A stretch of 64,000 nt of DNA from Alphaproteobacteria bacterium (lineage in GTDB: Bacteria > Pseudomonadota > Alphaproteobacteria > SP197), in assembly GCA_964291265.2 (NCBI GenBank), contig OZ219747.1, positions 480,001 through 544,000 of the forward strand, in the 5' to 3' direction. The notes beneath the pieces were generated by a model. That model had not been told where the DNA came from and made no database searches. It saw nothing but the letters and a program-made list of their open reading frames with translations. The translations under genes and the position numbers were made by a program. Position 1 is the first letter of the stretch. Every line of letters starts with the position of its first letter. Below, one piece after another: positions 1-64,000 of the stretch.

Positions 1-439
1 TCGCTCATCGGGGCTCGTGGGCACGCTGCCCGGTCTCATTCTCGCCTACACCACCTTCAATCTTCCCTTCGCCATCTGGATCCTCAAGGGCTTCTTCGAC
101 AATGTGCCCTATGCGATCGAGGAGGCTGCTCAGTGTGACGGTTGCAACCGCTGGCAGGCGTTCGGGCTGATCATTCCTCTGGTGGCGCCGGGCATCGGCG
201 CCTTCATCGTGCTCTGCGTCCTGTTCGGCTGGAACGATTTCCTGTTCGCCTCGATCATCGGATCGGGCGGCGCCAAGACCCTGCCGGTGGCGACCGCCGA
301 ACTGGTGCAGCCGGTCAAGATCCAGTGGGGCATGATCATGGCCGCCGGAGTCGTCACCACAGTGCCGATGATGTTCCTGGGCCTGTTGATCCGGCGCTAC
401 CTGGTGGCCGGGCTGACCATGGGCGCGGTCAGGGAGTAG
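1..439 (+). CDS. Carbohydrate ABC transporter permease (MalG/UgpE-like), 5' truncated by window edge
   Basis: EAA loop IEEAAQCDG, WNDFLFA and a C-terminal GLTMGAVRE typical of CUT1 permeases; lies upstream of an ABC ATPase. Confidence 0.9.
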   Translation, partial: RSSGLVGTLPGLILAYTTFNLPFAIWILKGFFDNVPYAIEEAAQCDGCNRWQAFGLIIPLVAPGIGAFIVLCVLFGWNDFLFASIIGSGGAKTLPVATAELVQPVKIQWGMIMAAGVVTTVPMMFLGLLIRRYLVAGLTMGAVRE

Positions 440-480
440 AAGGCCAGGGGTGTTGTACACATGCCGATCCGGGGGGATTG

Positions 481-1572
481 ATGGCTGCAGTGACGATCGC
501 TGACGTGTGGAAGTACTACGGCAAGACCGTTGCCGTGAAGGAGCTCGATCTCGAGATCCGGGACAACGAGTTCATGTGCATTCTCGGCCCTTCCGGTTGC
601 GGCAAGTCATCGACGCTGCGCATGCTTGCGGGCCTGGAGTTCATCTCCGCCGGAGACATCTTCTTTGACGACGTCCGCGTGAACGACCTGCCGCCGCGGG
701 ACCGCGACATCGCGATGGTGTTCGAGAACTACGCCCTCTATCCTCACAAGACGGTGTTCGAGAACATGGCGAACCCGCTGAAACTGAGGCGCACGCCGTC
801 GGACGAGATCCATCGCCGGGTTCATCGTGCGGCCGAGATCCTCGAGATCACTCCCCTGCTTCAGCGCAAGCCGATGGAGTTGAGCGGCGGGCAGAAACAG
901 CGCACCGCGATAGGCCGCGCGATCGTGCGCGAACCCAAGGTCTTCCTGTTCGACGAGCCGATTGCGCATCTCGACGCGAAGCTGAGATCCCACATGCGCG
1001 GCGAGCTCAAGCACCTTCAGCGCGACCTCGAGACCACGACCATCTATGTCACCCACGACCAGCTCGAGGGGATGTCGATGGCCGACCGGATTGCCGTGAT
1101 GCACGACGGCGTCCTGCAACAGCTCGGCACGCCCTCGGAGATCTACGACAGTCCATGCAACGAATTCGTCGCGGGCTTTGTCGGCGAACCGCCGATGAAC
1201 TTCCTCGACTGCAGCCTGGAACGGACATCGGATGGACTCTGCGTGGTGCACCGGGGGTTCAGGCTTGTCCTTGGCGAGCACCAGGCGGCGAAGCTCGGCT
1301 CAGTCAGCGACGCCGGCGTGCGCATCGGTATCCGTCCCGACAACATCGCCATCGAACCTGGCGATCAGGGCGCGTTCGACATACCGGGTGTCATCTATGT
1401 CGTCGAGCCGCTCGGTGGCGACATGATCGTCGAGGTCACGGTTGGCGGCGACCGGGTGATGGTGAAGAGCAGGATCGGTCCCATGGGGGGCTCCGGGGAG
1501 CCGTGCCGCATCAGCCTCGCTGTGGACAAGCTGCACATCTTCGACAAGGATACGGGAACCGCCTACCTCTAA
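481..1572 (+). CDS. Carbohydrate ABC transporter ATP-binding protein (MalK/UgpC family)
   Basis: Walker A GPSGCGKS, signature LSGGQKQR, FDEP, YVTHDQ, C-terminal TOBE-like region; ATG at 481 after GGGGG. Confidence 0.93.
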   Translation: MAAVTIADVWKYYGKTVAVKELDLEIRDNEFMCILGPSGCGKSSTLRMLAGLEFISAGDIFFDDVRVNDLPPRDRDIAMVFENYALYPHKTVFENMANPLKLRRTPSDEIHRRVHRAAEILEITPLLQRKPMELSGGQKQRTAIGRAIVREPKVFLFDEPIAHLDAKLRSHMRGELKHLQRDLETTTIYVTHDQLEGMSMADRIAVMHDGVLQQLGTPSEIYDSPCNEFVAGFVGEPPMNFLDCSLERTSDGLCVVHRGFRLVLGEHQAAKLGSVSDAGVRIGIRPDNIAIEPGDQGAFDIPGVIYVVEPLGGDMIVEVTVGGDRVMVKSRIGPMGGSGEPCRISLAVDKLHIFDKDTGTAYL

Positions 1573-1615
1573 ACGACAGGCACCGCATTTCAGGATACGA
1601 CAGGGGAGTCGAATA

Positions 1616-2584
1616 ATGCAGATGAGCAGGGACAGTTTGTTGGCGGCCTACCGCACCATGACCATGATTCGGGCGTTCGAGGAACGCCTTCACGTGGAGT
1701 TCGCGACGGGCGCCATTCCGGGTTTCGTTCATCTCTATGCCGGTGAGGAGGCAAGCGGTGTCGGCGTGTGCATGCATCTCGACGACCGCGACCGCATCGC
1801 CAGCACCCATCGCGGGCACGGGCACTGCATTGCCAAGGGCTGTGACGTGGATGGCATGATGGCGGAGATCTTCGGGCGCCGGGAGGGCCTGTGCGCCGGC
1901 AAAGGAGGCTCCATGCACATCGCCGACCTCGACAAGGGCATGATGGGCGCGAACGGCATCGTCGGCGGTGGCCCGCCGCTTGTCTGCGGCGCGGGGCTGG
2001 CGGCCAAGCAGCTCGGCACGGGCGGCGTCGCTGTCGCCTTTGTCGGCGATGGCGGTTCCAACCAAGGGACGACGTTCGAGAGTCTCAATCTGGCTTCGAT
2101 CTGGAACCTGCCCTGCGTTTTCGTCGTCGAGAACAACGGCTATGCGGAATCGACGTCATCGAAGTGGTCGATTGCCTGCGAGGACGCAGCCGACCGCGCT
2201 GCCGGCTTCAACATGCCGGGCGTGGTGATCGACGGGCATGACTTCTTCGCCGTTCACGAAGCTGCCGGCGAGGCGATCGAACGGGCGCGCAAGGGTGACG
2301 GACCGAGCCTGCTGGAGTGCAAGCTCAATCGCTACTACGGACATTTCGAGGGTGACGCGCAGACGTACCGCGGCCCGGACGAGGTCAAGAGACTGCGCGA
2401 AACGCGGGACTGTCTGCAGCTCTTCAAGGACAGGGTGAATGCCGCGGGACTGCTTGAGCGCGAGGCGCTCGAGGCGCTCGAGGAAGAAGCAAGAACCGCG
2501 GTCGACGGGGCAGTGACGAAGGCCAAGGCAGCGCCCTCGCCAACAGTCGCTGATCTCCTGACCGATGTCTATGTGTCGTACTGA
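1616..2584 (+). CDS. acoA: TPP-dependent acetoin dehydrogenase E1 alpha
   Basis: GFVHLYAGEEA, STHRGHGH, GKGGSMH, TPP motif GDGGSNQG...NN, RYYGHFEGD. Confidence 0.9.
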   Translation: MQMSRDSLLAAYRTMTMIRAFEERLHVEFATGAIPGFVHLYAGEEASGVGVCMHLDDRDRIASTHRGHGHCIAKGCDVDGMMAEIFGRREGLCAGKGGSMHIADLDKGMMGANGIVGGGPPLVCGAGLAAKQLGTGGVAVAFVGDGGSNQGTTFESLNLASIWNLPCVFVVENNGYAESTSSKWSIACEDAADRAAGFNMPGVVIDGHDFFAVHEAAGEAIERARKGDGPSLLECKLNRYYGHFEGDAQTYRGPDEVKRLRETRDCLQLFKDRVNAAGLLEREALEALEEEARTAVDGAVTKAKAAPSPTVADLLTDVYVSY

Positions 2585-2601
2585 TCAGGGGAGTTCGCAA
2601 G

Positions 2602-3612
2602 ATGGCACGCAAAGCAACGTATCAGCAGGCAATCAATGAGGCCCTCGCCCAGGAGATGGAACGTGACGAGACGGTCATCGTCATGGGCGAGGATGTCGCC
2701 GGCGGCGCCGGCACGGATGGCGAGCGCGATGCCTGGGGAGGACCACTCGGCATCACCAAGGGGCTCTACGCCAGGTTCGGCGAACGCGTCATGGACACGC
2801 CGATCAGCGAGTCGGCCTTCATCGGGGCGGCCGTCGGCGCCGCGACCGCGGGGTTGCGTCCGGTGGCCGAGCTCATGTTCATCGACTTCATGGGAGTCTG
2901 CTTCGACCAGATATTCAATCAGGCCGCCAAGTTCCGTTACATGTTTGGCGGCAAGGCGCAAACGCCGGTGGTCATCCGCACCATGTATGGCGCGGGCCTG
3001 CGGGCGGCCGCTCAGCATTCGCAGTGCCTCTACCCGGTCTTCACGCACATACCCGGGCTGAAGGTCGTGACCCCGTCCACTCCCTATGATGCCAAGGGCC
3101 TTCTGATCCAGGCGATCCGCGACAACGATCCGGTGATCTTCTGCGAGCACAAGGCGCTCTACACACTGGAAGGCGATGTTCCCGAAGAACCCTATGCGCT
3201 TCCCTTCGGTGAAGCCGGTATCGTTCGCGAAGGCGGCGACGTCACCATCGTGACTCTCGGGCGCATGGTTCACGTGGCGGTCGAAGCGGCTGGCGCGCTG
3301 GCGAAGGACGGTATCGAGTGCGAGATTGTCGACCTGCGCACGACCTCGCCGCTCGACGAGGACAGCGTCATCGAATCAGTCGAGAACACGGGCCGTCTCG
3401 TGGTCCTCGACGAGGCAACTCCTCGCTGCAACATGGCCACCGACATTGCGGCCCTGGTGAGCGAGCAGGCTTTCGGCGCCCTCAAGGGACCGATCAGGAG
3501 GGTGACGGCGCCACATACGCCGGTGCCCTTTGCCAGCACCCTGGAAGACCTCTACATCCCTGATTCCGCAGCGGTGCAGAAGGCTGTGAAAGCAGCCGTG
3601 GGTGCCTCCTGA
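2602..3612 (+). CDS. acoB: Acetoin dehydrogenase E1 beta
   Basis: MGEDVAGG, DTPISESAF, DQIFNQAAK, AAQHSQ; follows acoA. Confidence 0.9.
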   Translation: MARKATYQQAINEALAQEMERDETVIVMGEDVAGGAGTDGERDAWGGPLGITKGLYARFGERVMDTPISESAFIGAAVGAATAGLRPVAELMFIDFMGVCFDQIFNQAAKFRYMFGGKAQTPVVIRTMYGAGLRAAAQHSQCLYPVFTHIPGLKVVTPSTPYDAKGLLIQAIRDNDPVIFCEHKALYTLEGDVPEEPYALPFGEAGIVREGGDVTIVTLGRMVHVAVEAAGALAKDGIECEIVDLRTTSPLDEDSVIESVENTGRLVVLDEATPRCNMATDIAALVSEQAFGALKGPIRRVTAPHTPVPFASTLEDLYIPDSAAVQKAVKAAVGAS

Positions 3613-4727
3613 TGAGTGAAGGCATACGCTCCATCTGCATGCCCAAGTGGGGCCTTTCCATGAAGGAGGGGAAAGTGGCGGCATGGCTCGTGGAAGAAGG
3701 CCATGCCGTCGCGCCCGGCGACGAGGTCATCGACATCGAGACCGAGAAGATCGCCAGTGCGGTGGAGGCGGTCGACGGCGGCCTATTGCGGCGCCGCGTG
3801 GCGGACGTGGGCGAAGTCCTGCCGGTCGGCGCCCTTCTCGGGATCGTTGCCGACGACAGTGTCGACGATACCGACATTGAGTCCTTCGTCGCCGACTTTC
3901 AGGCGAACTTCGTGCCGCCCGATGATGACGACGAAGAAGAAAGCGGTCCGGCAACCGAGACCGTGGAGGTGGCGGGGCGCACGATCCGCTACCTGACGAG
4001 GGGTGACGGCGGCACACCGGTCATCCTCGTTCATGGATTTGGCGGCGATCTCCACAACTGGCTCTTCAATCATGAGGCGCTTGCCGGGTCGCGCACGGTT
4101 CATGCTCTCGACCTGCCGGGTCATGGCAGTTCCAGCAAGGAGGTCGGCGACGGCTCGATCGGTTTCCTTGCCGACATCGTCCTCGGCTTCGCCGATGCCC
4201 TCGGAATCGACAGGGCACATCTTGTCGGCCACTCGATGGGCGGCGCCGTTTCGCTTGCCTGCGCACGGTCGGCGCCGCAGCGTGTGGCATCGCTTACCCT
4301 GATCGCAAGCGCCGGTCTCGGCAGGGAGATCGACGGGGACTACCTCGACGGCTTCATCTCCGCCGAACGCCGCAGGGACCTCAAGCCTCATGTCGAAAAG
4401 CTGTTCAGTGATCCAGCGCTCGTGACGAGGCAGATCGTCGACGATCTGCTTGCCTTCAAGCGGATCGACGGCGTGACCGCGGCGCTCGGCACGATCAGGG
4501 ACGCCCTTGCGCCGGGTGGCGAGCAGGCCGAGATCATGCGCGAGGTGGCAGGCAGCGTGCCGACTCTCGTCATCTGGGGGTCCGAGGACCGGATCATTCC
4601 CGCATCCCACGCGCATGGCCTGGCGAACGGCGTGTCCTCGACAGTGCTCGACGGTCAGGGTCACATGGTGCAGATGGAAGCTGCAACCGACGTCAACCGT
4701 CTGGTCGCGGACCACGTGGGCGCCTGA
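3612..4727 (+). CDS. acoC: Acetoin dehydrogenase E2 (lipoyl domain plus alpha/beta-hydrolase fold)
   Basis: MPKWGLSM...IETEKI lipoyl-Lys, HGFGG, nucleophile GHSMGG, GHMVQME; TGATG coupling to acoB. Confidence 0.9.
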   Translation: MSEGIRSICMPKWGLSMKEGKVAAWLVEEGHAVAPGDEVIDIETEKIASAVEAVDGGLLRRRVADVGEVLPVGALLGIVADDSVDDTDIESFVADFQANFVPPDDDDEEESGPATETVEVAGRTIRYLTRGDGGTPVILVHGFGGDLHNWLFNHEALAGSRTVHALDLPGHGSSSKEVGDGSIGFLADIVLGFADALGIDRAHLVGHSMGGAVSLACARSAPQRVASLTLIASAGLGREIDGDYLDGFISAERRRDLKPHVEKLFSDPALVTRQIVDDLLAFKRIDGVTAALGTIRDALAPGGEQAEIMREVAGSVPTLVIWGSEDRIIPASHAHGLANGVSSTVLDGQGHMVQMEAATDVNRLVADHVGA

Positions 4728-4943
4728 CGCCGGGACAGGCGTATTCCGCACGACGCTGCGGCGCCGGGACCTCTCACCGGCTTAGCACCGGAACACGGTT
4801 GCGCGAGATCGGTTCGTTCGACGACATCGGCCACGCCGGGGCCTTGAGGTTTCGCACGGGGACTGTTCAGGAGGGCGGTCATAAAGGGGTTCGACGATCT
4901 TGCCCGCTGCATTGCGTTGCCGGAGTCGTCCTGCTCGTTCTCC

Positions 4944-6719
4944 GTCGGGTAGGCCACTGGCGCGCGCATCCGTAGGCAGAGGCTTTGTCCGTCACCGCTC
5001 TTTCGATTGCGGGCGGGGTCGCAGTTCTCCCATAGACCACGTTTCCAGCAGTCGGGTAGGCCGCTGGCGCGCGCATCCGTAGGCAGAGGCTTTGTCCGGC
5101 ACCGCTCTTTCGATTGCGGGCGGGGTCGCAGAACTACCATAGACCACGTTTCCAGCAGCCTCCCTAAAATTCCGTACGTCCGGTTTTCCCGGGTACGGCT
5201 TCAAGCATCAGGCACCCACTTGGAGTTCGGTGCGGAGCCTTCCGCCGAACACGCCATGGTCAAGGCTGACCCGACCATACCCACGGCATCTCCGAGCGTT
5301 TGCTCCGTCCTTCGACCTTGCAGTCTGTCGGTCGGTGCCGGTCTCTGAGTACCGACTTGACCTGCCGCATAAGCCACCTGAGCCCTGAGGTCCTCGCTCA
5401 GGACGGGTTGTGTTGTCCCGCCCGTCAACGCTTACTCGACCTCATCCGCCAGTCAGGAGGACTCCGCGTCCTTTCCCAGTCCTGGTTATAGACGCGGTCC
5501 TTGACATTCAAGGGTCACTTCATCCTGTCTGTCCTCCTCACCTTCCGGCCTTTCACTGCTGTACTGTCCCGGATTGCCGTCGTCTCTACCACGGGGAACC
5601 CGATGCGTGCTCCCCAGTTCTTCCGCATCGACTCTGGCCACCAAGCTGGGGGCAGGCCCTTGGCGTTCCCAACACCCCACAAGTCAGCTTCATGTGGGAA
5701 ATTTCATTTTCGAGGCTTCGTACAATCGTTCGCTTTCGCTACGGCCCTCCGGTTCGCTCGCCGCCCTGGCTGACCAGACCAACTGGACACTGCGTTCCAG
5801 CCAGCCCACAGCGGCTTCTACATCCCAGCTCGCTGGCCCAGGGTCACCCCTGTACCAGTGGGATATGCTACGGCGCCAAACTGGGAATTGCGCCGGCGGG
5901 ACTTTCACCCGCAAGTACAGCAGCTAGACTCGCTGCACGCCCCCCTAAAATTCCGTACGTCCGGTTTTCCCGGGTACGGCTTCAAGCATCAGGCACCCAC
6001 TTGGAGTTCGGTGCGGAGCCTTCCGCCGGACACGCCATGGTCAAAGCTGACCCATCCATACCCACGGCATCTCCTTGCGTTTGCTCCGTCCTTCGACCTT
6101 GCAGTCTGTCGGTCGGTGCCGGTCTCTGAGTACCGACTTGACCTGCCGCATAGGCCACCTGAGCCCTGAGGTCCTCGCTCGGGACGGGTTGTGTTGTCCC
6201 GCCCGTCAACGCTTACTCGACCTCATCCGCCAGTCAGGAGGACTCCGCGTCCTTTCCCAATCCTGGTTATAGACGCGGTCCTTGACATTCAAGGGTCACT
6301 TCATCCTGTCTGTCCTCCTCACCTTCCGGCCTTTCACTGCTGTACTGTCCCGGATTGCCGCCGTCTGTACCCTGGGGAACCCGATGCGTGCTCATCAGTT
6401 CTTCCGCATCGACTCTGGCCATCGGGCCGGATCCACGCCCTTGGCATTCCCGACCACCCCACAAATCAGCTTCGTGTGGGAGCATCATTTCGTGGCTTCA
6501 TCCAATCGTTCGCTTTCGCTACGGCCCTCCGGTTTGCTCGCCGCCCTGGCTGACCGAACCGGTTGGGCACTGTGTCCCAGCCAGCCCACAACGGCTTTCT
6601 ACGTCCCAGCTCGCTGGTCCAAGGTCGCCCCTGAACCAGTGGGATATGCTACGGCGCCAAACTGACAATTGCGCCGGCGGGACTTTCACCCGCAAGTACA
6701 GCAGCTAGACTCGCTGCAC
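4944..6719 (-). mobile_element. Outer ORF-less group II intron (888 nt: 6719-5939 plus 5050-4944), interrupted by a nested intron
   Basis: Minus strand begins GTGCAGCG; domain V GAAGCCGTACCCGGGAAAACCGGACGTACGGAATTT with AGC triad; domain VI with bulged A (4950); ends CCTACCCGAC; EBS1 (6429-6434) and EBS2 (6481-6486) match exon AGCATC-G-GGATCC. Confidence 0.88.
5051..5938 (-). mobile_element. Inner ORF-less group II intron (888 nt) inserted in domain VI of the outer intron
   Basis: Same GTGCAGCG start, DV, DVI with bulged A (5057) and CCTACCCGAC end; no target duplication; EBS1 GCCCCC (5648-5653) pairs with flanking GGGGGC. Confidence 0.9.
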
Positions 6720-7084
6720 GGATCCCGATGCTTGGCTGTCCGAGGAATTCGCCGCTCTCATCTTCGAAGGCTCGTGGCGCATGGGGTGTGACGGTAGAAC
6801 TCCGAACGGAGTCGGGATCGGGCGAAGTCGCCCTGCACACCCCATCGCCTGATACGTCGGCGTCACAAGGGAATGGAGCCGTCGCGGCGATTGATCGAGA
6901 CCACCGGTCCGCGATCTTCGAGCGCGTTCCGCGTTGTCGGCCGATCACAGAGGTAACAGAACGCGTCGTGGAGTGCAGAATCTTGGACTGTGGCCATCCT
7001 CGTTCTTCCGCAACCGGAACGTTGCGGCGTGGACATCCGTCATACAATCGGTCTACATTGTGGCCCAATCAGGAGGATCGACCC

Positions 7085-7342
7085 GTGCGCACCGTCGTTC
7101 GGGCCCGCATCGACGAAAGCACCAAGCGGGAAGCCGCCGCCGTACTCGACGCGATCGGCCTCACCGTGTCCGATGCCTTCCGCCTGATGATGGTGCGGAT
7201 CGCGGCCGAGAAACGCCTGCCCTTCGAGCCCCTGGTGCCGAACGCGGAGACTATCGCGGCCATGGAGGCCGCGCGGCGGGGCGACTTGGTCACGGTCGGC
7301 GATGTCGACGGCCTGATGGCCGACCTCCATGCGGACGATTAG
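7085..7342 (+). CDS. dinJ: RelB/DinJ family antitoxin
   Basis: VVRARID...AAAVLDAIGLTVSDAFRL...LPFEPLVPNAETIAAM; AGGAGG RBS at 7071-7076, GTG start. Confidence 0.85.
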   Translation: MRTVVRARIDESTKREAAAVLDAIGLTVSDAFRLMMVRIAAEKRLPFEPLVPNAETIAAMEAARRGDLVTVGDVDGLMADLHADD

Positions 7343-7343
7343 A

Positions 7344-7728
7344 CCGAAGTTCCGGACGATTTCAGCGGTATAACCACACCAAGTAGTTGATCTTGCTGAT
7401 AAAATGGCACAGAGACAGCACGCAAGTGTTCCCATGTAACGGTGAAGAACTCTTGTGACACATAAGGCCTTTTCCCCATATACGTTGCCATGTACGGGGA
7501 CATAGCCCCCAACCGCATGAGGCCCTCGCCAACAATCTCTCCTCCTGGCCCATGGAGAAGGTCGAAACCCTGCGGCCCTTCCAGGTCACCATGCGACCCA
7601 CGACGCTCCGGAAAAAGGCCCTGAACCACCTCGACGTACGCCTGTAGCGTTCCCAGTAACGTCACACCCGATTATCTCAAACATCAATACATTCATAATG
7701 ATACGTCTGATCGGTGCTGGAACTTCGG
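7344..7728 (+). mobile_element. 385-bp non-autonomous (MITE-like) internal-deletion derivative of the adjacent IS1634
   Basis: Ends CCGAAGTTCC...GGAACTTCGG identical to the IS; retains degenerate 5' and 3' ends of the transposase gene; flanked by ATTAGA. Confidence 0.9.
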
Positions 7729-7734
7729 ATTAGA

Positions 7735-9684
7735 CCGAAGTTCCGGACGATTTCAGCGGCAGAGTCACGATAACCGGTTGATTGTGTTGGCAAAATAGCG
7801 CGATGACGGCGCGAGAATGTTCCCATGTAACGGCGAAGTTTTCCCTTGACACGGTGGGCTTACGCCCCCATATACGTTGCCATGTACGTAGACATCGTCC
7901 CCAACCGTAACTCACCCCCCGCCGTCCTCCTGCGAGAGGGATGGCGCGAGAACGGCAAGGTCAAGAAGCGCACCATCGCCAATCTCTCCTCCTGGCCCAT
8001 GGAAAAGGTCGAGACCCTGCGGCGGTTCTTGAAGAACGAACCCCTCGTCGGTCGTGACGACGCCTTCGACATCGTCCGCTCCCTACCCCATGGGCATGTC
8101 GCCGCAGTGCTGGGAACCCTGAAGAAGCTGGGACTGGACAGGCTGATCGACCCGAAGCCCTCGCCTGAGCGCGATCAGGTCCTGGCCATGATCGTGGCAC
8201 GCATCCTCGAGCCCGCCTCGAAGCTGGCCACGGCCAGGGGGCTGGCCGAGGCCACGGCGGTCAGCACCCTGGGCGAGGTCCTCGATGCGGAGATGGACGA
8301 GGACGCCCTCTACGGCGCCATGGACTGGCTCCTGGAGCGTCAGGAGAGGATCGAGCGGTCCCTGGCGAAGCGGCACCTCGAAGAGGGCTGCCTGGTGCTC
8401 TATGACCTGACCTCGGTATGGATGGAGGGGAGAGCGTGTCCCCTGGCAAGGAGGGGTCATTCCCGGGATGGCAAGAAGGGCAAGCTGCAGATCGAGTTCG
8501 GCCTTCTGTGCGATCGGGACGGCTGTCCAGTGTCGGTGGAAGTGTTCCCCGGCAACACGGCGGACCCCGGGACGGTGGCATCACAGATCACCACGCTGCA
8601 GGAGCGCTTCTCCCTGGCGAAGGTGGTGCTGGTGGGAGACCGGGGGATGCTGACCGAGGCGCGCATACGCGAGGAGGTGAAGCCTGCGGGCCTGGACTGG
8701 ATCAGCGCCTTGAGGGGACCGGCCATCCGCGCCCTTGTGGAGGCCGGCGACGTCGAGATGTCGCTCTTCGACGAGAGGGACCTGGTGGAGATCACCAGCG
8801 ATGCGTATCCCGGCGAACGCCTCATGGTCTGCCGCAACCCCCTGCTGGCCGAGGACCGGGCCCGCAAGCGCCAGGAACTGCTCGAGGCCACCGAGGCCCT
8901 GCTTGAACCGATCGCCGCAGCGACACGGCGCGACAAGCGCCGTCTCAAGGGTGCCGACAAGATCGGGGAGCGGGTCGGCAAGGTCATCGGTAAATACAAG
9001 ATGGCGAAGCACTTCACGTGGTCCATCGACGACGAGGGTGTCTTCACCTATGGGCGCGATGAGGTTGCCATCGCCGCCGAGGCCAGGCTCGACGGCCTCT
9101 ACGTGATCCGCACCAGCCTGCCGCAGAGCGAGCTCGACGGTCCCGGCACAGTGCGCGCCTACAAGCGGTTGAGTTCGGTGGAACGGGCCTTCCGCAGCCT
9201 GAAGACCGTGGATCTGAAGGTCCGTCCCGTCTACCACCGCACCGAACCCCGGGTCCGCGCCCATGTCTTCCTGTGCATGCTCGCCTACTACGTGGAATGG
9301 CACATGCGCCAGAAACTGAAGCCCATGCTGTTCGACGACGAGGATGCCGAAGGCGCCGAGGCCCGGCGGCCGTCCGTCGTGGCGCCGGCAGAAGTCTCGG
9401 CGAGCGCCCGGGCCAAGGCGGCAACGAAGAGGACGCCCGGGGGTGATCCGGTGCACAGTTTCCGCACCCTCCTCGATGATCTCGCGACCATCACCCGCAA
9501 CACCGTGGCGCCCCGCCTTGCGGGCGCCAAACCCTTCCAGGTCACCACGCGGCCCACGCCGCTCCGGAAAAAGGCCCTGGACTACCTCGGCATACGCCTG
9601 CAGCATTCCCAGTAGCGACACACCCGATTTTTTCAAACGTCAATACATTCATAACGATACGTCTGATCGGTTCTGGAACTTCGG
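7735..9684 (+). mobile_element. IS1634-family insertion sequence (1950 bp)
   Basis: Terminal IRs CCGAAGTTCC/GGAACTTCGG, 6-bp ATTAGA repeats at 7729-7734 and 9685-9690. Confidence 0.9.
7882..9615 (+). CDS. IS1634-family DDE transposase
   Basis: MYVDIVPNRNSPPAVLLRE, LYDLTS, GHSRDGK, VGDRGM, VERAFRSLK, HVFLCMLAY. Confidence 0.93.
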   Translation: MYVDIVPNRNSPPAVLLREGWRENGKVKKRTIANLSSWPMEKVETLRRFLKNEPLVGRDDAFDIVRSLPHGHVAAVLGTLKKLGLDRLIDPKPSPERDQVLAMIVARILEPASKLATARGLAEATAVSTLGEVLDAEMDEDALYGAMDWLLERQERIERSLAKRHLEEGCLVLYDLTSVWMEGRACPLARRGHSRDGKKGKLQIEFGLLCDRDGCPVSVEVFPGNTADPGTVASQITTLQERFSLAKVVLVGDRGMLTEARIREEVKPAGLDWISALRGPAIRALVEAGDVEMSLFDERDLVEITSDAYPGERLMVCRNPLLAEDRARKRQELLEATEALLEPIAAATRRDKRRLKGADKIGERVGKVIGKYKMAKHFTWSIDDEGVFTYGRDEVAIAAEARLDGLYVIRTSLPQSELDGPGTVRAYKRLSSVERAFRSLKTVDLKVRPVYHRTEPRVRAHVFLCMLAYYVEWHMRQKLKPMLFDDEDAEGAEARRPSVVAPAEVSASARAKAATKRTPGGDPVHSFRTLLDDLATITRNTVAPRLAGAKPFQVTTRPTPLRKKALDYLGIRLQHSQ

Positions 9685-10101
9685 ATTAGACGGACCGCGG
9701 CTTTCAAGCGGGATTACAGGCGCGAGAAGAAGGGCCGCTTCGCCAAGACCGTCGATGGCGAACTCGCGCATATCGTGGCCGGGCTGGCGGAGGACCGGCC
9801 GCTCCCGCCGCGCCATCGCGACCACGCGCTTGGCAGGCAATGGAAGGACCACCGGGACTGTCACGTCCGCCCCGACCTGATTCTGATCTACCGCCAGCCC
9901 GACTCCGAACATCTCGATCTCGTGCGCCTCGCCTCGCACAATCAACTCGGCCTCTGACCGGCCGCGCTCTCCGGGCCCCCTCGATCCCCACCGTCCAGTA
10001 GTCCGCGGACGTTCCGGTCCACAACCGCGGCACTTCCCCAGGACCAGTCGTGCATAACGGCCGTCCGCCGCCTTGCCGCAACCTGCGCGCCGTCTTCCCC
10101 C

Positions 10102-10400
10102 CGCATCGAGGACCGCCGCCTCGACGAGGCCGAAGACCTGAAGAAGTGCTTCGCCTTCGACGCCATCACCGCGTTCCGCGTCTCACGACCTCTCCCTCCT
10201 GGCCCGCGAGAGGCCGGACGGCCCGGTCGGATGGCATGTCACGAGGGAGGACATCACGGTGCTCTGCGCTCTCGCCGCCCATCACCGCCGGACATGACCA
10301 TCGCGCGCTTAGCCCCTGCCCGGAACACAGAAGCTCTGGGAAGGCATCAGGTTCCTGTCTCAGGCCGTCATCGACATTCAGGCCATGCCGGATTGGCACG
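10102..10400 (+). pseudogene. IS4-family (Tn5-like) transposase C-terminal remnant
   Basis: RIEDRRLDEAEDLKKCFAFDAITAFRV followed by frameshifts. Confidence 0.55.
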
Positions 10401-10473
10401 GGACCCAATCACAAGGAGAAGAAGACACCGACTCTAAGTGCGTTAGATTGATAGGTCCGGCCCGTCACATCCC

Positions 10474-10758
10474 TCACACGCCAGCCGGCTCCAGACCCAC
10501 GGTCAGCCGCGTGCCCGTCGCTTCGGCGTAGCGGCGCAATGTCGCGAAGGACGGCGACACCCGGCCACCCTCCAGCCGTGCGACAGCCGACTGCGTCGTG
10601 CCGAGCCGTCGCGCAAGCTCCGCCTGCGTCAACTTCGCCGCCGTGCGGGCGCGCACCAGCGCCTCAATCAGCGCGAACTCGTCGTCGGCCTGCGCATACT
10701 CGACCCGGAACTCCGGGTCCTCCATGAAGCGCTCCTTCAGTTCCTTCAGTTTCGTCAT
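10474..10758 (-). CDS. XRE-family HTH antitoxin (HigA-like)
   Basis: ARTAAKLTQAELARRLGTTQSAVARLEGG; ATGA overlap with the upstream toxin gene. Confidence 0.85.
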   Translation of the reverse strand: MTKLKELKERFMEDPEFRVEYAQADDEFALIEALVRARTAAKLTQAELARRLGTTQSAVARLEGGRVSPSFATLRRYAEATGTRLTVGLEPAGV

Positions 10759-11087
10759 CGCGTAACCTGCCTCATCCGCTCCCTTGCCATCACCAACGCA
10801 CGGCGCGGCGTTTTGCGAGACTTCGTCACAAATACGTGCAGCACCACCACCCGCCGTCCGGTCGCGGTCACGTAGATTCCCCGCGCGATTCCCTCCTCGG
10901 CTCTGACCCGCAGCTCCCAGAGCTTGCCCTCAAGATGCTTGACGTGCGGGGCGCGAAGCGCGTCCAGTCCGACATTCTCCACCGCTTCCAGCAACCGGAC
11001 CAGCCGGGCGCGCAACGCCACCGGCAGGCCCTCGATTTCGGCGTCGACGGCCGACACGGTTTCGACCGTCCATCCCATTCCTGTCAT
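10755..11087 (-). CDS. RelE/HigB-like toxin (Gp49/DUF891 type)
   Basis: PHVKHLEGKLWELRV...VVLHVFVTKSRKTP; toxin-first order. Confidence 0.85.
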   Translation of the reverse strand: MTGMGWTVETVSAVDAEIEGLPVALRARLVRLLEAVENVGLDALRAPHVKHLEGKLWELRVRAEEGIARGIYVTATGRRVVVLHVFVTKSRKTPRRALVMARERMRQVTR

Positions 11088-11309
11088 ATAGCGTATCCGC
11101 TATAAACCTTCAAGCTCCATCCCCCGGCGCCGACGCTGACCCAGGGTGCGCACGCCGGAGAGGCTTCGCTGCCGGGCGGGTCGGGGAATGGGTTCTTCTG
11201 CCGGGTCTCGACCGATGCACGGAGGTCAAGACCCTCAAGGAGGAAGGACTGGGCAGTCGAGGACTTCACGGAATCCTAAGGCGCCACTTCATGGGACGGC
11301 GGGGACCAC

Positions 11310-11640
11310 CTCGACACAGGTCCGGCTGGCCGAGAGGAAGGTCGTCCTGACCAGGGGCCGCGAGGTTAAGCCAGATCCGCCGCCTCCTGGACAATGGCCG
11401 CCAGGTGCCGCTCATCATCACCCATCCCGCAGATGGCGATGGAAGAGATCGCCTCAGGGTCCTGTTCTCGCGCTGGGTTCAGGAGCAATTCTTCAGGGAC
11501 ATGCGCGACGCCTGCAACCCGGACGCCCTGCCGGAGCATGGTTTCGAGACGCTCGATGACGACACTCTCGCGGTCATTCCGGCGCATTGAGGACCGTGCG
11601 CGCCTCGATCAGCTGCATGTGCGGATCGCCAGGGCCACCG
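11310..11640 (+). pseudogene. Degraded putative transposase fragment
   Basis: VRLAER..., QVPLIITHP and LFSRWVQEQFFRDMR resemble the RWxQENFFxYMR motif; split across frames. Confidence 0.45.
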
Positions 11641-11729
11641 CAAGGACATGACACTATGGACGATTCATGGTTCAAGCTCTCAGGCATCCGCCAAGGTCGA
11701 ACAGGCCGGAGCAGCGAGAGATTCATATC

Positions 11730-11757
11730 TTGACAAGGAAGAAGGTGATTTTATATT
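11730..11757 (+). promoter_or_regulatory. Putative sigma70 promoter of arsR with an AT-rich operator region
   Basis: TTGACA (11730-11735), 16-nt spacer, TATATT (11752-11757), about 10 nt before the ATG. Confidence 0.55.
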
Positions 11758-11766
11758 TATAGAATT

Positions 11767-12093
11767 ATGGAAACGTCACGTGCCATCGAGCTCCTGCGGG
11801 CCCTGGCCCACGACACCAGGCTTGCCGCCTGGCGGTTTCTCGTGAGGGCGGGTCCGGAGGAGACGCCGGCGGGGATCATTGCCCGCCATCTCGGCATGGC
11901 GCCGCCGGTCCTGTCATTCCATCTTTCCTGTCTCGCCCGTTGCGGCCTCGTCGTGTCACGGCGTCAAGGGCGCCATGTGATGTATGCCGCCGACCTCGAC
12001 GTCATGAAGGACCTCACCGACTTCCTCGTCGAGGACTGTTGCCGGGGTTTCGGTGCGGGACCGGATCCCACGATCATCGCCAGGGAGTTCTGA
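11767..12093 (+). CDS. arsR: ArsR/SmtB family repressor (C-terminal CC type)
   Basis: ALAHDTRL, LSFHL, SRRQGR, LVEDCCRG. Confidence 0.85.
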   Translation: METSRAIELLRALAHDTRLAAWRFLVRAGPEETPAGIIARHLGMAPPVLSFHLSCLARCGLVVSRRQGRHVMYAADLDVMKDLTDFLVEDCCRGFGAGPDPTIIAREF

Positions 12094-12096
12094 GCC

Positions 12097-12561
12097 ATGA
12101 AGCGCGTCCATGTCAGTGTCAACGTCGACAATCTCGAGGAAGCCGTCCGCTACTACGCGGCGCTCTTCGGGGCCGAACCCGATGTCCTCAAGGAGGACTA
12201 TGCCAGGTTCCGTCTCGACGAGCCCTCGATCAACTTTTCCATGACGTCAAGGGGACGCAAGACCGGTCTCGATCACCTGGGAATCGATGTCGACAGCGAA
12301 GAGGAACTCGTCGAGGTGACCGGGAGACTCGAGGCCGCCGGCCAGGCGGCAAGCGAGATCTCCGACGGCGTGTGCTGCTATGCCCAGTCCCGGAAATCGT
12401 GGTCGGTCGATCCTGCCGGCGTTCCCTGGGAGACCTTCCATACACGTGCCGGCGCCACGGTCTATGGCACGGACCGGATCGATGACGGCGCCATCGCCGC
12501 CTCGGCAAGAGAGGACGGTCGCACGATCACGTCCGCGGCGCGCGAAGCGTGCTGCGCTTGA
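12097..12561 (+). CDS. ArsI/CadI family VOC protein (putative C-As lyase)
   Basis: MKRVHV, DYARFRLDEP, DHLGI, CCYA, WETF. Confidence 0.82.
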   Translation: MKRVHVSVNVDNLEEAVRYYAALFGAEPDVLKEDYARFRLDEPSINFSMTSRGRKTGLDHLGIDVDSEEELVEVTGRLEAAGQAASEISDGVCCYAQSRKSWSVDPAGVPWETFHTRAGATVYGTDRIDDGAIAASAREDGRTITSAAREACCA

Positions 12562-12785
12562 GTTGGTGGTCGCGGACGTCGCGCCATGACGGCTGCGGAG
12601 ACTGACCCGGCAGTTTCCGGCGCCGCGCTTCGAGGGTGCGCGGCCGCGCCAACGACGCGGCCGTCGCTGGGAACAACCGTCCGGTTCCTCGAGAGACCTG
12701 ACCTGTGCGAGGAAGGAGATTGTCCTTGCGTTTGGCCGGTCGTGCTGCTTGTTTCGTGGTCGTGCCATCCAGCAAGGAGGCTCTG

Positions 12786-14285
12786 ATGCCTGACCTGCTT
12801 CACCATCATGTCGGCGGCCGGCGGGTCGCCGGAAACCCGGATCGTTGTGGTGACGTGACCAACCCGGCAACCGGAGAGATCATTCACCGGGTGCCGTTTG
12901 CCTTGAGCAGCGAGGTCGATGACGCAGTCGCCGCGGCGTCCCGGGCACAGCCCGCCTGGGAAGCGGTGACGCCACAGAATCGCGCCCGCGTGATGTTCCG
13001 GTTCAAGGCGCTCGTCGAGGACCATGTGGACGAACTCGCGGAACTCGTGTCGCGCGAGCACGGCAAGACACTGGCAGATGCGAAGGGTTCGGTGAGCCGC
13101 GGCCTGGAAGTGGTCGAGTACGCCTGCGGTATCGCCCAGCTGCTCAAGGGCGAGTACTCCGGCAGTGTCGGCACCGGTGTCGACAGCTGGTCCATGCGCG
13201 CACCGCTCGGCGTCGTTGCCGGCATCACGCCCTTCAACTTCCCTGCCATGGTGCCGATGTGGATGTTCCCCATGGCCATCGCCTGCGGCAACACCTTCGT
13301 TCTCAAGCCCTCGGAAAAGGTCCCGTCCTGCGCCCTGCGCCTCGTCGAGCTCCTGGAGGAGGCGGGCGCGCCGGAAGGTGTTCTCAATGTCGTCAACGGT
13401 GACCGCGAGGCGGTGGAAGCGCTTCTTGCCTCACCGACGGTACAGGCCGTCAGCTTCGTCGGCTCCACCCCCGTCGCCGAGCACGTCTATCGCACCGGCA
13501 CGGCGTGCGGCAAGCGCGTCCAGGCACTCGGCGGCGCCAAGAACCACATGGTGGTGATGCCGGACGCCGACCTTGAGCAGGCGACCGATGCCCTGATGGG
13601 CGCCGCCTTCGGCTCGGCCGGAGAGCGCTGCATGGCGGTTTCGGTCGCCGTGGCCGTGGGCGACAGGGTCGGCGATGCCCTGATCGAGCGCCTGAAACCG
13701 CGGGTCGAGTCCCTGAGGATCGGCCCCTATACCGACAGCGAAGCGGACATGGGCCCCCTCGTGACGCGGGCGCACCATGCCCGGGTCAGCGGCTACATCG
13801 ACTGCGGCGTCGAGGAAGGCGCCGATCTCGTCCTCGATGGACGCGGGTTCAGCCTGCAGGGATACGAGAACGGTCATTTCATCGGCGGATCGATCTTCGA
13901 TCACGTGACATCCGCCATGCGCATCTACAGGGAGGAAATCTTCGGTCCGGTCCTCTGCGTCGTGCGCTCGGAGGGCTACGAGGACGCACTGCGTCTCGTC
14001 AACGACCACGAGTTCGGCAACGGAACTGCGATCTTTACCCGCGACGGCGATGCGGCACGCGACTTTGTCCAGCGTTCGCGCATCGGCATGGTCGGCGTGA
14101 ACGTCCCCATACCGGTCCCCGTTGCCTATCACAGTTTCGGCGGCTGGAAACGTTCGCTGTTCGGTGATCACCACATGCACGGACCGGAGGGGGTCCGCTT
14201 CTACACCCGCCTCAAGACGGTGACGGAACGCTGGCCTTCGGGCCTCCGCAGGGGCGCCGAGTTCGTCATGCCGGTCCTCCACTAG
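12786..14285 (+). CDS. mmsA: CoA-acylating (methyl)malonate-semialdehyde dehydrogenase
   Basis: ITPFNFP, LKPSE, FVGST, GGAKNH, AGERCMA, EEIFGP, FGGWKRSLFG; AAGGAGG RBS. Confidence 0.92.
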   Translation: MPDLLHHHVGGRRVAGNPDRCGDVTNPATGEIIHRVPFALSSEVDDAVAAASRAQPAWEAVTPQNRARVMFRFKALVEDHVDELAELVSREHGKTLADAKGSVSRGLEVVEYACGIAQLLKGEYSGSVGTGVDSWSMRAPLGVVAGITPFNFPAMVPMWMFPMAIACGNTFVLKPSEKVPSCALRLVELLEEAGAPEGVLNVVNGDREAVEALLASPTVQAVSFVGSTPVAEHVYRTGTACGKRVQALGGAKNHMVVMPDADLEQATDALMGAAFGSAGERCMAVSVAVAVGDRVGDALIERLKPRVESLRIGPYTDSEADMGPLVTRAHHARVSGYIDCGVEEGADLVLDGRGFSLQGYENGHFIGGSIFDHVTSAMRIYREEIFGPVLCVVRSEGYEDALRLVNDHEFGNGTAIFTRDGDAARDFVQRSRIGMVGVNVPIPVPVAYHSFGGWKRSLFGDHHMHGPEGVRFYTRLKTVTERWPSGLRRGAEFVMPVLH

Positions 14286-14289
14286 ACCG

Positions 14290-14691
14290 ATGGCGCTGAG
14301 GACCTCGGCGAGGCGGATGGTCGAGGAGGCCACCGCCGGCATCGAGAGCGTTCCCGTCGAGGAGGCCCTTCTTTTCGTCGACGATCCGACCGTGCAGTTT
14401 GTCGATATCCGCGACGTGCGCGAACTCGACCGTGAGGGCATGATCCCGGGGGCCTGCCACGCTCCGCGCGGCATGCTGGAGTTCTGGGTCGACCCGGAGA
14501 GTCCCTACCACCGGGATGTCTTCTCCAGCGGCCGGAAGTTCATCCTCTACTGCGCCGCCGCCGCCCGCTCCGCACTGGCGACCAAGACCCTGCAGGACAT
14601 GGGATTCGGACCCGTTGCCCAGCTCACCGGTGGATTCGCCGCCTGGAAGGCGGCGGGCGGAGACGTGGTGAAGCGCCCCCGCAGGCCCTGA
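14290..14691 (+). CDS. Rhodanese-like domain protein
   Basis: VDIRDVRE, GMIPGA, PRGMLEFW, LYCAAAARS, GGFAAW. Confidence 0.88.
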   Translation: MALRTSARRMVEEATAGIESVPVEEALLFVDDPTVQFVDIRDVRELDREGMIPGACHAPRGMLEFWVDPESPYHRDVFSSGRKFILYCAAAARSALATKTLQDMGFGPVAQLTGGFAAWKAAGGDVVKRPRRP

Positions 14692-14740
14692 AGAAGCGGG
14701 CGGAGCGGCGCCGTGGCGGCGCCCGCTCGCCCGGAAAACG

Positions 14741-16393
14741 TCAGGCGCGCAGTTCCTGGGCCATGCGGGTGCCGTCGGGCGCATGGGTCTCATCGGGCGC
14801 CGTCACCGCCCCGGGGTCCTCGTGCAGCGACTTCACCACGCCGAAGGCCATCAGCAGCATGATCACGCTGACCGGCAGGGCGGCGGCGATCGATGCCGTC
14901 TGCAGGGCCGCCAGGCCGCCGGCAAGCAGCAGCACGGCTGCCACGAAACCCTCGCCAAGGCCCCAGACGATGCGGAAACGCTGGGGCGGACTGTCCGAGC
15001 CCATGCTCAGCATGGTGGTGATGACCAGCGTTCCCGAATCCGACGAGGTGATGAACCACGTCGCCAGGAGGAACGTCGCCAGTGCGGCCATGATCCAGTT
15101 GAGCCAGTGGACCGCGGTCACCTGTTCGATGGTGCCGTAGAGCGCCGAGGGCAGGTCCCAGCCCCGCACCAGGTCCGCGATTCCGGCGGTGCCCACGCCA
15201 CCTGCGGCGTTGAGTTCCATGTGCATCGCCGTTCCGCCGAAGATGCACAGCCAGAAGAAGGCCAGGGTCGTCGGCACGAACATCACGCCGACCATGAACT
15301 CCCGGATCGTGCGGCCACGGCTGATGCGGGCGATGAACATGCCGACAAACGGCGCCCAGGAGATCCACCAGCCCCAGTAGAAGATCGTCCAGCCGCTCTG
15401 CCAGGCGGCATTGGCTTCGTCGTTGAAGGTCTGGAAGCCCATGGGAATGACATTCCACAGGTAGTCGCCGGTAGTGCTGACGAAGAATCCCAGAAGCCAC
15501 TTCGTGGGGCCGCCGAAGAGGAAGAAGGCGAGAAGAACGACACTGAGCCAGATGTTCCACTCCGAAATGATGCGGATGCCCTTGCCGACCCCGGAGACCG
15601 CCGAAAGCGTGGCGACGATCGAGATGGCGACGATGAGAATGATCTGCGTGACGATTCCCGGATCGACCCCGAACAGGTGGTTGAGGCCGGCCGCCATCTG
15701 ACTGACGCCAAGACCCAGTGACGTGGCGACGCCGAACACGGTGCCGAACACCGCCAGCAGGTCGACGGCATGTCCGATGGGGCCATAGATGCGATCGCCG
15801 ATCACCGGGTAGAGCGCCGAGCGCAACGTCAGCGGCAGTTTCTTGCGAAAACCGAAGTAGGCGAGGCACAGTCCGACGATCACGTACCCTGCCCAGCCAT
15901 GGAAGCCCCAGTGGAAATAGGTGACCCGCATGGCGGCGGCGGCCCGCTGTTCGTTCATGGCGGCCAGTCCCGCCTGGTCGGCAAAGGGGTTGTTGGGATA
16001 GCCCCACGGTTCGGTGTTGTCGAAATAGAACATCGGCTCAGCGATGCCGAAGAACAGGAGTCCGATGCCGACGCCTGCCGAGAACAGCATGGCCAGCCAC
16101 GAGAAGTTGGAGAACTCCGGCCGGGAGTCGTCGTCACCAAGCCTGATCACACCGAAGCGGCTGAACATCAGGTAAAAACAGACAAACAGCATGATCACCA
16201 GCGCCGTGATGTAGTACCAGTTGAGCGCGTACTCGATCCAGCCACGCACCGCCTGGTAGACACCGTTGGCGAAATCGACGTTGATGGCCGTGAAGACGAC
16301 GAAGACCACCACCATCACCTTCGCCGCGATACCCATGCCCGAGTGCAGTCCCTTGAACGGACCACTGCGGGCCACCTGACCTGACCGTGTCAT
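14741..16393 (-). CDS. BCCT family (betaine/choline/carnitine) transporter
   Basis: SWLAMLFSAGVGIG, FHWG, WTIFYWGWWISWAPFVGMFIARISRGRTIRE; start chosen from AGGAGA RBS. Confidence 0.93.
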   Translation of the reverse strand: MTRSGQVARSGPFKGLHSGMGIAAKVMVVVFVVFTAINVDFANGVYQAVRGWIEYALNWYYITALVIMLFVCFYLMFSRFGVIRLGDDDSRPEFSNFSWLAMLFSAGVGIGLLFFGIAEPMFYFDNTEPWGYPNNPFADQAGLAAMNEQRAAAAMRVTYFHWGFHGWAGYVIVGLCLAYFGFRKKLPLTLRSALYPVIGDRIYGPIGHAVDLLAVFGTVFGVATSLGLGVSQMAAGLNHLFGVDPGIVTQIILIVAISIVATLSAVSGVGKGIRIISEWNIWLSVVLLAFFLFGGPTKWLLGFFVSTTGDYLWNVIPMGFQTFNDEANAAWQSGWTIFYWGWWISWAPFVGMFIARISRGRTIREFMVGVMFVPTTLAFFWLCIFGGTAMHMELNAAGGVGTAGIADLVRGWDLPSALYGTIEQVTAVHWLNWIMAALATFLLATWFITSSDSGTLVITTMLSMGSDSPPQRFRIVWGLGEGFVAAVLLLAGGLAALQTASIAAALPVSVIMLLMAFGVVKSLHEDPGAVTAPDETHAPDGTRMAQELRA

Positions 16394-16492
16394 CGTGCAA
16401 TTCTCCTGAAGCCTCTGCATGGCACGGATTCGAGACCGTGCCTCGTCATTCAATCACAGAACTCCCCATGAATCACGGCCTGCCGGGAACAC

Positions 16493-16957
16493 TCAGACGT
16501 GATCGTTGCGTCCGGCAAACATGCAGATGATCCCGGCAGCGATCATGGCGGCCCCCGCGACCTGCAGGAACCCGAGCCGTTCCTGGAAAACGAGCACCGA
16601 TACGACGAGCGTGATGACAACGGTCCCGGTCACCACGGTCGGGATCACCACGCTCGCCGGCAAGGTGTCCGAGCCGCCGAAGATGGCAAGGTAGCCGATC
16701 TCGGCGATGCCGATGCACAGCCCGGCGCCAAGGGCCCAGAGATAGCTTGGCAGGGAGAGGCGGAAGGTGTGTCCGCCCTGGATGCCGAGAACCGCAACGA
16801 AGGCCGCGGAGGTGAGCAATGCGCCGGTCTGCAGGCAGATGGCGGCCAGCACGGTCGTGGTGGCTTCGGCCGGTACGTGATCCCCCGAAACCTTGATGAG
16901 CAGGTTGTAGCCCACGTAAGCCAGCGTCACGATCGCCAGCAGCACCATCATCGACAT
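16493..16957 (-). CDS. Small EamA/DMT-like membrane protein
   Basis: About 5 hydrophobic segments; VFQERLGFLQVAG. Confidence 0.7.
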   Translation of the reverse strand: MSMMVLLAIVTLAYVGYNLLIKVSGDHVPAEATTTVLAAICLQTGALLTSAAFVAVLGIQGGHTFRLSLPSYLWALGAGLCIGIAEIGYLAIFGGSDTLPASVVIPTVVTGTVVITLVVSVLVFQERLGFLQVAGAAMIAAGIICMFAGRNDHV

Positions 16958-17009
16958 GACCCATTCCCCGAAGCCCTCCGGGAAGTCTGGACCCAGGAGC
17001 AGAAAAGAC

Positions 17010-17810
17010 GGCAGTGTCTCACTTTGACTTCCTCAGCCCTCCAGCTGTGCCGGGCTCGGGACCAGGCTTGTTCGATACCGGTTCCCGCGCGTCGATCAGG
17101 TCTACCATCCACTCCATATCGTGAAGCGAGTGGGTGACCCCTGCGGCCATCGCTGGTGTCACGGCGGCGTGTCGTGTGCACTCGCACGATGATGTAGCGG
17201 ACCAAGTAGAGAGACAGCGCGTGAAGGTGGTTCTCGATCTTCTTGGAGAACGCACCATTTTCACCAATTATGGTCGAGAAGGTTCTCTTTGCAAGTCCGG
17301 CTCATCGGCCGTCTGTGGTGCGCAGGTGTCCACGAGAGGCGGAAAAGTTCCACTGTAAATCGGCCACGGCGAGATAGAGAATTCAAGGATCACCAACTCT
17401 CGCTCCGCTTCTGCCCACTTTGCCGCATGTGTCTTGTGTTGGGTTCGTTGAGCATCGCCGACATCCTATCTGGGAGAGCGGGCCGCACCGCCCCTGCGAC
17501 CGCCCTTAGCATGGTTCGGCATCTTCAGTGGTTCCTTGGTGTCTTCGGTTTCGCCTGTAACGATCTTTGCGACATGGACTGCATACCCCACCACGTCAGC
17601 CGGACTCTTCTCGCCCCGTAGCCCTTTAGGCACACTTCGGGTACCTGTGCTACCGATCACGACTTCTCTCCTCTTGATGGCTAGACAGGCTGACCCACTC
17701 TACTTGGCAATGGGTCCGATTGTCTACAAGTAGCAATGCCCCAGAGTTTGCCCAAGCTGGTGCCGGGGGACCTGTGCCATTGTCCCCGTTTCGTTAAGCC
17801 TCACAGTGAT
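17010..17810 (-). mobile_element. Deleted IS1-like element (transposase C-terminal remnant plus small basic ORF)
   Basis: End GGCAGTGTCTCACTTTGAC, TPAMAAGV.HSLHDMEW remnant; both ends and promoter shared with 46208-47952. Confidence 0.65.
17466..17660 (-). CDS. Small basic protein associated with the IS1-like element (possibly degenerate)
   Basis: PKGLRGEKSPADVVGYAVHVAKIVTGE, homologous to 47537-47755. Confidence 0.55.
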   Translation of the reverse strand: MIGSTGTRSVPKGLRGEKSPADVVGYAVHVAKIVTGETEDTKEPLKMPNHAKGGRRGGAARSPR

Positions 17811-17849
17811 CCTTGAACGGCAACCTTGATCGATCGTTGATGACGAAAG

Positions 17850-18050
17850 ATGGGCAGCACGGCAGGAAATCAAACTGGCGTAACAGGACGGTATAGACTC
17901 GGGACAACCTCCACGATTGCGCGTCCTCGACAGTGGAACAGTCGATCTGGTCTATCTCGATCCCCCTTCAACTCGGACAAGACCTGCAAACGCGCCATGG
18001 GCTCCAAGGTAGCAGGCGCCTCGTTCAAGGACGCATGGACGCGGGACCGC
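17850..18050 (+). pseudogene. N6/N4 DNA methyltransferase N-terminal remnant
   Basis: GTVDLVYLDPP/FNSDK (frameshift in DPPF)...GSKVAGASFKDAWT. Confidence 0.65.
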
Positions 18051-18342
18051 ATCTACCTGGTGCCCGCCAAGTACATTGAAGCCGTCCCCAACCGATCGTC
18101 GTAGGCGTTCGGTCACAGGGTCACGATGATGAGGGTGACAGTGACAACCACGCATGGCTCCGGGACTCGCCTGCGTTCGCTCAGTGCTGTCATCGCCCCA
18201 ATCACCGGGTGAACGAACGCTCACAAGCGGGTTTGGACGGAGGCCGCGCCGCCCCGGTGTCAACATGCGGCAACACCAACAGGTTGACTTCCTGTTGCCA
18301 TGATCATCAGCATCCGGAAGAAGGATCCTGGAGGGTGCCGTC

Positions 18343-20052
18343 ATGATCGAAGGAAGCATGCACGCCGGGCGCAGCGAGGCGCGCGGAAGGAAGGGCGCGG
18401 TCTCGGCCGGACACAGGGATGCCGTCGGAGCCGCCCTGTCGCTCCTGGAGGACGGAGGCAATGCCTTCGATGCCATCACCGGTGCGGCCTTTGCGAGTTT
18501 TGTCGTCGAACCGGCCCAGTGCGGACTCGGTGGCTACGCGCGCCTTGCCGGCTTCGATGCCCGGGCGGGACGCATGGTCTCGGTCGACGGCTACCTGAGG
18601 GCGCCCGCCGCTGCCCGAGAGGACATGTTCGAGATCGACGACTCGCGGGGACTCAAGTACTACGAAACGCCATGGACCAAGGACCTGAAGGGCGAGAAGG
18701 GACATCTCGCGGCAGGCGTTCCGGGTGCCGTTGCCGCGATGTGGGAAGTCCACCGACGCCGGGGGCGCCTCGACTGGGCCCGCGTCCTGGAGCCCTCGAT
18801 CCAGTTGGCCGAACGCGGTCTCACCATGACCTGGAACCAGCTGCTCCACGTCTGCGAGGTCCACCCGCTCGTTCGCCGCCATCCGCCGATGCACCGCCAC
18901 CTCTGCCCCGGCGGCGAGCTGCCCCGTATCAACGGCCAGTTCGGCGGCGCCACGGTCCTCGACCTCTCCGAACTCGCGCGCACCTTGCGCCTTATCGCCG
19001 ATGAAGGTCCTTGCGGCTTCTACGAGGGCCGGGTCGCGGAGCTCATAGACCAGGAAATGAGGCGTGGCGGCGGTATCCTGACCGCCGGGGATCTCGCGTC
19101 CTACCAGCCGAAGGTCCTCGAGGAAACACCCCTTGCCTTCCACGGGCTGGATTGCATCACCGGCTTCTGCCCGACCTCCGCCGAATTCCTGAACCTCCTC
19201 GGAACGTTCGATCTCCGTTCGACCACGGGCGCCGCCGCGCACCACCTGATGGCCGAGTGCATGCTCACGGCCTTCACCGACTCCATCCACTGGTACGGCG
19301 ATCCGGATTTCGAGGATGTTCCTGTCGCCGCCCTTTCGTCAGCCGAGTTCGCCAGGAGGCGCGCCGGGGTGATCGATCCGCTAAGGGCCATGCCGCGACC
19401 GCCGCAACCGGCCACGGCCGGCGACCTTGCGGTCTCCAGCCACGCAGCGCCGCCGCAGTCCCTTGAAACGACTCCGTGGGCGCCGAAACTCGGAGGAACG
19501 ACCCAGGTCGCCGTCACCGACAGGGAGGGGAACATGGCGGCCCTGTGCATCAGCCTTTCGGATGCCCATGGCTCCCTCGTCTACTGCCCCGGTACCGGCG
19601 TGGTGCTCAACAACGGCATGCAGAACTTCGACCCCCGGCCAGGACGGCCGAACTCCATCAAGCCCGGCAAGATGCCGATCTTCGCGGCCCCCGTTCTCGT
19701 CGCCACACACGAGGGCCAGCCCGTCTTCGCAGCCGCCGGTTCCGGCGGCTACCGCATTCTCACCGGCGTCATGCACACCTTTGTCAACTGGGCCGTTCAC
19801 GGCATGGACCTCAAGCGAGCCATCGAGGCGCCCAGGGTGCACTGCCAGAGCCGCGAAACATTCGTCGACGAGCGCCTCCCCGCCGCCGTCATCGACGAGC
19901 TCGCCGCCTTGGGGCACGACATCCGCCTCCAGCGCGACGCCCCCGGACTCAACGCCTTCGCCCGCGTCGCTGCCGTGACGAGGGATCCCGCGGGAGGCCT
20001 CCTCACAGGCGCCGCTTGGCCCCCCTGGATCAACGATACCGCTGTTCTGTGA
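18343..20052 (+). CDS. Gamma-glutamyltransferase family (Ntn hydrolase)
   Basis: GGNAFDA, GLGG, GVPG, nucleophile GTTQVAVTDREGN, LNNGM, PGKMP, GSGG, EAPRVH. Confidence 0.88.
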   Translation: MIEGSMHAGRSEARGRKGAVSAGHRDAVGAALSLLEDGGNAFDAITGAAFASFVVEPAQCGLGGYARLAGFDARAGRMVSVDGYLRAPAAAREDMFEIDDSRGLKYYETPWTKDLKGEKGHLAAGVPGAVAAMWEVHRRRGRLDWARVLEPSIQLAERGLTMTWNQLLHVCEVHPLVRRHPPMHRHLCPGGELPRINGQFGGATVLDLSELARTLRLIADEGPCGFYEGRVAELIDQEMRRGGGILTAGDLASYQPKVLEETPLAFHGLDCITGFCPTSAEFLNLLGTFDLRSTTGAAAHHLMAECMLTAFTDSIHWYGDPDFEDVPVAALSSAEFARRRAGVIDPLRAMPRPPQPATAGDLAVSSHAAPPQSLETTPWAPKLGGTTQVAVTDREGNMAALCISLSDAHGSLVYCPGTGVVLNNGMQNFDPRPGRPNSIKPGKMPIFAAPVLVATHEGQPVFAAAGSGGYRILTGVMHTFVNWAVHGMDLKRAIEAPRVHCQSRETFVDERLPAAVIDELAALGHDIRLQRDAPGLNAFARVAAVTRDPAGGLLTGAAWPPWINDTAVL

Positions 20053-20323
20053 TCAGCGTCCGTGGCGGCGTTGAAGACCGCTCTCCTCGGGTCATCAGGA
20101 GCTTCTTCTCCTCGCTGCAGTTCTCCGGATGGCTGCCGATCGTCAGCTCGTCATCGCTCGTGCAAGGTCGACCGGTCCTGGTGCATGCCCTTGCCGATCA
20201 ACTGCCTGACGATCCCGATGATCTAACGGATGGCGCACGAACGGGTGCTCTCCGTGATCCGTGCATCGCCGGAAACCAGGCCCGCCCGCCTTGCTGATCG
20301 CAAGGACGTGCGGGCCGGGAAGA

Positions 20324-21910
20324 TCAGGCTTTCTTGAACAGCTTCCAGAGCATGCGCCCGTCGGGCGTGAGCGCGGGAACGATGGTGTTGCGGTAGATGG
20401 TCGGCTCGAACTCATGGGTGATGAACCGGTAGCAGCCGGACTCTTCCATCATGTCCTGCATGGTCCGGTACATGCCGTCACGCCGGGCGGGATCCATGGT
20501 GACGAGTGCCTCGGCATGAAGGGCGCCGAATTCCGGGTTGTTGAACCGCTCCCAGTTCCACACCCCGACCTGCTGAGGCGTGAACCACATGGTGTACCAT
20601 CCCGGATCGGGCTGGGAGGAGAAACGGGAATAGATGATCTGAAGTGACTTCCAGTCCTCTCCGGAACTCTCGTCCCCCATGGTCCACCAGACACCGGGAT
20701 CGTGGACGTTGATCTCGGTCTCAATGCCGATGTCGGCGAGGTTGGCCTGGATCACCTGACAGGCCGCCGTGTAGGCCGCCTTGTTGAGGGTGTCGATCCG
20801 GCACGAGAACCCGGATCCGAGCCCCGCTTCCTCGAGCTGCTGGCGGGCATACTCCTGATTGCCCTCATAGGGAACGAGCGGTTCGGGGCGGTGGCCGACA
20901 AGGCCCGGCGGGACGATGCCCGTGGCAGGCTCCGCCAGCCCGAAATACGCCGCTTCGAGGATCTGGTTGACATTCACCGCATTCTGGATCGCGCGGCGCA
21001 CCCGGATGTCGCCCATCGCCGCGTTGTCCCGGTTGATTCCCATCCAGACGTACTTGAGCGAGGGATGCTGCACCAGAGAGGCGTCCTCGGGCAGGTCCTC
21101 CAGGAGCGTCGGCACCGAGGTGATCGGCACGCGGGTGATGTCGAGATCACCGGCGAGGAAGCCGACCTCGGCGGCCTGCTCGTCGACGATGGGATAGATC
21201 TCGATGGTGGTGAAGTCCGGATGGGCATGGGGTCCCGCGTAATCCTCCCGCGCCGACAGGGTGAGCTTCTGGGACGGCTGCCAGTCCGTGATCTCGTAGG
21301 CGCCGGACACGGCCGGCGGTTCCGCCTCGTAGCGCTTGCCGTCAAGGGCCTCGACAGCCGCCTTGCAGACGATCAAGCCGCGTCCCGCCGGCATGGTCGT
21401 CGTCCACAGGGGCGCGTAGGGTTCCTTGAGCACGATCGTTCCACTGCGATCGTCGTGGATGTCGACATGGTCAAGGGCACTCCAGTCCTCGGCATAAGGC
21501 GATCCCATCTCGGGATCCGCGATCCTTTCGTAGGAGTACTTGACGTCCTCGGCCGTCATGGCGCCGAAGCCGTTGGTCCAGCCGATGTCATTCCGCAGGG
21601 CAAAGTTGACGTGGGTGTCATCCACCTGCTCGATTTCGGCTGCGGCTTCCTTTTCCCAGCCCCACCGGTCGCCCGCGGATACCGTGACGAGACCGTGGAG
21701 CAGGCAGGAGTTCACGTCCGACTCAGGAGCCGACAGGATGTAGCCGGGGTCGAGGACCTGGATGTCCGAGTAGTTCCTCGTCCTCAGGGTATCGCCCGCT
21801 TCCTGGGCCCGAACGGAAGCGCCGGCCATGGCCAGCGTGCTTCCGGCCACGCCGGCGGCCGATGTTTCCATGAAACGGCGACGGGACAGTTTCAACCGAT
21901 CGTCGGGCAT
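20324..21910 (-). CDS. Family 5 ABC substrate-binding protein with Tat signal
   Basis: SRRRFMETS twin-arginine, TAEDVKYSYER, SGAYEITDW, DIRVRRAI; GGAGG RBS. Confidence 0.88.
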   Translation of the reverse strand: MPDDRLKLSRRRFMETSAAGVAGSTLAMAGASVRAQEAGDTLRTRNYSDIQVLDPGYILSAPESDVNSCLLHGLVTVSAGDRWGWEKEAAAEIEQVDDTHVNFALRNDIGWTNGFGAMTAEDVKYSYERIADPEMGSPYAEDWSALDHVDIHDDRSGTIVLKEPYAPLWTTTMPAGRGLIVCKAAVEALDGKRYEAEPPAVSGAYEITDWQPSQKLTLSAREDYAGPHAHPDFTTIEIYPIVDEQAAEVGFLAGDLDITRVPITSVPTLLEDLPEDASLVQHPSLKYVWMGINRDNAAMGDIRVRRAIQNAVNVNQILEAAYFGLAEPATGIVPPGLVGHRPEPLVPYEGNQEYARQQLEEAGLGSGFSCRIDTLNKAAYTAACQVIQANLADIGIETEINVHDPGVWWTMGDESSGEDWKSLQIIYSRFSSQPDPGWYTMWFTPQQVGVWNWERFNNPEFGALHAEALVTMDPARRDGMYRTMQDMMEESGCYRFITHEFEPTIYRNTIVPALTPDGRMLWKLFKKA

Positions 21911-22276
21911 GTCCTCCTCCCTCTCTGAGCGTTGGCAGACAGTGTCCCAGTGTGATGCAGTCCGACAGGCCTTGTCCAGTGTCCATTCCGTTGACGCCGG
22001 CGCCTCCATGGGCTGATAGTTTCCGGCAGGAACGTGATTCCAGGGGAGAAGAGACCATGTTCAACCAGCCGCGCTCTCAAGGGATTCGCCGGTGCAGGCG
22101 CCTCGGCCGTCCTGCTTCCGGGCGCGGTTCGTGCAGAGGAGATGACGGTGCTGCGCGCCCGCACACTGACCGATCTCAAGCGTTCGGTCACGCGGTGATT
22201 GTCACCGGTTGAGGATGCCCCCACGTTGCACCGGGCGCGGAGTCGCGGTGCATGACCGCTTTCATCCCCTGGCCGG

Positions 22277-22490
22277 GCAATGGGCATCGCCTTCGAGGAT
22301 GGCGATCTCGATTTCCGCGGCACCATCGGGATCGACCGTGGCACGCCCGTGGGATTCAGATCCATTCGCCCGGGCTTCACCCTCGATACGGATGCCGATG
22401 ACGACGCTCTGGACCGCTTGATGAAGCTGACCGTGCGCTTGCGTCATCTTCCAGACCCTGACATCGCTGCCCGCCATCGAGGTCTCGCAC
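22277..22490 (+). pseudogene. OsmC-family protein C-terminal remnant
   Basis: EDGDLDFRGTIG...PVGFRSIR...LDTDA...LMKLT, then frameshifted CVIFQTL. Confidence 0.6.
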
Positions 22491-22595
22491 GCCTCAAGGC
22501 CTGCCGGATGACAGTCCCCCGGTCACGCTCTCCCGCCGGTCGACGTGACGCCGCCGAAGGCTCTCCGCCAGCACGAAAGGGACGATCCCGGCGCG

Positions 22596-23468
22596 TCACG
22601 TCGCGAACGATCGACCGACAACACTTTCCTGATCCTCGAAAATCGAGTCGGAACCGGGGATTCTGGGGACGGGTGATCGCACGGGAAGAGCTTCCTGGCG
22701 AGGCTCGAGAGTCGGTTCGCCCCTGAGGATACGGCTGTCGAATTCGGCGAGATCGAACGGTCCCGCACTGGCCAGCGGCCAGGCATCGACCGCCATGTAG
22801 CACATGAGGAGCAGGCGGCGGTCGCGGCGCAACCGGTTCTCCAGGGACCCGTGCAGCGTGCGCACGTGGTGAATCGTGATCGAACCCGCCCTTCCGGTGA
22901 GGGGCACCGCGTCTTCGCGAAGCGCGCCGAGTTCACCGGCCCTGCAACTTCCCACGAAGAAGCCCTCGTGGTGGTGATCGAGGACCGGCCCCCTGTGGCT
23001 CCCCGGAATCACCATCAACGGTCCGTTCTCCAGGGTGCAGTCCCCGAGATGGAGGCCGACAGCGAGCAGGTCGTCGTTCGTGTGGGGGTAGAAGGCCCAG
23101 TCCTGGTGCCAGTCGATCGCCGCCTGACCACCCCTGGACTTGATGTTCATCTTGGAGTGGTCGAACCGGACGCCCGGGCCGACGAGGCACTCGACGATGT
23201 CGAGCAGACACTCCTTGCGGGCAGCGCGGGCATAGACATCATCGAGGGCAACCGGATTCTTGATGCGCCGCACCACCGGGCGTTCCGCCGTGTGATGCGG
23301 CGCCAGATCGAAGAGGGAATCGCTTGCTGCAATCTCCCGCGAGCGCTCGACGTAGCTGTCCGTCACACGGTTGAGTTCGGCGACTTCGGTCCTGTCGAAG
23401 ACATCCTCGACAAGAAGATAGCCTTCGCGACGATAGAACCGTACCTGTTCGGGCGTCAACACGGGCAT
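22596..23468 (-). CDS. Phytanoyl-CoA dioxygenase (PhyH) family Fe(II)/2OG enzyme
   Basis: WHQD, ENGPLMVIPGSH, AGSITIHHVRTLHGS..N...DRR; AGGAGG RBS. Confidence 0.88.
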   Translation of the reverse strand: MPVLTPEQVRFYRREGYLLVEDVFDRTEVAELNRVTDSYVERSREIAASDSLFDLAPHHTAERPVVRRIKNPVALDDVYARAARKECLLDIVECLVGPGVRFDHSKMNIKSRGGQAAIDWHQDWAFYPHTNDDLLAVGLHLGDCTLENGPLMVIPGSHRGPVLDHHHEGFFVGSCRAGELGALREDAVPLTGRAGSITIHHVRTLHGSLENRLRRDRRLLLMCYMAVDAWPLASAGPFDLAEFDSRILRGEPTLEPRQEALPVRSPVPRIPGSDSIFEDQESVVGRSFAT

Positions 23469-23661
23469 CCTCCTGCCATCGGCCACGGCCCATGCGCAGG
23501 CGAAGGGCGCCCGCACGCTCGGTGCCGCCGCCCCGGCGGCCGGTTCGCAAGGCAGCCGGACTGGAAGATGTGCGGGGTCGCGATCCCCGGTCCGCAATGC
23601 GCGTTGGCTGGGCGAACTGTCATCTCGCGCCTGTTCCCACTTGCCGCCCCGGCCTCGAACG

Positions 23662-23688
23662 AAAACGGCCCGGCAGGAGCCGGGCCGT
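23662..23688 (-). terminator. Probable intrinsic terminator after the YccA gene
   Basis: ACGGCCCGGC-TCCT-GCCGGGCCGT hairpin followed by T residues on the minus strand. Confidence 0.6.
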
Positions 23689-23715
23689 CTGACGTGCACC
23701 CTGGCTCAGCGCCGT

Positions 23716-24486
23716 TCACTCGCTGCGGGCGACACCGAGCAGCTGGATGAGCATGACGAAGAGGTTGATGAAGTCGAGGTAGAGCCTCAGGGCCCCGTGA
23801 ATGGCCGACTTCGTCATCACCGCCCCGCTCATGTGGACGTCATAGCTCTCCTTGATGCGCTGCGTGTCGTAGGCCGTCAGGCCGACGAACACGATGACGC
23901 CGATGGCCGAGATGGCGAACTGGAGGGCGGAACTCTGCAGGAAGATGTTCACCACCATGGCGATGATGACGCCGATCAGGCCCATGAAGAGGAACGAACC
24001 CCATGCCGCCAGGGACCGCTTGGTGGTGTAGCCATAGAGGCTCATGGCGCCGAAGGTCACCGCCGTGATGAAGAAGACACGGGCGATGCTCTCCTGCGTG
24101 AAGGCCATGAATATCGTGGCCAGCGAGAGTCCCATCAGGGCCGCGAAGATCCAGAACACCATCTGAGCGGAGGATGGCGACATCCTGTGAAGACGGAAGG
24201 AGAACAGGAAGACGAGGCCAAGGGGTGCCAGCATGACCACCCACTGGAGAGGCGAGCCGAACAGAAGGGCGCCCAGCGGGGTGAATCCGATGATGGCGCC
24301 CTGCGGGTTGGTGACAACCGACAGCTGCGCCGTGCCAAAGGCGATGATGCCCGTGATGGCAAGCGCCACACCCATGTAGTTGTAGACGCGCAGCATGTAG
24401 CTGCGCAGACCCTCGTCATAGAGGGGCGTTGTCCGGGTGAACGCAGCAGCGCCGGGTCCTGCGTTGCCGAAAGCCATGTTCTTCAT
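23716..24486 (-). CDS. Bax inhibitor-1/YccA family membrane protein
   Basis: DEGLRSYMLRVYNYM, YGYTTKR, TAYDTQRIK, GALRLYLDFINLF. Confidence 0.92.
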   Translation of the reverse strand: MKNMAFGNAGPGAAAFTRTTPLYDEGLRSYMLRVYNYMGVALAITGIIAFGTAQLSVVTNPQGAIIGFTPLGALLFGSPLQWVVMLAPLGLVFLFSFRLHRMSPSSAQMVFWIFAALMGLSLATIFMAFTQESIARVFFITAVTFGAMSLYGYTTKRSLAAWGSFLFMGLIGVIIAMVVNIFLQSSALQFAISAIGVIVFVGLTAYDTQRIKESYDVHMSGAVMTKSAIHGALRLYLDFINLFVMLIQLLGVARSE

Positions 24487-24593
24487 CCCTGTTTGTGTCG
24501 TTCGGAAGGTATGCCGAGCGTCATGCCCGGTTTCACTGTTACTTATGTGTGATCCGGGGGCGAACCGTCAAGTCCACATGGCAGCGCTCCCGG

Positions 24594-27086
24594 TCAGGCA
24601 TTGCGCAGGACCGGAGCTGCCGGAGCCGAAAGCAGGGTCCATCCCGTCACGATGCCGGCGGCGAGCGATACGCCAAGGGCGAGGAACAGGAGGGCAAGCG
24701 TCGCTGACCACGGCATGATCCAGGCGAGATCAAGCGCAAGGGTCACGATCGCCCAGGATGCCGCGGTACCCACCACCAGCGCCGGAAGGGCGACCGCGAT
24801 TCCGAGAAGCGCGTGTTCGAGGGTGAAGACGGACAGCACCAGCAGCCTCGTGGCGCCCAGGACCTTGAGAATGGCCGCCTCTCCACGGCGGCGCCCCTGT
24901 GCAGCCACGACCGTCTCGGCGATGACGATCAATCCGCTGGCGAAGGCCACGAGGGCGATGACGCGGACGACCGAATCGACGCTTTCCAGAATGGCGCGAA
25001 TGTCCTCGATGACATGGCGCACACTGATGATGGAGATGTTGGGAAACATCCGGACAAGGTCCCGGCGCAGTGGATTCTCGGCCTCGACATCTGCATGAAG
25101 GGTCGCGATGTGGGTGTGCGGGGCCGCTTCGAGCAGGCCGGGCGAGAACACGAGGACAAAGTTCAGTCCGGCGGATGCCCAGTCGATGTGACGCAGGTTT
25201 GCGATCCGCGCCGTGATCTCCCTGCCGAGCACGTTGACGGTCAGGGTATCGCCGACATCGACGTGATAGCCGGCGGCAAGTTCGGCATCGAAGGACAGAA
25301 GCGGCGGCCCGGCATGATCTTCTTCCCACCATTGGCCGGCGACGACGGTGGCGTTCCCCGGCGCTCCCCGGAAGGTGACGCCGACATCGGAACTGATGGA
25401 CCACCGGGCATCGTCCTCAACCCTTGCCTCGGCCACCGGTACGCCGTTGATCGCGGTCACCCGGCCGCGCATGGCGGGGGAGGATTCGACCTCCGTGACA
25501 TCCCGGCGGGCCGTCACCGTGTCGATGAACGGATCGATCTGATCGGACTGGAGGTCGATGACGAAGAAGGCCGGGACCTTGCGGGAGGAGGCGACATCGA
25601 GTTCCCTTGCAAGATTCGCCTCGACACCGGCGATGACCGCGAGAACGGCAAGCCCGGTTCCGAGCGCCACGGACACAGGAACCGTCCCTGCTCCCGGACG
25701 ATGGAGATTGGCCAGCGCCAGACGCAGGACCACGGGGCGCGGCCTGCCAGCGAACCGCGCCAGACGGGACAGTCCCTGACCGACGAGACGGAACAGCACG
25801 AGAACGGCAAGAATGGCGGCACAAAACACGACAGCGAAAAGACGCTCGTTGCCGGCAACGATGGCAATCGCCGCCACGCCTGCAGCCAGAAGAGCGACCG
25901 TCAGCCTGTCGCGCGTGCGCAGCCTCGTGCCGGGAAGCCCGGCGACACGAAACAGGCTGGCCGGGGAGATCTCCCTCGTGCGCAGGAGCGGCGGCAGCGC
26001 GAAGACCAGCGTGACGAGGATGCCGCAGGCCGCGGCAACGAGAAGCGGTCCCGGATGTATGTCCGCAGCGACGGAGACGGGGAGTGCTGCGCCCGCCAGC
26101 CCGGCCGCCAGAATCGGAAGGGTTGCTCCCGCGATCAGTCCGGCGGCGATGCCGAACCCGGCCATGATGGCGATCTCGACGAGATAGCTCGTGAGAACCA
26201 GCCGCTGCGAGGCGCCCAGGGACTTCAGGGTGGCGATGGTCGGCACCTGGCGGGCGAGATAGGTGGTGACGGCGCTGGACATGCCGATACCTCCGATCAG
26301 GAGGGCCGTCAGACCGACCAGGGTGATGAAGAGGGACAGGCGCTCGAGAAACCGGCGCAGCGACGGATTGGCGTCATCGGCACTGCGGATGCGCCAGGTC
26401 GCGTCCGGAAAGGTCCGCTGCAGGTCGGCGATGGCCCCGGTCACATCGCCGGGATCATCGAGCCTGATGCGCACGAGATGGCGCACGAGGCTGCCCGTGC
26501 CGGCGATACCTGCAGAATCCAGCCGGTCCAGTGACAGGATGACTCGCGGACCGAGGCGGAAGGGAGCGCTCGCTCGATCAGGTTCCTCGACAAGAGCCGC
26601 CGCGATGGGAACAACGGCTTCGCCAAGGAAAAACGACGAACCGACGTCGAGACCGGTCGACTCGAGAAAGTCCCTGTCGACGATGGCGCCCTCCGCAAGG
26701 GCATGGTTCAGCGGGATCGGGGGATCGATGAGCGCCTCGCCGTAGAGTGGCCAGCTGTCATCGACGGCCCGCAGGTTCACCAGCAGCGGTTCGCCTTCCG
26801 CCGGTCGCGCCATGGCGAAGAGATCGGCCGACCGCGACAGCGCGCCGTGCGCTTCGAGCCACCGGATCTGCCCGTCGTTCGGCGGTGTGAACGTCGTGCG
26901 CAACGCAATGTCGCCGCCCAGAATGACACGCCCGTTCTCGCGCAGGTTCTCCACGAGACCGGCGCCCAAACTGCCGACGCCCGCGATGGTCGTGACCCCG
27001 AGAGCAAGGGCGAAGACGGCCAGGAGGAACCGCCTCCTGCCGCCCTTCAGATTCCGCCGGGCGATGGTCCAGGCCAGGGTGATCAC
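24594..27086 (-). CDS. ABC transporter permease (YbbP/FtsX-like)
   Basis: ILGGD, YPLYG-like WPLYG, IATLKSLGA, PAFFVIDLQ, NFVLVF, ILKVLGA. Confidence 0.88.
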   Translation of the reverse strand: MITLAWTIARRNLKGGRRRFLLAVFALALGVTTIAGVGSLGAGLVENLRENGRVILGGDIALRTTFTPPNDGQIRWLEAHGALSRSADLFAMARPAEGEPLLVNLRAVDDSWPLYGEALIDPPIPLNHALAEGAIVDRDFLESTGLDVGSSFFLGEAVVPIAAALVEEPDRASAPFRLGPRVILSLDRLDSAGIAGTGSLVRHLVRIRLDDPGDVTGAIADLQRTFPDATWRIRSADDANPSLRRFLERLSLFITLVGLTALLIGGIGMSSAVTTYLARQVPTIATLKSLGASQRLVLTSYLVEIAIMAGFGIAAGLIAGATLPILAAGLAGAALPVSVAADIHPGPLLVAAACGILVTLVFALPPLLRTREISPASLFRVAGLPGTRLRTRDRLTVALLAAGVAAIAIVAGNERLFAVVFCAAILAVLVLFRLVGQGLSRLARFAGRPRPVVLRLALANLHRPGAGTVPVSVALGTGLAVLAVIAGVEANLARELDVASSRKVPAFFVIDLQSDQIDPFIDTVTARRDVTEVESSPAMRGRVTAINGVPVAEARVEDDARWSISSDVGVTFRGAPGNATVVAGQWWEEDHAGPPLLSFDAELAAGYHVDVGDTLTVNVLGREITARIANLRHIDWASAGLNFVLVFSPGLLEAAPHTHIATLHADVEAENPLRRDLVRMFPNISIISVRHVIEDIRAILESVDSVVRVIALVAFASGLIVIAETVVAAQGRRRGEAAILKVLGATRLLVLSVFTLEHALLGIAVALPALVVGTAASWAIVTLALDLAWIMPWSATLALLFLALGVSLAAGIVTGWTLLSAPAAPVLRNA

Positions 27087-27760
27087 GCAACCTCCCGGCA
27101 GGTGCCGTTCTCGATGGCGACGGTGCGCCCGCAGCGCCGTGCCATGGCGTGGTCGTGGGTGACCAGCATCACCGTGGCGCCGGCTTGCGCGGCGACGTCG
27201 AACATCAGGTCCGTGACCGCCGCACCGGTCTGGTTGTCGAGATTGCCTGTCGGCTCGTCAGCGAGCAGCAACGGCGGACGGTTGACGAGGGCGCGGGCAA
27301 GGGCCACGCGCTGTTGCTCGCCGCCCGAGAGTTCCACCGGCAGGTGCCCCGACCTCGCCTCCAGCCCGGTCTCTGCAAGCACCCGGCGCGCCTTTCGGTT
27401 GGCATCGGCGTCCGCCGCCAGCTCAAGGGGGAGAGCGACATTCTCGAGAGCCGTCATCGTTGCAATGAGGTGGAAGGACTGGAAGACGATGCCGATCATG
27501 CGTCCGCGGAACGTCGCCAATTCATCCTCGTCGAATGCGGCAAGATTCCGGCCGCTGATCTCGACCGTGCCGGAAGTCGGCCGCTCCAGTCCGGCCGTCA
27601 GCGCCAGGAGAGACGACTTGCCGGACCCCGACGGACCGATGACGGCCACATGGCAGCCCTCCTCGACGACAAGGGAGACATCCCGCAGGATGCTGACGAC
27701 GCCTGCGGCCCCGGTGAGCCTCAGGTGAAGGCTGCTCAGACGGACGACGGGATCGGGCAT
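27083..27760 (-). CDS. ABC transporter ATP-binding protein (YbbA-like)
   Basis: GPSGSGKS, LSGGEQQR, ADEPTGNLD, VTHD. Confidence 0.9.
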   Translation of the reverse strand: MPDPVVRLSSLHLRLTGAAGVVSILRDVSLVVEEGCHVAVIGPSGSGKSSLLALTAGLERPTSGTVEISGRNLAAFDEDELATFRGRMIGIVFQSFHLIATMTALENVALPLELAADADANRKARRVLAETGLEARSGHLPVELSGGEQQRVALARALVNRPPLLLADEPTGNLDNQTGAAVTDLMFDVAAQAGATVMLVTHDHAMARRCGRTVAIENGTCREVA

Positions 27761-27765
27761 CGCGG

Positions 27766-28407
27766 ATGAGACAGATGAGACAGGTTGGACGCATGGCGGT
27801 CCTGGTCGCGGGACTCCTGGCGAGCGCCCCCGCGGCAAGCGCCGAAGTGCGCATCCTGGCGCTCGGCGACAGTCTGACGGCGGGCTACGGCCTCCCTGCC
27901 GCCGACAGCTTCGTCGCCCGTCTCGGCGTCGCCCTCGAGCGGCTGGACCGCGACGTCAGGATCATCAATGCCGGCGTGTCCGGTGACACCACGACCGGTG
28001 GGCTGGCACGCCTGGAATGGGCCTTTGCCGACGGCGCGGATGCGGCGATCGTGGCCCTGGGTTCCAACGATGCCCTGAGGGGTATCGATCCGGGCATGAG
28101 TCGAGCCAATCTCGACCGGATCCTCTCGCTTCTCGGACAGCGGAACGTACCGGTGCTGCTGGCCGGCATGGCCGCACCACGCAACCTCGGCTCCGATTTC
28201 GTCTCGGCCTTCGATGCCATCTACCCTGAACTCGCCGATCAGCATGGAGCGATTCTCTACCCGTTCTTTCTCGATGGTGTGGCGATGGTCCCGTCACTCA
28301 ACCAGGACGACGGCATCCACCCCAACGCCCGGGGCGTGGAAGTGATTGTCGAGAGAATGGTGCCATATGTGCTCCGGCTTCTCGAACGTGTCATCGCCGG
28401 ACCATGA
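27766..28407 (+). CDS. tesA: Arylesterase/thioesterase I (SGNH), divergent from the ybbA-like gene
   Basis: GDSLTAGYG, NAGVSGDTT, GSNDALRG, DGIHPN; start codon uncertain. Confidence 0.88.
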   Translation: MRQMRQVGRMAVLVAGLLASAPAASAEVRILALGDSLTAGYGLPAADSFVARLGVALERLDRDVRIINAGVSGDTTTGGLARLEWAFADGADAAIVALGSNDALRGIDPGMSRANLDRILSLLGQRNVPVLLAGMAAPRNLGSDFVSAFDAIYPELADQHGAILYPFFLDGVAMVPSLNQDDGIHPNARGVEVIVERMVPYVLRLLERVIAGP

Positions 28408-28946
28408 CGCCGCCTCTCTTCATTGCAGTCGCCGTGCCCTCGACCATTGCCGGGAGACTGGCGGCGCTGGGCGGCGGAATCCCGGGCGGGCGCCAGGTGC
28501 CGGCAGAGAACATGCATATCACGCTGCGCTACCTGGGCGAAATCGACGCCATGCTGGCCGACGAGGTCTGCGAGGCCCTTGTCACGGTCCGCCATTCTCC
28601 CTTCACGCTCAACGTGTCAGGGGTCGGCCTCTTCGGCAAACGGCGCGACCCCCACCTTCTCTATGCCGGAGTCCGTCCGCACGACGACCTGGCGGCGCTG
28701 CGCCACAAGGTGGAGGGCCTGCTGCTTCAGTTGCGCGTTCCGCCGCGGCAACGCAGGTACCATCCGCACATCACCCTCGCCCGTTTCAAGGGCGCCTCGC
28801 CCCGCCGCATGGGCGACTTCGTGGCCGCCAACCACCTGCTTGAATCGCCGCCGTTCGAGATCCGCTCCTTCGCCCTTTTCGAGAGCCATCGGCGCAGCGA
28901 CGGTTCCCGTTACCGCATGATCCGGGACTACTCCCTGGAGCCCTGA
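28404..28946 (+). CDS. thpR: RNA 2',3'-cyclic phosphodiesterase (2H family)
   Basis: Two HxT motifs: HITLRYLG and PHITLAR. Confidence 0.88.
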   Translation: MTPPLFIAVAVPSTIAGRLAALGGGIPGGRQVPAENMHITLRYLGEIDAMLADEVCEALVTVRHSPFTLNVSGVGLFGKRRDPHLLYAGVRPHDDLAALRHKVEGLLLQLRVPPRQRRYHPHITLARFKGASPRRMGDFVAANHLLESPPFEIRSFALFESHRRSDGSRYRMIRDYSLEP

Positions 28947-29089
28947 CCCCGGGGCGGCCGTGCCCGTGACCCGTCGCGACGCGGTTCGGGATAACGCCCC
29001 CCTGTCCGCGGATGCCCCCGGCGATGTTGTCGACGATATGCAAGGCTGGGTCCGACGATCGGTTTTCGGGGTCGGTTTCAGCGCGCGGG

Positions 29090-29272
29090 CCGCTGCGAGC
29101 GGCGGCAGCCACGGAGGTATCTCCTGAGTGCTTCGTCGATTCCCGGCGCTCGACTGCTCCGCAGTCTGCACGAGGGACCGCAGGCAGCCGGCGGAGCTCC
29201 TTGGGCGGAATGACCTGTCCCTTCGCCGAGACGCTAGCGGTGAGCTTGTCGCGCGCAGCCATCGCGGTCATG
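29090..29272 (-). pseudogene. AbrB/MazE-type antitoxin remnant
   Basis: MAARDKLTASVSAKGQVIPPKELRR, then degraded. Confidence 0.5.
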
Positions 29273-29661
29273 TCGGCTTCCTCGGGACGCTGCCCGGTCG
29301 GTTGAAGGCACGATGCACCATGAGGGTGCATGGGCCAGGCGCGATGGGCTGACGGAGGCAGAGCGGGCCGTACATGGTGCCGTTGACGACCGCAGGCACG
29401 GGGCAGGGTTCGCAAGCCCTTCAGCGAACCCGGCGCAGGCTTCGCGGGTCCTGCGCCGACGGTGACCTTGCCATGCATGACGAACTGTCCGGAGGCCAGG
29501 CGGTTCGCCGTGAACCACTGCCCCGATCATGGCGTTGGCCGTGACATCAACACCGATCCGCTCCACCGCAGCCGCCGGCAAGGCGCCGACATCCGGCACC
29601 GGGGGTTCAATGCGTGCCGGCCCGGCGATACCATGACCGGAACCGGAGACGTGCAAACCCG

Positions 29662-31032
29662 ATGCCCGACATGCCGACCAACTCACCGATCGTTGCCGCC
29701 TGGTTGGAGAAGACAAGGGGGTCGCGCGATCTCGCGGGCGAGGCCGGCGGGATCTTCCCCAGTGGCGTGACCCACGACTCCCGTTATCGGGAGCCTTATG
29801 GACTCTATGTCGATCACGCCCGGGGGAGCCGCAAGTGGGATGTCGACGGCAACGAGTATGTCGACTTCTTTGGTGGCCACGGCTCGCTCATCCTCGGACA
29901 CGGCAATCCGGCAGTCGTCGAGGCGGTGAGGCGGGCTGTTGGCGAGGGCACCCACTTCGGCGCCGGTCACAGGGCGGAAGTGCGCTGGGGCCGCCTGGTC
30001 TGCAACCTCGTGCCTTCGGCGGAACGTGTGCGGTTTGTCTCCTCGGGCACCGAGGCAACCCTGATGTGCCTGCGCCTCGCCCGCGCGTTCACGGGCAGGC
30101 GCAAGATCCTCCGCTTCACCCATCATTTCCATGGCTGGCACGACCACGTCGCCTCGGCCCGGATCTCGAGCGGCGGCGCCCATGCAGCGGGCGTCGTCCC
30201 GGGGATCGAGGAAGACCTCGTCGTTGCCGACTCCGCTGACCGCGCCGCGCTCCGGGAAGCGTTCCGCACCCATGACGACATCGCCGCTGCCATCATCGAA
30301 CCGACAGGGGCCACGTTCGGCCGGCTTCCGGTCGACCCGGACTTCGTCCGGCTCTTGCGCGACGAGACGGAACGTCACGGAGCCCTCCTCATCCTCGACG
30401 AGGTGGTGACCGGATTCCGCGTGTCACCGGGAGGCGCCCAGGAGTCGCTCGGCATCACGCCCGATCTCACGGCCCTGGCAAAGATCCTGGCCGGCGGCTT
30501 TCCCGGCGGCGCGGTGGCCGGGCGCCGGGACGTCATGGAGATGCTCGATTTCGAGGCCACGCGACGGGATGGCCGCACCAAGGTCGACCACTTCGGCACC
30601 TTCAACGCCAATCCCGTTTCGGCCGCCGCAGGCATCGCCGCCCTGGACCAGATTGCCGACGGCGCCATGTGCGAGCGCGCCAGCGACACGGCGGCCGCGC
30701 TCCGGGACGGCATCAACCGCGTCGTCAGCGAGGCCGGCGTCTCCTGGGCCGCCTATGGAACCCACTCGTCCTTCCACATCTTTCTCAATCCCCGGCGCCT
30801 CGACGTGGCGCCGGGATCCTTCGACGGTTCCGGCGTGGCGCCCGATGATCTCCTGTACCTGCCGAAACCACTCGCCACCCGTTTCGATCTCGCCATGATG
30901 CTGGGCGGCGTCACCATGGGCGGATCGCCCGGCGGATACGTGTCGGGCGTCATGGAGGGCGCCGATGTCGACGTGACGGTGGAAGCGGTCCGCGGTGCGA
31001 TCCGCATGCTGCGGGCCGAGGACGCCCTGTGA
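29662..31032 (+). CDS. Class III aminotransferase (GSA-aminomutase-like)
   Basis: WDVDGNEYVD, SSGTEA, FHGWHD, IIEP, LDEVVTGFR, PLP Lys LAKILAGG, GTFNANP. Confidence 0.88.
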   Translation: MPDMPTNSPIVAAWLEKTRGSRDLAGEAGGIFPSGVTHDSRYREPYGLYVDHARGSRKWDVDGNEYVDFFGGHGSLILGHGNPAVVEAVRRAVGEGTHFGAGHRAEVRWGRLVCNLVPSAERVRFVSSGTEATLMCLRLARAFTGRRKILRFTHHFHGWHDHVASARISSGGAHAAGVVPGIEEDLVVADSADRAALREAFRTHDDIAAAIIEPTGATFGRLPVDPDFVRLLRDETERHGALLILDEVVTGFRVSPGGAQESLGITPDLTALAKILAGGFPGGAVAGRRDVMEMLDFEATRRDGRTKVDHFGTFNANPVSAAAGIAALDQIADGAMCERASDTAAALRDGINRVVSEAGVSWAAYGTHSSFHIFLNPRRLDVAPGSFDGSGVAPDDLLYLPKPLATRFDLAMMLGGVTMGGSPGGYVSGVMEGADVDVTVEAVRGAIRMLRAEDAL

Positions 31033-31104
31033 ATCGGCCGCGCGCCATGGTCCCCTCGCGAATCGGCAGGGCGGACTTCTCGACGCTCATGGCGACGAAA
31101 CCAC
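30140..31104 (+). repeat. Copy 1 of a ~965-bp direct repeat
   Basis: Near-identical to 34946-35910 at an offset of 4806. Confidence 0.93.
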
Positions 31105-31319
31105 CCGGTTGCCCCCGTGTGAGGACCACCGCGCCGGAGCAAGCCGTTGTGTCATCGGCATTCAGCCCGGGCGGCGCTTGAGCGGCAGCGCCCGCCGCGC
31201 ACTTGCCGAGTCAGTCCTGCGAACCGCCGCGCGACTTCCGAGCGGCACGACAGGAAGCGCGAAGCGACGATGCAATGCGCGCAGTCTCGTTCATCGGCAG
31301 CGGCCATTCGCCCGGCCCG

Positions 31320-31600
31320 TACCGTTGGCGAACGTGCGGGCAGTAGAGCGTCCGCATCTACGGCAACTGGCGCGTGGTGTTCCGCTTCGAGGACGGCGAG
31401 GCCGTGGACCTGAGCGACCCTCGCTGACAGAAAGGGCGATGACCATGAACGATGTTGCAGGTGATCGCGTCGACCCGATGCGGAACCCGTCACATCCGGG
31501 CGAACTCATCCGCGAGAACATGGACGATGCGGGCTGGCACGTGACCGGGACGGCGACGCGTCCTCGGTTGCCAGCGGGGAACGCTGTCGCGCCTGCCGCC
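31320..31600 (+). pseudogene. Degraded HigB toxin / HigA antitoxin pair
   Basis: SVRIYGNWRVVFRFEDGEAVD, then MRNPSHPGELIRENMDDAGW. Confidence 0.7.
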
Positions 31601-31816
31601 AGCACCGATCAGGCACGCCGGACCCCGGCAGACGGACAACCCAACGCACCGGAACACGAGACCGCTCGGACCTGGACCACCATCTCTCGCGGCCGAACCG
31701 GAGCCACAGGGCAAATCTTCCGCTTGCATGACGGCGGTGCGACGGTCTATGGTTCTGCATGATCGTTGCGACGGGTAATTTCGGACTTGACTTCCTGCCT
31801 TGATCTTGGTGTAGAA

Positions 31817-31886
31817 TCGCGTCTCGCGTCTCGCGTCTCGCGTCTCGCGTCTCGCGTCTCGCGTCTCGCGTCTCGCGTCTCGCGTC
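31817..31886. repeat. Perfect heptanucleotide tandem repeat (TCGCGTC)10
   Basis: Counted directly; begins at the last base of TAGAAT (31812-31817). Confidence 0.97.
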
Positions 31887-32250
31887 TCTTCTATGCGCCG
31901 GATTTCGGCGTCGATGTGCCTGGTCGCCTTCGGGAGACCCCTCCCCCTTTGATACTGTCTTCCCCGCCCGTGCGTCCTCTGCTGGAGGAGCGCCGGGCGC
32001 AGGCAGACGAATACGTTGTCGGGCAGTGGTTGCCGGGCAGTGCGCGGGAGTGCGCACGTCGCGTCGGTGGCAAGACCGCTTCTCGACCGGACCGGTTACA
32101 CCCGGCACGACTTCTGCCACGACCTTCCCGAGGCCGTGGCTCCATCCTTCATCCGCAGTGACTCACCGCCCCGACGGGCGCCTGTTCCGACGCCTGTCGG
32201 CCAATGAGCGTTGCGGATGGACTTAACTTGAGCTGCAAGGAGACGAAACG

Positions 32251-34713
32251 ATGACGACAGGCATAACGTGGGCCGGTACGTCCGGCGACGACACCAAAGT
32301 CGGCGGCGACGGCGACGACACGCTGGTAGGCAACGCGGGCGACGACACGCTGAGTGGCGGCAAGGGCGCCGACACGTTGACGGGCGACGATGTGGATTTC
32401 CTGGTCAGCGGCGACGACACGCTCAATGGCGGCGAGGGCGACGATACCCTCGACGGCGGCAACGGCGACGATACGCTCCATGGCGACGAGGGCGACGACA
32501 CTCTGTATGGCGGCGACGGCAACGACACCCTCGACGGCGGCGTGGGAGGCGACCTGCTCTACGGCGGCAACGGCAACGATACGCTCCGTGGCAACGCGGG
32601 CGACGACACGCTGAATGGCGGCACGGGCGACGACGCGCTGTATGGCGGCACGGGCGTCGACACCCTCATCGGCGGCGCGGGGGATGACACCCTCACCGGC
32701 GGCGCGGGCGACGACTTTCTGTTCGGCGGCGACGGAGACGACACGTTCGTGTTCAGAGCCGGAGACGGCGACGACATCATAGGCGGGTTCCAGGACGGCG
32801 ACATCATCAAGTTCGACGGCGTGGCCGGGGTGGGCCAGTTCAGCGACCTGACGGTGGAGGAAAAGGACGTTACCAACAGCGGGGGTGAAAAGACCGGCAC
32901 CAAAGTCGTCATCACCTACGGGGCCAACGGGGACACGATCACGCTGAACGGCCTGGGCTTGGGGGATATCGGCTCGGCCGACTTCGCGTTTGCGGACACC
33001 TCGGGCAACTACGAGCTGACCGGCGGCGCGGGCGACGACACCCTCACCGGCGGCACCGGCAGTGACACCCTCACCGGCGGCGCCGGCGACGACACCCTCA
33101 CCGGCGGCGCCGGCGACGACACCCTCACCGGCGGCGCCGGCGACGACACATTCGTGTTCAGAGCCGGGGACGGCGACGACACGATCACCGATTTCCAGGA
33201 TGGCGACACGATCAAGTTCGACAGCGTGCCCGGGGTGGACGATTTCAACGATCTGACGGTGCATCAAGTTGGCGCCGATGTCGTCATCACCTACGGCGCC
33301 GGCGGGGACCGGGGAACGATCACGCTGACAGACGCAGACCTCGGGGATATCGGCACGACAGACTTTACGTTTGTCGCCGCCCCCGCTCCCCGCCCCGCCT
33401 CCAATCCCGTGCGCGAGATCCCGGGGAAGACGCTGACGGGCACCTCGGGCAACGACGAGCTGATTGGCGGCGAAGGCGCCGACACGATCAGTGGTGGCGA
33501 AGGCGATGACAAACTGGTGGGCAACGGAGGCGACGACACCCTTAATGGCGACGGTGGCGATGACACCCTCTATGGCAACGCGGGCAACGACAAGCTCTAT
33601 GGCGGCGACAACACTGGCAATGGCTGGGAGACTCTCTACGGCGGCGAGGGCGACGACACGCTGTATGGCCAGGCAGGTGACGACACGCTGTATGGCCAAG
33701 CCGGCGACGACACCCTGTATGGCGGCACGGGCGAGGACGCTCTTCACGGCGGCAACGGCGACGACACGCTCGATGGCGGCGCCGGCGACGACAGGCTATG
33801 GGGCAAAACCGGCAACGACACGTTCGTGTTTACGGGCGGGGACGGCGACGACACGATCATCGACTTCCAGGACGGCGACAAGATCAAGTTCGACGGCGTA
33901 CCCGGAGTGACCACGTACGATGACCTGAATGTCGCTGTCGACCTTACTGAAAACCAGACCGTCATCACCTACGGCACCGGAGAGAACCGGGGTACGATCA
34001 CGCTCACCGGCGTGGTTTCTGGCTTCGACGCGAATGATGTCGAGATTGTCTCCCCCGACGACCTTGTACGCACCACTACCCCAGTGTCGAAGACGGGCAC
34101 GTCGGCCGACGAAAAGCTCAATGGCGGCGATGGCAACGACACGCTCAACGGTGGCGGCGGCAATGACCGCGTGAGAGCGTTCAAGGGCGACGACACGATC
34201 AATGGCGGCACCGGCGACGACTGGCTGGCCGGGCTCAAGGGCGACGACACGATCAACGGCGATGCCGGCGACGACACGCTCCGCGGCGGCGCCGGCGATG
34301 ACATTCTGAACGGAGGCGCCGGCCACGACAGGCTCAATGGCGGCGCGGGCAATGACACCCTGACGGGCGGCGACGGCAATGACAAGCTGTTTGGCAGCGA
34401 CGGCAATGACACCCTGACGGGCGGCGTCGGCGACGACTGGCTCCAGGGTGGCGCCGGCAACGACACGCTGACCGGCGGGGCCGGCAACGACACCTTCCTC
34501 TACAACGGAAGGGGCGATGACACCATCTCGGACTTCGCTGCGGGGGACACCATCGCGTTGAGGAACATTGATGGGGTCACCGCGTTCAGCGACATCACCG
34601 TTGATTCCACGGAAGGCGGCTTCGAGATCACCTTCGGTGACAGCAGCGCCGACACCCTGACCGTCACGTCCAGCCTGCAGGAACTTGACGCCGAACACTT
34701 CGACTTCCTGTGA
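32251..34713 (+). CDS. RTX-type calcium-binding repeat protein, probable T1SS substrate (820 aa)
   Basis: Dozens of GGxGxDxL nonapeptides in four blocks, each closed by a GDDTIxDFxxGDxI...ITYG module; C-terminal HFDFL; GGAG RBS. Confidence 0.9.
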   Translation: MTTGITWAGTSGDDTKVGGDGDDTLVGNAGDDTLSGGKGADTLTGDDVDFLVSGDDTLNGGEGDDTLDGGNGDDTLHGDEGDDTLYGGDGNDTLDGGVGGDLLYGGNGNDTLRGNAGDDTLNGGTGDDALYGGTGVDTLIGGAGDDTLTGGAGDDFLFGGDGDDTFVFRAGDGDDIIGGFQDGDIIKFDGVAGVGQFSDLTVEEKDVTNSGGEKTGTKVVITYGANGDTITLNGLGLGDIGSADFAFADTSGNYELTGGAGDDTLTGGTGSDTLTGGAGDDTLTGGAGDDTLTGGAGDDTFVFRAGDGDDTITDFQDGDTIKFDSVPGVDDFNDLTVHQVGADVVITYGAGGDRGTITLTDADLGDIGTTDFTFVAAPAPRPASNPVREIPGKTLTGTSGNDELIGGEGADTISGGEGDDKLVGNGGDDTLNGDGGDDTLYGNAGNDKLYGGDNTGNGWETLYGGEGDDTLYGQAGDDTLYGQAGDDTLYGGTGEDALHGGNGDDTLDGGAGDDRLWGKTGNDTFVFTGGDGDDTIIDFQDGDKIKFDGVPGVTTYDDLNVAVDLTENQTVITYGTGENRGTITLTGVVSGFDANDVEIVSPDDLVRTTTPVSKTGTSADEKLNGGDGNDTLNGGGGNDRVRAFKGDDTINGGTGDDWLAGLKGDDTINGDAGDDTLRGGAGDDILNGGAGHDRLNGGAGNDTLTGGDGNDKLFGSDGNDTLTGGVGDDWLQGGAGNDTLTGGAGNDTFLYNGRGDDTISDFAAGDTIALRNIDGVTAFSDITVDSTEGGFEITFGDSSADTLTVTSSLQELDAEHFDFL

Positions 34714-34739
34714 TGCGTTTCGCGCGCAGGGCCGCCACC

Positions 34740-34915
34740 CGCGGCCCTGCGTTGCGTCCATGCGATCGAAGGCAAAGTTGCGTGCGCCCGAGGGGAAGAC
34801 GCGCAGGAGCAGGCTGGGGATGGTATCACTGTGGATGTCGGTCGTAGCGCTTCTCGCGCGGTCTGGCGACGCGAACGCACCGTGCGACGATGGACTTCGG
34901 ATTGTCGCCCATAGT
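34740..34915 (-). pseudogene. Tyrosine-integrase arm-binding domain remnant
   Basis: DTIPSLLLRVFPSGARNFAFDRM resembles the D..PGL.LRV.PSG.RSF N-terminal motif. Confidence 0.45.
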
Positions 34916-34945
34916 TGGCGGCTCCTGTCTAACCCGAAGTTCCAG

Positions 34946-35910
34946 ATGACCATGTCGCCTCGGCCCGGATCTCGAGCGGCGGCGCCCATGCAGCGGGCGT
35001 CGTCCCGGGGATCGAGGAAGACCTCGTCGTTGCCGACTCCGCTGACCGCGCCGCGCTCCGGGAAGCGTTCCGCACCCATGACGACATCGCCGCTGCCATC
35101 ATCGAACCGACAGGGGCCACGTTCGGCCGGCTTCCGGTCGACCCGGACTTCGTCCGGCTCTTGCGCGACGAGACGGAACGTCACGGAGCCCTCCTCATCC
35201 TCGACGAGGTGGTGACCGGATTCCGCGTGTCACCGGGAGGCGCCCAGGAGTCGCTCGGCATCACGCCCGATCTCACGGCCCTGGCAAAGATCCTGGCCGG
35301 CGGCTTTCCCGGCGGCGCGGTGGCCGGGCGCCGGGACGTCATGGAGATGCTCGATTTCGAGGCCACGCGACGGGATGGCCGCACCAAGGTCGACCACTTC
35401 GGCACCTTCAACGCCAATCCCGTTTCGGCCGCCGCAGGCATCGCCGCCCTGGACCAGATTGCCGACGGCGCCATGTGCGAGCGCGCCAGCGACACGGCGG
35501 CCGCGCTCCGGGACGGCATCAACCGCGTCGTCAGCGAGGCCGGCGTCTCCTGGGCCGCCTATGGAACCCACTCGTCCTTCCACATCTTTCTCAATCCCCG
35601 GCGCCTCGACGTGGCGCCGGGATCCTTCGACGGTTCCGGCGTGGCGCCCGATGATCTCCTGTACCTGCCGAAACCACTCGCCACCCGTTTCGATCTCGCC
35701 ATGATGCTGGGCGGCGTCACCATGGGCGGATCGCCCGGCGGATACGTGTCGGGCGTCATGGAGGGCGCCGATGTCGACGTGACGGTGGAAGCGGTCCGCG
35801 GTGCGATCCGCATGCTGCGGGCCGAGGACGCCCTGTGAATCGGCCGCGCGCCATGGTCCCCTCGCGAATCGGCAGGGCGGACCTCTCGACGCTCATGGCG
35901 ACGGAACCAC
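34946..35910 (+). repeat. Copy 2 of the direct repeat: 5'-truncated duplicate of the aminotransferase gene
   Basis: Translations match 30140-31104; the few substitutions seen are near the ends. Confidence 0.93.
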
Positions 35911-35995
35911 TGTGCGAATAGGGAGTTTCGCTGGCCTTCAGTTGCAAGGTGGAGAGGTGGTGCGCAAGGCGATGGGTTGACCGGCCCATCTCGTC

Positions 35996-37219
35996 CTATG
36001 CCGTATCCCGGATCGCTGTCGCGTAGATGGCGAGGTCCGATGGGCTCATCCGAAGCTGTCGCGCTGTCTCTTGCCAACCGTCTATTGCGGATGCGACTTC
36101 ATCGATGATTGCATTGGCCCGGATCAGGTCCAGCGCGAAATACGGTGTAGCGGCGCGGGCCAGATCCAGATCGGCGTTCGGCCCTTCTTCCGATATCCAG
36201 GTCGTCAGTTCGCGCGCCTTTTCGGTCAGCGGCACCGGGTTCAGGTCATAGGCCGGCGAGAGGCGCCACTTGTCGTCGTGGTCGTGCAGGAAGCCATGGT
36301 TGTGGAGGTGATCGTCGAGATTGCCGACCATCACATTGAAGACGGTCCGCCTCCACAGTTCATGCAGGTCTTCGGTGGGTGCGCTTGAATACATTCTGAT
36401 GATTTCTGCGATATCCGTGTAGGTCGCTTCGTCACCGTCGCTGAGGCCGAGTAGGGTCATGGCGGAAATGAACGGGATTCTCCGGTCTTGATCACGGTCG
36501 AATCGCGTGATCAGGGACACCGGTCGACCGGCCACGTCCAGCAGTGTTGCCCGAGCAACATCGATGCCAGCAGCGGCGGCGAGTGTCATCGCGAGGACTT
36601 CGCCATGCGGGATACTGCGATCATCATCGTTCTTCGGAAACTTGGCGATCGCCAGGCGACCGTCATTGTCGATGACGGCGGACTTGGGGCGGGCGCCGCC
36701 GAGCGGCGAACCCTCGTTCAGCAGGAGCTTCAGGTCTTCGGCGGTTTCGGAGTTGGACAATACCGCATCGGCGGCGTCAAGGAGCGCCGGTAGCCGGATC
36801 AGGGGAGGCACACGGTAGCGGCCGATGTTGTGGTCGAAGGTCTCTTCGCCTTCCCGGCGATACCGGAGCGCGCCGATCCTCGTCTGATCGTTGATGGCGA
36901 GGAGATAGTCGATCTCGGACAGGGTGCGCTGCTCGCCGGCTTTGCGAAAGGCGCGCCGAATCAGCTGTTGGCCCCAGCGATCCGGGGCGGTGTCGCGCAG
37001 CGCGCCAGGCAATGCGGACTTGTTGGAGGAAGTATATATCTGGCGGCGTTCCAACGGCAGGTTCTCCGGATCCAGGGCGAAAGCATCGGCGCAGCCGTGC
37101 CACGTGTCGGCGTACTCGAAGACCGAGCTTTGGCCGTGTCGCCTGGCGATGTAGTGGCACCGGCCGACGAGAGGAGTCTGACCCTTGTGGTCGACAAGAA
37201 CCTCGATCGTGTCGGTCAT
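35996..37219 (-). CDS. hipA: HipA family Ser/Thr kinase toxin
   Basis: DTAPDRWG, GSPLGGARPK, IAKFP, ITRFDR, GNLDDHLHNHGF, LSPAYDLNP. Confidence 0.9.
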   Translation of the reverse strand: MTDTIEVLVDHKGQTPLVGRCHYIARRHGQSSVFEYADTWHGCADAFALDPENLPLERRQIYTSSNKSALPGALRDTAPDRWGQQLIRRAFRKAGEQRTLSEIDYLLAINDQTRIGALRYRREGEETFDHNIGRYRVPPLIRLPALLDAADAVLSNSETAEDLKLLLNEGSPLGGARPKSAVIDNDGRLAIAKFPKNDDDRSIPHGEVLAMTLAAAAGIDVARATLLDVAGRPVSLITRFDRDQDRRIPFISAMTLLGLSDGDEATYTDIAEIIRMYSSAPTEDLHELWRRTVFNVMVGNLDDHLHNHGFLHDHDDKWRLSPAYDLNPVPLTEKARELTTWISEEGPNADLDLARAATPYFALDLIRANAIIDEVASAIDGWQETARQLRMSPSDLAIYATAIRDTA

Positions 37220-37551
37220 GACTGTGACCGGGAGCGGCGCCGCGGTTGCACCTTGCTGGGCAATCGATGCTCGTCGATGTCCAGTCCGAGGGAATCGTCG
37301 CGTCGGTCGGCTGCCTGGGCAAGACGGTCGGCGAGCCCCAAGATGGCCAATACGGTCGCATAAATGCCGATCGAGACCGACGGGTCGCCGCGTTCAACCT
37401 TGTAGAGAGTGCCGCGGCTGATGAATACGCGCTCAGCCATCGAGACCGTCGAGATACGACGTTTCTTGCGGGCGACCACGATGTCCTTGCCCAGCTTGGC
37501 GAGGGCCTGTTTCGCTGCTCTGGGAAGCGCATGTGACGCTAGTGTTTTCAT
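37216..37551 (-). CDS. HTH antitoxin partner of HipA (HipB-like)
   Basis: ARKKRRIS..SMAERVFISRGTLYKVERGDPSV; ATGA overlap with hipA. Confidence 0.85.
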   Translation of the reverse strand: MKTLASHALPRAAKQALAKLGKDIVVARKKRRISTVSMAERVFISRGTLYKVERGDPSVSIGIYATVLAILGLADRLAQAADRRDDSLGLDIDEHRLPSKVQPRRRSRSQS

Positions 37552-37611
37552 CGTCTGTCTTATCTGGCAATGAATAGGGCACTCTGTTGTTCAATATATA
37601 AGACATGTGAG

Positions 37612-37815
37612 AGAGCAGTCAACAGACACCCCGTTGCGGTTCTCCATCAGCGCATGGCCCATGTAGCTGAGCTTCGCTTCCTTGTCCTTCCCCTTGCGGT
37701 AGAGCGGGCAATCGTCGTCCGTGGTCGAGCGGTGCGTCGCATTCGACCAGTGCGCGCCATGGAAGTCGCGGGCGGTATTGCGACCGCCGCCGCTGGCGCC
37801 AGCTCCGTCGCCATT
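37612..37815 (-). pseudogene. IS5-family transposase internal fragment
   Basis: DFHG..WSNATHRSTTD.D..LYRKGKDKEAKLSYMGHALMENRNG. Confidence 0.75.
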
Positions 37816-38147
37816 CTCCCCATCGCAGGTAACTGACCAGGTACCCCGCCAAGTCTGAGTCTGTGGTGACGTTGGTCGCGTTGGGTACGGTTTGGGCGTC
37901 TTGACTTGCTTGGTGTCCACCTCCCGTCAGGACTCGTCCAAATCAGACCTGGGCAGTTACTGCATCCGGCAGAAGGAAAAGAGTTCCGCTTTCGGGATCG
38001 ACAGTCGAGGGTTCACGCCGGGCCTCGTCATCCGGCCATGTCGAATTCGGACGTCATTCTCCTGAACGGCGACCGGTTCCGTTCGTCAATATCCTTGTGG
38101 GGGCGGCGGTGTCCGCTCGGCCGGTTGCACGGGAAGGTTCGGCCTCA

Positions 38148-38543
38148 TCACTCGCTTTCGAGGCGTTCCATGTCGTCGTCCGACAACCCGAAGTGGTGGC
38201 CGATCTCGTGGATGATCGTGTTGTGCACGAGATCCTCGAGGGAGTCGTCTCCCTCGGCCCAGGCATCGAGAAGCGGACGCCGATAGAGGTAGATGCGGTT
38301 GAGGTCGTCCATCACGTCGTGGCCGGAGGCCTGGTCGAGGGAGATTCCCTGGTAGAGTCCCAGAAGACCGAATTCGTTGTCGATTCCAAGGGAGTCCAGG
38401 ACATCGGCCTCGGGGAACTCGGTGACGAGAATGGCGATGCCTTCGATGCGGGCCTTCAGGTTCCCGGGGATCATGGCAATCGCCTCACCGGCAATCGCCG
38501 CAATCTCCTCGGCGTCGGGTGGTGGGCCGAAACGTCGCGTCAT
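38148..38543 (-). CDS. Zincin-like minimal metallopeptidase
   Basis: LLGLYQG, IYLYRRP, HEIGHHFGLSD. Confidence 0.85.
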   Translation of the reverse strand: MTRRFGPPPDAEEIAAIAGEAIAMIPGNLKARIEGIAILVTEFPEADVLDSLGIDNEFGLLGLYQGISLDQASGHDVMDDLNRIYLYRRPLLDAWAEGDDSLEDLVHNTIIHEIGHHFGLSDDDMERLESE

Positions 38544-38621
38544 GGAACCCGGACCATAGCCGCTCTTGCCGAGGCGGCCAACTCGCCGGACAATCCGTTT
38601 CGCAAGATGAGGACACGTTCG

Positions 38622-38933
38622 ATGGCAGACACACTTTCTCAGGCAGCGCTCCGCGAGGCGCTCGCCTCCCTGGAGGACTGGACCATGTCCGCAGGCGGGA
38701 ACGCGCTGCAAAGGACCTACCGCTTCAGTGATTTCATGGCGGCCTTCGGCTTCATGGGTCGCGTCGCCGTCTACGCCGATGTCGTCGATCACCATCCCGA
38801 GTGGTTCAATGTCTACAACCGGGTCGACGTCACCCTGACGAGCCACGATGCCGGTGGCGTCACGCGCCGCGACATCGAGATGGCTCGCTTCATGGACCGC
38901 GCGGCCAGCAAGTCGGGAGCGCTCGTCAGTTGA
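38622..38933 (+). CDS. phhB: Pterin-4a-carbinolamine dehydratase
   Basis: AFGFM, DHHPEWFNVYNRV, TSHDAGG. Confidence 0.9.
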   Translation: MADTLSQAALREALASLEDWTMSAGGNALQRTYRFSDFMAAFGFMGRVAVYADVVDHHPEWFNVYNRVDVTLTSHDAGGVTRRDIEMARFMDRAASKSGALVS

Positions 38934-40885
38934 TCAACGACATTCTCTGGTCCCCCAGCGCGGAGCGCCGGGAGGCGACGGCCCTCGTGCAGTTCCGGCG
39001 CCTGGCCGAACAGGCAAGCGGGCGGACGTTCCCGGACTACGAGTCGCTGTGGCGCTGGTCCATCGACGATCGGGCGTCCTTCTGGTCGCTCGTCTGGAAC
39101 TTCGCCGGCGTCAGGGCCTCCCGGACATGGGAGACGGTCCTCGACAACGGCGATGCCATGCCCGGAGCCCGCTGGTTCACCGGGGCCCGCCTCAACTATG
39201 CCGAGAACCTGCTTCGCAAACGTGACGACTCCATGGCCATCGTGTGCCGTGGAGAGGGTGATCGCAGGCGCGCCTTGACCTTCCGCGAACTCCATGACGC
39301 CGTCGCCGCCATGAGCGCCTGGCTTGCCGGTCGCGGAGTTCGCCGTGGCGATCGTGTCGCAGGATATCTCCCCAATCTGCCCGAGACGATTGTCGCCAAG
39401 CTGGCGACGGCCAGTCTGGGCGCGGTGTGGTCGTCCTCGTCACCGGATTTCGGCACCAGGGGCGTCCTCGACCGCTTCGGCCAGATCGACCCGAAGGTGC
39501 TGATCACCGCCGATGGCTATTCCTACGGCGGCCGCCATTTCGACAGCAGGGTGAGGGTGGCGGAGATTCTGCAAGCCATGCCCGGCATCGGGCATGTCGT
39601 CGTCGTTCCCTGGCTGGAACAGGCCTGCGACATGGGGGGGCTGCGGGATGCCGTGACCTGGCAGGAGGTGATGACAACAACCCACGACGGCATCGCCTTC
39701 GAGCAGGTGCCCTTCGATCACCCTCTTGCCATCCTCTATTCCTCGGGCACCACGGGTGCGCCCAAGTGCATCGTCCACGGCCACGGAGGCACCCTCCTCC
39801 AGCATCTCAAGGAACATCGGCTGCATTGCGACATCGGCGACGGAGACCGGCTGTTCTACTTCTCGACCTGCGGCTGGATGATGTGGAACTGGCAGGTAAG
39901 CGCCCTGGCAACGGGGGCCACCCTGGCGATCTACGATGGCCATCCGGCGTCGCCGGACGGCAACGTTCTGTGGGACTTCTGCCAGGATGAGAGGTTCACC
40001 GCATTCGGCGCCTCGGCAAAGTACTTCGCGGCCATCGAGAAGGAGGGAATCCGGCCGGCCCTCCGCCACGGTCTCGAGGATCTCCGTCTCGTTCTCTCCA
40101 CGGGCTCACCCCTGGCGCCAGGGAGCTTCGACTACATCTATCGCGACGTGAAGGCGGATGTTCAGCTGGCGTCGATCTCCGGCGGAACGGACATCATCTC
40201 CTGCTTCGTTCTCGGCAACCCCGTGGACCCCGTGCGCCGCGGGGAAATCCAGGCGCGCGGTCTCGGCATGGCGGTCGACATCTTCGATGACCGCGGCAAC
40301 AGCCTGCCCGCCGGCCAGGCGGGCGAACTCGTGTGCACGCGGCCGTTCCCTTCCATGCCGGTGGGATTCTGGAACGACGACGACGGCAACCTCTACCACC
40401 AGGCCTATTTCGACACCTTCGACAATGTCTGGCGGCACGGTGACTGGGCCGAGATCACGATGTCCGGCGGCGCCGTCATTCACGGACGTTCCGACACCGT
40501 GCTCAATCCCGGCGGCGTGCGCATCGGCACGGCCGAGATCTACCGCCAAGTGGACGTCTTCGAGGAAATCCAGGAGAGCCTCGCCGTCGGCCAGGATGTC
40601 GCCGGCGATGTCCGCATCATTCTCTTCGTGGTCATGCAACCGGGCCAGGAACTCGACGAAGACCTCGTCTCCAGGATCCGCCAGCGAATCCGTACCCACG
40701 CCTCTCCCCGCCACACGCCGGCACGGATCATCGCGGTGGCCGACATCCCGCGCACCCGGTCCAACAAGATCAGCGAACTCGCCGTGCGTCACGTCATTCA
40801 TGGCCGACCGGTGAGCAACACCGAGGCCCTTGCCAATCCCGAATCCCTGGGCCTCTTCGAGAACCTGGAAGCCCTGCAGGACTGA
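38930..40885 (+). CDS. Acetoacetate-CoA ligase
   Basis: LNYAENLL, YSSGTTGAPKCIVH, GWMMWNW, SGGTD, WRHGD, GRSD, GVRIGTAEIY; TTG start overlapping the phhB stop. Confidence 0.92.
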   Translation: MINDILWSPSAERREATALVQFRRLAEQASGRTFPDYESLWRWSIDDRASFWSLVWNFAGVRASRTWETVLDNGDAMPGARWFTGARLNYAENLLRKRDDSMAIVCRGEGDRRRALTFRELHDAVAAMSAWLAGRGVRRGDRVAGYLPNLPETIVAKLATASLGAVWSSSSPDFGTRGVLDRFGQIDPKVLITADGYSYGGRHFDSRVRVAEILQAMPGIGHVVVVPWLEQACDMGGLRDAVTWQEVMTTTHDGIAFEQVPFDHPLAILYSSGTTGAPKCIVHGHGGTLLQHLKEHRLHCDIGDGDRLFYFSTCGWMMWNWQVSALATGATLAIYDGHPASPDGNVLWDFCQDERFTAFGASAKYFAAIEKEGIRPALRHGLEDLRLVLSTGSPLAPGSFDYIYRDVKADVQLASISGGTDIISCFVLGNPVDPVRRGEIQARGLGMAVDIFDDRGNSLPAGQAGELVCTRPFPSMPVGFWNDDDGNLYHQAYFDTFDNVWRHGDWAEITMSGGAVIHGRSDTVLNPGGVRIGTAEIYRQVDVFEEIQESLAVGQDVAGDVRIILFVVMQPGQELDEDLVSRIRQRIRTHASPRHTPARIIAVADIPRTRSNKISELAVRHVIHGRPVSNTEALANPESLGLFENLEALQD

Positions 40886-41029
40886 TGTCCGCCACACGTT
40901 GTCTTGCGAGATGTGACAGGGATGGGCGTAACCCTGCGGAACGTGGCCGGGGCGGGCGTGAATCGCCGGGACAATCTGTGCTATGGGTCTCGCATGGCGA
41001 CGACACCCACAACCACGACACGGGACGGA

Positions 41030-41560
41030 ATGGCTGTCATGAACCCGAGTTCGCGCATCTTCACGAGCCTTCTGCTGGTTCTCGCAATCCTCGTGCCGGG
41101 TCCGGAAGCCGGGGCCGAGGAGCCGAGATCTCTGGGAACCTTCCGGGACTGGTCGGCCTTCGGCTACAACGATGGCGACACGCTTGTCTGCTTCATCGCC
41201 AGCCAGCCGACGAAGGCGGAAGGCAACTACACCCAGCGTGGCGACATCTGGATACTCGTCACGCACCGTTCTCCGGCAGGCGAGAGGGATGTCGTCGAAG
41301 TCCGAACGGGCTACAACTACATGGAGAATGCGCCGGTCACGGTGACGATCGGGAACGAGATCTTCACCCTGTTCGGCGAGGGCGAGAGTGCCTGGGCATT
41401 CACCCGCCATGATGACCGGGACCTCGTGACCGCCATGAAGGCCGGTGTCCAGATGGTCATCGAGGGGCGCTCCTGGCGGGGCACCGTGACCACCGACACC
41501 TATTCGCTGCTGGGCTTCACGGCAGCCTATGAGGCCATCAGCCAGACCTGCGCCGAATGA
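41030..41560 (+). CDS. Invasion-associated locus B (IalB) family exported protein
   Basis: Signal peptide, [29 protein letters not shown]. Confidence 0.8.
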
Positions 41561-42660
41561 CAGGTGCACCGGGGAATCTCATCGGGCTGGACCGGAGCCA
41601 ACTCGCTGACATCGTGGACGGACTCGGTGAGGCCCCGTTCCGTGTCAAGCAGCTCTGGCATTGGATCTATTGCCGCGGGGTCACCGATTTTGCGGACATG
41701 ACGTCCCTGTCGGGGCCCTTGCGCGAGAGACTTGCGGCGTCCTTCCGTCTCGACCGGCCCGACGTGGTGCGCCACCAGAAGAGCGCGGACGGGACCATGA
41801 AATGGCTGCTCGGCATGGACCGGCGCCACCTCGTCGAGAGCGTCTACATTCCTCAGGACGACAGGGGAGCACTGTGCATGTCGTCCCAGGTCGGCTGCAC
41901 GCTGACCTGCAGGTTCTGCCACACCGGTACGCAGCGTCTCGTGCGCAACCTGGAACCCGGAGAAATCGTCGGCCAGTTCATGCTCGCCCGCGACGCGCTG
42001 GATGAGTGGCCGGCGCCGGTGGACGGCAGACGGCTGCTCTCCAACGTCGTCATGATGGGCATGGGAGAGCCGCTCTACAATTTCGACAGCGTCAAGACAG
42101 CCCTTTCCATCATCATGGATCCCGAGGGCATTGCCCTGTCGCGCCGGCGCATCACGCTGTCGACCGCGGGGGTGGTGCCGATGATGAAGCGATGCGGCGA
42201 GGAACTCGGAGTCGATCTCGCCGTCTCCCTGCATGCGGTCGACGACGATGTCCGCACCCGCCTCGTCCCCCTCAACAGGAAGTACCCGATCGGCGACCTG
42301 CTCGATGCCTGCCGCGCATACCCCGGAACCGGCAACGCGCGACGCATCACCTTCGAGTACGTCATGCTCAGGGATGTCAACGATTCGGATGCCGATGCCC
42401 GGGAACTGGTCCGCCTGCTCAAGGGAATCCCGGCCAAGGTCAACCTCATCCCGTTCAATGCCTGGCCCGGGGCCCCGTTCGAATGTTCCCCGGCCAGGCG
42501 GATCGCCTCCTTCGCCGAAATCGTCAACGACGGCGGCTACTCCGCTCCCGTCCGGCGTCCGCGCGGACGGGACATCATGGCCGCCTGCGGACAACTCCGG
42601 TCCGACACCGTCAAGATGGCCCGCAGCGCCATGACTTCCACCCCGCCCCCTGCTTCGTGA
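41557..42660 (+). CDS. rlmN: 23S rRNA m2A2503 methyltransferase
   Basis: [13 protein letters not shown] radical-SAM motif, [21 protein letters not shown]. Confidence 0.95.
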
Positions 42661-42667
42661 GGAACCG

Positions 42668-43897
42668 ATGGACAAGCGTCACAGTTGGCCCGACCACCAC
42701 TGGAACTGGCCGATCGCCATCAACCACAAGCACGGAGTGCGCTGTGGCTCGATGATCTGGTTGGGCGGTCAGGTCGATCTCGCCCCCGATGGGGCGGTCC
42801 GCAATCCCGGGGACATCGAGGCCCAGACCGGCAATGCGATGGCCTATCTCGTCCGGGTCCTTGAAGACCTCGACTGTGCGCCGCAGGACCTCGTCACGCT
42901 TCTCATCTTCTACGTCAACGACGGCTCCCTCGACGAGTCGGATCTGCTTGCCATGGTAGCGCGCCATCTCCCGGATGACTGCCGTCTCACCGTCAACGCC
43001 GTTCCGGTTCCCTGGCTGGCCTACGAGGGTCTCACGATCGAGATCGAGGGCTATGCCATGCGCCGCAGGAACGGCACGCCGACACGCAGGGACATCGCCG
43101 CCGGACGGTCAGGCTCTCCCCTCGCCGCACCCTGGGTGGAGGGATTGCGGTCGGACAGCATGATCTTCGTGTCGGCCCAGTATCCGTTTGACGACGAGGG
43201 CCGCGTTGCGGCAAAGGGCGACATCGTCGCCCAGACCCGGCTGGTCATGAAGCGCGCAGAGCATGTCCTCGACCACTTCGGCGCCGGATTCGACGATGCC
43301 GTCAAGATCAACCGCTGGTATTCCGGCGGCTCCGGCATTGCCGATTTCGAGGCAGCCGCCCTTGCCTGCGCGGCACATTTCCAGGAACCGGGACCGGCCG
43401 CCACCGGCGTCCCCATCCCGCGTCATGCCGACCGCGATGTCCTCATCAAGATCTCCATGGTCGCCATGCTCGGCGAGGACGGCGAGCGTCTCGAGCGCAC
43501 CCATGCATGGCCCGACAGCCTGTGGGACTGGCATGTCCATCTTCCCTACAAGCACGGGCTCAAGTGCCGGGACATGATCTTCCTCGGAGGCCAGGTCTCC
43601 CTCGACCGGAGGGGCGAAGCGGTTCACCCTGACGATCTCTCGCGCCAGACACACCAGGCGATGACCCATGTCGGCACCATTCTCGAGGCCCTGGGGGCCG
43701 GCTACAACGACGTGTGCAAGGTGACGACAGTCTACAAGGGCGATTGCGGCGCCGAGGCGCTCAACGCCAACCTGCCCATCCGCTCCTCCTACTTCCATGA
43801 TCCCGGCCCCGCCTCCACCGGCGTGCCGCTTCCGGTCCTCGCCTATGATTCCATGGTGATCGAGATCGATGTCTTCGCCATGACGGAATCGTCATGA
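42668..43897 (+). CDS. Protein with three tandem Rid (YjgF/YER057c/UK114) domains
   Basis: Three repeats of I(W/F)(L/V)(G/S)(G/A)Q...QT...L.....IEI. Confidence 0.8.
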
Positions 43898-45096
43898 GCA
43901 ACGTCAGGAAGGTCGTCCTCGCCTACTCCGGAGGCCTCGACACCTCGGTCATTCTGCGCTGGCTCCAGGACACCTGGCAGTGCGAGGTGGTGACGTTCAC
44001 GGCGGACCTCGGGCAGGGAGAGGACCTCGCGCCGGCGCGCGCCAAGGCCGCCATGATGGGCGTCAAGGAGATCTTCATCGAGGATCTGCGCGAGGAGTTC
44101 GCCGCGAACTTCGTGTGGCCGATGTTCCGGGCCAACGCCCTCTACGAGGGTGTCTACCTCCTCGGTACGGCGATCGCCCGGCCGCTCATCGCCATGCGCC
44201 AGATCGGCATCGCCCATGAGACCGGCGCCGATGCCGTGGCCCATGGCGCAACGGGAAAGGGCAACGACCAGGTCCGGTTCGAACTCGGCTACCAGGCGCT
44301 CGATCCCGACATCAGGGTGATCGCCCCGTGGCGGGAATGGGACCTTGCCTCGCGCACGAAGTTGATCGCCTATGCCGAGAGCCGGCAGATTCCCATTCCC
44401 CGCGACAGCCGGGGCGAGGCCCCCTTCTCGGTCGACGCCAACCTCCTCCACGTTTCGGCCGAGGGAAAGGTCCTGGAGGACCCGGCATCGGCCCCACCCG
44501 ATCACGTCTGGTCGCGGACCGTGTCTGCGCAGGACGCACCGGACGTTCCCACGGAAGTGGAGATCGGCTTCGAAAGGGGCGACGCCGTGGCCATCGACGG
44601 CGAGGGCCTGTCGCCGGCGACCCTCCTCGCCCGCCTCAACGAACTCGGCGGCGCCAACGGGATCGGCCGCGTCGACATGGTGGAAAACCGTTTCATCGGG
44701 ATGAAGAGCCGCGGCGTCTACGAGACCCCGGGAGGCACCATCCTGATCGCCGCCCACCGGGCCATGGAGTCGCTGACCCTGGACAGGGGCGCCGCCCATC
44801 TCAAGGACGAGCTCATGCCGCGGTACGCGGAGCTCATCTACAACGGCTTCTGGTTTTCCCCGGAACGCGAGATGCTCCAGGCGCTGATCGACCGCAGCCA
44901 GGAACATGTCTCCGGCACGGTGCGCCTGACGCTCTACAAGGGAAATGTCACGGTCACCGGGCGCCGTTCGCCGCACTCGCTCTACAGTCTCGCCCACGTC
45001 ACCTTCGAGGAAGATGCCGTCTACAACCAGCGCGACGCCGAGGGGTTCATCCGCCTCAATGCCTTGCGCCTCGCCCTCGCCAGCAAGCGCCGCTGA
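43894..45096 (+). CDS. argG: Argininosuccinate synthase
   Basis: [35 protein letters not shown]. Confidence 0.97.
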
Positions 45097-45100
45097 GCCA

Positions 45101-45994
45101 TCACCCTTCGGGCACATCGACCCGGTTCTGCCGGCACGCAGCGTGCAGCGTGTTCACCAGCAGGCAGGCGATGGTCATCGGTCCGACGCCGCCTGGAACC
45201 GGCGTGATGGCGCCTGCAACCTCGACCGCTTCCCCGAAACAGACATCGCCGACGAGTCGCGTCCTGCCGTCCTCGCGGGCCAGGCGGTTGACGCCGACAT
45301 CGATGACCGTGGCGCCCGGCCTGATCCAGTCGCCGCGCACCATCTCGGGACGGCCGACAGCGGCCACCACGATATCGGCCCGGCGCACCACGTCCGGCAG
45401 GTCGCGGGTACGCGAGTGGGCAATCGTCACCGTGCAGTGATCCTGGAGAAGCAGCTGCGCCATGGGCTTGCCAACGATGTTCGAGCGGCCGACGATCACC
45501 GCGTTGGCGCCCTCCAGGCCGTGCGCCCCGAGAGTTTCGCGCAGCAGGATGCGGCAGCCCAGCGGCGTGCACGGCACCATGGCGTCCTGGCCTGAAGACA
45601 GGCGGCCGGTGTTGATGGCATGGAAGCCGTCGACGTCCTTGAGAGGATCGATGGCGTCGATAACCTGGTGTTCGTCGACCTGATCGGGCAACGGCAGCTG
45701 GACCAGGATCCCGTTGACCTCGTCGGATGCATTGAGTTCGGCGACCCTGGCGAGCACCTCTTCGGCCGTCGAGGAGGCCGGCATGCGGAACTCGAAACTC
45801 TCCATGCCCGCTTCCCGGGTCGCCTTTCCCTTGCTCCTGACATAGACGTCGCTGGCCGGGTCCTCGCCGACGAGCACGACGGCCAGTCCGGGCTTCACCC
45901 CCGAGGTCGCCGTCAATCGCGCCACCCGGGCCGCCACATCCCGGCGCACCTTCAGGGCGACGGCCCTGCCGTCAATGATCGTTGCCTTGCCCAT
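45101..45994 (-). CDS. folD: Methylenetetrahydrofolate dehydrogenase/cyclohydrolase
   Basis: [43 protein letters not shown]. Confidence 0.97.
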
Positions 45995-46215
45995 GACTGC
46001 CGCTCCGCCCACGTCTTCCGAGGAGGCACCCATAGTGAACCGCGCGCCGCGCCGTCAAGGACGGATCGCACGCGCGTCGGCGGTCACGGTCTGGTCTTCA
46101 CCGTCACGGTCGACACGATCCACGGTCCGGGCGCCTGGTCGCTGACAGCACACCGCTTCTTCGAACGCAACTGTGGTACCGTGAAGATGCCCGGGGACCG
46201 GTGGTTCCGTAATGT

Positions 46216-46944
46216 CTCACCTTGACTTTCTGGGCCGTCGGCCCGTTCCGGGCTTGGGGCTTGGTTTGTTCGGCTCCGGCGCCACGCGCGTCGATCAAGC
46301 CCACGATCCATTCCATGTCGTGAAGCGTGTTAGTGATCCCTGCGGCCATCGTCGGCGTCACCCGGAGCGTCTTGTGGACGCGCACGAAGTTGTAATGAAG
46401 GTAGAGTGACAGCGCGTGAAGGTGGTTCTCGATCTTCTTGGAGAACGCATTGGTCAGCCGCATGAACCGGCGCATCCCCATCCGCATCGAAAGATTGGAG
46501 CGCTCCACGTAGGACATGCTGATGTGACGCTTGTCGGGATTGCCCTCGACCTTGCGCCTGCGCGTACCGATGCACTCTTCATGAACTCGATAGCCGTCTG
46601 GCCGGATCGGTCCCCGACTTCGTAGGCCAGGATCATCTTGCTGTCGGCATCGAGGCTCGTCCAGGTCCAGAAGTCCCCGACATCGGACGGCGCGGCCGTC
46701 GCGCACTTGACGTTCTTCTGCTTGGCATAGCAGAAGGACCAAATCTCGTCGCACTGGATGCGGCGGGTGTGAACATTCCGGACAGCCTCGTCATGGTAGG
46801 CCGCACAAGCCTCGCCAGCGTCGACCAAAAGCTTCGTCACAGTGTTGACCGAGACTCCGGCCGCGCGGTTGATAGATCGCATGGACATGCCTTCAACAAG
46901 CATGTTGAGGATCGGCACTCGCTTGGATGTTGGAAGCCTGTTTA
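46216..46944 (-). pseudogene. IS1-family-like DDE transposase, inactivated
   Basis: LVEGMSMRS, IQCDEIWSF, SYVERSNLSMRM, RLTNAFSKK, YNFVRVHKTL; start mutated to ATA, internal deletion near 46578. Confidence 0.8.
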
Positions 46945-46989
46945 TGCCCCTGATCTAGGGGCACAATCACCTGTTGTCAAGCATTATTT

Positions 46990-47229
46990 TCAGTTTAAGT
47001 AGGTATTCGGGTCCAAGGGCAGCAGGTCAAGACCATACGCCGCCAATGCCCGTTCGATCTCCTCAAGTTGCGCTTGTGTGTAACCGTCATCTTCCAAGGG
47101 GCGAGGAATCGAGATTAGTTTTCCGTTGTGGGTAAAGCGCAGGGAGGCCTCGGTATCCAAGTCCTCCCTGCGCTCGCACATTTGACCCACGATTCTAGCG
47201 AACACTACCTCTGCTGGGTGAATGACCAT
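46990..47229 (-). CDS. Hypothetical 79-aa protein (possibly HicA-like)
   Basis: TGATG-coupled to the upstream ORF; lower GC; function is inference. Confidence 0.55.
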   Translation of the reverse strand: MVIHPAEVVFARIVGQMCERREDLDTEASLRFTHNGKLISIPRPLEDDGYTQAQLEEIERALAAYGLDLLPLDPNTYLN

Positions 47230-47531
47230 CAGGCCGCAACCGCTTCTCTCATCCATGGCACCACTCCAGCCAGACCCGGCACTGGCGACATGCGTGCCTC
47301 GTCACTGCGTTGTTCCACCCACTTCTTGAATGCTTGAAATGACATCTCGGGAACGAAAGTAACATCTTCGTTGTAGTTCTCTTTGAAGAGTACCGAGAGT
47401 GTGGGCGCGACTTCCATAAAGGCGATCTTCAGGTTCTTGTGGGCTACACAGAGACCTTGCGTCTTGGAATCGCCAGACGTGAAGAAGTGCGCACCATCCA
47501 CGCACTTGTACAGAACCTTAACGGCTTGCAT
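47229..47531 (-). CDS. Hypothetical 100-aa protein (HicB/DUF1902-like N-terminal pattern)
   Basis: GGAGG RBS; HFFTS.D...GLCVAH..L..AF.EV...L resembles the HicB partial RNase H fold. Confidence 0.6.
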   Translation of the reverse strand: MQAVKVLYKCVDGAHFFTSGDSKTQGLCVAHKNLKIAFMEVAPTLSVLFKENYNEDVTFVPEMSFQAFKKWVEQRSDEARMSPVPGLAGVVPWMREAVAA

Positions 47532-47536
47532 GGTTC

Positions 47537-47755
47537 TCACCTCCATCTCGCGTTCGCAGCCTTGGCTGCGGTCTCGCTTCGTTTCTCGGGCGTGAGCGCA
47601 TCCGCTCGCGCAATACCACCAACGCGACCCGCCTTGGCTCGCCCTGGCGTCTGATAGGTTGTCTCCTTGATCTCGCCTGTGGCGATCTTGGCGACATGGA
47701 CGGCGCAGCCCACGACACCAGCAGGGCGCATTTCGCCCCGTGGTCCTTCAGGCAC
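47537..47755 (-). CDS. Small basic protein associated with IS1-like elements
   Basis: PEGPRGEMRPAGVVGCAVHVAKIATGE...GGIARADALTPEKRSE.A.KAA.ARW. Confidence 0.7.
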   Translation of the reverse strand: MPEGPRGEMRPAGVVGCAVHVAKIATGEIKETTYQTPGRAKAGRVGGIARADALTPEKRSETAAKAANARWR

Positions 47756-48290
47756 GCCTTCGACGCCCCATTGTGCTGTCGATCATGATCTTGCTCCTCC
47801 TGTTGGGCCGCACACGATAGTGCGCGCGGACAACAAACCCACTCTACTTGGCGGCGGACCAGATTGTCTACATGTGGTGATTCCCTGGGAACTTCCCAAG
47901 GCGGTGTCGGGAAAATTGTTCCGTTGACCCCGTTTCGTCAAGTCCTCACTGTGTTGGGCCGGAACGGAACATCAGAGGACGAGAGATGAGATGCCTTGCA
48001 CTCGCGGTCGTGGCACTGATCGCGGTTCCGGCGGTTGCCGAAGAGGTGAGCGATCAAGATCGTTTGAGTTATGGACCGGGTGCGGGAATGTGGATCTTCT
48101 AGTCGGGCACCTGCCCGACGACGCCGAGGCGATCGGACTTCACAGAGGAGACATCGAAACAGCTGTGCGGAGCCGTTTGCGCGGTGCCTGCATCTATGGC
48201 AGTCCCGCACGTTCGTATCTCCATTTGAATGTTCATGTCGTGGAATGCACCGGGCGCACGAGGACACCCGGAACCCTGGAGGAACCTGAC

Positions 48291-49961
48291 TTGGTCAAGC
48301 CAAGAGAAACCCCGACCTGGGACTACATCATCATCGGCGCCGGATCCGCCGGCTGCGTCCTGGCCAATCGCCTGAGCGAAGGCGGCCAGCACTCGGTCCT
48401 GCTCCTCGAGGCCGGTCCTGCGGACCGCAACCTGATGATTCATGTGCCAGCGGGCGTTCACAAGGTCTACAAGGACCCGAAGATCAACTGGGGCTACGTC
48501 ACCGAGGGCGAACCGGACGCCTTCGACCGCCGCATCGACACGCCGCGAGGCAAGGTCGTCGGCGGGTCCTCGTCGATCAATTCCATGGTCTACATGCGCG
48601 GTCATCCCCGTGACTACGACCGCTGGGGCGAGGACTTCAATCTGCCGAAATGGAGCTACGCTCAATGCCTGCCCTACTTCAAGGCCGGCGAAACGAGCGA
48701 CCGGGGTCCAAGTGACTGGCGCGGCGGGTCGGGGCCGCTCAACACGACACGCGGCAAGCTCGACTGTCCTCTCTTCGATGTCTTTCTGGAAGCCGGCAGG
48801 CAGTCGGATCAAGGATGTTCCGATGACCTCAACGCCTACCAACCGGAGGGCATCGCCCGTTTCGACAGCACCACGCGCAACGGCCGGCGCTGCAGCGCCG
48901 CCGTGGCCCACCTCAGGCCCGCCCTTCAACGGAGCAACTGCACGCTGCTGACCGGCGCCATGGTCCACAGGCTGCTGATCGAGGGCAACCGAGCGTCGGG
49001 GGTCGAATTCATGCATCGCGGCGAGCGCCGGACGGTCGCGGCGGAACGCGAGGTGATCCTCTCGGGTGGCGCCATCAACTCGCCTCAGACACTCATGCTG
49101 TCAGGCATCGGCCCGGCCGATCATCTGCGCGGGCACGGGATCGACGTGAAGCTGGATCTTCCGGGTGTGGGGCGCAACCTGCAGGATCATCCGACCGTCA
49201 TCGTCAAGTACGCCTGCACAAGGCCGATGACAATCCACAGGGCGCTCGCTCCGGTCAACCAGCTGATGGCCGGCATGCAGTGGATTGTGACGCGGCGCGG
49301 ACCCGCGGCATCCAATTTCTGGGAGGCAGGAGGCCTGGTTCGCAGCAGTGACGACATGGACTATCCCGATGTCGAGTACCACTTCGGCCCGGCCGGCGTC
49401 AGCTTTCGCGACGACGACAGCATCGTGCTCGATCAGGCGTTCTCACTGCATGTCGACCAGTCCCGCCCGACGAGTGTCGGGCACATCGACCTGCGGTCCG
49501 CCAATCCGGCGGACAAGCCGAGACTTCACTTCAACTACCTGTCGACCGAGGACGACCGCCGGCGTTTCGTGCGGAGCATCCGCAAGGCGAGGGAACTCGT
49601 CGCGCAGGAGGCATTCGATCCCTATCGCGGCGAGGAACTCCTTCCCGGCCCGGATGCGACGACCGACAAGGACATTCTCGACTGCATCAGGGGCCTGATG
49701 GAAACCGACTATCACCCGTCATGTACCTGCCGCATGGGCAACGATGCCGACGCCGTGGTGGACCAGGAAATGCGGGTTCACGGCGTGGAGGGTCTGCGTG
49801 TCGTCGACGCCTCGGTCATGCCCAGGATCACCTGTGCGAACCTGAACGCACCGACCCAGATGATCGCCGCCCGCGCCGCCGACTTTGTCCGCGGCAAGGA
49901 ACAACTCGAGCCCTTCCACGCGACGTTCCACTTCACCGAGGAGGCGCCCGCCAAGCACTGA
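48291..49961 (+). CDS. GMC oxidoreductase (choline dehydrogenase BetA-like)
   Basis: IIGAGSAGCVLANRL, RGKVVGGSSSIN, GRNLQDH, YHPSCTCRMG, VVDASVMP; GGAGG then TTG at 48291. Confidence 0.88.
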   Translation: MVKPRETPTWDYIIIGAGSAGCVLANRLSEGGQHSVLLLEAGPADRNLMIHVPAGVHKVYKDPKINWGYVTEGEPDAFDRRIDTPRGKVVGGSSSINSMVYMRGHPRDYDRWGEDFNLPKWSYAQCLPYFKAGETSDRGPSDWRGGSGPLNTTRGKLDCPLFDVFLEAGRQSDQGCSDDLNAYQPEGIARFDSTTRNGRRCSAAVAHLRPALQRSNCTLLTGAMVHRLLIEGNRASGVEFMHRGERRTVAAEREVILSGGAINSPQTLMLSGIGPADHLRGHGIDVKLDLPGVGRNLQDHPTVIVKYACTRPMTIHRALAPVNQLMAGMQWIVTRRGPAASNFWEAGGLVRSSDDMDYPDVEYHFGPAGVSFRDDDSIVLDQAFSLHVDQSRPTSVGHIDLRSANPADKPRLHFNYLSTEDDRRRFVRSIRKARELVAQEAFDPYRGEELLPGPDATTDKDILDCIRGLMETDYHPSCTCRMGNDADAVVDQEMRVHGVEGLRVVDASVMPRITCANLNAPTQMIAARAADFVRGKEQLEPFHATFHFTEEAPAKH

Positions 49962-50167
49962 GGCGACCATGCGGGCCGCCTGCGAAGAGGACCCGCATCA
50001 AGCCTCTATCCGTGGGTCCTGAGGCGGATCGTCATCGTCGTGACACCCGAAGAGGACGACCGGCTGGTCGGTCGGTCTCATGCGCCCCTGGCACGTTGTC
50101 CCGGCGCCGAGAATCGAACCGGGCAGCGTCCGGAGGTGGCGTCATCGGCGCGTTGACGAGAACCCGG

Positions 50168-50467
50168 CTAGCGAATCGAGAACGCCATCTCCGCCAGCAT
50201 GCGGCGGGCGAAGCCGACCAGAACGAGGGCGATCAGCGGTGAGGCGTCGATGCCGCCAAGGTCGCCGAACAGGCGGCGCAGGACCTGCCGTATGGGAGCC
50301 AGGACCGGCTCGGTGACTTGCCAGAGAAAGTGGCCGACCTGACTGACGAACGGCTGGCGGGCGTTGATGACATTGAATGCAACCAACCAGCTCAGGATGA
50401 CGTGCAGGATGAGAACCCAGAAGTAGATGCTGAGCAAGGCGTCAGCAAGCCAGAAGATGGACTGCAT
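50168..50467 (-). CDS. yggT: YggT family membrane protein
   Basis: ILSWLVAFNVIN, VTEPVLAPIR, GGIDASP. Confidence 0.9.
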   Translation of the reverse strand: MQSIFWLADALLSIYFWVLILHVILSWLVAFNVINARQPFVSQVGHFLWQVTEPVLAPIRQVLRRLFGDLGGIDASPLIALVLVGFARRMLAEMAFSIR

Positions 50468-50489
50468 GGAACCTGCGTCTCCCTTGTCA

Positions 50490-51886
50490 ACCGAAGCGGG
50501 CGAGGATATCCGCCAGTCGCTTCATGCCCTTGCCGAACACCCGCAGCGTATAGAAGGAACCCGCCGCCCGCTTGCTGATCTCGCTCAAGGTCGGATCAGG
50601 CGCGATCATCCCTGCCACGGCACCGACCTTCAACCCCGAACCGATCGCCAGGACCCAGGGCGCGATCAGCTCCCGGCATGCGCCGCCACGATGGTCGCTC
50701 CCAGGATCCGACCACGCGGCGTGGTCACGACCTTGATCAGTCCCCTGGTCCTGCGCTCGGCAATGGCGCGGTCATTCTCGGCGCAGGGGAACCTCACAAG
50801 CGGTGACAGTTGCGTGCCGCCTGCGTGCTGCGTCTTCCGTCAGGCCGACATGGGCCAATTCCGGGCCCGTGCAGGTCACCCACGGGAAGGCGTCGAGATT
50901 CACCTTCGCCGGAAGGCGCAACAGGGCATTCCTGATGACGATTCCCGCGTGATGCCCGGCCAGATGGGTGAACCGGAACGCTCCGGCACTTATCGCCGAT
51001 GGCAAAGACCCGTCGGTTGGTGGTACGCAACCGGCGGTCAACCCGGATACCGTTCCGGTCAGGTGCGATAGCGGCTGCATCGAGGCCGAGATCGGTGGTG
51101 TCGGATCGGCGACCGACCGCCACCAGGAGATGGGATCCCTCGAGGACGAGCGCCTCGCCGTTCCTGTCGCAGGAGACCGTGATCCCGCCGGCCTCGCCCG
51201 GCGCGTCGCGGACGGCAAGGAGCTCGACGATCTCGATGCCATCGTCCGTCAGGCTCTCCTTCACGACGGCGGTGAGTTCGGGGTCGTCATGGGGCTGGAG
51301 GGGATCGATGTCGAGAACCGTCACGCGGCTGCCCAGACGGCGATGGGCCTGGACCATCTCGGAGCCGATCGGTCCACCGCCGACGCCGTTCGGGTGCTCC
51401 GGGAGCTTCTGGTTGTCGAACAGCATCTCGTGGGTGAACAGGGATACGGGATCGAGACCGAGGATGGGAGGAACCACCGCCCTTGATCCCGTGGCGAGGA
51501 CGAAACGGCGGGCGCGGATCGTCCGCCCTTCCACCTCCACGAATCCCGGCGAGACACCGAAACTCCGGTAGCGCTCCACGGAATCGTTGGGCTCGATGCG
51601 GGCCATGACGTCGCGCACGTGCCAGTTGACCGCGGCAAAGTCGATCTCCGGTTCATGGAGCGTGATCCCGAAGCACCGGGCATGACGCATCGCATGGGCA
51701 GGCCTTGCCGGCGGCAAGCAGAGACCTGGACGGCACGCAACCGAAATCGAGGCAGTCGCCGCCCATCCGCATGCCCTCGATAAGAGCCGTACTGCGGCCC
51801 ATGCGGGATGCGGCGCAGGCGGTGACGGGCTCTCCTGAACCCCCGCCAATGACACGGATGTCGACGCTGTCGCGGTCCGCCGTCAT
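50490..51886 (-). pseudogene. Pyridine nucleotide-disulfide oxidoreductase (Lpd/MerA-like), multiply frameshifted
   Basis: VIGGGSG, GGDCLDFGCVPS, ATGSR, GGGPIGSEM, AVGRR, FAIGD and FTHLA spread over several frames. Confidence 0.85.
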
Positions 51887-52611
51887 CCGGAATCCTGTCG
51901 TCGGGCCTTCAACTTCCTGGCCGCCACGGGCACCAGGGCGATCACGGCCAGACCGGCCAGGCCCAGGACAATCTCCGTCGACACGGCGTTCTCCAGGGAG
52001 AACTCGCCCCCGGACTCGAACACCTCACCCAATCCGTCGCCGATCACGTTGTAGACCGTGGTTCCGGGAATGATGCCGATGAAGGTCGTCAGCATATACA
52101 TGCCGGTCTTCACTCCGAGAAAGGCCGGCAGGAGATTGACCACCCAGAACGGAAAGACGGGCAGCAGTCTGAGGAAGAGAAGGTAGTTGAACTCGCCGTC
52201 GCGAAATCCTTCCTCCATGCGGCCGGCAAACGGCTTGACGCGCTCCCACAGGGCCTCGCCGAAAGACGTGCGGGCCACGAGAAAGACCGCCGTCGCACCC
52301 GCCGTCGCGGCGACAACGGTCAGGATGGTCCCGAGGAGCCAGCCGAAGAGAAAGCCGCCCAGCAGGGTGACGAGGGAGGCGGCGGGGAACGAGATGCCAG
52401 TCAGGAAGGCATAGGCCAGGACATAGACCACCACCGCCAGCGCCAGGTTGCCCTCCACGAGGGCGCCGAGTTCGGAGTGATGCGCCTGCAGGGACTCAAA
52501 ACTGATCTGCCTGTGAAGCCCGCTGACGAAGAGGGCAACCAGCAGTGCCACCACGACAAGGACCGGAATCAATCGCCTGAGCCGCCGCACGGTCGTTGAT
52601 TGCTGAACCAT
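51883..52611 (-). CDS. TVP38/TMEM64 (VTT/DedA-like) membrane protein
   Basis: GGFLFG, GATAVFLVAR, LFLRLLPVFPF.VVN, GIIPG. Confidence 0.88.
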   Translation of the reverse strand: MVQQSTTVRRLRRLIPVLVVVALLVALFVSGLHRQISFESLQAHHSELGALVEGNLALAVVVYVLAYAFLTGISFPAASLVTLLGGFLFGWLLGTILTVVAATAGATAVFLVARTSFGEALWERVKPFAGRMEEGFRDGEFNYLLFLRLLPVFPFWVVNLLPAFLGVKTGMYMLTTFIGIIPGTTVYNVIGDGLGEVFESGGEFSLENAVSTEIVLGLAGLAVIALVPVAARKLKARRQDSG

Positions 52612-52683
52612 CACGCACGCACCCCGTTTCGGACATCGACACGACACACTAGCGGCATGACAGGCATTGAGGAAATGTCGACA

Positions 52684-52712
52684 TTGACTTCAACCGGCTC
52701 CTCCCCTATACA
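52684..52712 (+). promoter_or_regulatory. Sigma70 promoter of the rpmH operon
   Basis: TTGACT-17 nt-TATACA. Confidence 0.65.
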
Positions 52713-52765
52713 GCCCCGCCGCCCGCACCCCGTCCGGTGCGTGGCCCATGCTTGGAGTCCTGACG

Positions 52766-52900
52766 GTGAAACGCACATTCCAGCCCAGCCGTATCGTTCG
52801 GAAACGACGTCATGGCTTTCGTGCACGCATGAAGTCCGTGGGCGGACGTGCCGTGCTCGCGCGCCGGCGCGCGAAAGGCCGCAAGCGCCTGTCAGCCTGA
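52766..52900 (+). CDS. rpmH: 50S ribosomal protein L34 (absent from the ORF track)
   Basis: GTG start; [44 protein letters not shown]. Confidence 0.97.
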
Positions 52901-52903
52901 GTT

Positions 52904-53254
52904 ATGCCTGTCGATGTCGTGCGCCTCAGACGGAGAAGCGACTATCTTCGCGTGGCGGCGACGCGGCTGAAGGCGGTCACTCCGGGGATCGTCGTCCAGG
53001 CAGCGCCCCGCGACGACGATGCCATCGGTGTCGGGTACACGGCGAGCCGCAGGGTCGGCAACGCCGTCCGGCGCAACCGGGCGCGGCGACGGCTGAAAGC
53101 TCTCGCCCCGCCGATTCTCGCCCGGTCCGGGCACAGGGCCACAGACTATGTCCTGATCGCCCGCCGTGAAACGGTCCATCGTCCCTTCGCCTGCCTTGTC
53201 GGCGATCTCGAAAGGGCGCTCACCCGCCTCGGTAACGCTGCGCCGCGGTCATGA
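52904..53254 (+). CDS. rnpA: Ribonuclease P protein component
   Basis: [28 protein letters not shown]. Confidence 0.95.
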
Positions 53255-53490
53255 GAAACGCCGCCTCATCCGTTCTACAGGCCTTCATCCTGATCTACCG
53301 GTATGGCATATCGCCCCTGACGCCGGCGTCGTGCCGCTATCTTCCGACCTGTTCGGCCTATGCCAGCGAAGCCATTCGCCGGCACGGTCCACTGAGAGGC
53401 GCCTCGCTGGCGCTCCGTCGTATCGCGCGGTGCCACCCCCTAGGCGGAAGCGGCTACGATCCGGTTCCCGAGAGAACGAACGAACGATGA
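53251..53490 (+). CDS. yidD: Membrane protein insertion efficiency factor
   Basis: ISP...[27 protein letters not shown]. Confidence 0.95.
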
Positions 53491-55235
53491 TGCCCCAGGA
53501 ACAGCGGAACGTGTGGTTGGCCACGGCAATCATCCTCCTGATGTTCCTAGCCTGGCAGTTTCTCTACGAACTTCCGAGAATACAGCGGGAACAGGAAGCT
53601 GTCGAACGCCAGCAGGAACTCGCCGCCACCGGGGACGATTCCACCCTGCCCCGGGTCTCCACGTCCTCGGTCGGCGTGGAGGAATCCGTTGTCCGGGAGA
53701 TCAGCCGAAGCGAAGCCCTGGCGCAGTCGCCCCGCATTGCCATCCGGACACCGACTCTGAGCGGCTCCATCGCCCTTGTCGGCGGGCGCATCGACGATCT
53801 CACACTCCTCGACTACCGCATGGAAGTCGGACCGGACTCGCCGGATGTCATCCTGCTGTCACCGGTAGGAGGTCCGTCCTCCTACTTCACCGAATTCGGC
53901 TGGCTCGACGGGGGTTCGGGTGCGACCCTGCCGGATTCGACCTCCATGTGGCAGGCAGGCGATGTCGCGCTGACGCCCGAGACACCCGTCACGCTCTCCT
54001 GGAACAACGGCGAGGGCCTTCTCTTCGAGCGGACCTTCGCGGTCGACGAGCATTCCATGTTCACCGTGACCCAGCGTGTCATCAACCAGGGCGGGGAAAC
54101 GGTCTCGCTTCTTCCCTACGGCCGGATCAAGCGGTACGGGACACCACCGACGCTGGGATTCTACATCCTGCACGAGGGGCTGATCGGAGTCCTCAACGAG
54201 ACCCTCGAGGAAATCGACTACGACGATCTGTCGGACCCTGACGATGCGTCGGAAATCTCGTTCGACAGCCCGAACGGTTGGCTCGGCATCACTGACAAGT
54301 ACTGGCTTGTGGCACTGATACCCGACCAGGGCGATCCGTTCCGTGGCCGCTTTCTCCATCACCTCCAGGGAGGAACGACGGACACCTACCAGGCGGACTT
54401 CTACCGCAGCGCGCTCAGCGTGGCACCGGGCGCGACCGTCACCTCCGAGGACCGCCTGTTCGCAGGCGCCAAGGTCGTGACCGAGCTCGACAACTACGCC
54501 GAGGCCTTCAACATCCCGCTCTTCGACCGGGCGGTGGACTTCGGCTGGTTCTACTTCCTCACGAAACCCATCTTCTTCGTCCTGCTGTGGCTCAAGAACG
54601 CGATCGGGAACTTCGGTCTCGCCATCCTGGCGCTCACCGTCATCATCAAGATCATCTTCTTCCCCCTGGCCAACAAGTCCTACCGATCGATGAGCAAGAT
54701 GCGCAAGCTGGCGCCGAAGATGAAGGAGCTGCGCGAGCGTTTCGGTGACGACAAGCAGAAGATGCAGCAGGAACTGATGGCCCTCTACCGCCAGGAGAAG
54801 GTCAACCCAGCCTCGGGCTGTCTGCCGATCCTGGTGCAGATTCCGGTCTTCTTTGCCCTCTACAAGGTGCTGTTCGTCACCATCGAGATGCGCCACGCGC
54901 CGTTCTACGGCTGGATCGAGGATCTTTCCGAACCCGATCCGACGGTGATCTGGAATGTCTTCGGACTGCTTCCCTTCGATCCCGGAGTCTTCCTGCCGCC
55001 CTTCCTGATGATCGGCGCCTGGCCCGTCCTGATGTCCTCGACCATGTGGCTGCAGCAGAGGATCAGTCCGCAGCCACCGGATCCCATGCAGGCAAGGATC
55101 TTCATGTTTCTGCCGCTCATCTTCCTCTTCATCTTCGCCACCTTTCCGGCGGGGCTGGTGATCTACTGGACGTGGAACAACCTGCTCTCTATCGCCCAGC
55201 AGTGGTTCATCATGAAGCGGGAGGGCGTCGACTAG
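53487..55235 (+). CDS. yidC: Membrane protein insertase
   Basis: [34 protein letters not shown]-like [17 protein letters not shown]. Confidence 0.96.
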
Positions 55236-55646
55236 GCCCGTTGCCGTCACCTGGTGGTCACTGCCCAGGCGCCCTGCCAAGTCTGGGTATGCGAGATGCG
55301 ATAGGACTGGAATTGACCCGAACGGTCGGCAATGCAGACATCCCAATCAACAAGGCGACCAAGCAAGAAGGCGCGGAATCGGCTTTTTCCTTCCTCGCCG
55401 CGCAGAATTCGTTTCTGTTCGCTCGAATGAAAACACGATTGTTTCCTCGATCCTCCCGGACGGGAGAACAACGCCTCGGTTTCGGCAAGGGGAACGCCAT
55501 GTCCGTTTGATCCCTGCGATGTCATTTTCGACCAGCGTCACGTCGATATGCATGGCCTCCGCATCAGGGCAAGGATGGGTTTCGGGTCTTACGCGGTCCG
55601 CTTCAGACGGCGAGCGCCTGAACCTGTATCTCAAGGGACTTGACGA

Positions 55647-58849
<3,203 letters not shown>

Positions 58850-58961
58850 GACGCCGCGGCTCTGCCCGCTCCCAGGACGAACCTTGCGCGCTCGCGGCGG
58901 AGCATCTCGTACGGGCTCATGCAGCGCGGGTTCCTGGCTCGGATGAACGCCTTGACGACCG

Positions 58962-60698
58962 TCACGGTTCAAACGGTCCGTATTCGATCAAGGCGGACCG
59001 GCCGAGGATGTCCACGATGGTGACCGACAAGTCCGAGCCACGGGCGTCCGTCAGCCGTATCGGTTTGCCGGGCCGAAACGGCACGGGTTGCGGACGTCCC
59101 TCGTCGATGGCGATGTTGTCGGCATACAGATACGTCCGGTCGGTCGTATCGCGTATCGGGTTCAGCCGTCCGTGCAGGCCAGGGAGGTATCCCGAGTCCT
59201 GAGAGAAAATCGCGGCGCCACCGGATTCGAGCGGTTCGAGTTCGAGCAGCAGGCCGCCCTGATGAGGGGTCCAGGCTCGTTCCAATCCGGCGGCATAGCC
59301 CGACCCGGCAGCATAGACCGTCATCGACAAATTCGTCGTATAGAGGTCCAGAGCCGCAGCGCCGGTCTCGTCGGTCGTCGCCCGGACCCAGGTCTTGTTG
59401 GGAAAGAGCGCGAGAACCTCGATACCGGTGAGGGGCTCACCTCCGCAATGCACCGTGACTGTTGCATCGGCAGGAACAAGCTCCAGCTTGGCAGCGGGAA
59501 TGCGGAGCACCAAGCTCGATTCATCAACCAATCTGTATTCCGGCGGCAAACCGGTGGCCTCCTGGGTTTCCGCGCGGATGATCGACACGCCGTCCCCGCG
59601 GCGTTCCATCAGGTACCTGCGATGACCGGACCCGGCCACACTGGCGATGGGGACGCGCCCGAACACGGATGCGATCACCTCGTTGCGCGTGGCCTGACTG
59701 TCCTCCATGCCTTCGATGGTCATACCGTTCGGAAGCTCGCCGGGCGAATCGATCTCCAGGCGATCCTTGAACATGGAGAGCCGAATCCTGCGGGACGACA
59801 TGGAGTAGTCGCGGTGCGCCACCGCGTTGACCACCGCTTCGAACACGGCGGCCTTGCTGTACTGGACAACATCTTCCCGTTGCGGAGTCTTGCGGGCGGA
59901 AACACGCATGTTGCGAACGACGAACCGGACCGCGTCCGCGATCTGTTCGGGGAGCGGTCCGGCGATCTCCTGCGCGTCCAGCTGGCCCGAGGCGCGATCC
60001 AGTCCGCGATAGTGTGTTGCCGCGATGGTCGCTTGCGGCAACCAGTCATGCGGAGAAGGAGTGCAAAGCAGAATGCCGGCCACGGTGGCTCGATCAACGC
60101 CCGCTTCATCCTGCGCCAGCAGGCGGAGATTGCGCAGTCCCCGCCGTGGATCCGCCGCCGCCGTCACGCTGAGCAACGGCTCCCACAGGCGTTCGCTGAG
60201 TGTCTCGAAGCCGGTTTCGGGAACACTCTGCTTGTCGAACCACAGGTAGCGGTTCTGCGCGCGCTTCTGCGCCAGCCTCAGACCTTCGTCCCTGCGCAGA
60301 CGCCGCTTGGTCGCACCGACCCGGACGAATGCCTGCCCGTTCCGTTCATGCAGGGCTTCGCCGCGTGGAACTGCGACCAGCAGGAATGCTCTGCCATTCA
60401 GTTCCCTATGGTGGACGCCGATGCGCAGCGGCGGCTCAAGGGCGTCGGTGCTGACCTCCACAAGAAGGTGATCCAGCGCCGCCATCTGCTCCCGCGACAT
60501 GCCTTGGACTGTTCCATCGTCGGACACTCCACAGAGCAATGTCCCGCCGTCCGCGTTGCCGAACGCGCCCAGTTCATCCGCCCAATCGTCTCTGCGTGGG
60601 CTGGTCGGTATGTCGCCACGGAACTCGACCCGCTTGAATTCCCACTGGCTGTCCTCACCCAGGCGGAGTTGGCGGCGGATGTCTTCGTCCGTGATCAT
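58962..60698 (-). CDS. Schlafen/AlbA_2 plus HATPase_c_4-like protein with a beta-rich C-terminal extension
   Basis: EDSQWEFK, AFGNADGGTLLCGVSD, EAVVNAVAHRDYS, IDSPG, RN.VI, ERRGDG; ATGA-coupled to hsdS. Confidence 0.82.
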   Translation of the reverse strand: MITDEDIRRQLRLGEDSQWEFKRVEFRGDIPTSPRRDDWADELGAFGNADGGTLLCGVSDDGTVQGMSREQMAALDHLLVEVSTDALEPPLRIGVHHRELNGRAFLLVAVPRGEALHERNGQAFVRVGATKRRLRRDEGLRLAQKRAQNRYLWFDKQSVPETGFETLSERLWEPLLSVTAAADPRRGLRNLRLLAQDEAGVDRATVAGILLCTPSPHDWLPQATIAATHYRGLDRASGQLDAQEIAGPLPEQIADAVRFVVRNMRVSARKTPQREDVVQYSKAAVFEAVVNAVAHRDYSMSSRRIRLSMFKDRLEIDSPGELPNGMTIEGMEDSQATRNEVIASVFGRVPIASVAGSGHRRYLMERRGDGVSIIRAETQEATGLPPEYRLVDESSLVLRIPAAKLELVPADATVTVHCGGEPLTGIEVLALFPNKTWVRATTDETGAAALDLYTTNLSMTVYAAGSGYAAGLERAWTPHQGGLLLELEPLESGGAAIFSQDSGYLPGLHGRLNPIRDTTDRTYLYADNIAIDEGRPQPVPFRPGKPIRLTDARGSDLSVTIVDILGRSALIEYGPFEP

Positions 60699-62365
60699 GG
60701 CGCAACCCCCTCTACAGCGCGCTCCCCATCCCGAAGGCTGATTTCGCCGGACATGAGCTTTGGGAGAAGCAGATCGCGGAGAGCGCCAATGGTCTCGATC
60801 TGGTGCAGATTGCTCAGGGCGCGTCTCATAATCGGCATCGCCCACACCTCAAAGGCTTCTGCGACGCTCACCGGTGGCAAGGCTAAATCGACCAGAGCAA
60901 AAGTCTGGCGTGTGATCGTGTCAAAAATCGTGCCGTGCGTCCGGTTCCGCAACTCTTCCACCATCATTCTGACAAGCCAGTATGTGAAGAAGTCACAATA
61001 GCCGCCGACGCCTCGTATCCCGTAGCAACTCTGATTCATGGCCATCGCCCTGCCGAGACAAGCCAACTTTCCGACAGTGCCCCTTGCGGTAATAACGGTC
61101 GTTCCGGCCGAAAGAACTTCTGCCGCACTGTTTTCAACCCCTGTTTGCGTAATGCTCCTCTCGGTCTCCAGGACGAACATGTCCGAGGAAGATGGCGCAT
61201 CTTTTGCCGTATACCAATAAATTTCGCCATCCCAATAATCTTCGATTGACGTTTTAGGCGTACCTCCACTGTGAATTTCTATTACATCATCTAAAACTCC
61301 TGCCTCCCACCCCACCGGTATCTCACCAAGTTCGGAGTTGACGAAGCGGTCAGGAAACAGTTCCCACAGGTCAGGGACGAGGTAAGGGGCACGCCCTTCC
61401 ATCTTCGCCCGGACCGGTCCGAAATCGACGAACCAGTCCTTGAAGATCGCCCGCGCCATCGCCTCCAGCGTCTCGTTCATGCACCGGTTCAGTTCGATCT
61501 TGTCTTCCAAACTCTCAACAAGTTGCAGAAACGTGCGACGAATGGGCGTTAGTGAAGGTATCGGAAAGGAAAGGAAGTCATCACGGGAGAGACCTAGGTT
61601 GGTCGTCCCCGTGGCGTGTGCCTTGCAATATGCTCGATACTGAGGAGTCCTCAGCATCCAGTAGATGTATGTTTTGACAGATTCGTCATCCTTGAAGTTC
61701 AGCTTTACCGTGTCTTGGGTAAGCCTTCCTTGCGAAATCGTATCCGGAACCCGTGCAATGGCGCCAAGCAGATCAGCAGATTGCGTTACGTCCTTCAAAG
61801 ACACATAGATGTCACCGGGCTCTAGAAGGATCCGTTTGTCGGAAGGACCACCATAGGTCTTGAGGTTGTCAGGTCGAAAGCCTCCATTGCGTGCAATGGA
61901 GGCCAACCCCAGCAAAACTGGCCCATCTTGTCCCAGCAAGGCACTCTTGTAGGTACTCCCCCTTTGCAAGTCGACATAGTCTCCGAGAGTACTGATCGAT
62001 TGGTCCAGACGACTGACCGCATCAGAGCCCTGCGCCGGAACATGGACACTCAGCCCGTCACGGCGGATTATTTTGCGGAAGGTTTCGTCAATGCTCGCCC
62101 AATCGACAATATCAACCTTAAAGGGAAGGTCGGACTCGCTAAACGCGTCGACCAGCGCCGTGCTTACGTCCAGCGGTAGCGACTCCTTACCTATAATGGC
62201 GAGATCGAGATCAGAGTAGTTCTTCGCCGTCCAGGTCGCACGAGATCCGAAAGTCACTACCTGCCGATCCGGGACGTACCGCTGCAGAATGTTCCGCACG
62301 ACTGCCCAATGATCGGGCCGAAGGTCAAGGTGCGTCGTTTCCTCGTTCATGCCAGACGGTCTCAC
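60695..62365 (-). CDS. hsdS: Minimal nucleotidyltransferase (MntA/HI0073-like) fused to Type I specificity subunit HsdS
   Basis: N-terminal FGSRATWTAKNYSDLD...DLPFKVDIVD; then two TRDs with EDKIELN...LEAMARAIFKDWFVDF, ELGEIP.GW, GGTP, LRDLLLPKLMSGE. Confidence 0.88.
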   Translation of the reverse strand: MRPSGMNEETTHLDLRPDHWAVVRNILQRYVPDRQVVTFGSRATWTAKNYSDLDLAIIGKESLPLDVSTALVDAFSESDLPFKVDIVDWASIDETFRKIIRRDGLSVHVPAQGSDAVSRLDQSISTLGDYVDLQRGSTYKSALLGQDGPVLLGLASIARNGGFRPDNLKTYGGPSDKRILLEPGDIYVSLKDVTQSADLLGAIARVPDTISQGRLTQDTVKLNFKDDESVKTYIYWMLRTPQYRAYCKAHATGTTNLGLSRDDFLSFPIPSLTPIRRTFLQLVESLEDKIELNRCMNETLEAMARAIFKDWFVDFGPVRAKMEGRAPYLVPDLWELFPDRFVNSELGEIPVGWEAGVLDDVIEIHSGGTPKTSIEDYWDGEIYWYTAKDAPSSSDMFVLETERSITQTGVENSAAEVLSAGTTVITARGTVGKLACLGRAMAMNQSCYGIRGVGGYCDFFTYWLVRMMVEELRNRTHGTIFDTITRQTFALVDLALPPVSVAEAFEVWAMPIMRRALSNLHQIETIGALRDLLLPKLMSGEISLRDGERAVEGVAP

Positions 62366-62746
62366 AATTTGTCGCGCAAATAAGTCACCTCTCTGATGAA
62401 TTGAGAAATGCCTTCGACCACCTCGAGCGCGGTATTCTCATTGTAGGTGTGGCTGGTTTTCGCACGCATGCCACGAAAGTCGCGCCAACTCGGCCAGTCT
62501 CCCAACAAAAGGCCCTGCTCGTTGCCCGTTCGAATTAAATCCTGAAACGTCATCTCATCGAATTGCCCCGGGTTGGCCGAAGCATATTCGAGATAGCGCT
62601 TCAGACTCTTGTGCGCGAGCTCATAGGTGAACTCGAAACGCTGAATCAGACCATCGCGAATTTGTGTATCGCTCTCGTTGTCTTGATATCGCAGAAGCCC
62701 TTCTTCAAGGCGTTGAATTGCGCGTTCAAAGGGCGCAATCTCGACA

Positions 62747-62763
<17 letters not shown>
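62362..62763 (-). CDS. HEPN protein (HI0074/HepT-like toxin)
   Basis: [24 protein letters not shown] = RX4HXY; overlaps the MNT-HsdS start. Confidence 0.88.

Positions 62764-64000
<1,237 letters not shown>

Follow-up and report, generated by a model that had tools for sequence, protein, structure and literature searches.

The 64,000-nt stretch of alphaproteobacterial DNA analyzed here (the window) carries a group II twintron in which one ORF-less intron lies within the branch helix of its own sister. By its predicted pairings, the inner intron is a sister that has been retargeted from the exons of the outer intron to the junction between the outer's domains V and VI (DV and DVI). Six identical copies of it occur in the genome, each of them inside an outer copy.

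Results

An intron inside the branch helix of its sister

The outer intron consists of 6719–5939 (781 nt) joined to 5050–4944 (107 nt), 888 nt in total on the minus strand, and the inner intron occupies 5938–5051, also 888 nt and also on the minus strand. A first-pass annotation made from the sequence had proposed two complete group II introns with these limits, and alignment and junctions reproduced them exactly. The two are 93.3% identical (831/891 aligned columns), and both start with GTGCAG and end with CCCGAC. As had been claimed, the inner lies between GGGGGC and TGCTGG in the outer DVI basal stem; the outer lies between GGATCC and GGAGAA, and neither junction shows a target duplication. 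The insertion follows the first 7 nt of the stem's 5′ strand, at a point four pairs above the bulged A. Taking the inner out gives back a complete 888-nt outer, and a natural empty copy is also present in the genome, as expected of a twintron. The parts of the locus are as follows.

5939..6719, minus strand: outer intron 5′ part, domains I–V and the first 7 nt of the domain VI 5′ strand; RF02003 match at 6514–6695
5051..5938, minus strand: inner intron, complete, ORF-less, 888 nt; RF02003 match at 5734–5914; six genomic copies identical
4944..5050, minus strand: outer intron 3′ part, remaining domain VI with the branch A (4950) and the AC end
3612..4727, plus strand: flanking gene, acetoin dehydrogenase dihydrolipoyl acetyltransferase subunit; NF011457 above cut-off; uninterrupted
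7097..7342, plus strand: flanking gene, RelB/DinJ-family antitoxin; TIGR02384 above cut-off; uninterrupted

The site is thus intergenic, with both flanking genes on the strand opposite to the introns. A promoter scan returned none on the intron strand and one plus-strand site, at chance level. Elsewhere in the window, a long array of 27-nt repeats (32257–34438), probably a repetitive surface protein gene, lies between two direct-repeat copies of at least 300 nt, at 30142 and 34948.

Four sequencing runs (X1–X4), all from one study that may include the source sample, were searched for the nesting junctions. A contig from X4 spans the outer-5′/inner junction with 232 nt on its short side, and contigs from X1 and X2 span the inner/outer-3′ junction without differences, with a short side of only 25 and 29 nt (bar, 31 nt). 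In X1, the junction contig at window 5026–5086 has a depth of roughly 65 times its flank, against about 5.5 times in X2; depth here is not copy number, and the kind of run is unrecorded. The first-pass annotation had also suggested looking for an empty allele in related genomes or reads. This search came back negative: the 22 genus relatives searched match the neighboring gene only, and the empty-site joint of the window locus was not found in the four runs.

An assembly artefact is unlikely. The 781-bp and 107-bp blocks do resemble direct repeats, but we give next to no credence to an artefact or to a plain tandem duplication of these blocks. The inner and outer differ precisely at the exon-binding sites EBS1, EBS2, and EBS3, each set fitting its own junction, and the same nesting recurs six times at five loci with different flanks and once more in a second genome. 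Furthermore, an outer copy without an inner exists in the genome, and a short-read contig spans the 5′ nesting junction.

Fold and class of the two introns

Both introns match RF02003 (group-II-D1D4-4, Rfam) with 68.0 and 66.7 bits against a gathering score of 49, whereas RF00029 (Intron_gpII, DV–DVI) gave no match among those listed, even at E ≤ 10. Of the two kinds of Rfam model that the first-pass annotation had proposed to apply with Infernal, the domain I–IV model therefore recognizes the introns and the DV–DVI model does not. The miss is probably due to the atypical DV 3′ strand and the DVI of about 110 nt. The proposed six-domain fold was recovered as the consensus of an alignment of 14 family members; of its 247 predicted pairs, 71 show both-sided changes, counted without shuffle controls.

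Details of the 3′ domains also agree with what had been noted. DVI has a bulged A 7 nt from the intron end, at window position 5057 in the inner and 4950 in the outer, followed by an AC terminus, and DV keeps its AGC triad with a non-standard 3′ strand (GUACGGAAUU). The triad and the AC bulge are invariant in 14 of 14 aligned rows, most of which were retrieved by a DV pattern. The intron start, GUGCA, is a one-base variant of GUGYG, and its A5 is invariant in the 14 rows. Neither intron encodes a reverse transcriptase (RT), as stated before; the longest stop-free sense stretch is 77 aa in each. Both are classed as ORF-less group IIB introns, the subgroup being the one indicated by the EBS1, EBS2, and EBS3 pairings below.

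5949..5982, minus strand: outer domain V, with AGC triad, GAAAA loop, AC bulge, and atypical GGAAUU 3′ strand
5168..5201, minus strand: inner domain V, equal in sequence to that of the outer
5054..5164, minus strand: inner domain VI, long (~110 nt), branch A at 5057; its own site, GGAGGC, has one mismatch to its own EBS1

Predicted pairing of each intron with its target

The assignment of the inner as a retargeted sister comes from the exon-binding sites, which pair with the intron-binding sites (IBS) of different targets in the two introns.

6429..6434, minus strand: outer EBS1, GGATCC; 6/6 pairs with IBS1 at 6720–6725
6481..6486, minus strand: outer EBS2, GATGCT; 6/6 pairs with IBS2 at 6727–6732
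6367, minus strand: outer EBS3, C; pairs with IBS3 G at 4943
6720..6732, minus strand: 5′ exon target of the outer (IBS2, spacer, IBS1), intergenic
5648..5653, minus strand: inner EBS1, GCCCCC; 6/6 pairs with the outer DVI 5′ strand GGGGGC
5700..5705, minus strand: inner EBS2, GAAATT; 5 Watson-Crick pairs and 1 G·U with the outer DV 3′ end and linker; register ± one base
5586, minus strand: inner EBS3, G; G·U wobble with IBS3 T at 5050
5939..5952, minus strand: target of the inner in the outer; IBS1 at 5939–5944 (DVI 5′ strand), IBS2 at about 5947–5952 (DV 3′ basal strand and J5/6)

The same rules hold across the family. Among 15 distinct EBS types, EBS1 and IBS1 form 83 of 90 possible Watson-Crick pairs (88 with G·U), while permuted pairings averaged 36 and peaked at 61, so that 0 of 100,000 reached 83. 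For EBS3 and IBS3, 12 of 15 types are Watson-Crick, and 37 of 100,000 permutations were as good. The collapsed chimeric row L111 was left out of these tests, and related introns are not independent of one another. EBS2 forms 4–6 Watson-Crick pairs when the best register is chosen, the permutation tests covering EBS1 and EBS3.

The 14-nt target of the inner occurs seven times in the genome, always within an outer copy, and six of these are filled. The inner is therefore a dedicated specialist, found only inside sisters. Its own DVI site has an A where the outer has G, which weakens the EBS1 duplex from −12.5 to −6.2 kcal/mol, and none of the six inners has been invaded by another inner. In this genome, this one base may confer self-immunity on the inner. 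Self-immunity was rejected as a general property: in the second genome the EBS1 of the inner fits its own site better than that of the outer (−10.3 vs −9.4), and the same A is found in copies that are not nested in a sister DVI (L070, L140–L142, L153).

Copies in the genome and their insertion sites

A search for further genomic copies, another of the proposed checks, found six inners and seven outers. The inners are 100% identical, and every one is at the outer DVI site. The outers are that of the window, three other singles, one head-to-tail pair, and one empty copy (C2:3658598). The empty copy is interrupted in domain VI, 20 nt downstream of the inner site, by a 1,948-bp IS1634-type element with an 8-bp duplication. 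The window itself has an IS1634-family transposase at 7846–9615, the same type of element, and in a remnant at C2:1767668 an IS-like end follows domain VI.

Paralogs of the outer targets that lack an intron are present for a fibronectin/autotransporter gene (5 paralogs), a transposase gene (at least 6, antisense), and a repeated element end, and at these empty sites the flanks join precisely with no duplication. At C2:3117383–3119158, a twintron lies in sense within a fibronectin-III/autotransporter frame of about 1,870 codons; removing it restores the sequence of the five empty paralogs. At C2:3769211–3772762, two complete twintrons lie head to tail at one target, antisense in a transposase gene, and this tandem junction is also seen at a loose end in run X1. 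Tandem outers are to be expected: EBS3 of the outer reads a G, which is also the first base of the intron, and the outer's target would thereby survive insertion. By the same reading of the bases, the target of the inner would not survive the inner's own insertion.

The outer at C2:1366526–1368300 represents a distinct subtype, A, with its own EBS set and a domain I that differs by about 10%, and with a 3′ half like that of the other outers. It reads as a recombinant that still fits its own target. A 5′-truncated copy directly adjoins an A-type target, which is what incomplete reverse transcription would leave.

Orientation relative to replication

With the origin and terminus placed by GC skew alone, the filled outers, six in number, are all oriented in the G-rich (leading) sense, and the single empty outer is oriented the other way. 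Filled and empty outers compared by themselves (6/0 vs 0/1) give p = 0.14. Among empty paralogous target sites, 17 of 21 are in the opposite orientation, and over all loci the difference between filled and empty is significant (5/1 vs 4/17, p = 0.008); restricting the test to loci with paralogs makes it borderline (p = 0.053). The same strand bias is seen in an RT-bearing intron of this genome (15/17) and in its ORF-less derivative (14/16). Since introns whose protein lacks the endonuclease are primed at replication forks (PMC4424553), the bias fits homing here. Orientation is not the sole explanation for the empty outer, as the IS1634-type element is there too and n = 1. Taken together, the EBS–IBS pairing, the precise empty paralogous targets, and the strand bias support the reverse-splicing origin that had been proposed from the precision of the insertion.

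A proposed route of spread for the inner intron

The account that we favor, and consider probable, is that the inner enters each sister in a separate homing event by reverse splicing, probably at the replication fork and with an RT borrowed from another intron. The inner would have arisen from an outer-like copy through changes in EBS1, EBS2, and EBS3. To splice, its EBS1 and EBS2 would have to capture the very strands that build the base of the outer's DV and the DVI stem; its excision would then restore the outer, which could splice and move empty. The inner would re-invade new outer copies, making the sisters a renewable landing site. The protein is most likely to be the abundant endonuclease-minus maturase-RT of the genome's other intron family, as no other intact RT was found there.

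Separate and recent homing is favored because the outers vary while the inners do not. In the five filled outers of one subtype there are 13 variable sites, at 9 of which the allele is not that of the inner, and in their inners there are none (binomial p = 0.0002 and 0.004). In Thermosynechococcus elongatus, identical inners in divergent outers were taken as a sign of recent independent insertion (Mohr et al., PMC2882425). The same contrast argues against a single entry of the inner followed by movement of the 1,776-nt twintron as one unit, through the outer's EBSs and with the inner looped from domain VI, since inner and outer should then vary equally. The outer DVI basal stem is predicted to be able to pair across the insertion, six of the seven outers are filled, and the lone empty one is IS-disrupted and could be a relic. 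Moreover, ‘zombie’ twintrons that splice as one unit are described in plant mitochondria (PMC7049729). We nevertheless judge movement as a unit to be quite improbable. Perfect EBS1 pairing and an intact branch point set this inner apart from the degenerate inner of the cox1i1149g2 zombie, and the empty copy and the window copy share two alleles that are unlike the inner's and unlike those of a degenerate remnant.

Another possibility is that reverse splicing took place once and that gene conversion between outers then copied the inner without an RT. The outer copies carry mutually incompatible allele patterns that are not tree-like, and gene conversion therefore acts on the family; it could also spread or homogenize the inner. 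The distinct domain I of outer A, joined to a 3′ half like the others, is in keeping with this, as are the 781 and 107 nt of homology that flank the inner. However, gene conversion should ignore replication orientation, yet the lone empty copy is the lone opposite one (n = 1), and the outers are still polymorphic within 100 nt of the nesting site (positions 691 and 865). We therefore regard copying by gene conversion as an unlikely source of the six inners.

Splicing order

It is likely, from the predicted structures, that the inner splices before the outer, as the first-pass annotation had inferred. Pairing of the inner's EBSs with IBS1 and IBS2 excludes the outer DVI stem and DV base, and the EBS loops of the inner would be transcribed some 500–600 nt before the outer 3′ piece, so that the inner would usually go first. 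In a partition fold of the whole twintron, the outer DVI strand found no usable pairing. The order is not forced, because the outer basal stem can form around the insert: in a two-strand cofold, the 10-nt tail of the outer and its 3′ piece can form the DVI basal stem at −43.7 kcal/mol, against −33.3 kcal/mol for the 3′ piece alone.

A putative helper reverse transcriptase

The earlier statement that the window contains no RT holds and can be widened: across the whole genome, none of the introns found to carry an RT belongs to this RNA family. RVT_1 matches in the genome number 18, namely 16 full-length copies of one maturase-RT plus fragments. This maturase-RT passes TIGR04416 and has no HNH domain (Pfam). 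Fourteen of 15 copies are identical over 1.4 kb, so the RT has been as recently active as the inner. The RNA of the RT intron shows no detectable similarity to the intron family, and the family profile matches no RT locus in the genome. A domain IV protein-binding motif common to the family and the RT intron was considered and rejected, as it scored at shuffle level in 11 members (14–99 of 100 shuffles reached the score). Compared with introns of the TeI3 type, the family has no closely related ORF-bearing intron in the same genome; it does share with them insertions with good EBS–IBS pairing despite having no intron-encoded protein.

The search for a cognate RT was extended outside the genome. 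None was found in 83 genome matches to the family (flanks for 80), 12 metagenome matches, or 60 relatives, nor among 30 RT loci from 5 host genomes. Transposase-like insertions were present in the longer family copies, and L153/L158, a candidate RT-bearing member, is an antisense neighbor of an RT intron and not part of one.

That the protein of an unrelated intron serves the family is, in our estimate, somewhere between an even proposition and a somewhat likely one. The clade of the abundant RT, taken in a wide sense, is present in six of six host genomes examined, all of them family-bearing, and those RT introns whose RNAs weakly match the family profile fall in other RT clades. We tentatively take the abundant RT to be class E-like and the nearest RNAs to be class F-like. 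For this step only, the alternative is that the helper is a closer cognate RT, since broken or lost or on unassembled DNA, with the abundant RT playing no part. The ORF-less bacterial introns on record almost always work with the protein of a related intron (PMC4424553), and a truncated RT at C2:1340273 is nearer to the RTs of the weakly matching introns (on a long branch, with 37% of columns filled). However, the RNA of that truncated-RT intron does not match the family profile, and no ORF-bearing member appeared in any of the matches and relatives above. The genome, furthermore, is listed as 100% complete in 2 contigs, and identical inners point to recent mobility. A closer cognate helper is accordingly conceivable and somewhat doubtful.

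Other retroelements in these genomes deserve mention. The second intron family in this genome is expanded, with 17 RT-bearing and 16 ORF-deleted copies of its domain V motif. A third lineage (C2:1340273, 1376033, and 2248455) comprises one truncated RT and two copies with the ORF start only; its copies lie within members of the RT-bearing family, and the two loci read share one insertion site. At L172 (genome G002), an RT is accompanied by a small upstream accessory-like gene and a nearby repeat-bearing gene, and the locus presumably resembles a diversity-generating retroelement.

The family in other genomes

A DV pattern scan gave the 83 genome matches, and a DIII pattern the 12 metagenome matches; plasmids gave no family match. 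The family is widespread. Uninterrupted full-length members measure about 825–920 nt, the closer ones are 74–82% identical, and they are ORF-less wherever seen. Members are often multi-copy with different flanks, and many lie within the RNA or the RT genes of other introns. Four of them (L111, L070, L084, and L088) apparently target a domain I motif that is conserved in other group II introns, and L111 resembles a twintron, seated in domain I, that recombination has collapsed. Bacillota/Clostridiales records contain a distant intron lineage (L115, L116, L131) whose domain V is atypical in the same way; its member L116 has no ORF, is matched by the family profile along most of its length, and lies directly before an RT ORF.

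DVI nesting is rare elsewhere: its junction was not found in 400 further genomes from the class, and among 54 distinct DV context strings from outside this genome, 1 is DVI-nested (truncated loci may count twice). This is L055, in genome G061, a Paracoccaceae MAG, where the inner of a second sister pair (93.3% identical) occupies the DVI of its outer in an identical register. That inner shares its EBS2 core with the inner of the window, and its EBS3 (G) mismatches the present first base (G) of the 3′ piece. Each pair groups by genome (100/100), with a cross-pair identity of 75%; therefore either the specialist arose twice or conversion homogenized each pair. We tentatively entertain, at somewhat less than even confidence, a broader picture: a long-lived, protein-less lineage with no ORF-bearing member that hijacks the RT of an unrelated class, retargets freely, and has given rise to at least two sister-DVI specialists, in which prior excision of the parasite would gate both the splicing and the mobility of each sister.

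Discussion

Twintrons of Euglena with the inner intron in domain VI exist. The literature searched yielded no group II twintron whose inner intron lies in the basal stem of DVI, and no bacterial one with a domain VI site; passages of PMC5572947, PMC3534033, PMC8742464, and PMC4028801 name no domain VI insertion site. Already described are bacterial twintrons, ORF-less inners, an ORF-less outer (TeI3h), self-invasion, and insertion into domain V.

The closest parallel is T. elongatus, where the ORF-less F3 (TeI3) lies inside TeI4a–e and the ORF-less TeI3h (Mohr, Ghanem, and Lambowitz, 2010, PMC2882425). There, too, the inner and outer are related, the EBSs are retargeted, identical inners occupy diverged outers, and an ORF-less inner has moved in trans (PMC2882425). 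The T. elongatus site is in domain IV at the start of the ORF, and cognate proteins are in the genome (PMC2882425), whereas here the site is the catalytic DV–DVI junction, neither partner has an ORF in any copy, and the search turned up no RT intron whose RNA is similar. Similarly, the Euglena gracilis psbF twintron has its inner in a catalytically essential 3′ domain (Copertino and Hallick, 1991, via PMC8393795), though in domain V and in a chloroplast gene (PMC8393795). The ‘zombie’ cox1i1149g2 of Lycopodiaceae resembles the window twintron in having an inner that closely copies its outer (Zumkeller et al., 2020, PMC7049729), but that inner is in domain IV, degenerate, and unspliced (PMC7049729). 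We rejected a zombie status for the window twintron, whose inner has an intact DVI and branch A, 6/6 EBS1 pairing, and recent spread.

Among bacteria, Trichodesmium T.e.I7/T.e.I8 is a group IIB twintron with sequential splicing in vivo (Pfreundt and Hess, 2015, PMC4649490). Its partners are distantly related and both protein-coding, with the inner in domain I (PMC4649490). In 2015, a bacterial twintron in a protein-coding gene was called unique to Trichodesmium (PMC4649490); the twintron at C2:3117383 likewise interrupts a protein-coding gene in sense. In Methanosarcina acetivorans, nested introns likewise use introns as a perpetual landing site through repeated homing (Dai and Zimmerly, 2003, via PMC4424553), but there the targets are related intron ORFs, according to the title as cited in PMC4424553, and not the branch helix. 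C.te.I1 of Clostridium tetani is, like the family described here, an ORF-less bacterial intron with no related protein in its genome (PMC4424553). It is known for alternative 3′ splice sites (PMC4424553), whereas the present family shows multi-copy, EBS-guided insertion at many sites.

It has long been proposed, and is restated in PMC4649490, that inner introns are kept because they land where the outer depends on them for its own splicing. With its landing site at the DV–DVI junction, the twintron described here is a clean natural test of that idea, for which a single genome supplies as controls one copy that is empty, two that stand in tandem, and one that interrupts a gene. An ORF-less intron in bacteria almost always depends on a protein encoded by a close relative, and few such introns escape notice except where domain V departs from the norm (PMC4424553); RF00029 is the model on which one large survey is built (PMC8919778). 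The present family has an unusual domain V, is missed by RF00029, and is clearly mobile, and this genome holds no RT intron related to it. Should its mobility depend on an unrelated maturase, the family would show, in a living system, a single protein acting in trans on separate ribozyme lineages, which is a stage frequently assumed in accounts of how a shared splicing machinery arose.

Follow-up and report, generated by a model that had tools for sequence, protein, structure and literature searches.

A 64,000-nt stretch of an alphaproteobacterial genome (assembly GCA_964291265.2, contig OZ219747.1, positions 480,001–544,000; hereafter the window) contains, at 6719–4944 on the minus strand, a twintron of two group II introns that both lack an open reading frame (ORF). 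The inner intron is inserted at the junction between domains V and VI (DV/DVI) of the outer one. We consider it probable that the inner intron is an ORF-less element restricted to the DV/DVI junction of its sisters, which retrohomes by EBS-IBS pairing with a borrowed reverse transcriptase (RT) and is excluded from its own copies by a self mismatch. According to this model, the inner RNA would be transcribed within its host intron, spliced out as a lariat and bound by the borrowed RT. At the replication fork, the excised lariat would reverse-splice into the lagging-strand template, where a sister junction is exposed, and would then be copied. The helper would be the only RT of the genome, from a class-E-like intron sharing a DIVa-like RCNCAGNN hairpin with the ORF-less introns. 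The host would splice only after the inner intron has left (ordered splicing), and invasion would therefore handicap a competitor. A G to A change at IBS1 position -4 would lower self-homing and possibly also the pairing in cis of EBS1 with the intron's own DVI; insertion into self would meet an A-C mismatch in EBS1, and a second insertion at an already filled site would bring G against G at EBS3. A broader reading, in which a protein-less ribozyme lineage hijacks the RT of another class through a mimicked DIVa hairpin, retargets its EBS and attacks the core of its siblings with single-nucleotide discrimination between self and non-self (target immunity), is put forward tentatively.

Both introns are 888 nt long and differ at 62 alignment positions. 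An acetoin dehydrogenase gene flanks the twintron on one side and an IS1634 region on the other, with an IS1634 transposase at 7846–9615 and a remnant at ∼7340–7730. The 5' part of the outer intron, which belongs to EBS family F1, comprises domains I–V and the first 7 nt of DVI (5939..6719, minus strand, as for all the intron features below). The inner intron (GUGCAG...CCCGAC) occupies 5051..5938, and the 107-nt remainder of the outer DVI follows at 4944..5050, with its branch A at 4950. The insertion lies directly after GGAATTTTAGGGGGGC, that is, the 3' strand of DV and the first seven DVI bases of the outer intron; removing the inner intron in silico gives back an outer DVI that folds intact, with its bulged A.

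The outer 5' exon (6720..6732) carries IBS2 AGCATC (6732–6727), a spacer G and IBS1 GGATCC (6725–6720), which are complementary to EBS2 GAUGCU (6481..6486) and EBS1 GGAUCC (6429..6434), the latter in the 9-nt loop of the Id3 stem. The probable EBS3, assigned from covariation, is C6367, facing the first 3'-exon base, a G. In the inner intron, EBS1 GCCCCC (5648..5653) and EBS2 UGAAAU (5701..5706; pairing extendable to 9 nt) are complementary to ATTTTA-G-GGGGGC at 5951–5939, the DV-DVI junction of the outer intron, with IBS2 ATTTTA on the 3' strand of DV and IBS1 GGGGGC on the 5' strand of DVI. The inner intron's own junction reads GGAGGC (5158..5163): the G to A change at 5161 mismatches EBS1 and keeps the stem of the folded DVI, with an A-U in place of the G-U pair beside the bulged branch A. 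The four EBS hexamers, the two exons, the complementarity to the outer junction and the stem-keeping mismatch had all been claimed in the initial annotation, and read as described there on the minus strand. The probable inner EBS3, G5586, forms a wobble with the first 3'-exon base, U; this G-T pair was counted against the retrohoming model. RmInt1 selected only Watson-Crick pairs at EBS3 (PMC4075523).

EBS1 and EBS2 track the flanking exons in 14 EBS1 lineages. For 40 distinct exon/EBS combinations (38 sites once a tandem copy and a mis-assigned nest, both included in the permutation test, are dropped), EBS1 pairing was 79.9 of 84 versus 46.9 when permuted, and EBS2 pairing 76.5 versus 58.2; the observed values were reached by 0 of 20,000 permutations for EBS1 and 0 of 20,000 for EBS2. 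Among the 38 usable sites, 34 have 6/6 EBS1-IBS1 pairs and four have a single mismatch (at -2, -2, -5 and -6), one of the four being an F1 site of this genome; no mismatch at -3 or -4 was found in these natural sites. By inspection, the likely EBS3 position also covaries with the first 3'-exon base, as C-G in F1, G-C in F2, U-A in the other lineages and G-U in the inner intron. These data bear out the earlier proposal that the inner intron is a naturally reprogrammed sister ribozyme, and natural retargeting in this intron family is, from sequence comparison, well supported. Folding gave a mixed answer on the position of the hexamers: the outer EBS1 fell in a loop, whereas the inner GCCCCC was base-paired elsewhere within domain I in the minimum-energy fold. 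As minimum-energy folding, of short pieces or of domain I, did not reliably show EBS loops, comparative pairing was used. The 4-bp stem closing the 9-nt EBS1 loop is paired in 94 of 100 cells (25 sequences) versus 26–55% when slid, and the loop sequence itself varies freely. The probable placement of the inner EBS1 in this loop thereby comes from comparison and not from folding. Compensatory changes among F1, F2 and the inner intron are also seen at alpha-alpha'.

Both introns appear to be IIB/IIF-like RNAs and were filed as IIF-like, not as class F. Their 3' end is AC and their 5' end, GUGCAG, is one base off the GUGYG consensus and conserved in the family. DV has the AGC triad and a 2-nt (AC) bulge (inner DV at 5165..5203, with its triad at 5200–5198 and a 5-nt GAAAA loop; outer DV at 5984–5946), and DVI folds with a bulged branch A 7 nt from the end. 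Domain I-type structure was detected with RF02003 (Rfam clan CL00102, cut-off 49 bits), at 5734–5914 in the inner intron (68 bits) and at 6514–6695 in the outer one (66.7 bits). The genome search with RF00029 did not list these intron copies, which suggests that standard surveys under-count this intron family. EBS1, EBS2 and EBS3 all pair with the exons. Sequence and folds give an alpha' in a terminal stem-loop, a 5-nt DV loop and a long DVI; alpha' in the terminal stem-loop of DId3, the 5-nt DV loop and, for IIF, a long D6 are features of IIE and IIF introns (Nagy et al. 2013, PMC3753933). The IIF introns described there are 450–700 nt without ORF; here the introns are 888 nt and ORF-less, and no RT-bearing member was found. 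The RT of lineage F is not present in domain IV, which is ∼184 nt long and has no ORF.

The genome contains six inner copies. They are identical, and 6/6 are inserted at the same base of the DV/DVI junction of a sister intron and carry GGAGGC, in agreement with the claim that sibling introns are the targets. The outer-type copies number seven and fall into two EBS families (six F1, one F2); the F2 copy has EBS1 CGUGAC and EBS2 GACGCU, both matching its own exon. Six of the seven host junctions are filled, as against none of the six self junctions, and a search for inner copies at GGAGGC sites or elsewhere in this genome returned none. Nesting depth never exceeds two. The empty seventh host (C2:3658598, in the contig coordinates of this genome) has an IS 21 nt downstream of its junction. 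The one genome match to a filled-self-junction motif was discarded as a chance match outside any intron. Two non-intron sites with full EBS1, EBS2 and EBS3 pairing are both empty, and pairing is thus not the sole determinant of insertion.

Six identical twintron interiors could also reflect a single insertion, after which the whole twintron multiplied as one unit, or gene conversion copied it between outer introns that are nearly identical. The copies do recombine: the F2 copy and one F1 copy differ at 36 positions, all in the first 402 alignment columns, and are identical after them. However, 13 sites segregate among the five filled F1 hosts versus 0 in the inner copies (binomial 1.2e-4), which indicates that the inner intron spread after the hosts had diverged; host polymorphisms persist ∼90 nt from the insertion site on both sides, and splicing as a unit requires an intact outer intron. 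The distribution of the sites on the replichores argues against it as well. From GC skew, the origin is at about 0.72 Mb and the terminus at about 3.25–3.29 Mb, and 6/6 filled sites are in leading-strand orientation versus 0/2 empty sibling sites (the empty host at C2:3658598 and a remnant junction at C2:1767746; Fisher 0.036). The RT-bearing introns of the genome have the same leading-strand orientation in 17 of 18 cases. This pattern is reported for endonuclease-less introns such as RmInt1 (PMC4075523) and favours retrohoming over gene conversion. The sorting of filled and empty sites by replication orientation thus points to retrohoming, and a single insertion is highly improbable.

Several further arrangements were noted among these copies. 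Two complete twintrons, whose hosts differ at 5 positions, stand in tandem at one target site (C2:3769211–3772762); this fits re-insertion at the 5' junction, the intron's first G being able to serve as IBS3. The last 67 nt of the intron occur alone in an F2-type target site (C2:3544651–3544718) and look like the 5'-truncated product of an aborted reverse transcription. IS1634-type elements interrupt domain VI of two family copies (C2:3659399–3661348 and ∼1767660). The outer introns lie mostly in multicopy elements, with at least one flank present 5–11 times in the genome (C2:1366526, 3117383, 3658598, 3772762 and 4091336).

It had been suggested that the mismatch lets the inner intron avoid self-insertion. 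The distribution agrees with avoidance, as none of the six self sites is filled; the part of the claim that made GGAGGC the cause, or a selected trait, goes further than this distribution. If self sites were equally good targets, the chance of all hosts filling first would be 0.015 with six permissive sites and 0.043 with seven. With RNA-RNA duplexes as a proxy, pairing energy is -12.5 kcal/mol for the host site versus -6.2 kcal/mol for the self site, which a bulged-A register brings to -8.7 kcal/mol. A G-U pair at this position probably favours branching. The DVI stem survives 2 of 18 single IBS1 changes, and of these two the G to A at -4 is the only one that also breaks EBS1 pairing. The base is G, and not A, in all 26 close-relative copies with intact DV (10 other genomes) and in 6 close metagenome copies; five GGAGGC copies of a distant short-DVI subfamily were left out of this comparison because the A there is not the pair beside the branch A. 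Judged from these sequences, the G to A change likely reduces self-homing, and a role of the one-base mismatch as protection from self-invasion is plausible; the case for selection on reduced self-homing is evenly balanced. The self-mismatch is one event in one genome.

Targeting might be real and the mismatch incidental, a neutral or pre-existing DVI variant, the self sites being empty as the inner copies are too young. The variant can indeed exist without self-targeting: L066, a copy in another genome (G061), has GGAGGC with a different EBS1 (GCCGAU), with a broken DV that lacks the triad, and its near-identical kin L045 and L075 have G. By a rough estimate, about five inner-specific changes in ∼500 nt give a ∼6% chance of one falling in IBS1. 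In genome G065, the 12 GCCUGC-type copies that were seen all match their own site and all leave it unfilled; self sites can thus be empty through youth alone, without immunity. Set against this are the filling of all six permissive host sites with no self fill, the unique character of the observed change and the fixation of G in the 32 close copies with intact DV, and we regard an incidental mismatch as unlikely. Selection could instead have acted at the RNA level, the mismatch blocking EBS1 pairing or cleavage at the intron's own DVI strand and self-protection at the DNA level being a by-product. EBS1 GCCCCC with an own GGGGGC would form a duplex of -12.5 kcal/mol competing with the branch helix; in vitro, the 5' splice site of IIE and IIF introns is set by EBS1-IBS1 alone, and alternative sites are in use in one IIF intron (PMC3753933). 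The DV-DVI fold is nevertheless stable (-65 to -68 kcal/mol), so the own DVI strand is probably sequestered from EBS1, and we hold this explanation to be quite unlikely.

Self-insertion could also occur and be erased, nested identical copies collapsing by recombination. Such a balance is described for the nested introns of Methanosarcina (PMC4424553), and partly collapsed nests exist in G065, where a relative with an EBS that fits its own sequence is inserted, at a domain IV site, in copies nearly identical to itself. Five G065 loci have a nested junction, to which L112 (three tails) and L129 (a spare tail) are added, and the heads of the nested copies differ at 8–10 of 584 nt. This association of a self-matching EBS with self-nesting also speaks for a protective role of the mismatch in the inner intron. 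In G065, partial collapse can be recognised by the extra 3' tails that it leaves; in the present genome the inner-type tails number exactly six, one for each inner copy, and the tandem pair of twintrons persists. Hidden self-insertion is therefore very unlikely, and exclusion of the inner intron from its own copies is the preferred reading. The nesting G065 member has a short DVI and leaves tallies of 271-nt tails (L104, L112, L116, L129, L143–L145). A G061 lineage that targets siblings and has a self-mismatch in IBS2 (L043/L061) was rejected as support: the effect is small (-5.5 versus -4.3 kcal/mol), the change is common to non-self-targeting kin and most G061 sites are empty.

The genome gave 18 matches each to PF00078 and PF08388, all from one intron family, which is the only RT family of the genome; the protein is a group II RT/maturase (NCBIfam, 355.9 bits). 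We take the RNA of this RT-bearing intron to be class-E-like from its 5-nt DV loop and its short DVI. No extended sequence similarity was found between it and the ORF-less family. In both, a hairpin whose 8-nt loop reads RCNCAGNN lies close to where domain IV begins. In the inner intron it lies at 5334..5359 (loop ACUCAGAG), a candidate site for the helper RT, and in the outer copy at 6115–6140. Of 37 family sequences, 29 have this hairpin; in 5 more the loop is shortened by a deletion, and in 3 the same stem holds ACGCGGAG. Nine RT loci were examined and 7 of them have it, and shuffled sequences gave it in 29 of 2000 cases. The stem covaries, its 100% pairing being partly by construction, as rows were chosen for pairing. 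In studied introns, subdomain IVa is the RT binding site (PMC12584367). The only RT of the genome is thus, on the evidence of this hairpin and of its being alone, the likely helper of the ORF-less introns, although common ancestry of the hairpin is possible. The DV/DVI junction of the RT-bearing intron itself lacks a good IBS2 and holds no inner copy. An RT-bearing parent sought with RF02003 in 151 genomes yielded other intron types only, and the hairpin is absent from the top three RT-associated hits. The class-E-like intron is itself host to a second, unrelated ORF-less group II intron (C2:1375422–1376275, plus four partial copies), which has no RCNCAG hairpin in domain IV. Fifteen near-identical ORF-deleted derivatives of the class-E-like intron are also present (C2:376740–377450 and 14 more), 13 of them in leading orientation. 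Three ORF-less families thus appear to draw on a single RT family.

Searching with an exact DV/DVI pattern gave 43 matches at 39 loci, mostly from alphaproteobacterial MAGs, in the genome collection, and 21 loci in metagenomes. No second DV/DVI twintron was found among these 43 and 21 matches or in 32 other genomes of the order, and no RT was found in domain IV of the family loci from both searches; viral contigs and plasmids gave no family match. Other group II introns make up many of the family's targets; besides the inner intron, two lineages aim at siblings, in domain IV (G061 and G065). Separate EBS lineages (L041, L050, L054, L055, L056 and L045) target different conserved spots in class-E-like RT introns. 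The initial annotation had raised the possibility that the family diversifies its targets by EBS exchange: diversification through EBS changes is seen, whereas exchange by recombination is hinted at by one mosaic copy, the F2 copy, whose differences from one F1 copy are confined to the first 402 columns, as domain I exchange might leave them. Point mutation could also be the source of the EBS differences. The inner EBS2 and EBS3 (5698–5706 and 5586) pair better with a junction variant common in other genomes (TTTCA...|C; -6.5 kcal/mol versus -4.3 kcal/mol with the present hosts), which suggests that the inner intron may have arisen on a related host lineage.

Twintrons and EBS retargeting are already known from the TeI3/TeI4 introns of Thermosynechococcus elongatus (Mohr, Ghanem and Lambowitz 2010, PMC2882425). 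As there, sisters are split into EBS families, an ORF-less family is aimed by its EBS at one fixed site in its sisters, and inner copies are identical whereas outer ones have diverged; mobilisation in trans is described for T. elongatus and inferred here. The T. elongatus site is in domain IV, between two ORF start codons, and not at the catalytic DV/DVI junction. The helper protein is there encoded by a sister intron, within the same family, that has an ORF; this has no counterpart here, where the candidate comes from a different intron class. The T. elongatus RNA is IIB1/CL; in the present twintron both partners are ORF-less and the invader's own version of the target sequence is mismatched. 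The nested introns of Methanosarcina acetivorans likewise home site-specifically into group II introns outside host genes, but in stacks of up to five, whereas depth here never exceeds two (PMC4424553, PMC2882425); according to the title of Dai and Zimmerly (2003) they home into related intron ORFs, and here the ribozyme structure is targeted. The lycophyte mitochondrial cox1i1149g2 is similarly inserted in a near-copy of itself (PMC7049729), but it is organellar, uses a domain IV site, has a degenerate inner copy and shows no self-avoidance. In the literature covered by our searches, we found no description of an intron that targets the DV/DVI junction of sister introns or of one that mismatches its own copy of the target, nor of two ORF-less twintron partners or a helper of another class. 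If the proposed model is true, it describes a minimal self/non-self system among selfish RNAs that rests on one base. A target in the catalytic core is renewable, since every member of the family has one. Mobilisation by a protein of another class would, if true, broaden the accepted view, in which ORF-less introns rely on close relatives. With at least 14 EBS1 programmes on a single scaffold, the family also forms a natural library that is of use for the targeting rules of IIF-like introns.

Lastly, every full copy seen in G061 lacks the same 7 nt of DV, including two bases of the AGC triad (L043–L045, L056, L057, L061, L063, L065, L066, L072 and L075). This deletion spans several EBS lineages and nested copies, and there are many other short deletions.

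Follow-up and report, generated by a model that had tools for sequence, protein, structure and literature searches.

A HEPN toxin and an MNT antitoxin fused to HsdS within Type I restriction-modification operons: a candidate backup defence in many bacteria

The window analysed here, a 64,000-nucleotide stretch of an alphaproteobacterial contig, carries a Type I restriction-modification (R-M) operon on its minus strand, and domain searches of its open reading frames bear out the gene order proposed in the initial annotation: hsdM, a HEPN toxin gene, an MNT::HsdS fusion, a gene with SLFN_AlbA_2 and HATPase_c_4 domains, and hsdR. Its features are as follows.

62747..64000, minus strand: hsdM pseudogene (N6_Mtase), spread over two frames, with its start about 245 nt past the window end
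62362..62763, minus strand: HEPN toxin of the HI0074/PF08780 family, 133 aa, with RX4HXY at R100-Y107
60695..62365, minus strand: MNT::HsdS in a single frame of 556 codons, with Polbeta/NTP_transf_2 at aa 23-104, then Methylase_S
62040..62350, minus strand: MNT antitoxin domain, HI0073-like, with GSX10DXD at G40-D54 and a third Asp at D85 (numbered from 62365)
62003..62074, minus strand: MNT end and linker, pLDDT <50, aa 98-121
60695..62002, minus strand: HsdS part of the fusion, comprising TRD1, central coiled coil, TRD2 and C-terminal coiled coil
60778..62853, no strand assigned: low-GC (53%) exchangeable segment holding the hsdM tail, HEPN, MNT and both TRDs
58962..60698, minus strand: Schlafen/AlbA_2 and HATPase_c_4 gene, 578 aa, accessory and outside the conserved core
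55647..58849, minus strand: hsdR of the T1RH-like_C family, with a 1-nt frameshift near 58456

The lower GC content remarked on from the sequence was measured at 53% for the cassette against 65% for the contig. Overlaps had been proposed between the first four genes; those of hsdM with the HEPN gene (17 nt) and of hsdS with the AlbA gene (ATGA) are present, while in the window copy HEPN no longer overlaps the MNT start through the usual ATGA, because its stop falls five codons earlier than in homologs. The HEPN tail past RX4HXY is consequently 26 aa long, the minimum among 53 tails counted (mode 31).

The toxin matches PF08780 at 119.7 bits (cut-off 31.8, E 1e-34) and TIGR01987 above cut-off, and carries the expected RX4HXY motif as RAKTSHTY, the combination of PF01934 or PF08780 family and motif that defines a Type VII Class I toxin. 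It is a single domain of 133 aa without an ABC-ATPase, and so is not of the PrrC type. Its neighbour supplies the MNT that the same class calls for (PF01909 32.8 bits, PF18765 40 bits), with G40, S41, D52 and D54 invariant across 48 aligned sequences. This is not a free-standing antitoxin (NF047752 35.2 bits against a cut-off of 60): as the initial annotation held, GSX10DXD lies in one continuous frame with a two-TRD HsdS, within a fusion of 551 aa whose likelier start is the ATG at 62350, in agreement with homolog starts. The HsdS part, which has the specificity-subunit layout of two TRDs set apart by conserved coiled coils, matches PADLOC Specificity_I at E 9e-85, and its predicted model matches 1yf2 and 7vs4. 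The predicted model (pTM 0.68) gives no confidence in packing, and the linker is disordered, varying from 5 to 44 residues across fused loci without conservation. A scan for promoters and terminators gave signal at chance level. Positions 2-98 of the PADLOC profile PDLC03138 'Specificity_I' match MNT; MNT-HsdS fusions have entered this curated HsdS profile, which silently contains the antitoxin domain.

Decay is visible in the window copy of the cassette, where both hsdM and hsdR carry frameshifts and the last five residues of HEPN are missing. Relative to a paralogous operon in the same genome (C2:3810969-3822458), hsdM has lost 1 nt in the NPPF codons near 63445, has in-frame deletions of 15, 30 and 24 nt (the last near 63130) and carries missense changes; the multi-codon deletions and missense changes exclude sequencing error as the source of its frameshift, while the single-base loss in hsdR near 58456 may be such an error. 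The window therefore lacks a complete Type I system with intact hsdM, hsdS and hsdR, all three of which are open in the paralogue. Flanks of the two operons are 88-99% identical and the window hsdR is 99% identical to its intact counterpart, and the near-identical operon could supply the broken hsdM and hsdR in trans. The paralogue carries a second, different cassette of the same hsdM-HEPN-MNT::hsdS layout. This exchange of a whole 2.1-kb low-GC segment between near-identical backbones in one genome is in keeping with a toxin-antitoxin pair that merely rides the specificity cassette at the hsdM-hsdS junction, acting through ordinary addiction or a trigger of its own (e.g. ATP shortage) and uncoupled from the state of the R-M complex, the fusion serving to ensure antitoxin expression and to protect MNT from deletions that would leave HsdS in place.

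The fusion extends well beyond this genome. The long relatives of the window MNT are HsdS fusions in 120/120 among the matches listed, from other assemblies and all with an open fusion frame, so the fusion is not an assembly accident. The hsdM-HEPN-MNT::hsdS layout was found in 48/80 fetched genome loci spanning 12 phyla, as well as on a plasmid of the cultured Zymomonas mobilis ATCC 10988. On that plasmid, pZMOB01, the intact operon comprises ZMOB_RS09235, RS09975, RS10260 and RS09100. In 49 of the 50 fused loci a HEPN gene with RX4HXY sits immediately before the fusion. The breadth of these occurrences disposes of the concern, raised in the initial annotation, that the fusion might be a one-off. 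When cassettes were approached from hsdM, 11/11 scorable cases in a phylum sample were fused, as were 7/9 of the hsdM loci fetched from relatives; approached in this way, R-M operons show a strong preference for the fused state. Among the long relatives in a second MNT subfamily, whose members are mostly free-standing, 5/9 are also HsdS fusions, three of them seen as hsdM-HEPN-MNT::hsdS, and a single clade of fused MNTs was rejected (AU p 2e-67, 28 versus 33 hand-chosen rows, 95 columns); the fusion evidently recurs in two distant MNT subfamilies. A search of 50,697 phage records turned up no match to MNT, and viral contigs yielded no locus that could be confirmed. The hsdSp deletion of Z. mobilis ZM4 described in PMC8432527 seemed to offer an existing test of the fusion, but at 1122 nt (PMC5930841 supplement) that gene is too short to encode it.

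A mobile pair might simply have inserted before hsdS and been tolerated after loss of a stop codon, and the linkers do resemble recruited intergenic DNA, just as the window copy is decaying. Such neutral read-through is largely disfavoured already, and we regard it as the least probable of the readings considered here, given that the fusion is specific to R-M subunits and recurs in two MNT subfamilies and 12 phyla, and that a median dN/dS of 0.12, for HEPN and likewise for MNT, points to purifying selection on toxin and antitoxin alike.

The toxin itself is subject to exchange. Among locus pairs with HsdM >90% identical, HEPNs are <50% identical in 40/78, often with MNT 80-91% identical, and very different HEPNs, 26-31% identical, replace one another where hsdM and MNT on either side are near-identical. 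In pairs of the L023/L036 type, HEPNs 30% identical go with MNTs 85-90% identical. MNT varies more closely with HEPN (Mantel r 0.65) than with HsdM (0.33), which speaks against a role in which MNT, tethered through HsdS to the R-M complex or DNA-bound proteins, nucleotidylates HsdM, HsdR or a phage protein, with HEPN silencing secondary. In favour of such a tethered enzyme, MNT is intact at fused loci that have lost HEPN (L038, L107, L230), tandem MNT-MNT-HsdS proteins occur in 13/120 among the matches listed, and 52/57 main-lineage fused MNTs have Trp/Phe in place of the usual Gly four residues past GS, a count biased by the search pattern. The second fused lineage retains that Gly, however, a tandem-MNT locus (L105) carries two HEPNs, and HEPN accompanies nearly every fused locus, making this alternative very improbable.

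Integrity of the flanking genes is uneven, in a direction that would suit dependence on HsdM: hsdM is intact in 45/47 fused loci, and hsdR is broken or absent in 14/37 fused loci versus 1/20 cassette-free operons, an asymmetry confounded by taxon and assembly type, with a control chosen on hsdM and non-independent kin. R-M systems in general often keep the methylase without restriction. The genomes of all three fused loci without an intact adjacent hsdM (the window, L038 and L078) hold another close hsdM, as do 4/5 genomes tested anyway.

Fused, unfused and free-standing forms interleave on two trees (20 and 17 changes), of which the concatenated one is a quick tree distorted by toxin swapping and the MNT-only one is built from few columns, with labels that cluster no more than they do in shuffles (34 of 500); this interleaving, and the floppy, variable linker, again suit an embedded pair. 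A separate internal HsdS start was rejected: the window linker has no in-frame ATG, GTG or TTG ahead of TRD1, and an ATG within 12 codons occurs in 8 of the 43 parsable linkers (of 56), at the 19% background, so the fusion would act as a ratchet, which also favours the embedded pair. Apparently intact, unfused hsdM-HEPN-MNT-hsdS-hsdR operons on Acetobacter plasmids show that fusion is not required. Yet an unfused operon would give equal co-expression, and unfused cassettes are a minority in this HsdM family; hsdS remains a gene of its own in four further loci whose hsdM and hsdS have other genes between them (L265, L268, L270, L283); and an embedded pair by itself leaves hsdM retention and MNT::HsdM fusions (L058) unexplained. 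We consider it a possible explanation, close behind dependence on HsdM-HsdS.

That dependence is our leading, if tentative, explanation: the working antitoxin would depend on the HsdM-HsdS complex, giving a PrrC/Ronin-like backup defence. Judged from sequence comparison, the fusion would likely tie toxin silencing to the restriction-methylase complex. By analogy with the family, the HEPN dimer would be an RNase that MNT silences through AMPylation of the RX4HXY Tyr. HsdS is probably unstable without HsdM, and MNT-HsdS may be stable or active only within the M2S1 methylase. Were hsdM lost, or the complex broken up by anti-restriction proteins, newly made HEPN would then stay unmodified and the cell would be halted, and the toxin slot could be refilled with different HEPNs. 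The disordered linker and the MNT::HsdM fusions speak for coupling via assembly or stability rather than for a fixed allosteric switch; a precedent in the available text of PMC13000451 is an MNT domain that, split from its fusion partner, is destabilised and degraded by Lon. MNT is also retained despite deletion of TRD1 (L042, L058, P0001, P0043). AMPylation being covalent, release of the toxin needs new toxin synthesis or AMP removal, which counts against the leading explanation, as do the variable linker, the unfused operons and the HEPN-less fused loci. The guard proposed in the initial annotation gains from a fusion that occurs widely and recurrently and is conserved alongside an intact toxin, whereas its other half, an addictive hsdS, is weak: with MNT N-terminal the fusion locks hsdS poorly, and truncated HsdS leaves the antitoxin frame intact (L014, L028). 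A fuller version, in which MNT is a broad-specificity adenylyltransferase on HsdS or HsdM, active only in the assembled methylase ('methylase-addicted', widespread and repeatedly evolved), guarding Type I systems with interchangeable HEPN RNases while restriction-dead hsdM-hsdS modules are decoys for phage anti-restriction proteins, seems rather unlikely as a whole.

To our knowledge, the R-M guards described so far number only a few (PrrC, Ronin, PARIS and EcoR22I). In chaperone-addicted toxin-antitoxin (TAC) systems the antitoxin's appended part imposes partner dependence, the partner is SecB-like, the antitoxin works by binding, and phage proteins can trip the system; in MNT::HsdS an entire HsdS is appended, and the partner dependence would be of the kind proposed above. 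The pair shares with Type VII HepT/MntA Class I (PF08780/PF01909) its Pfam families, both motifs and adjacent genes, with best PDB matches to H. influenzae HI0074/HI0073 (1jog, 1no5) and Legionella HEPN-MNT (8xdj, 8xeh), and differs in that its antitoxin forms the N-terminal domain of an HsdS protein; the word 'restriction' is absent from the available text of the HepT/MntA papers PMC7641770, PMC11586414 and PMC13000451. According to available portions of the literature, PrrC-EcoPrrI likewise places a gene for a HEPN RNase inside a Type I operon as a proposed second defence line (a precedent also covered in PMC12707154), but PrrC joins an ABC-ATPase to the HEPN and is masked by the R-M complex itself, with no antitoxin enzyme, whereas the window HEPN is paired with an MNT. 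The available text of PMC3710099 extends the second-line idea to numerous HEPN families encoded close to R-M genes and describes HEPN domains fused to nucleases and helicases, with no occurrence of 'HsdS'; in the MNT cassettes it is the antitoxin that is fused, to S or M. As far as the accessible text goes, the Ronin toxin is suppressed by HsdMS (10.1101/2023.04.06.535777), and Ronin (HsdM-HsdS-RonA) resembles the present proposal in a toxin restrained by HsdMS, a dispensable hsdR and anti-restriction proteins as trigger; RonA, however, is a 61-aa membrane toxin without enzyme antitoxin or fusion, and the trigger is demonstrated for Ronin and proposed for MNT::HsdS. Cargo between hsd genes is likewise known from guilt-by-embedding (PADLOC PDC-S09), there as separate ORFs, unlike MNT::HsdS. 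Defence genes within Type I operons, documented in the available text of 10.1101/2024.01.29.577857, and the weakly matching MNT-like candidates of PDC-S09 again fit an embedded pair; 'MNT' and 'HsdS' are absent from the main text of that study as available, and its supplements may list the cassette. No description of an MNT-HsdS fusion was found in the literature searched, subscription journals and bioRxiv supplements lying outside the search.

Together these results reveal an architecture common in one HsdM family but masked by the label 'restriction endonuclease subunit S', and the intact copy on the plasmid of Z. mobilis ATCC 10988, a harmless laboratory strain, makes the guard idea directly testable. 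If that idea is true, it would supply type VII HEPN/MNT systems with a physiological trigger, with one enzyme antitoxin serving HEPNs only ~30% identical; if instead the pair is embedded cargo, it would still illustrate clearly how a toxin-antitoxin system can parasitise the exchange of hsdS.

On the minus strand of the window lie, in order, hsdM, HEPN, MNT::HsdS as a single frame, a Schlafen/AlbA gene and hsdR, the cassette genes being:

62362-62763, minus strand: HEPN toxin gene (RX4HXY)
60695-62365, minus strand: MNT::HsdS, an MNT antitoxin domain fused N-terminally to a Type I specificity subunit

The toxin, 133 aa long, is a HI0074-family HEPN (PF08780, TIGR01987) and the MNT is polymerase-beta-type; the RX4HXY and GSX10DXD motifs reported in the initial annotation are both present, and one frame does join MNT to HsdS. 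The nearest solved structures are HI0074, HI0073 and a Legionella HEPN-MNT pair. In an AlphaFold model of the fusion (48-row alignment; mean pLDDT 84, pTM 0.68) the MNT is folded, residues 98-121 are low-confidence and HsdS is normal, with two TRDs. Since the linker contains no ATG, GTG or TTG, HsdS would here be produced only with MNT attached. Residue 45 of the window MNT, in the GS-loop, is Trp for the usual Gly, as in most main-lineage fused MNTs.

A second operon in the same genome (C2:3810969-3822458, locus L088) has hsdM, hsdS and hsdR all open. Relative to this paralogue, the window hsdM carries many missense changes, three in-frame deletions and a single-base loss within the NPPF codons, and the window hsdR has lost one base; apart from this, AlbA and hsdR match the paralogue at 99% identity. 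Across 60778-62853 the operons differ wholly except for 160 bp of central conserved region, each having its own HEPN (27% identical) and its own MNT::HsdS (MNT 36-38% identical), and the lower GC noted initially (53% vs 65%) coincides with this segment. The window HEPN also stops five codons ahead of the homologous stop. Together, these lesions, the cassette difference and the early stop indicate, by sequence comparison, that the window operon is a duplicate in decay whose toxin-antitoxin-specificity cassette has been swapped; the missing M and R may be supplied in trans. The L088 operon is intact; a 2.4-kb insertion that has inverted ends and is accompanied by a short target duplication splits its AlbA gene. 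Besides these operons, the genome has a free-standing HEPN/MNT pair and two more hsdM/hsdR remnants, both broken (G000:C2:1211840-1212830, C2:3765816-3776102, C1:103541-104365). The window R-M region stops just after genes that we take, from their translations, to be rnpA-yidD-yidC (52904-55235 and 55537), plausibly an island boundary.

The MNT::HsdS architecture is real, widespread and recurrent. Window-type MNT occurs in 796 proteins of 305-973 aa; among the 120 listed, every one includes HsdS segments, GSX10DXD is present in 118, MNT is doubled in 13 and TRD1 is missing from 2. Far from being a one-off, the fusion was found in 48 of 80 GTDB loci, from 12 phyla, retrieved with patterns drawn from the alignment of fused proteins, a search that favours fusions and that had further matches. 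With the window and the Zymomonas mobilis plasmid pZMOB01 included, an RX4HXY HEPN lies immediately upstream in 49 of 50 fused loci, the kind of count that the initial annotation had called for, and hsdM upstream in 46; the same tally has eight unfused MNTs associated with R-M genes (two of them on Acetobacter plasmids), 32 free-standing MNT rows and one MNT::HsdM. Starting from hsdM, which is less biased, seven of nine fetched loci of relatives were fused (10 matches, weakest omitted). Among 400 genomes of the phylum, 37 of 54 hsdM matches were inspected and 12 have HEPN and MNT, with 11/11 scorable fused, the cassettes coming from five families only and three probably being the same records as in the pattern search. 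Most of the HEPN family is free-standing, since the 30 best PF08780 loci had no R-M genes within 1.5 kb of HEPN and none of their 25 detected MNTs was fused. A distant, mostly free-standing MNT subfamily shows the HsdS fusion in 5/9 long relatives and in 5 of 80 metagenome loci, of which two are duplicates and one is inferred from a frame that runs off its contig, about four others being R-M-associated but unfused and the remainder free. A single clade of fused MNTs was rejected (AU p 2e-67), which implies that the fusion was gained repeatedly, or was gained and then lost many times.

Several variants were observed. L058 (3031-6720) and L278 carry HEPN, MNT::HsdM, a second HEPN and MNT fused to half an HsdS (one TRD), hsdR being absent nearby. 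L042, L275, P0001 and P0043 have half-size HsdS, TRD1 deleted and MNT retained; speculatively, these would have to dimerise, giving a pair of MNTs that corresponds to the two subunits of a HEPN dimer. Cassettes are stacked at L105 (2802-7216; Fic-like gene, two HEPNs, MNT-MNT-HsdS), L110 and L281 (one MNT::HsdS, two HEPNs). An additional DUF559 nuclease-like insert occurs in P0040, P0080 and P0087, and the fusions of L005 and L078 resemble these in length (700-740 aa). P0053, a partial 372-aa HEPN-MNT-HsdS frame, may be an assembly slip. Just upstream of the L002 operon, between transposase genes, lies a 598-aa glycine/aspartate repeat (RTX-like calcium-binding) protein (2275-4071).

MNT and HEPN have almost the same median dN/dS, 0.118 (163 pairs) and 0.119 (75 pairs) respectively, the pairs being non-independent. 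Overall, HEPN varies together with MNT (Mantel 0.65) but barely with HsdM (Mantel 0.15, p 0.07). Yet L023 and L036, for example, share 97% identity in HsdM and 91% in MNT but 30% in HEPN, and DNA alignments of such pairs break exactly across the HEPN gene, which points to a toxin slot that is refilled while the antitoxin is retained.

According to the available text of PMC7641770, MNT AMPylates the Tyr of RX4HXY and so silences the RNase. By family resemblance, the window HEPN would be an RNase silenced in this way; an MNT acting on another substrate is improbable. The fusion must contribute something, or act as a ratchet, and we consider a neutral fusion about as improbable as another substrate. 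The earlier suggestion that it makes hsdS addictive fares poorly, because the N-terminal MNT survives HsdS truncation (L014, L028). Linkers that range from 5 to 44 residues, and the fusion of MNT to either S or M, make a rigid sensor unlikely. Intact hsdM is present in 45/47 fused loci, and hsdR is broken or missing in 14/37 (11 unscorable) versus 1/20 cassette-free operons (Fisher p 0.01), a difference that taxon and kinship confound. Where three fused loci have no working adjacent hsdM, each genome has one elsewhere (weak, n = 3). Coupling through assembly would fit this pattern of hsdM retention, hsdR loss and hsdM elsewhere in the genome. HsdS is unstable without HsdM, keeping the methylase without restriction is common among R-M systems generally, and TAC systems, in which an added part of the antitoxin makes it dependent on a partner protein, offer a comparison. 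We tentatively favour an antitoxin that depends on the methylase complex, partly by analogy with an MNT domain that is Lon-labile once split off from a different fusion (PMC13000451) and with the Ronin toxin, suppressed by HsdMS (10.1101/2023.04.06.535777), as far as the accessible parts of both sources describe them. Against such dependence, unfused operons persist, the toxin is gone from three fused loci, and covalent silencing requires a route to reversal; a toxin-antitoxin pair embedded in the operon yet uncoupled from it is nearly as probable, both readings being short of an even chance.

No account of an MNT-HsdS fusion was found in the open-access literature searched, and the architecture is apparently undescribed. 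It is present in databases, though unremarked in that literature: NCBI labels such proteins 'restriction endonuclease subunit S', and one of PADLOC's HsdS profiles starts with MNT. The portion of PMC3710099 available proposes, in general terms, a PrrC-like guarding role for HEPNs that neighbour R-M genes. MNT::HsdS would be a variation on both the R-M guards and the type VII theme, its coupling to the R-M complex being a proposal.
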